Shown piece by piece: positions 1 through 38,315 of a stretch of DNA of 38,315 nt. The stretch's first letter is position 1; each line of letters begins with the position of its first letter. The stretch is from positions 1 through 38,315 of IMG/VR virus record IMGVR_UViG_3300032221_000163; one strand, given 5' to 3'. The translations under genes and the position numbers were made by a program. The notes under the pieces were generated by a model. That model did no database searches and was not told the origin of the DNA. It was given only the letters and a program-made list of their open reading frames with translations. This stretch comes from a virus (taxonomy: Duplodnaviria; Caudoviricetes).

Positions 1-1
1 C

Positions 2-1921
2 CCTAAGGCACCAAGCGGAATTGCATTCTTTGACCAGAAACTGAGCGACGGACGCACCTTGTCCTATGTCATCAGCTCCACTCGTGATGCGATGGAGGAT
101 GACTACAAGAAGTTCCAGAACGAACAGGCCCTGGAGCAGAACGTAGACATCATTCAGCGTGCTGCTGCAGGTGATCCTGAGGCTCGGGTTGGTTTCCAGA
201 ACGCACTGCAGGGCATGACGGCCCAGCAGACGTTGACCTTCCTCAGTGCTTTTGGTCAGGCCGAGAACTTCGGCCAGAGCGCATCCCCCCGCCAGGAGCA
301 GATTGAAGCTGACCTGCGCTTCCGGATTGCTCAGGGTGTGGCTGATCCGGAGAAGATGTGGGCCGAGGTCAAGGCATCGGGCTTGACCCCTGGCCAGCTG
401 AAGGGTTTGGCCGGGCAGATCGTCAAAGGCTCCAACGAGAGCACAGCTCTGGTTGCCAATGCCCGGCAGTACCTGGGCCAGGAGGTGCAGGCGGCCACGG
501 AATTGATCGCCCGTTCCGCTGGTATCGGTGATGAAGAGGGTGTCTCCCGGATTGGCCGTGATCTGTTCACCGCTGCCAGCCGTGCAACGGAGCAGCGGAT
601 CGAGCGGTTGCAGGCCAGCGGTCAGAACGTCACCTCAGACCAGGCCAAGGATCTATTCCGCAACGAGCTGGAAGCGATCCGCAACACCAGGCTGAAGGAA
701 GCTGGTGACCTGAAGAGCACGTACAACAACACTCCGGATCGGCGCGTTGCCACGGAACTGCAGCAGTTCCAGCAGAGCGTGCAGCAAAGCGGTGGTCAGG
801 TTTCGGTGCAGTCCTTCCCGCAGTCAGTGCGGCAGGGATTCAAGGCTGCGTTCCCCAATGCACCGATGACCCAACCAGCTCTGGAGAAATACTTCATGAG
901 CCGGATGCAGCAGATCAAGGACGGGGAGGGCAAGCCCGTCTACGGCAATCCCCAGAAGACGCTGCAGGAGATCATCAAGCGGGGCCGTGGCGTTGACACC
1001 AGCAATGGCGCATCCCGCTACGCCGACGCTATCGGTGGTGCACTTGGTTCCAGCCCAATGGGTGCGCTGTTGGGCAAAGCCCAGGAGCTGATCAAAGGAG
1101 CTGAGAACGCAATCGAAGGTCTCCGTGGTGGCACTGAGGAGAAGCCCAGCCCAACTGGCCCTCAGTCGGCCAAGCCCAAGCAGACCAACCCGGCCTCTGC
1201 CTTGGTGAGCAGTGGCCTGCAGCTGGTGGCCAACGTGATCACCCCACCGGCTGCCGCGGCCACGCTGCAGGACAACCCAACGGTGATCAATGACCAGGCC
1301 CTGGCCACCTTCGGCAAGGTCTGGAAGAAGCAGCAGCGGGTGGACATTCGCACGGAACCTCTGCCGCAGGTGTCAGCTACCGCTCAGGTGGGCATGGCAC
1401 CGCTCCGGATCAGCAGCGATCGTCACCCGATGTTCGTGGCCATCGGTATTTCCGAGGGGACACGAACTGCCAACGGTGGTTACACCAAGGCGTACTACGG
1501 CCACAGAGATCCAGGTAACGGCGTCTGGAACGTGGGTACCGTCAGTGGCCAGCAAGGTGGAACACCTGCCTCCAGTGATCGCCGTTGGATGGGCAACCTC
1601 ACCAGCCAGTCGGTTTCGGTGGCGCCAATCCTGCAGCGTCTTGGACTGCAGCCCGGCACTCAAGGGTGGAACCGGGTGTTGTTCAACGTGTTGGACCTGA
1701 CGGTGCAGGCACCTGCTGCAGCACGGGACTTCATCGCCAAGTTGCCGCAGGTGATGAGGCAGGGCGCATCGATTGAAGCGATCGCCAAGGCCAGGGCTGA
1801 TTCATTCATCAACCCAGCCACCGGTCGATTGGAGGCCGGTGGTTTCGGCAACAGCTACAACCGTTTATTTGCTGATCAGCGTTCCCGCGCTGGCGTTTGG
1901 GATTACCGGAGGCGCATCTGA
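2..1921 (+). CDS. Internal virion (ejection) protein, gp15-like, 5'-truncated, with a C-terminal putative lysozyme-like domain
   Basis: Frame is open from position 2, so the start lies outside the window. Helical Ala/Gln-rich body, first of three large ORFs before the tail fibre. C-terminal AIGISEGTRTANGGYTKAYYGHRDPGNG resembles a Glu-containing muramidase-like motif. Confidence 0.6.
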   Translation, partial: PKAPSGIAFFDQKLSDGRTLSYVISSTRDAMEDDYKKFQNEQALEQNVDIIQRAAAGDPEARVGFQNALQGMTAQQTLTFLSAFGQAENFGQSASPRQEQIEADLRFRIAQGVADPEKMWAEVKASGLTPGQLKGLAGQIVKGSNESTALVANARQYLGQEVQAATELIARSAGIGDEEGVSRIGRDLFTAASRATEQRIERLQASGQNVTSDQAKDLFRNELEAIRNTRLKEAGDLKSTYNNTPDRRVATELQQFQQSVQQSGGQVSVQSFPQSVRQGFKAAFPNAPMTQPALEKYFMSRMQQIKDGEGKPVYGNPQKTLQEIIKRGRGVDTSNGASRYADAIGGALGSSPMGALLGKAQELIKGAENAIEGLRGGTEEKPSPTGPQSAKPKQTNPASALVSSGLQLVANVITPPAAAATLQDNPTVINDQALATFGKVWKKQQRVDIRTEPLPQVSATAQVGMAPLRISSDRHPMFVAIGISEGTRTANGGYTKAYYGHRDPGNGVWNVGTVSGQQGGTPASSDRRWMGNLTSQSVSVAPILQRLGLQPGTQGWNRVLFNVLDLTVQAPAAARDFIAKLPQVMRQGASIEAIAKARADSFINPATGRLEAGGFGNSYNRLFADQRSRAGVWDYRRRI

Positions 1922-4866
1922 TGGCTGTCTATTTCGATCCCGCCAAGGGAGCGATCGTTGATCCAGAGCAGTCCTTAGCGGCGCAACAGCAGCAGATCCA
2001 GCCACCGCTGGGGTTGGATCCGATTGCGGAACGCAAGTGGCTGGCGGAGAACCAGGCGGTTGCACAGACCAAGCAGTTCGAGCAGGACGCTGCTGAGGGA
2101 CGGAACAAACCGTTCCTGGCTGAGAACCCGGGTCAGTTCTTCGATGACCTGGGGAACATCCTGGGTGACACGGCAACCGGCTTGGTCACTGACTACCTGG
2201 ACATTGGCGCAGGTCTGGCTGACGTTGCGGTTCAAGGCGCCAGTGCTCTGTCAGGTAATGGCTGGGACTGGAATCAGGTCTTTGACGACAGCGACAACCC
2301 CTGGACACAGTGGCGGCAGGGTGAGTTCGGCACCAATACCGAGGCCGGTGCTGCAGTAGCGAACGTCAGCCGGATGGTCTCGATGGTGCTCACCCTGCCA
2401 AAGGTGGGCATCAAGGGTCTGGCCCTGGCACCGAAAGCACTGAGCAAGTTGCCCGTTGCTGGCAAGGCAGCAGGTGGTGTTGCCAAGGCGCTGGATGGAC
2501 TGGATGCGACGCTGAAAACCAGCCGGGCACCCAAGGTCACCGAGGCCATGGGCGACCTGGCCAAGGGGTTCGCCAAGGGTTCGGGTGGTCAGAACGCGGC
2601 CAAGATTGCGGCTTCTGATGATTGGCTTCGCTACACCTTCCGGGAACTTTCCCAGGCCCCTGAAGCCAAAGACTGGTTCACCGGGGTGCGCCGCACGGTC
2701 AAGGGCCTAGGCAAGGACCTGGGCAACTTGGACGCCATGACGGTTGGCAAGGCACTGGGTTGGGATGCCTTTGCTGCCTTCAACGTCTACGGCGAAGGTG
2801 ACTGGGAGATGGACGAGACGCTGAGCGACATGCTCGGCATTGGTCCTTTTCAGACAGGTATTGAGGATTCGCCGCTGCAACGCAAGGCGAAGCAGATGGC
2901 AGAAGGCTTGATCGCCGGGGGGTTGATCAATGCTGCGCTCGACATCTCCCGGGTGTTCCGTTACAGCCAGGCCTTTGCCAAGGCAGCACCGGCTGAGCGT
3001 GGAGCGATTCTGAAAGCGTTTGACGCGGAAGCTGAGGAGCTGGGTCGCGGCATTGCTGGGCTCTTGCCTGAATCGGCTGCTTCTTTGCAGCCAGCGAGAA
3101 CGGCAGCGCTGGAGAAAGGTGCTCGACTCAACAGCCTTTACTCCCAGGTTGAAACCCAGCGAATTGGGAACCGCTACCAGAACGATCTACTGACAGCGCA
3201 GCTACGCAATCAGGCAGTGGCGAATGTCGGCTATGACCCACAGCTGCAGGCGCAGCTGACCCAAGGCCAGGGCGGGTTGAATCCTCAGCAGTTGATGGCC
3301 AACCAGCAGATGGTGGCTGGCAGCACTGAACTGCTTCCTGGTACGCAACCTGCTGGCCTCCTTCCCGAGGGCCAGGTGCAGCAGCTCCCTGGTGCTCCAC
3401 AACCGGGGATGCTGCCTGGTGGCCCTGAAGCCAAGCCTGGTTCCATGCCAGCTGGCACCCTCGGTGCTGGCGGTGAGCTTGTCCCTGTCACGCCGGACAT
3501 GCAGCCGGTGCAGGTGATGGACCTGGGGCCGCGGCCACCGGAACCTACGGTCACGCCCCAGACCATTCGTAATGCGTTCAAGGCTGATGCCTATGACGCA
3601 TTCATGCGCTCCCAGCAGCTGACCTTTGAGGAGGGTCCTGACGGCGTGATGCGCAGCATCGATGAACTGCGTGGCACGGTGAAACAGCTGCTGCCCCAGA
3701 CGCGGGTGGATGCGATTGAGTACATGACCAAGTTCACGCCACAGGCGAATCAACTTGGCGTGATCAATGCCAGCGATTCGGTGTGGATGAACTTCATCAC
3801 CGATCGTGGTCTGCGTGAAGGTTGGGCATCGATTGATCCCGACACCATGCAGGTGCGGTTCAACCGCAAGACCGCACTGGACATCGACCGTGGTGACCTG
3901 GCTGCCAAGCAGGCGGAAGCGTTCGATGAGCTGGCTGAGCTGAACCGTTATGAGGAGTGGCTCTGGAATAAGGAGCTGGTCAACGGCAGCCCCCAGATGC
4001 GTCCTGAGGTGCAGGACAACCTGGCAGGGAAAGAAGCTCGTGATGCCTATGACAACTGGGAAGCGGAGCAGGCCGCGGCCCAGGCCATGGATCCAGCCCG
4101 CGCTGACATCGAGCGCAAAGCTGCCACCGCTGCGGTTGAAGAGCAGCAGCTGAATGCAGCAGAGGAGATCCGCCTGAGTGAGGCCGAGATCGCCAAGGCC
4201 ACCGGTGCATTGGATGACCAGACCGTTGTGCGGGAATACCTGGGCACAACGCTTGACAGCATTCAACGTCCAGAGGTGGGCAAGGCTGAAGTTGGCCGCG
4301 GCTGGGAGGTGTATGACGCCAACGGTGAAATCCTTGGCACCACATCCACCAAGAAGGCAGCAGACAAGTTGGCGGATGCCGAGCTTGTCCGGCTGCGCGA
4401 TGCAACCATCGCCCGGGCACGGCAGATGGAAACTGACGCCACAGACCAGACGCTCAACATTGCCGTGGGTGATCCAATCCTGGATTCAGAAGTGGTGGGC
4501 CGGGTCACCCTGACGGACCGGCAGATCGAATCGGTGCAGAAGTTCAGTGAGTCCATCCAGCGTCAGATGAATGCGGACTGGGAGAAGCGCACCGGTGGCA
4601 AGGCCTGGATCAACATCAACGACCTGGGCAAGGGCAAGAAGACCTTTGACCTGACCCAAGGTGAGATGTATGACCTGGTTGATGGCATCAAGGCATTGCT
4701 GCAGACCGGTGAGATCCCGAGTCAGCGGGCCAAGGTGTTGCGCAATGTGGCCGACAAGTTAGACACCAGCATGAAACTGCTGGCACCACAGGCAAGGGCA
4801 CAACGCTTTGCCAATGACATTGCCGCTGATGCACAGCGGTTCCTTGAACACGGAGACTTCTGCTGA
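1921..4866 (+). CDS. Large internal virion protein (N-terminal part of a gp16-like ejection protein)
   Basis: ATG at 1921 overlaps the upstream TGA (TGATG). About 981 aa, Ala/Gly/Gln-rich with a Pro/Gln linker, located between the gp15-like gene and the tail fibre. Confidence 0.6.
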   Translation: MAVYFDPAKGAIVDPEQSLAAQQQQIQPPLGLDPIAERKWLAENQAVAQTKQFEQDAAEGRNKPFLAENPGQFFDDLGNILGDTATGLVTDYLDIGAGLADVAVQGASALSGNGWDWNQVFDDSDNPWTQWRQGEFGTNTEAGAAVANVSRMVSMVLTLPKVGIKGLALAPKALSKLPVAGKAAGGVAKALDGLDATLKTSRAPKVTEAMGDLAKGFAKGSGGQNAAKIAASDDWLRYTFRELSQAPEAKDWFTGVRRTVKGLGKDLGNLDAMTVGKALGWDAFAAFNVYGEGDWEMDETLSDMLGIGPFQTGIEDSPLQRKAKQMAEGLIAGGLINAALDISRVFRYSQAFAKAAPAERGAILKAFDAEAEELGRGIAGLLPESAASLQPARTAALEKGARLNSLYSQVETQRIGNRYQNDLLTAQLRNQAVANVGYDPQLQAQLTQGQGGLNPQQLMANQQMVAGSTELLPGTQPAGLLPEGQVQQLPGAPQPGMLPGGPEAKPGSMPAGTLGAGGELVPVTPDMQPVQVMDLGPRPPEPTVTPQTIRNAFKADAYDAFMRSQQLTFEEGPDGVMRSIDELRGTVKQLLPQTRVDAIEYMTKFTPQANQLGVINASDSVWMNFITDRGLREGWASIDPDTMQVRFNRKTALDIDRGDLAAKQAEAFDELAELNRYEEWLWNKELVNGSPQMRPEVQDNLAGKEARDAYDNWEAEQAAAQAMDPARADIERKAATAAVEEQQLNAAEEIRLSEAEIAKATGALDDQTVVREYLGTTLDSIQRPEVGKAEVGRGWEVYDANGEILGTTSTKKAADKLADAELVRLRDATIARARQMETDATDQTLNIAVGDPILDSEVVGRVTLTDRQIESVQKFSESIQRQMNADWEKRTGGKAWININDLGKGKKTFDLTQGEMYDLVDGIKALLQTGEIPSQRAKVLRNVADKLDTSMKLLAPQARAQRFANDIAADAQRFLEHGDFC
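4253..4267 (+). promoter_or_regulatory. 15-bp motif TTGACAGCATTCAAC (candidate phage promoter or operator)
   Basis: Exact match to the reverse complement of 28828-28842; oriented with the local genes. Confidence 0.5.
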
Positions 4867-7703
4867 TGGCCGTTCACGCATGTTCCCCCTTTGCCGAGAA
4901 CCGCTTCGTTCAGTCGGCAGCTGAGGTTGATGAACTCCTGGCCAATACGTTGCGCCAGGCTGAGGAGACCGGTGCTTACACGTTGAAGCGTGAGGGTTGG
5001 GACCCTGCGTTCATCAAGCGTGCCATCGGTGATCTACGGCAGATGTTGCCGTTCGGGCCGGATAAGGCTGTGGAGTACGCCAAGACTCGTGGCTGGCTTC
5101 GCGTTGATAAAGCGGCCAGCAAGAAGGCGGGGGAGGAGGTCCTCAAGCCCGGCAGCCTGAAGAACGAATTGGGCTACGCCGGTGAACAGGAGGGCTATGT
5201 CGCCTCGGTGTTCAAGGTCTACCTGGAGAGCATCGCCGGTGGCACCAAGCAGCTGGCGGATAACTTCCTGATGAAGGTCAACGCTGGCGAGGATGCCACG
5301 GTTGAGGGCCTGGCCTTTGCCCGCCAGATGCAGGCCAGCAGCAGGCTGGGTGGCTTCATGCTCGGCTGGGGTCAGAGCGTTGGCCGCGGCGTTCGGTCAT
5401 TCGGCACGATCAACGGTGTGACCGTCAACGGCAACGCCCTGTATGAGGGGATTGCCGATGGAGCGGCTGACGCACTGGGTAACCCCGGTGAGTACGCCGA
5501 CACGTTCAAGGGGATTGCGGCAAAGCTTGGTGACGCCAACCGGCAACAGGAAGGCATCAGTGAACTGGTGCGCCTGGCCAAGCGGGTGAAGTTCCTTGAG
5601 AACCCGCATGAGATCTCCAAGGCCGCCCTGGGCATGGAGGTGGCAGGGAATGCCTGGACGGAGTTGTTCATCAACGGGATGCTGTCCAGCCCCGCCACGT
5701 TTGCGACCAACCTGATCGGCACGATCTGGGTGCCAACCCGGGCGGTGCTGCAGCTGGGTGCTGCAGAAGCCTGGGCAGCGACCGGACTGTTCGGTTCCTC
5801 CGAGGCCAAGATCGTGGCAGCGGAAGCAACCGCGGCACTGGCTGAGATGTACTCAGCCTTCTCTGATGCTGTGAAGATCGGCTGGCACGCAGCACGCACC
5901 GAGACATCGATCTATCAGAAGGTGAGCCATGGCATTCATGGCGAGGTGATGAACGCCCAGCTGCAGAAGGCTGGGATGGGTCCGTTGAAGGACGGCGTGG
6001 CTGACACCATCACCAAGGTTGGTGAGTACGTCCGCCTCCCGTCCCGTGCCCTGCTGGGGACGGATGAGTTTGCCAAGCACCTGGCGATCCGCGGTGAGGT
6101 GGCAGCTCGTGGGGTGCGCCGCGCTGCGATGCAGGGCATCGACCTGGGCGACAAGGCGGCGCTGCAGAAGTTCCTCCAGAGTGAGGCTGAGCGGGCGTTT
6201 GATCTGCCGCAGGCTCAGCTGTGGGACAAGTACAAGGTTGACTCGGTGTACAACCTGCAGAGCGGTCTGGAGGCTGATGGCCGCACCATTGCTCAGGTTG
6301 CCAACGAGGCCACGTTCCAGGAGCAGAACGCCCTGGCGGACAAGTTCAACGCACTGCTGGCCAAGGCTCCAGTGCTCCGGCCCTTCGTTCCGTTTGTCCG
6401 CACCCCGTTGAACATCCTCAAGCAGGGTGCGTATGAGGGCACCGGCATGGCGGCGATCTTCAAGGGTGCTGGCATCGCTATGCACAACGTGAATAACCCG
6501 ACCAAGGCGGTGCTGGAAATCCAGAAGGAACTGCTGAAGGACCCGGGTGAAACCTTCCGCGTTGCTGGTCAGATCGCGTTGACCACGGCATTGGGTGCCA
6601 CGGTCTACGGCATGGCGATGAATAGCCAGATCACCGGTGGTGGCCCTGGTCGGTGGACTGCTGGTGTCGCTGGCCGTGATGCACAAAACGCATGGGTGGC
6701 AGCAGGCAACGTGCCGTACTCCATCAAGTTGGGCGATCAGGCGATCTCATTCGATCGGTTTGGTGAGCCGATGGCGGTGGTGCTGCGGATGTTTGCCGAC
6801 CTTGGGATGCACTCCGCCTACATGACCCACGCTGATCAGGAAGAGGTGTTCGCCGGGATGACGGGGATCATGGCCAGTGCCATGTACCAGGCCAGCTTCC
6901 TGCAAGGTGTTGAGGGTCTGGTGAAGCTATTCCAGCAGGACGCTGATGTTGCCCGGGGTGCTGCAGTGCAGAACTGGATGGCAACGCAGACACCGTTCGG
7001 TGGACTGCTGGCCTACGTGGATCGTGTGACCGATCCGTATAAGGGTGCGTATGAGGGCAGCTCCTTCCTGGAAGTCCTGAAGGTGCACGAGGACACGTTT
7101 GGGACGGGCATCTTTGGCAAGATCGCCAACCGGATTCCTGGCGTTGGAACGTCCCCCCAGTTGATCGATCAGCTGACGGGTGAGCCGGTACCGGTGGTGC
7201 CTGGCGTGGGACCTGGTGGGTTGAACCCGCTGCAGATGGCGATCCCGGTGTTCCCCCGGAACAACAAGGCGGATGACGTGTGGCAGACGGTGTTTGACAT
7301 CAAGGGCAGCTACAGGGAGATGAAGCCCTCGTCGTACAAGCTGACGCCGAAGGAGCAGCAGCAACTGAACAAGTTGATGGCAACGACACGGGTTGGCGGG
7401 AAGACGCTGGGCCAGCGGATCCGTGAGTTCAGGGGGCGGCCTGATGTGGCCAACTACTTGGCGAATCGTGGTGCAGCGATGCAGGGGGTGAAGTATCAGA
7501 TCGAGAAGGACATGGACAAGATGATCCGCGAGCACTTCACCCTTGCCGAACAAAGCCTGGCATCAAACAGCAATGACTTGATGAATCGCATTCGCGTCAG
7601 TGAAGCTCGTTCGCTTGCTGCAGGCAGCAATGATGTTCAATCAGTGCAGCAACTTGGCACTCAGTTGGATGATCTTTATCAACGTGCCCGGCGTGGCTAC
7701 TAG
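4866..7703 (+). CDS. Internal virion protein, gp16-like C-terminal part
   Basis: 945 aa with motifs NGMLSSPAT, DEFAK, FVPFVRTPLNI, ITGGGP and PYSIK, which I recall from cyanopodovirus/pelagiphage gp16-like proteins; directly precedes the tail fibre. Confidence 0.7.
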   Translation: MAVHACSPFAENRFVQSAAEVDELLANTLRQAEETGAYTLKREGWDPAFIKRAIGDLRQMLPFGPDKAVEYAKTRGWLRVDKAASKKAGEEVLKPGSLKNELGYAGEQEGYVASVFKVYLESIAGGTKQLADNFLMKVNAGEDATVEGLAFARQMQASSRLGGFMLGWGQSVGRGVRSFGTINGVTVNGNALYEGIADGAADALGNPGEYADTFKGIAAKLGDANRQQEGISELVRLAKRVKFLENPHEISKAALGMEVAGNAWTELFINGMLSSPATFATNLIGTIWVPTRAVLQLGAAEAWAATGLFGSSEAKIVAAEATAALAEMYSAFSDAVKIGWHAARTETSIYQKVSHGIHGEVMNAQLQKAGMGPLKDGVADTITKVGEYVRLPSRALLGTDEFAKHLAIRGEVAARGVRRAAMQGIDLGDKAALQKFLQSEAERAFDLPQAQLWDKYKVDSVYNLQSGLEADGRTIAQVANEATFQEQNALADKFNALLAKAPVLRPFVPFVRTPLNILKQGAYEGTGMAAIFKGAGIAMHNVNNPTKAVLEIQKELLKDPGETFRVAGQIALTTALGATVYGMAMNSQITGGGPGRWTAGVAGRDAQNAWVAAGNVPYSIKLGDQAISFDRFGEPMAVVLRMFADLGMHSAYMTHADQEEVFAGMTGIMASAMYQASFLQGVEGLVKLFQQDADVARGAAVQNWMATQTPFGGLLAYVDRVTDPYKGAYEGSSFLEVLKVHEDTFGTGIFGKIANRIPGVGTSPQLIDQLTGEPVPVVPGVGPGGLNPLQMAIPVFPRNNKADDVWQTVFDIKGSYREMKPSSYKLTPKEQQQLNKLMATTRVGGKTLGQRIREFRGRPDVANYLANRGAAMQGVKYQIEKDMDKMIREHFTLAEQSLASNSNDLMNRIRVSEARSLAAGSNDVQSVQQLGTQLDDLYQRARRGY

Positions 7704-7737
7704 CGGTAATCTGCTGTAAAAGCCAGTCCTGCAGCCA

Positions 7738-10700
7738 ATGGCGTTACTTCGCCTGACATACAGCGGGAACGTTTACAACGCAGCTCCCGCTGGCACCGTT
7801 GATTTCCCGCTTGTTACCAAGGGCGGCAAGAACATTCCTTATCTACAGCGATCACACATCCATGTGTATCGCAGTGTCGACCAAGGAGTGACATGGACGG
7901 AGCTAGCAAGGCCGACGCAGTGGGACTTTGACTCAACAGGCACCATTGCCAGGCTGAAGTCCGCTGTCACTGGTGAGTGGATCTTGGTGCGGCGCATCAC
8001 GCCCTACCAGGAGCTTTACACCCAGTTCCAAGACAGCAGCTTGTTGACTGCTGACCAGCTCAATGAGGCTGAGAAGTTCGGTCTCTACGTCAACCAGGAG
8101 CAGTTTGATTCTGGAGATCAAGGCTTCTGGAGCGATCCCCATCAGGTGGTCACCAAGCCCATGCAGCGGGCTGGTACTTGGCCTGCAGATGGGAAGGATG
8201 AGCACATCGCCACCACTGATGCCATTGCGGCACGGCATGACAACTACCTGCAGCCCGGTCTTCCCACTCCTGTTGTCGCACCAGAAAAGGAGCAGCCGGG
8301 GAAACTGTGGCTGGATAACGACGACATTCTTTCCCGCTTCTGGGATCCGACAGCCAATGCCTGGGTGACCCTGGCGAACACTGGCCCCAAGGGTGACAAG
8401 GGTGACAAGGGTGATCGTGGTGAGCCTGGCGGTGTTGCGTTCAAGGGTGACATCGACGTCACGGCTGCTCCACCGTCTGGTGCTCAGGCGGGGTGGCAGT
8501 ACGTCACTACAACGACCGGAACAGCTCACCCTGGGTTTGTCGGTATCACTGGGACGGTCACCAAAGGCAACCTGCTTCTGTACACGGGAGACACTTGGAT
8601 TATCCAACAGGATGCAATTCCTGGCGTGGTTGATGCCACGGAGTCAAGCCGAGGCATTGTTGAGCTGGCCAGCCCTGATGAAACGAAGAATGGCACCGAT
8701 GCCACTAGGGCAGTGCATCCGGCTGGCTTGAAGAGCGCCCTGGCTGAGTATCCCAAGCAAGGGGTGCGAGGCACAGCTGCCAACCCTGGGTACTACTTCG
8801 ATGACGGGACGGGACTGTATTCACCATCAGAGAACCAAGTAGCCATCTCGACTAATGGCACTGAGCGACTGCGGATTGATCCGACCGGCCAGATCGAGGC
8901 AGTCTCGCTGGGTAGTGCTGCAGCGCCAACATTCAGCTGGACCGGCGACCCCAACACCGGCATCTACTCCCCCGGCGCAGACCAAGTAGCAATCTCGACT
9001 AATGGCACTGGGCGGTTGTTTGTTGATAGCTTTGGCAGGTTGTTGGCGGGCACGTCTAGTGCCTTAAACGTTGGAGGTAATGCTGGTTTTGAACAATTCC
9101 AATTAGCTGGACTAGGCGCATCTCTTACCCGTTTCGATAATGGCGCCAGTTCACCAGTCCTGACGTTTGCAAAAAGTCGTGGCACAGCAACTGGTGCAAA
9201 TACAGTTGTGAGTTCCGGAGACGCAATAGGGCAGATATATTTTAATGGTGCCGATGGAACCGGATATGTGCCGGCAGCTTTAATTGAGGCCCGTGTAGAC
9301 GGCATCCCCGGCACCAACGACATGCCGGGCCGCCTCGTTTTTTCTACAACAGCAGATGGTTCAGCATCGCCTACAGAGCGCATGCGCCTGGACTCCAGTG
9401 GCCGCCTGCTGGTGGGGACGAGTAGTGTTATTAACGTAGGAACTTTAAATCAAGCTATACAGATTGCTGGCACTGGCGGCCCCGGCAATTTAACAGTTTC
9501 TCGATATACAAATGATGTGACCGGTTCGCTTATCGGAATCGGTAAATCACGTTCTACAACAGTTGGTGGGTTTGGCATCGTTTCCGCTGGCGACAACCTT
9601 GGTCAATACAGTTTTTACGGCGCTGATGGGGCTGCTTTTATAGAAGCTGCTCGCGTATCCGCCCAGGTAGACGGCACCGCCGGCGCCAACGACATGCCGG
9701 GCAGGTTGGTATTTTCTACCACCGCCGACGGTGCGAGCAGCCCGACGGAGCGTATGCGCCTGGACTCCAGTGGCCGCTTAGGTCTGGGGACTAGTAGCCC
9801 TGGAAGCTACAACGCAAGTGGTGATGATCTTGTTATTGCCAACACAGGTGCAAACGCCGGAATTACGGTTGCCACTGGATCAAGCTTTGCCAGTCGTATT
9901 TACTTTGCTGACGGAACTACTGGCAGCGAAACACTGGCTGGCTTTCTAGATTACAACCATTCCACTGACAGTCTTTCGTTTGGTGTCAATGCTTCCGAAC
10001 GCGCCCGCATCGACAGCTCCGGTAGGTTGTTAGTTGGCACGTCTAGTGCGCTTAATGTTAGCGGTAGCGCAGGATTTGAAGGCTTTCAAGTTGCCGGAAC
10101 AGGATCAGGATCAAACGTTTCGTTGTCTAGGTGGGCTGCGACAACTGGCGCCGCCGTTTTTTCATTTGCAAAAAGCCGAGGTGCGTCCATTGGCACCAAC
10201 ACAGTTGTTGTCGCTGACGATTCAATAGGTCGCTTAGATTTTAATGCTGCTGATGGAACTTCTTTTATCAGTGCCGCTCAAATTCAAGCTTTTGTAGACG
10301 GCACCCCCGGCACTAACGACATGCCAGGCCGGTTAGTGTTCTCCACTACCGCCGACGGAGCGACCAACCCGACGGAGCGGATGAGGATTACGCAGGATGG
10401 TGACGTATTTATCAATCACAATTCAAGCACCTCTCCAGTTGTTGGTGGAGAAAAACTTGGCGTTGTGGGGGGAAGTAATATGGCAATCGCCGCTAGCACT
10501 GCAACAAATACAGTCCCTACAGTGTATCTTGCTAATACAAGTGATACAGCAAACACTCACTTAATGCGTTTTTCGACAGGTGCCGGCGGGAATACCAGGG
10601 GAGAAATCTATTACAATGGCAGCCAACTTATTTACGCTACTTCGTCCGATTATCGGTTAAAAGAGAACGTCCAGCCGCTTTTGAGCGGGATTGAACTTGT

Positions 10701-10989
10701 TAACAGGCTGAGACCTGTAACTTATCAGTGGATTGAAAACCAGAATCACGACATTGGCTTCATCGCCCACGAAGTTCAAGAGGTATTCCCGAATGCTGTT
10801 GGCGGAGACAAAGACGCTGTTGATGAGAACGGCAAAATCCTTCCGCAAACCTACGATCCATCCAAGCTGGTGCCTCTGTTGACGGCTGCGTTGCAGGAAG
10901 CATTGACTGAGATCGACAAGCTGAAGGCTCGCGTTGCAGCCCTTGAGCCTGCAGCACCGCAGAAGCAAGCGGACCCTGGCAGCAAGTAG
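7738..10989 (+). CDS. Tail fibre protein with T7 gp17-like N-terminal adaptor, short collagen-like segment, repeated modules and C-terminal intramolecular chaperone (peptidase S74-like)
   Basis: N-terminal F..PYL....I.VY / RRITP / LTADQLN pattern; GPKGDKGDKGDRGEPG (8383-8430); three NDMPGRLVFSTTADG..PTERMR repeats; C-terminal SDYRLKENV...GFIAHEVQEVFP plus coiled coil. Confidence 0.9.
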   Translation: MALLRLTYSGNVYNAAPAGTVDFPLVTKGGKNIPYLQRSHIHVYRSVDQGVTWTELARPTQWDFDSTGTIARLKSAVTGEWILVRRITPYQELYTQFQDSSLLTADQLNEAEKFGLYVNQEQFDSGDQGFWSDPHQVVTKPMQRAGTWPADGKDEHIATTDAIAARHDNYLQPGLPTPVVAPEKEQPGKLWLDNDDILSRFWDPTANAWVTLANTGPKGDKGDKGDRGEPGGVAFKGDIDVTAAPPSGAQAGWQYVTTTTGTAHPGFVGITGTVTKGNLLLYTGDTWIIQQDAIPGVVDATESSRGIVELASPDETKNGTDATRAVHPAGLKSALAEYPKQGVRGTAANPGYYFDDGTGLYSPSENQVAISTNGTERLRIDPTGQIEAVSLGSAAAPTFSWTGDPNTGIYSPGADQVAISTNGTGRLFVDSFGRLLAGTSSALNVGGNAGFEQFQLAGLGASLTRFDNGASSPVLTFAKSRGTATGANTVVSSGDAIGQIYFNGADGTGYVPAALIEARVDGIPGTNDMPGRLVFSTTADGSASPTERMRLDSSGRLLVGTSSVINVGTLNQAIQIAGTGGPGNLTVSRYTNDVTGSLIGIGKSRSTTVGGFGIVSAGDNLGQYSFYGADGAAFIEAARVSAQVDGTAGANDMPGRLVFSTTADGASSPTERMRLDSSGRLGLGTSSPGSYNASGDDLVIANTGANAGITVATGSSFASRIYFADGTTGSETLAGFLDYNHSTDSLSFGVNASERARIDSSGRLLVGTSSALNVSGSAGFEGFQVAGTGSGSNVSLSRWAATTGAAVFSFAKSRGASIGTNTVVVADDSIGRLDFNAADGTSFISAAQIQAFVDGTPGTNDMPGRLVFSTTADGATNPTERMRITQDGDVFINHNSSTSPVVGGEKLGVVGGSNMAIAASTATNTVPTVYLANTSDTANTHLMRFSTGAGGNTRGEIYYNGSQLIYATSSDYRLKENVQPLLSGIELVNRLRPVTYQWIENQNHDIGFIAHEVQEVFPNAVGGDKDAVDENGKILPQTYDPSKLVPLLTAALQEALTEIDKLKARVAALEPAAPQKQADPGSK
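9295..10386 (+). repeat. Three ~90-110 bp imperfect direct repeats inside the tail fibre gene (9295, 9667, 10294)
   Basis: Each starts GTAGACGGCA..(C/G)CCGGC.C.AACGACATGCC.GGC and encodes DG..G.NDMPGRLVFSTTADG...PTERMR. Confidence 0.85.
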
Positions 10990-11024
10990 TTACCTTCACT
11001 GATCACCCTCACCTCATTAACACC

Positions 11025-11336
11025 ATGACCAAAGCCAATCCCCACCCCACCTGGCACATCGCCAACCTGGAACGCGAAGTCGCCACAGGCAAGGTCACCA
11101 CGGTTCACTACACCGTGGACCTGCAGGACGACACCTACAGCGCTGGCGCCTACGGCAGCGTTGGCGTTGACGGCGAAATCAGCGTTGCATTCAAGGACCT
11201 GACCGAGGCCACCTGCATCCAGTGGGTGAAGGACCGGCTGGGCGAAGAGAAGCTGCAGGAGATCGGCAAGGCATTAGCCGAGCAGATCGAAAGCCAGCGT
11301 GCCCCGAAGGTGGCAGCTGGTCTCCCCTGGAGCTGA
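11025..11336 (+). CDS. Small tail-fibre-associated protein
   Basis: 103 aa with W.I..LER...G.V..VHY...F.DLTE...I.WVK..LG...G.PW, a pattern I recall next to tail fibres in aquatic phages. Confidence 0.65.
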   Translation: MTKANPHPTWHIANLEREVATGKVTTVHYTVDLQDDTYSAGAYGSVGVDGEISVAFKDLTEATCIQWVKDRLGEEKLQEIGKALAEQIESQRAPKVAAGLPWS

Positions 11337-11340
11337 ACCA

Positions 11341-12630
11341 ATGTCCTTCCCTTTTCCCACTAATCCTGTTGACGGACAGGTTGCCACTCATGTGGCAAGT
11401 GATGGCACCGTCCTTGTGGCCACCTACCACGCCAATAAAAACGAATGGTCTGTTGAGAGGCAGGCTGAACCCACCCAGCTGATCACCAGTCCACAACGGT
11501 TTGAAGTCAAGGCCACCCATGACCAGCAGGTCATTACATGGGATGCCACAGCCCAGAAGTGGATTGCACAGAACAACCCGGTGAAGCTCAGTGAGCTACG
11601 GGATGTCAACCAGCACAGTGCCGCAGCTGAGGGCACGATGCCGATCTGGTCAACGGTTGCTCAGCAGTTCATCTTCAACACACCCAACGCCCACGTGAAG
11701 CCATGGGACACGGTGCGTCGTTGGGAGTCTGGTTCCACCGTGATCCATCACGGCGAGCTGTGGAGGGCAACGACCGATAACAGCAACGTCGAGCCGCAGC
11801 ACGAGAACGGTCGTGTCACGCTCTACATCAACGTCCATGGCGAGCCCACCTTTGGCCTGGTGCCAATGGGCCTAGGTACCACCGACCCGCCTTCTGGCAC
11901 CCATCCACTGCCTCCCAGCAAGTACGCCTACTACCTCGTCTACACCGACGACACCACGCCTTCCACGATTTGGAAGTTTGTGGTGAAGGGCGTCAACCCT
12001 GATACGCACCAGCCGTATGGCGAATGGGAGGGTCGTCCCTGGCAGTGCATCATCTGGCGTTCCCTGGTGCCACCGCCGTTGAAGTTCCCGCCCAACATTG
12101 TGATGGTGTGGATCTATGGCACCACTACTGGCCAGCATCCACCTGTGTTGGGTCAGCAGGCGTGGGCTTCGGTCGATCTCAACAGCCACATCAGCCGCGC
12201 CACCGACGTTGAGGCACCCAACCCCACCCACGGCGACCTGCTGATCTTTGACGCCAGCATCAGCAAGTGGAAGGCCGTTCACCGCAACGTACTGATCGAC
12301 CCCTCGCAGAACGAGACCCATCCCCTGCGGATGGTCAACGCCAACCCGGTAATCGTGTCTGACACGGACTACTCCCTGCTGCTGGACCTACCGAGTGGCA
12401 CTGAACCGTTGATCACGCTGCCCAATCCTGTTGGTTGCAAGGGGCGTGAGCTGCATTTCAAGAACTACCACACAGCTGTCGCTCGATCCACCGTGGCCAA
12501 CGTTCGCAGCAACCGGGACTACGCCACCTTCACCGACCAGATCACTGCCAACACAAATGGAGCTTGGGCTGTGTTGGTGTCAGACGGTATTGCATGGGTG
12601 AAGCTATCGGCCTATCCAACTAGCGACTGA
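11341..12630 (+). CDS. Secondary tail fibre / receptor-binding-like structural protein
   Basis: Likely start MSFPFPTNPVDGQV. Contains L.D..DV...GD.L.(W/F)D....KW fibre-type repeats and a W......G..V.H.G.LW.A segment resembling small carbohydrate-binding modules. Confidence 0.55.
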   Translation: MSFPFPTNPVDGQVATHVASDGTVLVATYHANKNEWSVERQAEPTQLITSPQRFEVKATHDQQVITWDATAQKWIAQNNPVKLSELRDVNQHSAAAEGTMPIWSTVAQQFIFNTPNAHVKPWDTVRRWESGSTVIHHGELWRATTDNSNVEPQHENGRVTLYINVHGEPTFGLVPMGLGTTDPPSGTHPLPPSKYAYYLVYTDDTTPSTIWKFVVKGVNPDTHQPYGEWEGRPWQCIIWRSLVPPPLKFPPNIVMVWIYGTTTGQHPPVLGQQAWASVDLNSHISRATDVEAPNPTHGDLLIFDASISKWKAVHRNVLIDPSQNETHPLRMVNANPVIVSDTDYSLLLDLPSGTEPLITLPNPVGCKGRELHFKNYHTAVARSTVANVRSNRDYATFTDQITANTNGAWAVLVSDGIAWVKLSAYPTSD

Positions 12631-12869
12631 TGAAACCCTGGCTACGCAACTCAATCATTGCTGTCGTAGCCAGTATCTGCTTCCTGTCGATTGGCTGGTG
12701 GTCGGTGTGCAATTTCATGGTGGGGCCTGCTTTGTTTCAGGCCACCATGGCAGGCAAGTTGAAGGAAGAACCCACCGTTTGTCAGGACGTTGATAGCAGG
12801 GCAGTGCAGACCCTGACATCGCTGCTGGCCACGTTGATTGGACTGGGCAGCGCACCACCCAACCCCTAA
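12630..12869 (+). CDS. Small two-helix membrane protein, holin-like
   Basis: 79 aa with two hydrophobic segments; last gene of the tail block; TGATG coupling. Confidence 0.4.
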   Translation: MKPWLRNSIIAVVASICFLSIGWWSVCNFMVGPALFQATMAGKLKEEPTVCQDVDSRAVQTLTSLLATLIGLGSAPPNP

Positions 12870-13195
12870 ATCACCGTTCGGGTCTGGTGCTGCGGATCTG
12901 ATTCATCCAACCCATGGGCTTGTGGATCCCAGCTACCTTCCACTGGAACTCCGCTAACGAGGGCCTCACGGGGCCCTTTTTTGTTGGCATCCATGTCAGC
13001 CAAGCTGGCCAGCCAGGACTCCAGGCTTTCCCGCATCGGAATGGACTTAGGAATCTTGAGGAAGCGGCGCAGCTCAGTAATGTCCCGGATGAAGACGCTG
13101 GCACCACCGCTGTAGGCGATGAAGTATCGCCCGTTCCAATCCCTGCTGGTCTCGATGGATTGGTGTTGGCTGAGCCGGATGGCATCACGCTTCAT
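12866..13195 (-). CDS. Hypothetical protein
   Basis: 109 aa; start overlaps the lipase end; stop overlaps the convergent plus-strand stop. Confidence 0.55.
   Translation of the reverse strand: MKRDAIRLSQHQSIETSRDWNGRYFIAYSGGASVFIRDITELRRFLKIPKSIPMRESLESWLASLADMDANKKGPREALVSGVPVEGSWDPQAHGLDESDPQHQTRTVI
12960..12982 (+). terminator. Intrinsic terminator for the plus-strand tail operon, inside an antisense CDS
   Basis: AGGGCCT-CACG-GGGCCCT followed by a T run, about 90 nt after the last plus-strand stop. Confidence 0.7.
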
Positions 13196-13766
13196 GGATC
13201 AACCTCCGGTACACACCCATGTCATGGTCCCGGATACCTCGCAATGCGTGCAGTGGACTGGATGGTTCCAGCTGGATAACGGGTGCAGTGTGTCTGAACC
13301 CAGCAATCCAGAGCGGCATCTCCGGCACGATGTCACTGGCGTGGCGGTAGCGGTGGTGTGGCACCCGCAGCCGCTGCCGTAGCTTCCGCCCACCAGGGCG
13401 TGGTGAGCCAAAGGTGACCAGCTCCAGCTGGGGGATTTCGTTCTGCAGCTGTGCCGCCATGATCGTGGCTACAGCACCACCCAAGCTGTGACCACACAAC
13501 ACGATGGTGTGGTTGAGGTCCAGCTCCACCCGTTGCGCCCACATCTCAGCCATCAGCTGCCTGGCATAGGACCCGAAGCCCAGGTGTTCATCGCTGCTGG
13601 TCAGGATGAACTCAAAGTTCCTGCGCCAGTCCGCCAGTTCATCGCTGCCTTCAATGGCGATCCAGGTGGTGGTGTCTTCGGTATGCACCAACCAGTCATC
13701 TGGGTTGATGTACACCGCACGGCATAGGTCAGCAGCAACGCTGAGCTGGTAGTGACTCAGGGCCAT
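13185..13766 (-). CDS. Class 3 lipase (alpha/beta hydrolase)
   Basis: GHSLGG nucleophile elbow, IAIEGS oxyanion region, TFGSPRPG, DIVP, C-terminal DH. Likely start MALSHYQ at 13766. Confidence 0.85.
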   Translation of the reverse strand: MALSHYQLSVAADLCRAVYINPDDWLVHTEDTTTWIAIEGSDELADWRRNFEFILTSSDEHLGFGSYARQLMAEMWAQRVELDLNHTIVLCGHSLGGAVATIMAAQLQNEIPQLELVTFGSPRPGGRKLRQRLRVPHHRYRHASDIVPEMPLWIAGFRHTAPVIQLEPSSPLHALRGIRDHDMGVYRRLIHEA

Positions 13767-13927
13767 CGCCAGTCTCCGCAATTCATGGCAGCGCAGGTGG
13801 CTTCTATTCCCTGTTGCTGCAGCCAACGCTGCATTGCTTCAACGCTATGGAAGCCATGGCATTTGCTCACCTGTTCCACCGGAGTAGAGACAGGTGGTGG
13901 TGGTGGCAGGCAGACGGTGATCAGCAT
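13757..13927 (-). CDS. Hypothetical 56-aa protein, not in the ORF track
   Basis: Manual translation MLITVCLPPPPPVSTPVEQVSKCHGF...GDWRWP; ATG overlaps the upstream TGA and the ORF fills the gap before the lipase. Confidence 0.5.
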   Translation of the reverse strand: MLITVCLPPPPPVSTPVEQVSKCHGFHSVEAMQRWLQQQGIEATCAAMNCGDWRWP

Positions 13928-14145
13928 CAGGTTCCTTCTGGATGCATGAAGTCTTTGACCAGTTGATCTCTGGAGCGGTACTCCTCAAGCCACTCGGCGT
14001 GCTTTGCCAGCAGGCAGGCGCCACCAGGTAGTTCCAGGATGTGGGCATAGAGCTTGTTGATAGCTGCCTCTTGGTGAGGCGCTCCGCGATACCAGAGCCA
14101 CGCCTCCCGCCATTTCTCATAGCTGATCAGCGTGTCTTGGATCAT
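13927..14145 (-). CDS. Small protein resembling a domain found N-terminal in cyanophage endolysins/peptidases
   Basis: 72 aa with YRG.PHQ.AAI..L...I...W...YR pattern; similarity recalled, not searched. Confidence 0.5.
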   Translation of the reverse strand: MIQDTLISYEKWREAWLWYRGAPHQEAAINKLYAHILELPGGACLLAKHAEWLEEYRSRDQLVKDFMHPEGT

Positions 14146-14149
14146 GTTG

Positions 14150-14169
14150 AAAAGGGGGCCGTAGCCCCC
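14150..14169 (-). terminator. Intrinsic terminator after the AbrB-like gene
   Basis: Minus strand GGGGGC-TACG-GCCCCC-TTTT (cUACGg tetraloop). Confidence 0.75.
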
Positions 14170-14199
14170 GTGTCACCTTGGCCTTTGCGCAACCGCAAG

Positions 14200-14601
14200 C
14201 TAGGCAATGGTTGCCAGCGATGCCACTGGTGGCGTCACAGCAGCAGGTGCATCCTCGTCTGGTTCCAGCACGATGCAGTTCTCCTCCACAATCACGCGGA
14301 CGTAGCTGCCGGGCTTCATGCCGCACTGGTCGGTGTAGGCACGGCTCACCGGCACCAGACCCTTGGGGCCAACCTTGAGGCGGTAGGTGGCTTCCTTCCC
14401 GCCCTCGGTGCGCTCATTCAACACAGGGCCAAGCTCATGTCCATTGGCTGCAGCCAGGGCCTCAAAGAACTTGGTGCGCTGCAGGCTGAGACGACCGTTG
14501 CGGCGGATGACATAGCCAGCGCCTTCGATCACTTTGTCTCGATCGTCACCTTGATGAGCATCCAGGTAACGCAGCAGGTCTTGGCCCTTCAGTGCAGCCA
14601 T
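14200..14601 (-). CDS. Cyanobacterial AbrB-like transcriptional regulator
   Basis: LKGQDLL...AGYV......RL....FFEAL..A.G N-domain, then YRLKV...G.V.V...YT...GMKPG..V.V swapped-hairpin domain. Confidence 0.8.
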   Translation of the reverse strand: MAALKGQDLLRYLDAHQGDDRDKVIEGAGYVIRRNGRLSLQRTKFFEALAAANGHELGPVLNERTEGGKEATYRLKVGPKGLVPVSRAYTDQCGMKPGSYVRVIVEENCIVLEPDEDAPAAVTPPVASLATIA

Positions 14602-14611
14602 GAGTAATACT

Positions 14612-14627
14612 GTTGATCAATGTCAAC
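14612..14627 (-). promoter_or_regulatory. GTTGA-N6-TCAAC palindrome upstream of the AbrB-like gene
   Basis: TACTGTTGA-tcaatg-TCAACTGTA in a 30-bp intergenic gap; same family as 21001 and 28828. Confidence 0.55.
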
Positions 14628-14631
14628 TGTA

Positions 14632-15780
14632 TCATCTCCAACCCAATGTGCCATCAGCTTTCTGATAGGTGCCCATGCTGATTGCACCCTGCACTCCATT
14701 CACGAATGCGCTGCCAATCATCCCTGCAGTGCTTGGTTCATACACCTTGGTTGGCGCCATGTACTCAGGCCGCAGTCCCTTGATCGGCTTGATCGGATCA
14801 AAGATGATCGACTTCCGATACGGCATCGATGCCTCATTGATGATCCCCTGCGTCTGGATCTGCAGCGACTTCATCTCCCGTGCACCCTGACGACCAGCCA
14901 GTTCAAAGCTTGGAATCGTCAGGTCACGGAATACCCCGGTCTCATACGCCGTATCCGCTGCATACCGGTTGTTGGTGTACCGGATCTTCTCTGACTGGTC
15001 CTGCATCTGTAGCGCCATGCGCCCCAGCTGCACCGCGGTTTCGCCACGCATCGCCGTGTTCATCAGCCCCAACCGTGCCTGCCGGTCCCGCGACTGCAGT
15101 TCCATCTGCCCCCATGCCTGACCCAGTTTCTGCGCCACGTTCACAGCCAACCGGTCAGCAGTAGCGCTGCCGCCGGTTCGGGCGCTAGCTGTCGCTGCAA
15201 CCTGGGCACCATCGATCACAGCAGCGATCTGCCCCATCTCCCACTGCAGCTGATCCTTCTGCTGCTCAAACACCAAGCTGCTCACCAGCGCCTGGCCCTC
15301 ACGTTCCGTCTGGTTGACCAGTTGCATGGACTGCAACGCCGTGTCCCGGATGCCAGCCATGTACTGGCGCACCGTCTCACCAGCGGTGGAAGCCAGCTGG
15401 TCCATCTTGTAGCCGTACTCCATCCCAACCTGGGTGGCACGGAGCTTTTCCTCGGTGATGAACTTGTCCCGGATGGCCTGGGTGTTGACCTCCAGGTTTT
15501 GCATGGCGGACTCGATCAGCTTCTGGGATCGCCAGTTGTGATCTGATTCCTTCTGCCGCTCGGCAAAGCGCATTGCCTCCGTCTGAGCGGTCTGCCACAA
15601 CCAGTTGGATTTCTTGTCCCACCAGTCGATACGCCATTCCTTCATGGCGCGGCGGTACTGCTTCTTGGCCATCTGCTCGGCCAACTTGTTGGCTTCCTTC
15701 GCAGCCTGCTGCTGCTGCATTCCACCCAGGATCCCCTGGCCTAAACCGAGGATTGCACCTGCTGCTGCCCAGAACGCCAT
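14632..15780 (-). CDS. Internal virion protein, gp14-like
   Basis: Follows tail tubular B; hydrophobic Gly/Ala N-terminus then Gln/Ala-rich coiled coil. Confidence 0.65.
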   Translation of the reverse strand: MAFWAAAGAILGLGQGILGGMQQQQAAKEANKLAEQMAKKQYRRAMKEWRIDWWDKKSNWLWQTAQTEAMRFAERQKESDHNWRSQKLIESAMQNLEVNTQAIRDKFITEEKLRATQVGMEYGYKMDQLASTAGETVRQYMAGIRDTALQSMQLVNQTEREGQALVSSLVFEQQKDQLQWEMGQIAAVIDGAQVAATASARTGGSATADRLAVNVAQKLGQAWGQMELQSRDRQARLGLMNTAMRGETAVQLGRMALQMQDQSEKIRYTNNRYAADTAYETGVFRDLTIPSFELAGRQGAREMKSLQIQTQGIINEASMPYRKSIIFDPIKPIKGLRPEYMAPTKVYEPSTAGMIGSAFVNGVQGAISMGTYQKADGTLGWR

Positions 15781-15783
15781 GAC

Positions 15784-18402
15784 TCAGCCCCCCTTGGAAC
15801 GGTTGGAATAGGAGCCCTCCCACATGGCTCCTGTGATCGTCAACGGCAACCAGCTCATTGATTCCACAAAGATGCGACAGGCTGTGTTCTGACAATAGAT
15901 GGGAACTTTGAACTGACCCGTCTCAACATGACTGGTCTCTGTTCCCAGCCTGTTGTTCATCACGTTGAGATGACGACTGCGGAACTTGTGCACACTGTCA
16001 AGCTGACGGTTCTGCCGTTGCACCCGCACGTCATACCGCCCAGCGTTGTGATGGAACGTGCTGAAGGTCAACAGCTGGGTGCGGCCATCCAGCTTCCCGA
16101 TGATCCGGCTCCGTGCTTGGTCCCTGCTCTCCACATACGGCGTGGTGAACTCATACCGAAACTGGTACTCCTCGCCAAAGGCAATCTTCTGCCCGGTCCA
16201 GTCACCCCTTAACTCGCACACAATCTTGTTCCCGCTGGTCGCAGTGCCCAACAGCAGGCCCTCCTTGGTGGCGTTGGTGTAACGCACCACGGCCCGAGCA
16301 GTACCCACCACCTGGTACGGCAGCGTGAACGTTGTCAGCTGGGTATCCGGGTCATAGGCAGCCGTCACGTTGTTGCTGGCTTGTGGATCCTGGTTGCACT
16401 CGGGGTACAGCAGCAGCCGGTCTAGGTGGGGCTGGATGCTGTCTGGCAGCTCCAGCTCATCCGATGTGATGTGAGCGGTGTAGGTCCCATCTGGGTAGGT
16501 CAGGATCAACCACAGCTCGTTGTCCATGAACTTCATCCAACGGACATCACCGTTGAACTGGTACTTGCTCCAGCTGGACTGCGCCTTGGACAACGACTGA
16601 CCACCAGATTGGAATAGGTATTTGTACACGTACAGGGTCTTGCGATCGGTGGGCGTGGAGCACACCGCAAAGTCGATCGTCTCCCCCACATCCCAGTGCG
16701 TTACCAGCCCTTCGATGTACTTGGGAATGTTGAGGCAGACATCGTTGCTACCACCCAGGTTCAACCCTGATCTGCGTTGCGGGGTGTCATAGAAGCTGTA
16801 CTCACGGAAGTGGCTATACCCAAACTCGTTGGTGCCAAACAACACCTGCGGTCCAGCCAGCTTTGGCCGGATGAACGGGTTCATCTGCAGGTTGCTCAAC
16901 CGCAGAATCATTGCCGTGCCCGGCGTCAGCACATCTGCGTCAGCCGGTGACACCCGGAACTGGGAGTACTGGCTGAACACCAGCAGGTTCTCGTCCACCG
17001 GCAGCAGCCAGTTCAACTCACTGCTCACCTCGCTCACGGCCAGAACACTGAACCCATCCTTTGCAGTCAGCGCAACGCTGGTGTCCTGGAAGAAGTTGAA
17101 GATCTGGTCCGTCTCACTGAACACCACGCTCTGGCCAGCGCACATCACATACCGGCCACGGAACAACACGTGGTCACGGACTGTCCTCCCGATAAAAGCT
17201 GGATTGGGAACTGTTGTCTCATCACCAGCTGAACGGTCGCCCCATTTCGGGAACGTGTAGCTGTAGCTGGTTCCACCCACCGTGATGGTCTGAGTGGTGC
17301 CATCAGCTGGACCAACAAAGATCACACCCGGTGCCTTGCGGTAGATCACCAGCGGCATCGTGTCCGGATTGATCTGGTAGACCATCCCAGGCTTGGCCGT
17401 CTCTGCCCAGCTGCCATCACCCATGGCACCACCGCTTGTTGTGGTGAACTTCAGGTAGCGGTCATCAACCGTCTGGCTGGGATCTGAGCTGACGTTGATG
17501 ATGAACCCATTGGGTGCCACCACTGGCAACTCCGCCAGGCTGGTCACGCTGCCCTTCACCACGCGGGCAAAGCTATTGCCGCGGCCATCGTCAACACTCA
17601 TGGTGAAGTCGCTGCCATCGGTCTTCCTCACCCAGACCACGTGACGATCAACCGTGGCCTGGAACCCGGTGGTAGCGGTGATGAACTTCGCTAGCTCCGT
17701 CGCAACCGCGGACGTACTCAGCTGGTTGTTGGTATCGCTGGCCTTGGGTGTGGTGTACGTGCCAACCACCGTGCCATTCAGGGTCAGCTTGTAGCTCACC
17801 TCATACGCCGTGGCCTGCACAAAGATCAGCCCTTCCTTCTTCGCTGCTGGCGTAGTGGCAGTGGACATCGCCACCACCTTCTCCCTGTTGAGCAGCAGGC
17901 CCAGGGGGCCGTTGTTGATCAGGACGTACTTCTGCTGGTAGTTACCAGCTGCGTTGTACAGGTAGCTGGCGGCGGTACCCGTCACACCAGTCCCTGCAAT
18001 CTGGAACGCTGGATCCATGGACAGCGCCGGGGTTGGTGTCAGACCCGTGCCATGCACATCAACCTGAGCTGGCGCTCCGTTCAACGTGATCAGCAGCTTG
18101 GTCTGGCCACCCTCCGGGTAGACCATCACGCTGTATCGCTCGCCCGAAATGACGGGCATCATCTCCAGGTAGAAGTCCGTCACGGGGGTCGGCAGGATCT
18201 TGCCCACCAACCGCAACGGATTCCGCTTGCACAGTCCCTCAATCGGACTGCTCCACCCGTTGAGTTGCTCCTCCCCCTGACCCACCACACGCAGGTGCTT
18301 GGGCTGCTGTGACACGCCCTGGATAAGCGTGTCGATCTTCCCTTCAACAGGGCCGCCAGGTGGCTTGCTGATCTGGCGAGTCAGGTTGGATTTGCGTGCC
18401 AT
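15784..18402 (-). CDS. Tail tubular protein B (gp12-like nozzle)
   Basis: GVSQQP, N.WSSP.EGL.KR, W.ET..PG, TMPL, W..R.AGD..T.P.P.F, QSSWSK; about 872 aa. Confidence 0.93.
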   Translation of the reverse strand: MARKSNLTRQISKPPGGPVEGKIDTLIQGVSQQPKHLRVVGQGEEQLNGWSSPIEGLCKRNPLRLVGKILPTPVTDFYLEMMPVISGERYSVMVYPEGGQTKLLITLNGAPAQVDVHGTGLTPTPALSMDPAFQIAGTGVTGTAASYLYNAAGNYQQKYVLINNGPLGLLLNREKVVAMSTATTPAAKKEGLIFVQATAYEVSYKLTLNGTVVGTYTTPKASDTNNQLSTSAVATELAKFITATTGFQATVDRHVVWVRKTDGSDFTMSVDDGRGNSFARVVKGSVTSLAELPVVAPNGFIINVSSDPSQTVDDRYLKFTTTSGGAMGDGSWAETAKPGMVYQINPDTMPLVIYRKAPGVIFVGPADGTTQTITVGGTSYSYTFPKWGDRSAGDETTVPNPAFIGRTVRDHVLFRGRYVMCAGQSVVFSETDQIFNFFQDTSVALTAKDGFSVLAVSEVSSELNWLLPVDENLLVFSQYSQFRVSPADADVLTPGTAMILRLSNLQMNPFIRPKLAGPQVLFGTNEFGYSHFREYSFYDTPQRRSGLNLGGSNDVCLNIPKYIEGLVTHWDVGETIDFAVCSTPTDRKTLYVYKYLFQSGGQSLSKAQSSWSKYQFNGDVRWMKFMDNELWLILTYPDGTYTAHITSDELELPDSIQPHLDRLLLYPECNQDPQASNNVTAAYDPDTQLTTFTLPYQVVGTARAVVRYTNATKEGLLLGTATSGNKIVCELRGDWTGQKIAFGEEYQFRYEFTTPYVESRDQARSRIIGKLDGRTQLLTFSTFHHNAGRYDVRVQRQNRQLDSVHKFRSRHLNVMNNRLGTETSHVETGQFKVPIYCQNTACRIFVESMSWLPLTITGAMWEGSYSNRSKGG

Positions 18403-19028
18403 CAACGTGTCCGGAAACGGGTGCCTTCAGCTGGGATGTAACCAAGCCCACTGCCCATGCCCCGGTCATTACCCCAGAGCAGGTTGTTGTTCAGGTGACG
18501 CTCCTCGTCACGGATCAACATGGCGCGGGCGTACTCCTCATCCTGTGCCGTATAGGTGTAGATGATGTTGGAGTTGATGTACCGATCGCTGTAAATGCGA
18601 GCGGCACGAATGGTGATGTACTGCTGCACCGCATGAGGCAGGTGTTCCCATGGCAGCTTCATGACGATGCGATCCACAACCAGTGGACCGGTCATGTTCT
18701 TGCCAAAGTTGAACACCCGCTTGAAGCGGTGATACACCCTGTCCCCCCGTGCCACGTACTCCATGTCGGGGTAGCGGTTGGGGGAGAAGATCACCGCCAG
18801 TGCGTCGTCACTGATCGGGAACTGATCGCTGGTGTCCTTCTGCAACTCAACGTTGCGGTCGGTGTTCCAGCTCCAGCCCTCGGCCTGTACGTCACGGCTC
18901 ACCTCATGCAAGGTGCGGCGAGCCAGTGCACTGTCGGTGATCTCATTCACCGTGATGTCACTGAGGCGATCGATCGGCGCTTCACCGATGACGCCAAGCA
19001 GCGTGTTGATCGCCTCTAGTTCCGTCAT
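18402..19028 (-). CDS. Tail tubular protein A (gp11-like adaptor)
   Basis: TELEAINTLL..IGEAP, VQAEGWSWNT, LP..VQQYIT.RAAR. Confidence 0.95.
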   Translation of the reverse strand: MTELEAINTLLGVIGEAPIDRLSDITVNEITDSALARRTLHEVSRDVQAEGWSWNTDRNVELQKDTSDQFPISDDALAVIFSPNRYPDMEYVARGDRVYHRFKRVFNFGKNMTGPLVVDRIVMKLPWEHLPHAVQQYITIRAARIYSDRYINSNIIYTYTAQDEEYARAMLIRDEERHLNNNLLWGNDRGMGSGLGYIPAEGTRFRTR

Positions 19029-19513
19029 CAGATCACCAGGGTTACGTCGGTACCAGTACCGGCTGTGGCCTTGGCAACGGTCACGGTGTCACCAACGTTG
19101 TAACCACTGCCTGCCACCTTGACCGTGGCACCAACGACCACGCCGCCAGCAGCAACCAGGTCAACAGTCAGACCAGTACCAGCTCCACCAGAAGTGGCCA
19201 CGCCAGTCTTGGCAGTAGCGCCACTGGTGCCGTTGCCGCTCACACGCAGTGCGCCGCCAACAGCAAGGCTTGCTTTCTTGACACCGTTAGCGGCAGCACC
19301 GCCAGCAGCAACCAGGCCATTCACGCCGGTCACGGTGTAGGTCGGTGCGGCACTGGGGGTGCCAGCTGCTCCAACAGTTCCGGTCTTCAGGCCGGGAGCC
19401 AGGGTGACCAGCGGCGCCTGGGCCATCGGGTCATCGTCTTGTGCATCTTGCCAATCCCATGCCAACGCAGTCTTCACTGCGGGTGGGTTGATCGTGGTGA
19501 TAGTGATGGCCAT
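19028..19513 (-). CDS. Gly/Ala/Thr/Val-rich structural protein (possible head decoration or fibre)
   Basis: Likely start MAITITT at 19513 just after the terminator; GGAGTGLTVD...GSGYNVGDTVTV beta motif; between capsid and gp11. Confidence 0.6.
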   Translation of the reverse strand: MAITITTINPPAVKTALAWDWQDAQDDDPMAQAPLVTLAPGLKTGTVGAAGTPSAAPTYTVTGVNGLVAAGGAAANGVKKASLAVGGALRVSGNGTSGATAKTGVATSGGAGTGLTVDLVAAGGVVVGATVKVAGSGYNVGDTVTVAKATAGTGTDVTLVI

Positions 19514-19514
19514 G

Positions 19515-19538
19515 AAAAAAGGGGGCATCTCTGCCCCC
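19515..19538 (-). terminator. T-phi-like terminator after the major capsid gene
   Basis: Minus strand GGGGGCA-GAGA-TGCCCCC-TTTTTT, at the canonical T7 position. Confidence 0.85.
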
Positions 19539-19563
19539 CATCTTGCCTTCGATTGAGTGTGAC

Positions 19564-20601
19564 TCAACCGTTATGGATTTCGCATACTGCTTCCGGGCGC
19601 AGAATGCCGAAGCCGCAGGCGTAGCGTGCAACCATCAATGTTGCCTGGTACATCACGTTGTAGTCATTGCCGGTCATCTGCATCGACAGATCACGCAGCT
19701 TGAGTACACCAGCAGCACCCTTCTGGAAGGCCAGCATCTTGGTCTTGCTCATGTCCACGGAGGACAGAACAGTGTCAGCACCACCGAAGGTGTAGCCCTG
19801 TTCACCAGCCTTGGCGGTGACATTGCCTTGCTTGATGTGGTTGCTGCTGTAGATGTTGAACCCAGCCAGCTTGGCGATCTGGCCTTCCTTGTAGGAGCCG
19901 TTCGCGCCGTTCTGGTTGAAGTCGAAGTTCACTGCACGGCTGGACTGAATCAGCGTGTAGTAGATCTCCGGGCTGCACACCAGGCAGCGGCCATCAGCAG
20001 GGATGTCCTTCTCGTCCAGCGCCTGGGCAGCAGCGAAGACGCTGGCAACCAGATCGTCGGGAGTAGGAGTGGCCTTGTTGATGTCGATCCGGGTGCCAAC
20101 GCGGTACGGATCGTCGGGGCTCAGACCTGCAGGCAGGTTGGCAGTCAGGTCACTGGTGGTGACACGAGCGCCGAGAGCAAGCACACGAGCGATGCGCTTG
20201 TCGAATTCTCTGGCTAAAGCCTGCCCCAATTCCTTGGAGTAAATACTACGAATGTCGTAGTGATTCTTGGCCTCATCCAGATCATACAACGCCGCATCTG
20301 CAATGAGCAGATCGTCGATCTTGATGACGACTTCGTTCTGGGCCATGTTGCCTTGGCCCTCAATCATTTTCCCGGGAGTATGATACTTCGCGGAAAAACG
20401 TCCCGTCACGGGAAACTGTGCGCTCTTTCCATTTTGGATAGTGCGCTCTTGAACAAAGCCCGAGAAAATGCAATTCCGCTTGAAGGATTGCAGCACTTCT
20501 CCACTAAAGACCTTGAGGAAAAGTGCGTTGTCTTTTGCCCAGGTGCCCGAGTCGTTGTTAATTACACCGGGCCTGGACAGAGTTGCGTCAGGTGCAGCCA
20601 C
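19564..20601 (-). CDS. Major capsid protein (T7 gp10-like)
   Basis: ALFLKVFSGEV, RTIQNGKSAQFP, YHTPG, IDDLLI, HYDIRS.YS.ELG.ALA, G.G.LRPE; GGAG upstream of the GTG start. Confidence 0.97.
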   Translation of the reverse strand: MAAPDATLSRPGVINNDSGTWAKDNALFLKVFSGEVLQSFKRNCIFSGFVQERTIQNGKSAQFPVTGRFSAKYHTPGKMIEGQGNMAQNEVVIKIDDLLIADAALYDLDEAKNHYDIRSIYSKELGQALAREFDKRIARVLALGARVTTSDLTANLPAGLSPDDPYRVGTRIDINKATPTPDDLVASVFAAAQALDEKDIPADGRCLVCSPEIYYTLIQSSRAVNFDFNQNGANGSYKEGQIAKLAGFNIYSSNHIKQGNVTAKAGEQGYTFGGADTVLSSVDMSKTKMLAFQKGAAGVLKLRDLSMQMTGNDYNVMYQATLMVARYACGFGILRPEAVCEIHNG

Positions 20602-20739
20602 CGTCGGTCTCCATGATCAGGGTTTACAGGTGATCAACAGCGAGGCGTCACGCCTCTCACTCCTTGCTCCTGGGGTATCGGCGTACCGGGCCTAGGGCAG
20701 AACCGTGATGTTGGATCTGCCCATAGTTCTACACCAACA

Positions 20740-21432
20740 TCAACGAGCTTGGAAGACGTTGCTAACAGCAAGCCGCCTTTCAACCTCACGGATGTATGCC
20801 GGATCAGGATTGCCACCGCTGTAGCGAGGGTCATTCATTGCTTCCACCACTTGGGCTTCGCTTGTGAACCCCTTGATCTCAGACGATGGAGCACGCCCAC
20901 CCGACAGCTTGGGCTCATACCCATTCGTCATCATGAAGTCATACTGCAATCCCTTTAGTTGATTGAGGATTGCGCCTTCATCCCCACTGTTGAGTGCACT
21001 GTTGAATGCAGTCAACCTTTCCTCGGGCAGGTTCTGCGATGCCCAGCCAGCGATCCGCTGGTACTGCTGCTCACCACCCGCCTGCTCCATGATCCGGCTA
21101 CGGATCTGCTGGGCCTGCTCCGTGGTCACCCGAGGCTGAGACTCCTGCTCCTCCTCCTCGTCATCACCGTCCTCAACCTCAGCAGCTTCTTGGTCATTAA
21201 GTTGCTGCTGCTGTTGGGGTACTCCGCCCTTCAGCCGGCTGTACTCAGCCTGCAGGCTCTGGTACGCCGAGGCCAGATCATCAACGGACTGGTACTTCCC
21301 AAGGATCAGCCCGCTGCTCTCAGCCGCCTCGTCGTACAGCTCAGCACGAGCTGCTTCAACCTTGGCTGATTCTTCAGCAACAGCTGAAACCTCAGCTGGG
21401 CTGCTATCCATTCCGGTCTGTACTTCAGGCAT
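20740..21432 (-). CDS. Capsid scaffolding protein (gp9-like)
   Basis: Acidic; LILGKY.S..DL..AY..L, GGE..Y..I..WA..NL, F.S.AQVVEAM.DPRY..DPAY...V. Confidence 0.92.
   Translation of the reverse strand: MPEVQTGMDSSPAEVSAVAEESAKVEAARAELYDEAAESSGLILGKYQSVDDLASAYQSLQAEYSRLKGGVPQQQQQLNDQEAAEVEDGDDEEEEQESQPRVTTEQAQQIRSRIMEQAGGEQQYQRIAGWASQNLPEERLTAFNSALNSGDEGAILNQLKGLQYDFMMTNGYEPKLSGGRAPSSEIKGFTSEAQVVEAMNDPRYSGGNPDPAYIREVERRLAVSNVFQAR
21001..21016 (-). promoter_or_regulatory. Motif copy TTGACTGCATTCAAC inside the scaffold gene, about 400 bp upstream of the capsid gene
   Basis: 14/15 identical to the copies at 4253 and 28828. Confidence 0.5.
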
Positions 21433-21604
21433 GGTTGAAACCATCCCGAATGATCATGTGCCCTTCACCACTGGGGTAGGGAAGGGCTCTCGTTCCAGGC
21501 GGTAACTCAGATCCCTGCCGCTTGGGCTGGGACTGGAGTTGCTCCTGCTCCTCCTGCTGGAGGGGCGGCAGCTGGCTCCGGCTGCGGCGGACCGGTGAGT
21601 CCAT
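21425..21604 (-). CDS. Possible small protein overlapping the portal 3' end
   Basis: ORF fills the portal-scaffold gap and overlaps the scaffold start; no recognisable motif. Confidence 0.3.
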   Translation of the reverse strand: MDSPVRRSRSQLPPLQQEEQEQLQSQPKRQGSELPPGTRALPYPSGEGHMIIRDGFNHA

Positions 21605-23120
21605 TGTCAACAGCTCCTTGTGTGAGTTGCTGCGCTAACTGTACCTGCTGTTGCTGTGCCATTTCAGCCTGCATGTCCTGTTCGGATTTCACCAGTCCCG
21701 CAATGTCAATACCGTCTGACGCTGCATAGCGACGGATCAACTCGCTCGGGTTGATGTACTGCAAGAACTGCTCTGGCCCAATGCTCGCTGCCACTACCTG
21801 CAGGAAGTCCGTCAACCGCTGCTTGTCATTGCCGCGGCCAATCGCTTCCAGGCCCGTGGTCACCTGTGGTTCCACCAATCCCTTGGGTACCGGTGGCAGT
21901 TCACCACCGCGCTCCATCATGTGCATCACCCTGCGGATCAGAGGGATCTGCAGCTCTGCACTCAACAGGCTGTACACCCCGCCGAGGCCGGCTTCCAGCA
22001 TCTCTGCCATCAACCTGATCTCGGCTGCTGTCACCCTCTCCGCATCACGTTGCATCGCCTCGTTGGAGAGGAACGTGAAGTTCAACCGACGTTCGATCAG
22101 CTGCATGGTCTGCAACGCTGTCGCAAAGTCGTTGGCCTTCTGCACCTGCAGGAACTCAACGTCCGCTGCATTGCCAGCCACGATCGCTCCGTTCTCAGCA
22201 CGGGCCAGCACGTCAGCACGGGTGGTGCCGTTGGGATTGACCAGGCCAATGGCCTTGGCCGCAATCAGGCTGCCCTCCACGATCGCCTTGCTCAACGACT
22301 CCAGGCTCTGGAGATCACCGAGCACCTCCTCCACCAGGCCGCGGCCATAGCTCTCACCAGCGATACGGTTCAGGCGAAGTGGAATCCAGGGGCTGGTCTC
22401 CAACTTGCTGAAGCCAGCGGTACCAGGGATGCGCTTGCCGTCGTACTCCTGGTACCACTGCACCGCCTTGTCCCCACCCTGGGGATCGATGCTGACGTGG
22501 GTGTACAACTCCTCGGCATCCTTATCATCCTCGCCCTGGTGATCGGCACCAGCAGGCAGGTGACGGGGTGACACCAGTTCACGGATCACCATCTCCGTGA
22601 CGTTGCCATCAGGATCGCGATCAACGCAGAAACTGCGCAGTCCGTACATCCGGATGGTGTCAGCACCGATGTACAGCAGAGCGTTGCCACCCACGATCAG
22701 GTGCTTGATCGCTTCAAACAACGCTGGCCGTGATTGCAGTTGATCCATGCGCTGCAGGATCTGCCGCTCCATAGAAGACAACGCGATGTCCAGCTCGCTC
22801 ATCAACTGGTTGGGATCAGCACCGCTCTGGCCGATGTATTCCTCCAGCTGGCCGCGGTCCATCACCAACCGGAAGAAGGGTTGGCTGGGGGGATAGAGAG
22901 CAAGGAGCAGCTTGGCGCTGAGGTTGCTCACGCCCCGAGCACCAGCACCTTGATAGAGGGAGGGCAGCTTGTTGAACTGCTGTCCACTCCATCCGTAGTT
23001 CTGATCTGATTCGGGGATCAGGGTTGGAACGGTGAGTGCCGAGCAGTCGATGGCACGGCGCAGGTACTGGCTACGGAATAGCTCCAGGTCCCGCCAGCGG
23101 GATTCAGCGGTTTCGTTCAT
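21507..23120 (-). CDS. Portal / head-tail connector (gp8-like)
   Basis: GARGVSNLSAKLLLAL.PP..PFFRL, GESYGRGLVEE.LGDL.SLE.L, RDAERVTA.EIR, LGGVYSLLS.ELQ.P, TGLEAIGRG.D. Confidence 0.97.
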   Translation of the reverse strand: MNETAESRWRDLELFRSQYLRRAIDCSALTVPTLIPESDQNYGWSGQQFNKLPSLYQGAGARGVSNLSAKLLLALYPPSQPFFRLVMDRGQLEEYIGQSGADPNQLMSELDIALSSMERQILQRMDQLQSRPALFEAIKHLIVGGNALLYIGADTIRMYGLRSFCVDRDPDGNVTEMVIRELVSPRHLPAGADHQGEDDKDAEELYTHVSIDPQGGDKAVQWYQEYDGKRIPGTAGFSKLETSPWIPLRLNRIAGESYGRGLVEEVLGDLQSLESLSKAIVEGSLIAAKAIGLVNPNGTTRADVLARAENGAIVAGNAADVEFLQVQKANDFATALQTMQLIERRLNFTFLSNEAMQRDAERVTAAEIRLMAEMLEAGLGGVYSLLSAELQIPLIRRVMHMMERGGELPPVPKGLVEPQVTTGLEAIGRGNDKQRLTDFLQVVAASIGPEQFLQYINPSELIRRYAASDGIDIAGLVKSEQDMQAEMAQQQQVQLAQQLTQGAVDNGLTGPPQPEPAAAPPAGGAGATPVPAQAAGI

Positions 23121-24199
23121 CAGGCGAGCTGGAGACCAGCGAGGGGATTGGAGTTGGTGCCAAGGCCGGAGACGATGGCCAGATCACTGAGGGTGCTCTC
23201 TTTCTTCTGGGTGGTGCGCTGATCACCCAAGGCAACAGTGGCGGCAGAGTCTTCAGGTTGAGGGACAAAGGCTGTGCCAAGGGCAGAGGCAACACGGGCC
23301 TGCTCTGCATAGGCGCGTTCAGCGGCCTGGGCTTGTTGTTGCAGGAGGTTCTGGGTGGACTGAGCCTGCTGCTGCTGGAACAACATCAGGTCAGATAGTT
23401 CATTGACCCGCATGTCAGCAGCGGATTGAATCTCGGCAATCTGGTTGCCGAAGTCCAACTGCATCGTGTTGATCTGTTCCGCCTGCATCTGGGCGTACTT
23501 GTCAAACTCCGCGCTGGCATCAGCCATCTGCTGCGCATAGAGCGCCTTGATGGATTCAATGCTGCCGTCGTTCTTGACGGTGCCATCGCCAGTGCCGTTA
23601 CCGCCGGCTCCACCATTGCCGCCGGCTCCACCACCCTGGCCAGCGGCAGTGCCGCCGTATCCACGACGGGGCAGGACGATCGGGTTGTAGACCGTGCTGC
23701 CTGGGGTGCGGCTGGAGCCACCGTTGACCGTGATGGTGTCGGTGGCAGGAATGTTGTACTGGCTGGCCCCGTAGTAGGCCGTGCCCTTGCCGAGTTGCAG
23801 GTTCTGCAGTGGAGCTAGAGCCTCTAGCGCACGGGCTGTCCCTTGGTTGTAGCCAAGTGCAGTGGAATAGTCCCCCAGCTGGTAAAGGTTGTTGCCGTTA
23901 GGACCCAGCTTCCCGTTGCTATAGGCATTGACAGCACCAGCACCAATGCCAACACCTTTCTCCTGTGCCTTGGCAAAGACTTGAGCAACAGTCTTGCCAG
24001 TGTCTTCAGCAATGGCGCTGGCCTCCTTCTTGCTGAGGACAGGGCCAACGTTGCGGACGGAGGAGGCCAGCGAGCCGCCGCCAGATCGCGCCTGGTGGGC
24101 TGCCTCCACTGACATGGTGCTGGTGGTGGCAGCGGTGTTACCTGCCGGGCCACGGTCATTGGGTTGACTCTTGGCAGCACCACCTTTCTTCTTAGCCAT
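23120..24199 (-). CDS. Gly/Ala/Gln-rich putative virion protein in the gp7.3 position
   Basis: Immediately upstream of the portal (TGATG coupling); ends ...SDLAI...AGLQLA; 359 aa with a Gly-rich hinge and coiled coil. Confidence 0.55.
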   Translation of the reverse strand: MAKKKGGAAKSQPNDRGPAGNTAATTSTMSVEAAHQARSGGGSLASSVRNVGPVLSKKEASAIAEDTGKTVAQVFAKAQEKGVGIGAGAVNAYSNGKLGPNGNNLYQLGDYSTALGYNQGTARALEALAPLQNLQLGKGTAYYGASQYNIPATDTITVNGGSSRTPGSTVYNPIVLPRRGYGGTAAGQGGGAGGNGGAGGNGTGDGTVKNDGSIESIKALYAQQMADASAEFDKYAQMQAEQINTMQLDFGNQIAEIQSAADMRVNELSDLMLFQQQQAQSTQNLLQQQAQAAERAYAEQARVASALGTAFVPQPEDSAATVALGDQRTTQKKESTLSDLAIVSGLGTNSNPLAGLQLA

Positions 24200-24374
24200 C
24201 AGTGAGCCCCCTCAGGAAACGAATGACAGATCGTTGTCCTGAAGCGTATCGGATCTGATCTATCGAGTCATTCAACTCTGGTGTTCGTTCAGGGAATAAC
24301 TCATCCAACGCATCAAGCATCTCACTATCAAGCTTCGATGCAATGATGCGCTTCAATTTGTCGGGGGATTCCAT
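24192..24374 (-). CDS. Conserved small T7-like protein (gp6.5-like position)
   Basis: LDELFPER.P......I.Y.SGQRSVIRFL motif, after the exonuclease. Confidence 0.75.
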   Translation of the reverse strand: MESPDKLKRIIASKLDSEMLDALDELFPERTPELNDSIDQIRYASGQRSVIRFLRGLTDG

Positions 24375-25165
24375 AGCTTCACCTCATGTGTGTCGAAGTT
24401 GTACTCCCCTGCCCGGAGAACCCTTACCAGTCGGGCCTGTTGCGTGGCGAACTGGGATGGCTGGTCCACTTTCCCTTTCGTTTCATACGCCCGAACAATC
24501 GCTTCCCAGCAACCCACAGGGTCTGCGATGTCGAATCCATCGACGAGCTTCTTGGCTCCGACTGGACCCATCCCCTTGCAACCGGGGATGCCATCGGTCG
24601 CGTCACCCGTAAGGATCTGTTGGTATGTGAAACGCTCTGCATGTTCATCCGTATTCCGTTTGATGATCGTGTCACCGCTTCGTTCAACCACAAGTCCATC
24701 TTCTGGTTCAACCTCCTTCCCTGTATCTAGCCACAAGTGTAGCCCAGGTATCTGCATCAAGTCTTTGTCGCCTGATGCAATCACCACCTCATCGCCAACG
24801 GACATCGTGGCGAAGATCCCCATCAGATCATCGGCCTCAATCTTGCTGAACATGAACGCCGTGTCCTCGGTCAGCAGTTCAGCCCGCAGGTGCTTGTAGC
24901 CAATCGGCTTGGGTGATTTCCGGTTGGCCTTATACGCAGGGAACAGGTCCCGCCTGAATGCACTGCGATCGGTGAAGCAGTGCCACACGTCATCCATGCC
25001 GCACTCCATCAGGTGACACCAGTTGCGCACCTGCTGCCAGTACATCTCCCTGGCTGCACCCGCTTCGCTGTGCCGGGTCCACACATCAGGCCCCAGCTCC
25101 ACCTCCACCTCGGTTGCTGCCATTGCACGGAACAGCAGCATGTCCGCATCGAGCAGGATCCTCAT
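24353..25165 (-). CDS. 5'-3' exonuclease (T7 gp6-like)
   Basis: Start MRILLDADMLL at 25165 (ATGA overlap); FR..L.P.YKANR, EADD.MGI, S.DKDL.QIPG, L.GD.TDGIPG..G.GP. Confidence 0.93.
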   Translation of the reverse strand: MRILLDADMLLFRAMAATEVEVELGPDVWTRHSEAGAAREMYWQQVRNWCHLMECGMDDVWHCFTDRSAFRRDLFPAYKANRKSPKPIGYKHLRAELLTEDTAFMFSKIEADDLMGIFATMSVGDEVVIASGDKDLMQIPGLHLWLDTGKEVEPEDGLVVERSGDTIIKRNTDEHAERFTYQQILTGDATDGIPGCKGMGPVGAKKLVDGFDIADPVGCWEAIVRAYETKGKVDQPSQFATQQARLVRVLRAGEYNFDTHEVKLWNPPTN

Positions 25166-25440
25166 GCCGCCTCCTTCTTGATCTTGACTGGCAGCGGTTC
25201 CGTCATCTGACCCTTGAACAGGGTCGGCAACACCTTGGTCACCCTGGGGATTGTGGCCTTGCCCTTCTTCCCGTTGACCCACTTCACCTCCACCATCTCC
25301 TCGTGGTGCTGTCTGGTGTAGAACCTGTGGCCGCAATACTCACAGTGCCTGCGGCGCACAACGTTCTCGCACTCATCATCGAACTTGGTCAGGATCACCT
25401 TGGTGATCCATGCCCCACAGCCAGGGCAGTCAGGCGTCAT
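25162..25440 (-). CDS. NrdR-N-like zinc-ribbon protein
   Basis: CPGCG...T.V..T......VVRRRHCEYCGHRFYT; no ATP-cone follows. Confidence 0.75.
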   Translation of the reverse strand: MTPDCPGCGAWITKVILTKFDDECENVVRRRHCEYCGHRFYTRQHHEEMVEVKWVNGKKGKATIPRVTKVLPTLFKGQMTEPLPVKIKKEAA

Positions 25441-25639
25441 CTGATTCAGCGGCATCAGCCAGTTCCTCGGTTGCAAGTTGATCAATGAAATCCCAGATGG
25501 GGTCATGCATGTCGACACCCATCTCCATGAACCACTGAGCCATGTCGCCCAGTGCGTAGAAGGCTTCAGACCTTCCATCCCCGACCGACCCCACGTAGAC
25601 CGGGGCCATCTCCTCTCGGTGAAAACACTGCAGCTTCAC
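25430..25639 (-). CDS. Hypothetical acidic protein (start uncertain)
   Basis: Tiles between neighbouring ORFs; GTG at 25639 or a downstream ATG. Confidence 0.45.
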   Translation of the reverse strand: MKLQCFHREEMAPVYVGSVGDGRSEAFYALGDMAQWFMEMGVDMHDPIWDFIDQLATEELADAAESDDA

Positions 25640-25643
25640 CGTG

Positions 25644-25838
25644 TCACTGAGCCAGTGGCTTTCGTTCAACGGCGTGCCTACGTAAACGCTCAGCGACATC
25701 CATGACTGTCCGATGACAGATCGCAGCTTCTCTCTTGTCCGGCGCCCACCGCTCAATTTCATTGGCCAACTCAAGAAAGACTTGAGCCATGCGGTGAGTG
25801 TGGCTAAGGCCATAGCGCGAATCCGGAAACCAGTACAC
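25644..25838 (-). CDS. Hypothetical protein
   Basis: GTG start right after the upstream stop; YWFPDSRYG...RMAQVF.ELANEI. Confidence 0.5.
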   Translation of the reverse strand: MYWFPDSRYGLSHTHRMAQVFLELANEIERWAPDKREAAICHRTVMDVAERLRRHAVERKPLAQ

Positions 25839-25839
25839 G

Positions 25840-26085
25840 TCACTGCACCGTTGGATCAGCAGGGAAGCGTCTTGCGTGGTCGCGGACTCCTGCGATAGCA
25901 GCTCCGTATCCGTTCCAGAAGGCTTGGGCGTAGGTGTAGGGGACGGTTCCTTCTTCCCACTTGGCTGATTGTTCGTTGAAGTTGCGGATGGCATGGATGT
26001 AAAGCGAGTTGATGTAGGTGCCAGTCAAGAGGTAGTCCCCTTCATCCAGGGGTTCGGCGCTGTACCTGGGATGGATGTACTCCAT
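25840..26085 (-). CDS. Hypothetical protein
   Basis: 81 aa, begins just after the helicase stop. Confidence 0.55.
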   Translation of the reverse strand: MEYIHPRYSAEPLDEGDYLLTGTYINSLYIHAIRNFNEQSAKWEEGTVPYTYAQAFWNGYGAAIAGVRDHARRFPADPTVQ

Positions 26086-26087
26086 GG

Positions 26088-27749
26088 TCAGAAGGCAGCA
26101 ACGGGTGTCTCAAAGAATGTGCAGGTGGCTGGCTTGTACTCCAGCTTGCACATCTCACCGAGTTCACCTTTGACCCGGTTCTTCTTCAGCCAGCAGTGAG
26201 TAGTGTTGGCTTCGATGCGATCTTCCGACCGAGGATTTCTGACCAACATGATTACGTGGTCTGGGATCTGGGCTAGGGAATGAGATCCTCGTAGTTCGGC
26301 AAGCGTGGGCTCGCCGCCTTCTTCATGCGTCTTGCCAATACCTGTCGATCTCGATAGGTGGCAGACGACGAGCATGGTGAAGTTGAGGTCCATGCAGAGC
26401 GTCTTGAGATCTTTGATGCAGCGATCAATAGCCCGCCGCTGATCAGTAGCAAGGGAAATACCATCAGCCAACAATGAGAAGTGATCCAGCACGACGACAG
26501 AGCATTGCTCAGCCAACACGTAATGTTTAACGGTGGCAACAAAAGAGTCGAAGTCATCGCTGCCGAACTTATCCAACAGATACAGGTGGTTAGCGAAGGT
26601 ACCCAGTGCTGCCTTGATCTCCTCCGGATCACGCAGTGCCCGCTCCTCTGGTTTGTCCAGGTGAAGCGGGGTCTGCATCTGCTCTGACAGCATCCGCTCC
26701 AGGCTGGTTTCGCAGCTCTCCTCCAGTCCGATGTACGCCACGTTGGTACCGCTGCGGCAGAGATCCAACGCGATGCTGCGGGTGAACAGGGACTTCCCAA
26801 TCCCGGTGCCACCACTGATCATGATCAGCTGGCCGGGCTTCATCCCCTCGGTCATCCGGTTCCACCCTTCCCAGGGGAATGGCAGGCCGTGACGCTTCTC
26901 GGGTTGGAGCAGCTTGGACAGAAGCTCCGGTGCGTGCACGATTGCCTCGGGCCGTTGCCGCTTGGCATTGGCGATGCCTTCCAGGATGGCGTTGTAGTCA
27001 CCTGCAACCCAGGCTTCATTGGCATCCTTGAAGGGGAAGGCACCGACCACAGCAGCAGTAGGACCAACCAGTTCGGCAACAGCGGCAGCAGCGGCGCGGC
27101 CTGGTTCATCCATGTCCATGAACACCACCACCCGTTTGAACCCGAGGATCCAACCGAGTTGATCTGTGCAGGCTTTCTTGGCTGAGGCGGCACCGTCCGG
27201 GATGGAAGCAACGACGAACTTGGACTGGTGGCGGTGCTTGTACATGCACTCGTACACCGACATGGCATCGATCTCACCCTCGGTCAACACGAGGGTGCCC
27301 TCGCTACCAAGGTGCTGGCCGAACAGTTGAACCTTCTGACCCTTCTGTCTGCCAACCCAGGCGAATTGCTTCTCGCCGTAGCGGATGTGTTGAGCAACAG
27401 TCAGTCCGTTCTCGTCGCGGTAGTTGGCGACCTGGGCGGGCTGTGATTTGTAGCTGCTGGCCTCGTAGTCATACATGCGAGCAGTGCGCTCACTGATGCC
27501 ACGTGTGGGAAGTGCTTCTGCTTTGCCGCGGATGAGGGCCTGCTTGGTGGCAGGTGCATCAGAGCGCGGCAGTGTGCTGAGCAAACTCAATGTTGCTTTG
27601 TTCATTCGTGTCCAAGGTTTTCCGTCAGTTGTGTACCGCTGTTGACAGGAGAAGCAGAAAACAGAACCGTCTGGGTACTGGGTTGCTGCGTCTGTGCTTT
27701 CGCATTCCGGGCCGGGACATGGAAGGTGGGACGTGCACCGTTCAGCCAT
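26088..27749 (-). CDS. DNA primase/helicase (T7 gp4-like)
   Basis: N-terminal Zn finger (HLPCPGPEC..SD...CFSC), TOPRIM LTEGEIDAMSV and DMDEPG, Walker A GGTGIGKS, VVLDH, LRGS..LAQ, KNRVKGELG. Confidence 0.96.
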   Translation of the reverse strand: MAERCTSHLPCPGPECESTDAATQYPDGSVFCFSCQQRYTTDGKPWTRMNKATLSLLSTLPRSDAPATKQALIRGKAEALPTRGISERTARMYDYEASSYKSQPAQVANYRDENGLTVAQHIRYGEKQFAWVGRQKGQKVQLFGQHLGSEGTLVLTEGEIDAMSVYECMYKHRHQSKFVVASIPDGAASAKKACTDQLGWILGFKRVVVFMDMDEPGRAAAAAVAELVGPTAAVVGAFPFKDANEAWVAGDYNAILEGIANAKRQRPEAIVHAPELLSKLLQPEKRHGLPFPWEGWNRMTEGMKPGQLIMISGGTGIGKSLFTRSIALDLCRSGTNVAYIGLEESCETSLERMLSEQMQTPLHLDKPEERALRDPEEIKAALGTFANHLYLLDKFGSDDFDSFVATVKHYVLAEQCSVVVLDHFSLLADGISLATDQRRAIDRCIKDLKTLCMDLNFTMLVVCHLSRSTGIGKTHEEGGEPTLAELRGSHSLAQIPDHVIMLVRNPRSEDRIEANTTHCWLKKNRVKGELGEMCKLEYKPATCTFFETPVAAF

Positions 27750-28138
27750 TGCTGCATGAAGTCAGGTGGAATGGGGATAGGGCACCAGGCGATGCCGTGC
27801 TTAGTGCACCACTGGGCATAAGTGGTCTTGCTTTGTTTACTCAACGTGAGATGAGGACGTTGCAGTGCAACAAAGATGGGCAGGCCAGGGTTGTTCATGA
27901 TCACCGCCAGGAACTTGGTGCGTTCCGCCGATGGCCACCAGCCCTTCACCTCCACGTACACCTCGCCCACCTTGAAGTCCGGTGTGTACTTCTTGTGCAG
28001 GACGTAGGAGAACTTTTCGGTTTCGTACTGAGGGGCGAGGCCCTGGGATACCAGAGCCTCCTCCACCTGTTGCTCCAACTGAGAGCGGTGCTCACGATCC
28101 TTGCGGGACCGGAGCCGCCTGTTGTAGCGATCAAGCAT
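27602..28138 (-). CDS. Endonuclease I / Holliday junction resolvase (T7 gp3-like)
   Basis: RS.LE..V...L, YE.EK..Y...KKYTPDF, VEVKG, TTYAQWC.KHG. Confidence 0.92.
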   Translation of the reverse strand: MLDRYNRRLRSRKDREHRSQLEQQVEEALVSQGLAPQYETEKFSYVLHKKYTPDFKVGEVYVEVKGWWPSAERTKFLAVIMNNPGLPIFVALQRPHLTLSKQSKTTYAQWCTKHGIAWCPIPIPPDFMQQWLNGARPTFHVPARNAKAQTQQPSTQTVLFSASPVNSGTQLTENLGHE

Positions 28139-28731
28139 CAGCCAGCAGCCAGTGCAGCGGCGATCGGATCAGCCTCTTCGCTGATCCAGCCACCCTCAAT
28201 GGGCTGGAGCTCCACCTGGACGGTCTTCATCTGAGCGATCTGGAAACCGATCAGCTGAAGCTGCACGCCCTTGGTGCCGGGCATGTCGTAGACGTACACC
28301 TCAAAGACCACCTTGCCGGTGGTGCCACCAGGGATGGAGCTGACGGATTCGGTGACCACCATGCCGCGGCTGTCATAGATGGACGGGCGTGTGTTGTTCT
28401 TGGTTTCGCCTGTCTTGGTGCGGTACTGGGCCATCCGCTTGAAGTTCCAGAGCAGGTTTTCTGGATCGTCTTCACGGCTGCCGTCTTCCATCTTCTTGGT
28501 GCTCATGCGCCAAGGCATCCGGAGCTTTTCGTTGGTGGCAGGGAAGCGGGGATCGGATGCGCGCTTCTCAGCTAGGGCCTGCTCGACTGCCTGCATCAGG
28601 GGGTCAGAGTCAGCGAGAGACAGAACGAATCCAAGGTTCCATTCGATCTTCCCGCTGTTGGGATTTTCACGAGGATCGCAGAGTGCGCCGAAGACGATGG
28701 TGCCCAGGGGGGTGACGTGTTTAGGTGCCAA
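28138..28731 (-). CDS. ssb: Single-stranded DNA-binding protein (T7 gp2.5-like)
   Basis: TPLG......L..P, P.IYDSRG, I.GG..GKV, GV.LQL..FQI; between RNAP and endonuclease; acidic-ish tail. Confidence 0.85.
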   Translation of the reverse strand: MAPKHVTPLGTIVFGALCDPRENPNSGKIEWNLGFVLSLADSDPLMQAVEQALAEKRASDPRFPATNEKLRMPWRMSTKKMEDGSREDDPENLLWNFKRMAQYRTKTGETKNNTRPSIYDSRGMVVTESVSSIPGGTTGKVVFEVYVYDMPGTKGVQLQLIGFQIAQMKTVQVELQPIEGGWISEEADPIAAALAAG

Positions 28732-28814
28732 GTTGGGTAACGATGAGTGAACTGTGGGCGGCGGGACTTACATGAAGCGAGTACCACACTCGTGCCTCAA
28801 TGCCCGCTGCATGA

Positions 28815-28843
28815 ATGATACGACGTTGTTGAATGCTGTCAAC
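28815..28843 (-). promoter_or_regulatory. Sigma70-like promoter (TTGACA-N16-TATCAT) overlapped by the GTTGA-N6-TCAAC motif, upstream of ssb
   Basis: -35 at 28837-28842 and -10 at 28815-28820; the motif overlaps the RNAP stop codon. Confidence 0.6.
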
Positions 28844-31226
28844 TAAAGAGGAACGGGTTTTCGCCCACCTTGCTCCGGTCCAACGACCCCACAATCGGTG
28901 GTGCTGGCACCTCCCTCCCGAGCACCATCTCAACCATGCCCTGATGCCTGGTCAGGTGATCCACGGAATAGAACCGATGCCACTGATCGTTCAGCTCTGA
29001 CTGCAGCGTTCCAACGTGCTGCAACGTGGTGCCGAAGCAGTCATGAACCGTTGCAATCGGGTGGTCATACGTTGCCCAATGCGCAACGAACCGCATCAGG
29101 AATGCAGCATCCATGCTGTGCACGTAGTCAGGCACAAGCTTCCGACTGGTGCGCCGCTTGTTGACCGGGCAACCCGTGGCATCCCGCACACCCACTGAGA
29201 TGGTGCGCCTGCCGAGGGTCAACTCGATCTGATCCTGCCTGCTATCGGACTGATAACACTCAACCGCCAGGCCATTGGGTGTGAACCAGTACGCCCGATG
29301 ACCGGCATCGATCTGCATGTTGCTCAACTGGGTGAGCCAACGGGACAGATCACGCACATTGGGCAATGCTTCATTCACCACCTTGGTTGTGATTGTGGCC
29401 AGCACCAGGGCCAGGTCCACAATGCGCAGTCCTTCCTCGGTGAGGAAGTCTTCCACCTCATCCCGCAGGTACAGCTTGATGGTCTCAGCCAGGGATAGGT
29501 AGCTGCGGCCATAAATGATCGGCATCAGCACCTTCTTCCACAGCGAGCGGGGAATCTGATGCCTGCACCACCACGCCACGGTTTTGGTGCGGCGTTCATC
29601 CATCTCCTCGTGGTCACGGATCCACTTCAACCGTGCAACAACCAGCTTCCCGAGGCCGGTGTACAGGTCAGCGGAAGCACGGCCCGTGACGTTGGTGTAC
29701 TGCGCTAGCTGGGCATCACCGGTTAGGCAGGCAACGTGGCCCCAGCCCGAGCAGGTCTGATCCAACCAGTGGATGGTGCCGCTCTGGTATCCAGGGTTCT
29801 CGATGTAGCTGGCCCAGTCACGGCACAGCTGGATGAACCGCCACGGTTCCTTCACGTCAGCCCAGTAGGCGAGGCTGCCGAGGGGATCGTTGCCTGCCTT
29901 GACGATGGCTGCGCTCATCGTGTCCAGGTACCGCTCCCGTTCCTTGGGATCAGGGCTCAACCCGAGTGCACCGCCGAGGCTCCAGGCAAACTCCCGTTCA
30001 TGCCCCTTGATCGGGCTGCGTTCATCGAACTGCAGCAGCGAGCGTTGGTGATCGGGACCCTGGATGTTGAGCTGTGATCCACGGCTGTACACCCGGCCAC
30101 GGTGATCCATGTGGTGGACAAACCAGAGGGGCCGGGCATCACCGAGGCGGCGGTGTGCAACCAGGGTGTTCACGATCCGGCTGCGTTCACCGTCTCGGCG
30201 CTGGTCTGACTTCCACTTCCACACCGCCTTCCAGTAGGCCGAAGGGCCCAGGCCCTGCACCTTGTACTCGTTGTCCACCGGTTCAGGGACACGGTGCCTG
30301 GCGGGAACGCTGCCCACCTGGTGGCCCAGGTTCCAACAGGCTTCCAACAGTCCCATCTGGATCTCATCGATCTGATAGGGCTGCTCCTGCAGCAGGTTGA
30401 TGCTGTCCAGCACGCAGGGCAGCATCCGCTTGCTCACCTCCGGCCAACGTGCCCAGTCCACCGGGCTGACCTGAGTGGCGATGCTCAGGTACCCACCACC
30501 GGTGTGCCCAGTCCAGTCCCTGGGCGGCACCATCATCGGCATGTAGAGGGGCCGGAACATGGTCACGGCATCCTTCCACCGGTCCAGGAACTGCCAGTAC
30601 AGGGGTGTGTAGCGAACCCAGCGGTGCCGCTTGCGGTTCACCGTCTTCATCACCACCTCGATCATCTTGGTGCTCTCGGCAATGCACTCGATGAAGAACG
30701 CACCGAGGGCAGCACGCTCAACGTGCTTGAGGGGGTGGTAGGCCGCGGCCTTGCGGAAGCCCTGATCGATGAGGCGCTTGCGCACCAGGCCCATGTTCAG
30801 GTCATTGTTGGTGGCCAGCTTGAGGCCCTGTAGGTGCATTGATCTGCCCCACTGGGGGTGCTGTAGCCAGAGCACGTATTCAGCCCGCTTGCCGATGGTT
30901 GTGGCGAGCTGGGTGAAGGGGCGTTCCTCGTTGAGGTTGCCGATTACATAGGCCAGGGTTTCAAGGGCAACATGAATGACACTTTTCTTGTCACTCATCA
31001 ATGCCCAGATGTGTTGTTGCCGGCCTGGTGTGCGGTGAGATTTGTCATAGATCTCCAGCACTTTCTCCAGGTAAAGAGTGGCTAACCGCTGGGTCAATGT
31101 GCCGCTGGCACCCTTCTCCCACTTGGTGGAAAGAATGCGGTCTGCACCTGTACTTCTGCACCAGGATTCAAGCTCCAGCTGTTGGTGCAGGGGCTCCTTG
31201 ACGGCGTTCAACTGTTGATCGTGCAT
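28839..31226 (-). CDS. T7-like single-subunit DNA-directed RNA polymerase
   Basis: PM.VPP.DW, DHRGRVY, motif A DQTCSG..H, motif B R...KK..M...YG, PDYVHSMDA, motif C VHDCFGT, C-terminal FLFS. Confidence 0.96.
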   Translation of the reverse strand: MHDQQLNAVKEPLHQQLELESWCRSTGADRILSTKWEKGASGTLTQRLATLYLEKVLEIYDKSHRTPGRQQHIWALMSDKKSVIHVALETLAYVIGNLNEERPFTQLATTIGKRAEYVLWLQHPQWGRSMHLQGLKLATNNDLNMGLVRKRLIDQGFRKAAAYHPLKHVERAALGAFFIECIAESTKMIEVVMKTVNRKRHRWVRYTPLYWQFLDRWKDAVTMFRPLYMPMMVPPRDWTGHTGGGYLSIATQVSPVDWARWPEVSKRMLPCVLDSINLLQEQPYQIDEIQMGLLEACWNLGHQVGSVPARHRVPEPVDNEYKVQGLGPSAYWKAVWKWKSDQRRDGERSRIVNTLVAHRRLGDARPLWFVHHMDHRGRVYSRGSQLNIQGPDHQRSLLQFDERSPIKGHEREFAWSLGGALGLSPDPKERERYLDTMSAAIVKAGNDPLGSLAYWADVKEPWRFIQLCRDWASYIENPGYQSGTIHWLDQTCSGWGHVACLTGDAQLAQYTNVTGRASADLYTGLGKLVVARLKWIRDHEEMDERRTKTVAWWCRHQIPRSLWKKVLMPIIYGRSYLSLAETIKLYLRDEVEDFLTEEGLRIVDLALVLATITTKVVNEALPNVRDLSRWLTQLSNMQIDAGHRAYWFTPNGLAVECYQSDSRQDQIELTLGRRTISVGVRDATGCPVNKRRTSRKLVPDYVHSMDAAFLMRFVAHWATYDHPIATVHDCFGTTLQHVGTLQSELNDQWHRFYSVDHLTRHQGMVEMVLGREVPAPPIVGSLDRSKVGENPFLFS

Positions 31227-31289
31227 TCTCAGAGATCTCAGTGGAAATCCCTGATGGGGCCTGGTATTTGCGTTCTGTCAATCTTGCCT

Positions 31290-31331
31290 CGGATTATGAG
31301 TCCGCTGCATTCGCCAGATTGCTAGACCCCC
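31290..31331 (-). other. attP core: 5' 42 nt of a tRNA with CAT anticodon (Met or Ile2)
   Basis: Minus strand GGGGGTC TA GCAA TCTGGCGA ATGC A GCGGA CTCATAA TCCG gives acceptor 5' strand, D arm and anticodon arm; no T arm or 3' acceptor strand follows; about 60 bp downstream of the integrase. Confidence 0.85.
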
Positions 31332-31394
31332 TCAGGGTTTTGTTGGTGCACCCTGGTGCATTGTGCACCATACGTCTCAAACATGAGACAGCGT

Positions 31395-32402
31395 TCAACA
31401 GTGTGCCAGGGATGCCAAGTTGATACCAGCAGCGTGGATGTACCGCTGCGTCACTGATAACGACTTGTGGCCAGCCCATGCCTGGATGGCGGGGGCGGCG
31501 TGGCCGTTGGCAGCCAGCTCCGTGATCCGGGTGTGGCGCAGGGTATGGATGACCCATTCCTTGCGAACCGTGGGGCCGAGGCCCAGCCGATCGCAGGCCT
31601 CATGTTTGGCGTCGCTGTAGTGCAACAGGAACGTGCCGTAGTGGATCGGGAACACCGTCTCCAGGCCCCGTGCCTGCATGGTTTTGACCACACCAAGGGC
31701 AGGCTTGGTGAGGGGCAGCCTGCGGGGCATGGCGCCCTTGGTTTTGACGAACTGAACCTCGCCCTTGGCCAGGTCAATCCGATCCCATGTCAGGTCCAGG
31801 GCTTCGCCAACACGGCAACCCATTTCACGCAGGAAAATGGTGAGGCCCAGCGAAAGCCGGTTCTCCTTGCGCTCCAGGGCATCCAACAGGGCAGCCATCC
31901 ATTCATCACGGATCACCAAATCACGGGGTTCTGGTGATTTGAGGGTGCGCTTCTCAGGCATCAACGGCATGGCGTCGATGTGCCCAAGGCGGCAGGCCCG
32001 CTTCAACATCACGCTGGCGGCGCTGATGTATTTCTTGATGGTGGTGTTGCTGAGGCCACTGGCCCGCAGGTCCTCCACCAGGTCATCCAGCCGCCGCATG
32101 GTCAGCTCGCTGACGTGAGTGCGAGGCCCCATCAGCTTGGCCAGGCGTGCTGCATTCTCCAGCTGGCTGGAATCCTTGCCGGCCCAGTCAGCACTGGCGC
32201 AGACCCGCACCATGTCGCCCAGGGTGCCCTCGTGGTGGCGCTGTTGGCGCACCTCCATGACAGGGCTGGGATCCCTGGGGTTGGCCCCGGCCTCCCATTC
32301 CGCGGCCTCCCGTTCGGTGAGAAAGTCCCTGCTGATGCGCTTGCCATCACGCTGAAACTGGACTCTCCACCTGTTCCGATCTGGACAGAATCGAACTGCC
32401 AT
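31395..32402 (-). CDS. int: Tyrosine recombinase / phage integrase
   Basis: Catalytic set GCRVGE (R), KTK (K), HTLRHT (HxxR), AGH, TQRY (Y); N-terminal arm-binding-like beta domain. Confidence 0.95.
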   Translation of the reverse strand: MAVRFCPDRNRWRVQFQRDGKRISRDFLTEREAAEWEAGANPRDPSPVMEVRQQRHHEGTLGDMVRVCASADWAGKDSSQLENAARLAKLMGPRTHVSELTMRRLDDLVEDLRASGLSNTTIKKYISAASVMLKRACRLGHIDAMPLMPEKRTLKSPEPRDLVIRDEWMAALLDALERKENRLSLGLTIFLREMGCRVGEALDLTWDRIDLAKGEVQFVKTKGAMPRRLPLTKPALGVVKTMQARGLETVFPIHYGTFLLHYSDAKHEACDRLGLGPTVRKEWVIHTLRHTRITELAANGHAAPAIQAWAGHKSLSVTQRYIHAAGINLASLAHC

Positions 32403-32730
32403 AAATCATTGCCCCTAAAAGTGATACAAACTCTTGTCCTTTTTTGGTGAGGTAAACCTGCAAAATCCGATCGTCATCTGGGTTCCTGCGGGTCTCAACC
32501 CAGCCCATCCGGGCGGAGCTGATCTTGTCTCGCCTCCCGGAACTGCCCAAAACATCCATCGCCCGTGAGACGGCGGAGAGGGTCAAATCGCAGGCCATTG
32601 CCAATTCGGTCTGGGTTTGACCAGGTTTGAGGGCAACGGTCAACAGCAGATGCAACTGGCTGATGCGCAGCTGGGAATGCTGATGGAGACAGAAGAGAAG
32701 CCCCGAGTGGAGCTTGGATAGTTCAGACAT
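32347..32730 (-). CDS. MarR-like winged-helix regulator (candidate repressor)
   Basis: PGQTQTELA....LT.SAVSR..D.L, GWVE...NPDDDR...VYLT.KG; directly upstream of and overlapping int. Confidence 0.85.
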   Translation of the reverse strand: MSELSKLHSGLLFCLHQHSQLRISQLHLLLTVALKPGQTQTELAMACDLTLSAVSRAMDVLGSSGRRDKISSARMGWVETRRNPDDDRILQVYLTKKGQEFVSLLGAMIYGSSILSRSEQVESPVSA

Positions 32731-32894
32731 TGCAAGGTTCACTCACCACTGCAAAGCTAATCCCAAGTCAACAGTTTCGGTTGAATCATTGACAGGGTTT
32801 AAGTGCCTGATTCGCCTCATTCTGCTGCACGGTGCTTCACAGTTTGATTGGCGAGAAATCAACGATGATGCACACACTGAATAGCAACGTCCAC

Positions 32895-33116
32895 TCAATG
32901 CGAACGGCTCGCGTCCTGGCAGATTGAACCGTAACAGTGGGCACCTCTAGGAGCCTGCGGTGGTTGCTGCTGATGCCGAGGTAGAAATCCACCGGGAGCC
33001 AGATGCTGCGAGACAGTTTCAAGATGCGTTTTGGTTACAAAGTTGGGATCGCCAAGCTGCACCGAATACAACGCAGCAATGGTGCCGACAACATAACCCA
33101 ACAGTGAGTACTTCAT
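32895..33116 (-). CDS. Small protein with N-terminal hydrophobic segment
   Basis: Likely start MKYSLLGYVVGTIAALYSV at 33116 (ATGA overlap with the upstream stop). Confidence 0.5.
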   Translation of the reverse strand: MKYSLLGYVVGTIAALYSVQLGDPNFVTKTHLETVSQHLAPGGFLPRHQQQPPQAPRGAHCYGSICQDASRSH

Positions 33117-33283
33117 GCTGCCTTGTGTGGTTGATTGATGAGCTCTTGTGACAGCTTTTGCTGATGCTCTGCTGTCAACTGTTTGGCGGTCTGAAGCGTG
33201 GGTATGAGGCCGCGGCCTTCCCACCGCCAACCGAGGCCGATCAAGGCCTCAACGTGGTGTGCAATCAGGGTTTCGGTATCCAT
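33113..33283 (-). CDS. Hypothetical 56-aa protein, not in the ORF track
   Basis: Manual translation MDTETLIAHHVEALIGLGWRWEGRG...HKAA; tiles exactly between neighbours. Confidence 0.55.
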   Translation of the reverse strand: MDTETLIAHHVEALIGLGWRWEGRGLIPTLQTAKQLTAEHQQKLSQELINQPHKAA

Positions 33284-33286
33284 GGC

Positions 33287-33517
33287 TCAACGGCACTGGT
33301 AGAAGCTGCTGCCGCACTGGTAGGGGGTCTGATAGAAGCCCTGTTGCTGGCTGTTGCGCAGCTGGCGATCGGCATCCATCAGCTGCTGATTGCGCTGGTA
33401 GGTCCGCTCAAAGCTGTTGAAGCTGGGCTGCCCGTAGTTCACCAGGGGCCGCCATTGAGCAGCAGCAGGGAGAGGCAGCAGGAGTGCGGCAATGGCCGCG
33501 GCAATGGTGGTCTTCAT
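33287..33517 (-). CDS. Small secreted protein with Sec signal peptide
   Basis: MKTTIAAAIAALLLPLPAAA|QW; Gln/Tyr-rich mature part with two C-terminal Cys. Confidence 0.6.
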   Translation of the reverse strand: MKTTIAAAIAALLLPLPAAAQWRPLVNYGQPSFNSFERTYQRNQQLMDADRQLRNSQQQGFYQTPYQCGSSFYQCR

Positions 33518-33549
33518 CGTGGGTACTAGGTGCACAGCAGGGAGCGGGT

Positions 33550-33591
33550 GAGGCCCCTAGAGAAGCCCCGTGGGGCCTCAGTAGGAGCTTC
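33550..33591 (-). repeat. Conserved intergenic stem-loop, copy 3 (candidate RNase III site)
   Basis: GAAGCTCCTA-CT-GAGGCCC-CACG-GGGCTTC-TC-TAGGGGCCTC. Confidence 0.75.
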
Positions 33592-34024
33592 AGGCTGCGA
33601 GCTTTTCAGCAGTGCGCAGGAGCCAGTTATCGGCATCCAGAGCAACAGGGAACACGTCTTGACCTTTCCAGGCATAGGCGGCTCCGTTGTTGATCTGAAA
33701 CCACTCACCCTTGCGCTGGGTGATGCCTGCATCGTTGCCATGGCGTGTCAGGGCACCGATCAGAGCATTCAGGCGGCTTTTGGTTGTGGAGGTTTGCCAG
33801 CCGCAATCTGAAACCCAGAGTGTGTTTTCAGCTGGCCTGATGGCAGCAATCTCATTGCCATGCAGCTTCACGCTGATGATGCGCTGATAACCGGGTGCAT
33901 GCGCAACACCATGGTGTGTTTGTGAAACTTCCGTGTTGCCGCACTTGATGTAGCGGCCATCGTGATCAGCTTTGCCGATCAGATCCCGGATGGCCTGGAT
34001 CATGCGAGCTTCAGTCTTTCTCAT
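33590..34024 (-). CDS. Conserved aquatic-phage early hypothetical protein
   Basis: Start MRKTEARM at 34024; NT.V...V.LHGN.IA...D.GWQT.TTKSRLNAL motif. Confidence 0.7.
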   Translation of the reverse strand: MRKTEARMIQAIRDLIGKADHDGRYIKCGNTEVSQTHHGVAHAPGYQRIISVKLHGNEIAAIRPAENTLWVSDCGWQTSTTKSRLNALIGALTRHGNDAGITQRKGEWFQINNGAAYAWKGQDVFPVALDADNWLLRTAEKLAA

Positions 34025-34061
34025 GGTCTGGGTTACAAGGTGCACTGCTAGGGCTTCCGGA

Positions 34062-34102
34062 GAGGCCCCTAGAAAGGCCAGCAAGGCCTTTATGGGAGCT
34101 TC
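34062..34102 (-). repeat. Conserved intergenic stem-loop, copy 2
   Basis: GAAGCTCCCA-T-AAAGGCC-TTGCT-GGCCTTT-C-TAGGGGCCTC. Confidence 0.75.
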
Positions 34103-34149
34103 TAGGTGTCACCCACTGGCAACGGTGGCCAGCGGGCAACTAGAGGGCG

Positions 34150-34707
34150 TCAGAAGTTATCGGAGAACACGTAGACGGCTCCATCGAACTCGATCTCGGT
34201 GTAGTCGTGCCGCAGGTTGGCCTCCCAGGTGGCTTCGTAGTCGATGACCACCCAAGACAGCATCCCGGCATCGCTGGTCAGATCACGGCCGCCGTGGTCT
34301 TCGATCAGATCCTCCACAAACTCCCGTTGCCAATCCCAGCGGTTGTCAGTCCAGAAGACAAAGGCATCGCTGAACTCCGTGGCGGTTTCGATGCCCAGCT
34401 CAACCACCAGGTCCAGGAACTCCATCAGCTCGGTGTGGTTCCACTTCTCGCCAACGGAGCGGTGGATTTCGTCGTAGAGACCCTTCAGGTCATCGCTCAG
34501 CTCCTGGTAGTCGGCGTCTTCATCCCGTTGCAGGGGCTCCCAGCGGATTTGCTTGGCATCCAGCAGGGCTTCGTAGAAGCCAGTCCAGCTGAGCTTCCCG
34601 TCAGGTTTGATGTAGCCGGCTGCTGCTACCAGCTGGCTCTTAGGTGCTTCTGAACCGAAATCAGCAACCAGGGACAGCAGTCCGGTTCCGGTGACTTGGG
34701 TAGGCAT
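34150..34707 (-). CDS. Acidic early protein: cyanobacterial AbrB-like N-domain fused to an ArdA-like antirestriction C-domain
   Basis: N-terminal TG..LL.....KSQLV.AAGY....GKL..T.FYEALLDAK parallels the 14200-14601 protein; Asp/Glu-rich C-terminus with EF.E.......IDYEATW...LRHDY......YVF. Confidence 0.65.
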   Translation of the reverse strand: MPTQVTGTGLLSLVADFGSEAPKSQLVAAAGYIKPDGKLSWTGFYEALLDAKQIRWEPLQRDEDADYQELSDDLKGLYDEIHRSVGEKWNHTELMEFLDLVVELGIETATEFSDAFVFWTDNRWDWQREFVEDLIEDHGGRDLTSDAGMLSWVVIDYEATWEANLRHDYTEIEFDGAVYVFSDNF

Positions 34708-34742
34708 GGTCTCAAATGCAAGGTTTCGCGTTGGGAGCCGTA

Positions 34743-34782
34743 GAGGCCCCTAGAGAGGCCAGGTGGCCTCAGTAGGAGCTTC
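34743..34782 (-). repeat. Conserved intergenic stem-loop, copy 1
   Basis: GAAGCTCCTA-CT-GAGGCC-ACCT-GGCCTC-TC-TAGGGGCCTC. Confidence 0.75.
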
Positions 34783-35026
34783 AGGCCCGATCAGCCATCA
34801 GATCAGCGCAGCTCAGCGCATAGCGAGCCAGGGCGTTGCCCTTGGAAGAGTGGCCCCAGTTCTGCCTGGTGATGATCGCCAGCGTGTCGCGCTGCTCATC
34901 AGCAGTGAACAGGGCCCAGATCTCATCAGCCTTGGCTGCCATGCCCTCAGTGATCGAGCCAGCCACAACGGCTGCGTCGACCAACAGGTCCCAGGTCTCT
35001 TGTGTGGTGGTCATGGTCATGGTCAT
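34781..35026 (-). CDS. First early gene, hypothetical protein
   Basis: 81 aa; preceded by the ACCTTGCA motif; stop overlaps stem-loop copy 1. Confidence 0.65.
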   Translation of the reverse strand: MTMTMTTTQETWDLLVDAAVVAGSITEGMAAKADEIWALFTADEQRDTLAIITRQNWGHSSKGNALARYALSCADLMADRA

Positions 35027-35069
35027 GGTTGCAAGGTGCGCTCATCAGGCATTGCTGCCTGTACTGACA

Positions 35070-35098
35070 ATGAGAGCACATGGGCTGCGCCCTGTCAA
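35070..35098 (-). promoter_or_regulatory. Candidate host sigma70 early promoter
   Basis: TTGACA (35093-35098), 17 bp, TCTCAT (weak -10), then a CAGGCA-GCAA-TGCCTG hairpin in the leader. Confidence 0.4.
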
Positions 35099-35814
35099 CA
35101 GTCGCCAGTCCGCTGCCTGCCCCTAGGTGCACCAAGGGAGCACCAGGGCCTCCGGCCCGTTCAACAATCAGCCTCTCCCTCTAGATGCTCCGGGTGTGCC
35201 GCAGTGATGAAGGCCGATCCCAGCGCAGGGCTGGTGTCGAGCGCAGCGAGCACCAGACCGCAGTTGGGTGGCCTGATGGCTTTGCCATCAGCTGCCAAGG
35301 CCTGAAGAACGCCCGCGGCTGACGGGCTTACCTCATCCCCTGGGCTCTCCTTCCCTCTTCCTGCCTTCTGGCTGTTCTGGCTGTTGGCTGTCAGCCCCGC
35401 AGGGTGTGGCTGTTCGGCTGTTCAGACAACCATCGCAGGGCCGCAGGGCGTAGCCCGGAGGCCTGCTGTTCAACCCTGGCCAACCCAAAACCCTTGCCAC
35501 AACAGGATGGTGCATTCCTCCGGACTGGCTCACCCAGCCATCTGAACCACCAGATACACCACCACTGCATCCCTGAATCCTCAATGCACCCTCATTGATA
35601 CCTAGGTGTATCTATGGAGTAGCCCTTAGATAACAGCCAAACAGCCTTAAATCATTTAATCCATTAATCCATACCCTTGATGCATCTAATAGCACTAAGG
35701 CTGCGGGCGTTCATTCCGGATTCGTTGTTCCTCACCGGAACAACTCACCCTCGCTCCGCTCGGGCAAGTCCTTCATTCACTGCAGCGTCGTTATGTAACC
35801 AATGTTTCAATCCC

Positions 35815-35847
35815 TGCATCCCTTATGCATCCCCTATGCATCCCCTG
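35815..35847. repeat. Three tandem 11-bp repeats TGCATCCC(C/T)T(A/G)
   Basis: tgcatccctta tgcatccccta tgcatcccctg, with related TGCA(T/C)(T/C)C words scattered over 35510-36050. Confidence 0.7.
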
Positions 35848-36329
35848 GAGATACTCTGAAGTAGCTTTAGAGGTTACAGGGTTTTGGGTAACTCCAGCGG
35901 GTCGGGTGTGTGTATGTTTGTGTAGATGAGGAGTGATGAAGTGTAGATGAAAAGTGTTATCAACCCGGAGTGGATTGAGTGATGGTGTGTTTAACCGGAC
36001 TTGTGATCCGGTGAAACCCCAGGAGTAGAGCGGGTGTGGTGCACCCCCTCCCAACCCGTGAACACCCACCCCCATGGGGGGAGCCGCGGATTCCCGTATA
36101 TACACACAGCCGCACAGGGATTAGTAGCGGGAGTGGAGCTACCGGAGTTGCGTGAGGAGGCGCACCTGGGAGCGGAAGGTGGGGCCCTGCGTGTGGCGAA
36201 TAAGGATGCTCCTTATGTGAGGAGCCACACTGGGGCTGACCTTAGGAGGGGTCTAAAACGGGGAGGTGGGATCTGTCAAGGGTTGCCAGGGTTTAGTAGG
36301 ATGAGGAGTCAGTGGTTAGTGACACAACA

Positions 36330-36812
36330 ATGCGGATTGTGTACAAGAGTGGGAGTGAGGGGAGGCTGAAGCCGGATCACGAGGTGATGGATAAGTGGCG
36401 GGAGAAGGTGTTGCGGATGAGTGCGAGTGAGTGTGAGGGGGTGATACAGAGGATGAAGGCGAGGAACCAGGGGGAGTGGAACGTGAATACGAGGGCGGTG
36501 TATGGATTGCTGAGGGAGCGTCAGCGTTGGTGGAGGGAGCAGGCTGGGATTCGCTACGGGTTGCTGCAGCACGAGGCTGACCGGAGAGCGCAGGAGCTGA
36601 TTGATGAGATTGGGAAGGAGAGGGCCAGAGAGGAGGAGGTGCTGTTGAGTCCTGCGGAGAGGGAGGAGGCGAAGGAGAGACGGGAGAAAGCGGGAAGGAA
36701 CGGAGCGTTAGGGGGGCAACCGCGGTGGACTGACGATCTAGCCAGGAGGCGGGAGTGGGGAAGACAGCAGCGGCTGAGGAAGGAGGAGCAGACGCGTGCT
36801 GGTTGGCTGTAG
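36330..36812 (+). CDS. Hypothetical Arg/Glu-rich helical protein
   Basis: About 160 aa from MRIVYKS; NGALGGQPR segment; lies in very purine-rich sequence so it could be spurious. Confidence 0.45.
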   Translation: MRIVYKSGSEGRLKPDHEVMDKWREKVLRMSASECEGVIQRMKARNQGEWNVNTRAVYGLLRERQRWWREQAGIRYGLLQHEADRRAQELIDEIGKERAREEEVLLSPAEREEAKERREKAGRNGALGGQPRWTDDLARRREWGRQQRLRKEEQTRAGWL

Positions 36813-36903
36813 TTGAACTGGACTGAGTTGTTGGACCCGCTCAACGGAGGGCCAGGGGAGCCGCCAGGGAGGGTGGAGCTGGTGGAGGAGATGAGGGTGG
36901 AGC

Positions 36904-36941
36904 AAAAGGAAACCCCGCCTACCAACTGGGGGAGGCGGGGT
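36904..36941 (-). terminator. Intrinsic terminator after the ParB-like genes
   Basis: Minus strand ACCCCGCCT-N12-AGGCGGGGT-TTCCTTTT. Confidence 0.6.
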
Positions 36942-36970
36942 AAGGGGAAGAAGAAGGGGAGGGGGAAGGG

Positions 36971-37603
36971 TTAGGGATGCCAGTAGAGGTGAGCCTTGCC
37001 GCGGTCAACGACGCGAATGCGGTTGGCTTTGAGGAGGCGCTGGAAGTAAGGGGAGAGTCCGCGGTTGGTTTTGCCAAAGTGCTGCTCTGCTTCTGCTCTG
37101 GTTACCGGTCCTGGGGATGAGCAAACGAAGAGAGCCACCGCCTCCATCACTGTCCTGTTAGAGGTGTTAGAGGCAGCATTGCAGGTTGAAGGCTCACTGT
37201 TAGAGGTATTAGAGGCAGTGGCGCTGTTAGAGGTGTTAGAGGTGTTAGAGGTGTCTTCCCTCCTGGCTTCACTGTCCTTCCACTTGCCGCGGCCAGTTTC
37301 TTCGATCACATCCCGGACCTGTTCCATTTCCCAGTCGCGGTCATAGCCGAAGGGCACCTCGCCAACACAGGAGTGCATGGTGAGGTAGCGAATGCGTGGT
37401 TGAGTGTTGAGCTCTTTGGCGAGCTCCAGTCGAGTACGGCCATCCAGGATGTAGCCGTCAGCTGTCACGAGGATTTCAGATAGCTGACCGACTCGTTCCA
37501 TGGACTTGAGGAGGCTGCGCCGAGCTGATGCTTTCAGCGGTGGGCGAAGCTCCTCAAGCAATGGATGGGGCTTGTACTCGGGTGGTTTCCGAGAACGTCC
37601 CAT
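36971..37603 (-). CDS. ParB/Srx-like N-domain protein with Ser/Asn/Thr repeat linker and C-terminal winged helix
   Basis: Start MGRSRKPP at 37603; HPL....PPL.......L..SM...GQL..I.V..DG.ILDGRTRL; C-terminal VTRAEAEQHFG......LS..FQRL......I.V...G....YW. Confidence 0.65.
   Translation of the reverse strand: MGRSRKPPEYKPHPLLEELRPPLKASARRSLLKSMERVGQLSEILVTADGYILDGRTRLELAKELNTQPRIRYLTMHSCVGEVPFGYDRDWEMEQVRDVIEETGRGKWKDSEARREDTSNTSNTSNSATASNTSNSEPSTCNAASNTSNRTVMEAVALFVCSSPGPVTRAEAEQHFGKTNRGLSPYFQRLLKANRIRVVDRGKAHLYWHP
37156..37251. repeat. Seven 9-bp repeats T(G/A)TTAGAGG in a 2+2+3 arrangement
   Basis: Copies start at 37156, 37165, 37198, 37207, 37225, 37234 and 37243. Confidence 0.85.
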
Positions 37604-37607
37604 GGCC

Positions 37608-38315
37608 TCAAATCCGGAAAGGATTGATAGCGGGGATGTTGAGACCGGAGATGTCCAGGCTCTTGCCACGGGTCAGGCTGACATTGTTGATGTAAGCGTG
37701 AAGACCCACCAGCACGTGCTTGTACTGGACGAAGGTGCGCAGCTGCTTGCCGTCCCGCGCCAGTTCGTTCACGTATTTGTGGAACTGGCAGGGGATGAAA
37801 TCACCGTGCTTGCTATCGGTGGGGCGATCGCTGGCCGGGGTGTTCTCCCACATGATCGAGAAGAAATCAGCGACCATGCCCTGGCGACCGTTGAGCTTGT
37901 CCCAACGCAGCGCTTCAGCAGCAGCGGCGGTTGGAATTCCAAGGTTGCGCTTGTTGGCCACCAGCAATTTGCTGGCGTTGCCGAGGTAGGGACCCCACTC
38001 GTCATCGAGCGCAATCAGCTCGTCCACCGAGGGTGTGGCCATGGTGGCGGTGACGGTCCAGCTGGTGCCAAGGAGGCGGAGTGCCTTGGACTGGGCGCGG
38101 CTCATTTTGTGGCCGAGGAGCGTGGCGATGTCAGCGCCGATGCGCTTGTTGCCCTGGTCCATGGCCTTTAGGTCGGCCTGTTCAACATCGACGCGGACCA
38201 GAAATTCCTGGGGCTTTTCGGAGAGAACGACAGCGTTGAGGCGGTGTTGACCGTTGAGCAGAAGGCCGTCCTTGCCGATGCAGATGGCGTCATTTCCGAC
38301 GAGCCACTCGCCGCG
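37608..38315 (-). CDS. ParB-like (GQHRL-type) N-domain protein, 5'-truncated
   Basis: Frame is open to the window end; manual translation RGEWLVGNDAICIGKDGLLLNGQHRLNAVV...MDQGNKR. Confidence 0.7.
   Translation of the reverse strand, partial: RGEWLVGNDAICIGKDGLLLNGQHRLNAVVLSEKPQEFLVRVDVEQADLKAMDQGNKRIGADIATLLGHKMSRAQSKALRLLGTSWTVTATMATPSVDELIALDDEWGPYLGNASKLLVANKRNLGIPTAAAAEALRWDKLNGRQGMVADFFSIMWENTPASDRPTDSKHGDFIPCQFHKYVNELARDGKQLRTFVQYKHVLVGLHAYINNVSLTRGKSLDISGLNIPAINPFRI

What the first reader, a model, noticed from the sequence alone, without database searches (positions are those of the whole stretch)
31198..31399. attP carries the 5' half of a tRNA(CAT), so integration would rewire both the tRNA and the phage RNAP
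Seen: the order int, 42-nt tRNA 5' half, RNAP, all on one strand, with phage genes on both sides (unintegrated form). It is flanked by two copies of the 15-bp motif and an 8-bp inverted repeat TGGTGCAC...GTGCACCA (31344-31370). Known: most tRNA-targeting phages carry the 3' part, leaving the tRNA under its own promoter. Inference: crossover gives host promoter, half tRNA, RNAP at one end, and int followed by the restored tRNA at the other. RNAP is cut off from the early promoter but faces a host tRNA promoter, and a possibly single-copy essential tRNA (Ile2 or Met) depends on prophage-side transcription. This would be an integration-driven switch; the motif at 31198 could block RNAP expression.
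Basis: partly seen in the sequence, partly recalled or inferred. Interest (0 to 1): 0.8.

Follow-up and report, generated by a model that had tools for sequence, protein, structure and literature searches.

The report
Cyanophage attachment site copying half tRNA
This virus of small freshwater-type cyanobacteria carries, between its integrase and RNA polymerase genes, a near-exact copy of the first 42 bases of a host tRNA gene that likely serves as its integration site, a layout already published for related viruses, here aimed at a different tRNA (likely the isoleucine one that reads AUA).

Summary
Observation confirmed. On the minus strand the order is MarR-type regulator, tyrosine integrase (32402-31395), a 42-nt tRNA 5' half (31331-31290) and T7-like RNA polymerase (31226-28839). 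The 42-mer matches 41/42 bases of a picocyanobacterial tRNA(CAT), one of three CAT tRNAs per host genome and likely Ile2. The layout is published: T7-like cyanophage attPs copy the first half of tRNA-Leu (PMC8776855). Pelagiphage junctions already show host gene + half tRNA + RNAP at attL and int + restored tRNA at attR (bioRxiv 10.1101/410191). This scan also reached that verdict on another genome (e1-8235422). New here: the target tRNA, and a family of 34 phage att contexts (25 CAT, 9 Leu-TAA) sharing one 16-bp anticodon arm that differs only at the anticodon. The target changes three times on an RNAP tree. No junction or prophage was found. The 15-bp motif recurs far from attP and covers the -35 box of a conserved sigma-70 promoter after RNAP, so it is likely a MarR operator. 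The predicted rewiring follows from the geometry, but a switch function is untested; related cyanophages integrate without stable lysogeny. New member of a known kind; interest 0.3.

The parts
32347..32742 (-). MarR-type winged-helix regulator, overlapping the integrase start; likely repressor
   Evidence: Pfam MarR/MarR_2 above cut-off; phrog_9665
32789..32803 (.). Motif copy upstream of the MarR-type gene (likely autoregulatory operator)
   Evidence: 2 mismatches; a copy lies at the same place in L123-L127
31395..32402 (-). Tyrosine integrase, 335 aa, with R, K, HxxR, H, Y motifs recognisable by eye
   Evidence: the assignment of catalytic residues rests on recalled family motifs
31385..31399 (.). 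15-bp motif copy over the integrase stop codon
   Evidence: conserved in the clade alignment
31374..31379 (-). TGAGA-type site on the left arm; likely integrase arm site
   Evidence: conserved column block; inferred function
31344..31370 (.).
   Evidence: the sequence changes in relatives while the repeat structure is kept
31290..31331 (-). 5' 42 nt of host tRNA(CAT), likely Ile2: the attP common core
   Evidence: 41/42 identity; host genes
31294..31300 (-). Anticodon loop (CAT); likely 7-bp strand-exchange region, flanked by the CGGA/TCCG dyad
   Evidence: only the anticodon differs between CAT- and Leu-targeting relatives; crossover not observed
31268..31281 (.). Third dyad copy (TTG-N8-CAA) directly after the core, between the half tRNA and RNAP
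   Evidence: conserved
31227..31241 (-). Two direct CTGAGA repeats ending at the RNAP start codon; likely integrase arm sites
   Evidence: near-invariant; a similar word lies beside a related integrase at a tRNA-Thr 3' end in L335; inferred function
31198..31212 (.). 15-bp motif copy inside RNAP codons 5-10; likely operator
   Evidence: exact match to the strict motif
28839..31226 (-). T7-like single-subunit RNA polymerase, 795 aa
   Evidence: best phage record Krakvirus S39C11, 42.5% identity
28815..28842 (-). Sigma-70-like promoter (TTGACA-16-TATCAT) for the replication genes, its -35 box inside a 15-bp motif copy
   Evidence: 11/12 consensus; motif at this place in 14 of 16 genomes examined, TATCAT in 12 of those 14

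Best explanation
The region is very likely the attP of an integrase-bearing T7-like phage of picocyanobacteria, whose integrase would recombine the anticodon loop of the phage's 42-nt copy with that of a host tRNA(CAT) gene, likely tRNA-Ile2. Shown: gene order, the 41/42 match, the match ending at or next to tRNA position 42, and the same layout in 34 related att contexts. Inferred: the integrase binds the CGGA/TCCG anticodon-stem dyad as core sites and TGAGA words as arm sites, and exchanges strands across the 7-nt loop. Inferred products: attL = host promoter, half tRNA, RNAP; attR = int, then a whole tRNA rebuilt from the phage 5' half and the host 3' half. Inferred: the rebuilt tRNA would be made by read-through from the marR-int operon, and the MarR-type protein bound at the 15-bp dyads would be what holds RNAP and the replication promoter down. 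By analogy with S-TIP37 and P-SSP7, integration is likely rare and transient rather than a stable lysogenic switch.
For: Host tRNA match in picocyanobacterial genomes. Same layout in 64 loci, 34 distinct contexts. CAT and Leu(TAA) halves share the 16-bp anticodon arm except the anticodon, and so does host tRNA-Leu(TAA) in 4 of 5 genomes. All 34 phage halves have the GCGGA stem, which only 25 of 120 host loci have; that fits a sequence requirement of the integrase, though shared ancestry contributes. Phage-only changes mostly keep the tRNA fold: a paired A12-T23 to T12-A23 swap in 9 of 25 CAT contexts (one clade, so one event), absent from 68 of 68 host matches, and D-loop changes. Published: attP downstream of int matching the first half of tRNA-Leu, needed for integration (PMC8776855); pelagiphage attL/attR reads with this topology (bioRxiv 10.1101/410191). 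Motif: 4 strict copies against 0 in 100 random sequences of the same dinucleotide make-up (pattern derived from the window), three of them 2 to 27 kb from attP. No terminator-like site between int and RNAP on the coding strand and no sigma-70 match upstream of the half tRNA. marR and int are co-transcribed, with read-through, in LUZ100.
Against: No junction seen: 0 hits for an attR pattern in metagenome and viral contigs. None of 53 loci from the attP/attL pattern had a host gene upstream, none of 120 host loci had int upstream or RNAP downstream, and there was no junction contig in 4 runs (contigs only, a weak test). Close relatives L128 and S39C11 keep int and RNAP but have no tRNA half. Two halves (L187, L181) break the TCCG dyad, and one (L278) changes acceptor-stem position 6. 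The isotype is not settled: the other non-initiator CAT tRNA has its best E. coli matches in genes annotated tRNA-Ile, and phage homologues of the target are annotated Met, Ile or pseudo. Operator function of the motif is untested.
Confidence: 0.85

Rival explanations
1. One reading: the recombination itself is the lysis-lysogeny control. It removes RNAP from the early promoter and makes an essential tRNA depend on the prophage, which would stabilise a lysogen.
For: The geometry follows from the sequence. The target is single-copy in 5 of 5 genomes. The phage has no tRNA of its own. Two dyad copies lie between the core and RNAP codon 10. The fold-keeping D-stem swap suggests that the rebuilt tRNA is used.
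Against: No prophage or junction found. Integration would place RNAP behind a host tRNA promoter, which does not by itself silence it. The replication genes keep an 11/12 sigma-70 promoter. Stable lysogens were not obtained for S-TIP37 or P-SSP7.
Confidence: 0.15
2. The 15-bp motif is the phage RNAP promoter rather than a repressor operator; the two copies at attP would then fire antisense to int and RNAP late in infection.
For: Copies at 28842(-), 21015(-), 14626(-) and 4253(+) all read in the local direction of transcription, at places where T7-like phages have their own promoters (typical positions recalled).
Against: The motif is a dyad (TTGA-N6-TCAA). At 28842 it holds a -35 box with a conserved -10 box 16-17 nt away, despite a variable spacer. 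No conserved initiation region follows the copies.
Confidence: 0.2
3. The target tRNA is the elongator tRNA-Met rather than tRNA-Ile2.
For: ARAGORN labels it Met by anticodon. The other non-initiator CAT tRNA best matches E. coli genes annotated tRNA-Ile at 78-81%.
Against: Of 5 CAT tRNA loci scanned, only one of the two copies of this type matched an Rfam plastid model whose reverse strand is a CAU tRNA (E 0.028; that it is plastid trnI-CAU is recalled). The other type starts G-G-C-U, the recalled MetRS acceptor-stem signature, in 4 of 5 genomes. One phage homologue is annotated tRNA-Ile.
Confidence: 0.25
4. The half tRNA is an inert relic of a past excision and is no longer used for integration.
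For: No junction found; the window's copy has a private change at position 19; some relatives lack the half.
Against: Kept at 41-42/42 across integrases of 56-98% identity, with a fixed 3' end and conserved arms; the integrase frame is intact.
Confidence: 0.07

Closest known systems
attP of integrase-bearing T7-like cyanophages P-SSP7 and S-TIP37 (PMC1079782; PMC8776855)
   Same: 39-42 bp match to a host tRNA directly downstream of int; matches the first half of the tRNA; picocyanobacterial host.
   Different: The published sites all match tRNA-Leu. This one matches tRNA(CAT), with one mismatch. The RNAP is only about 26-27% identical to the best cultured cyanophage RNAPs. Integration there was shown by PCR; here it is inferred.
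HTVC019P-type pelagiphage attP (bioRxiv 10.1101/410191)
   Same: attP between int and RNAP; host tRNA restored by a phage-derived 5' part, sometimes with base changes; attL = host gene, 5' tRNA end, RNAP start; attR = int, whole tRNA; MarR gene in the genome maps.
   Different: SAR11 host; targets Cys, Leu and Arg; several carry a whole replacement tRNA, which this window lacks.
MarR-int-RNAP cassette of temperate Autographiviridae (LUZ100, PMC10134795, citing Boeckman 2022)
   Same: MarR-type gene, int and RNAP in one row; MarR hypothesised to repress RNAP through sites near its promoter.
   Different: No attP was described for LUZ100 in the passages read. Here candidate operators also lie 2-27 kb from attP, and one covers a sigma-70 -35 box.
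Tycheposons of Prochlorococcus (bioRxiv 10.1101/2020.12.28.424599)
   Same: Integrate at tRNAs with roughly 40-nt att sites; one of the three Met(CAT)-labelled tRNAs is among their 7 targets.
   Different: Not phages; which CAT tRNA and which half was not given in the passages read.
tRNA-dependent lysogeny in actinobacteriophages (PMC10865867)
   Same: An essential single-copy host tRNA comes to depend on phage DNA after integration; tRNA-Ile2-CAT is named among the cases.
   Different: There the core is about 10 bp, the tRNA is not rebuilt, and a whole phage tRNA gene replaces it. Here the 42-bp core would rebuild it.

Membership tests
T7-like cyanophage attP (P-SSP7 / S-TIP37 type) | T7-like phage with single-subunit RNAP and T7-type head and tail genes | tested here: met
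   (no family-A DNA polymerase found in the 92%-complete record)
T7-like cyanophage attP (P-SSP7 / S-TIP37 type) | Tyrosine integrase directly upstream of the site | tested here: met
   63 nt between the stop codon and the tRNA start
T7-like cyanophage attP (P-SSP7 / S-TIP37 type) | 39-44 bp near-perfect match to the first half of a picocyanobacterial tRNA | tested here: met
   41/42; hosts
T7-like cyanophage attP (P-SSP7 / S-TIP37 type) | Target is tRNA-Leu (true of all four published motif groups; an observed property rather than a mechanistic criterion) | tested here: not met
   Anticodon CAT here; sister phages do carry Leu(TAA) halves. It is therefore not one of the four published motif groups, only the same kind of site.
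T7-like cyanophage attP (P-SSP7 / S-TIP37 type) | Int- and attP-dependent attL/attR junctions | tested here: inconclusive
   none found; published frequencies are 0-1.6% of sites, so assemblies would rarely hold them
MarR-int-RNAP cassette of temperate Autographiviridae | MarR-type gene upstream of int, upstream of RNAP, on one strand | tested here: met
MarR-int-RNAP cassette of temperate Autographiviridae | MarR binds sites that control RNAP expression | not testable with these tools
   candidate dyads only
MarR-int-RNAP cassette of temperate Autographiviridae | Stable prophages in host genomes | tested here: inconclusive
   24 of 401 genomes hold a T7-like RNAP (24-30% identity); the 4 with a tRNA half upstream are in int-half-RNAP (unintegrated) form
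tRNA-dependent lysogeny | Core of about 10 bp that does not rebuild the tRNA | tested here: not met
   42-bp core covering tRNA positions 1-42
tRNA-dependent lysogeny | [quoted passage not shown] | tested here: not met
   0 tRNA genes in the window; the record is 92% complete
tRNA-Ile2(CAU) | CAT anticodon, and neither the initiator nor the elongator Met of the genome | tested here: inconclusive
   not the initiator; Ile2 versus Met favoured and blurred
tRNA-Ile2(CAU) | Lysidine at C34, charged with Ile | not testable with these tools
   needs tRNA modification or charging data

The most novel reading that the evidence does not exclude
The 5'-half geometry is what makes these phages integrate without lysogenising. 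Integration hands the cell's only AUA-reading tRNA to read-through from the marR-int operon, across a MarR operator at the int stop, while the host tRNA promoter fires into the phage RNAP, so the integrated state cannot be both silent and viable for long. The same integrase family re-aims between tRNA-Ile2(CAT) and tRNA-Leu(TAA) by swapping a half whose 16-bp core differs only at the anticodon, and can use the CAT tRNA only in the roughly one in five hosts with the GCGGA stem.
Probability: 0.2. Interest if true: 0.6.

Novelty: new member of a known kind. Interest (0 to 1): 0.3.

Why it matters
The layout itself is known. The additions are modest but usable: a host prediction (picocyanobacteria with the GCGGA-stem tRNA(CAT), 67 of 401 genomes searched), a second integration target for T7-like cyanophages, natural pairs of near-sister phages aimed at two tRNAs that show how an integrase changes target, and candidate MarR operators. 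If the novel reading held, it would give a mechanism for the open puzzle of why T7-like cyanophages integrate but form no stable lysogens.

Tried and rejected
Rfam and ARAGORN on the window found no tRNA: the half is too short, and the Rfam matches there are below cut-off. L071 looked like an attL (host promoter + truncated tRNA), but it has the native host genes on both sides, so it is a local loss or an assembly error. L106 and L121 are cut by the locus end. G399, with two copies, holds two whole host-type genes with different flanks. MAG contigs with int-half-RNAP (L181, L182, L184, L186) are unintegrated phage-form contigs, not prophage ends. The 3 of 401 genomes with a related integrase (33-35%): one is such a phage-form contig (L337); two lie near tRNA-Thr(GGT) genes, and for L335 the integrase faces the tRNA 3' end; my print-out for L336 was mis-indexed and not interpreted. 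The attR pattern gave 0 in two collections. Laying four runs gave only contigs that share the 42-mer. A pattern for more Leu halves of the second clade gave 0. The full/half test was faulty; it was redone, and only the flank assignments are used. The 15-bp motif as integrase arm site was rejected because strict copies lie 2-27 kb away. The left-arm repeats as a terminator were rejected because no T-run follows on either strand and one search lists none there. Isotype by similarity to E. coli was uninformative or contrary; the plasmid search gave no annotation. Boeckman 2022 and Williams 2002 were not held.
Full report
What is there. The window is a 38,315-base virus record, estimated 92% complete. 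It carries T7-type RNAP, ssDNA-binding, primase/helicase, exonuclease, portal, capsid and tail genes. Its best phage record is Krakvirus S39C11 (RNAP 42.5%, same gene order around int and RNAP). On the minus strand lie a MarR-type regulator (32742-32347), a 335-aa tyrosine integrase (32402-31395), 168 nt of spacer, and RNAP (31226-28839). In the spacer, 31331-31290 matches positions 1-42 of a 73-nt tRNA(CAT) at 41/42, and the match stops four bases into the 3' strand of the anticodon stem.

Host and isotype. The 80 listed titles are nearly all Cyanobium, Synechococcus, Prochlorococcus and kin; a few MAG titles name other genera. Of the 120, 25 have the GCGGA anticodon stem of the phage, 91 GCGAA and 4 CCGAA. 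In a family-wide sample, 67 of 401 genomes have the GCGGA form. All 68 host matches there have T at position 19; the window and L123 have C. Each of 5 genomes examined has three CAT tRNAs: an initiator type, a second type, and one copy of this one. Ile2 is favoured at about 75%. One of two copies of this type, and none of the three loci of the other types, matched the reverse strand of an Rfam plastid model (E 0.028), which I recall as overlapping plastid trnI-CAU. The second type begins with the recalled MetRS acceptor signature in 4 of 5 genomes. Against this, the second type's best E. coli matches are annotated tRNA-Ile, and annotations of phage homologues disagree. The best DNA holders are mostly freshwater metagenomes.

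The family. A viral scan for the tRNA 5' half gave 80 loci: 22 lie between int and RNAP (21 of them classed as halves, the 22nd shown), and 58 are whole tRNA genes. A pattern for stem-loop plus right arm, with any anticodon, gave 23 viral loci (20 int-half-RNAP: 12 CAT, 8 TAA; 3 unrelated) and 30 metagenome loci (14 phage att sites: 9 CAT, 5 TAA; 16 unrelated). With relatives this makes 64 loci and 34 distinct att contexts, 25 CAT and 9 Leu(TAA). All 34 carry the GCGGA stem, and CAT and Leu halves differ within the 16-bp anticodon arm only at the anticodon (one stem position also varies in a few). Host tRNA-Leu(TAA) has that arm in 4 of 5 genomes. On an RNAP tree of 32 of the 34 contexts the target label needs 3 changes (quick method, with a long-branch warning). 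On an integrase tree of 27 of 34, which lost 4 of the 9 TAA rows to my ORF filter and may hold mis-read rows in the distant clade, it needs 1, with the TAA group nested among CAT rows. Exceptions: L187 and L181 break the TCCG end; L128 and S39C11 have no tRNA half.

Mechanism. A dyad around a 7-nt loop is the usual core of lambda-type integrases (recalled; Williams 2002 was not available). The fixed 3' end, the invariant stem and the exchangeable anticodon point to strand exchange in the loop. This is inferred and was not observed. It would give attL = host promoter, half tRNA, RNAP and attR = int, rebuilt tRNA, host genes. Phage-only changes mostly spare the tRNA fold: a paired D-stem swap in 9 of 25 CAT contexts (one clade), absent from 68 of 68 host matches, and D-loop changes. 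That suggests the rebuilt tRNA is used. No sigma-70 match lies upstream of the half, and no terminator-like site lies between int and RNAP on the coding strand, so read-through from marR-int is the likely source. LUZ100 co-transcribes these two genes and reads through. TGAGA words on both arms are likely arm sites, and the three co-varying repeats on the left arm are likely accessory sites or an RNA hairpin.

The 15-bp motif. Strict copies lie at 4253, 21001, 28828 and 31198, with 0 in 100 random sequences of the same dinucleotide make-up. A looser dyad gives 12 copies against a mean of 3.3 and a maximum of 10. Both patterns were derived from the window. At 28842 the motif holds the -35 box of an 11/12 sigma-70 promoter, kept in 14 of 16 genomes examined. 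A copy also sits upstream of the MarR-type gene in the window and in L123-L127. An operator for the MarR-type protein is the likeliest reading; a phage RNAP promoter is the rival. Either way the replication genes have a host-type promoter that integration would not disconnect, which weakens recombination as the sole switch.

Search for integration. No junction was found. The attR pattern gave 0 in metagenome and viral contigs. None of 53 arm-pattern loci had a host gene upstream, and none of 120 host loci had int upstream or RNAP downstream. Of 401 genomes, 24 hold a distant T7-like RNAP and 3 a related integrase; those with a tRNA half are unintegrated phage-form contigs. Four runs, held as contigs, showed no junction. 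These are weak negatives, given published integration frequencies of 0-1.6%.

Comparison with print. PMC8776855 (passages; Conclusions section; figures and supplements not seen): attP downstream of int, four 39-bp motifs all matching the first half of tRNA-Leu, int and attP both needed for integration, no stable lysogens. PMC1079782 (passages): 42-bp match for P-SSP7. bioRxiv 10.1101/410191 (passages; supplements not seen): attP between int and RNAP, tRNAs restored by a phage 5' part with base changes, and environmental attL and attR reads with the topology predicted here. PMC10134795 (passages): the marR-int-RNAP cassette and the MarR repression hypothesis, credited to Boeckman 2022, which I could not read. 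bioRxiv 10.1101/2020.12.28.424599 (passages): tycheposons use one of the three CAT tRNAs. PMC10865867 (passages): 3'-half cores are typical in mycobacteriophages; tRNA-dependent lysogeny is a different arrangement. I did not see a CAT-targeting T7-like cyanophage attP, the CAT/Leu switching, or a discussion of the promoter swap in the listings of searches or in the passages read. That library lacks most subscription papers, and unseen supplements may hold such cases. An earlier finding of this scan on another genome (e1-8235422) reached the same verdict for a tRNA-Leu(CAA) half; it is an unchecked AI note and was seen after my reading was fixed.

Verdict. The feature is real and very likely a working attP (0.85). 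It is a new member of a known kind, with a new target tRNA and visible target switching in its family. The rewiring at both junctions is a sound geometric inference with precedent; a switch function is untested. Interest 0.3.

Noticed in passing
L123 (L001:2963-2979) versus window 31354-31370: The 3-nt loop between the two inner repeat copies reads CAA in the window and TTG in a 98%-identical relative: an exact inversion of the hairpin.
   Followed up: partly
L127, L268, L281, L284, L289, just upstream of the Leu half: The Leu-targeting sister group has about 36 extra bases on the left arm, with a TAGGAT hexamer 8-9 nt before the tRNA start. It resembles the host tRNA-Leu upstream box (2 of 4 hosts TAGGAT, 2 TAGACT) and also the start of the ancestral CAT half. 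These phages may bring their own -10 box for the rebuilt tRNA.
   Followed up: partly
window, whole record: No family-A DNA polymerase was found, and none is annotated in the complete S39C11 record. The structural genes are split into two convergent blocks in both.
   Followed up: partly
window 4253, 14626, 21001, 11996, 6408: Further copies of the 15-bp dyad lie in or between the structural gene blocks, suggesting genome-wide control by one regulator.
   Followed up: partly
L128:1054-1795: Four regularly spaced motif copies in the early region of a relative that has no tRNA half.
   Followed up: no
L160-L162, L165, L167, L168, L170, L171, L173: Distant T7-like RNAP genes (23-29% identity) deep inside large picocyanobacterial contigs, with no tRNA half seen in the 260 bases upstream; some seem to follow an integrase-like gene end.
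   Followed up: no
58 of 80 viral loci: Whole copies of this same tRNA(CAT) are common in other cyanophage contigs, mostly with a CCGAA stem (44 of 58) that is rare in hosts (4 of 120).
   Followed up: no
window 13185-13826, 14200-14601, 25162-25578: A class-3 lipase-like gene, an AbrB-like regulator and a NrdR-like zinc-ribbon protein.
   Followed up: no
L071:2960-3040: A host copy of the tRNA has lost its T-arm and 3' acceptor strand while keeping native neighbours; deletion or assembly error.
   Followed up: partly
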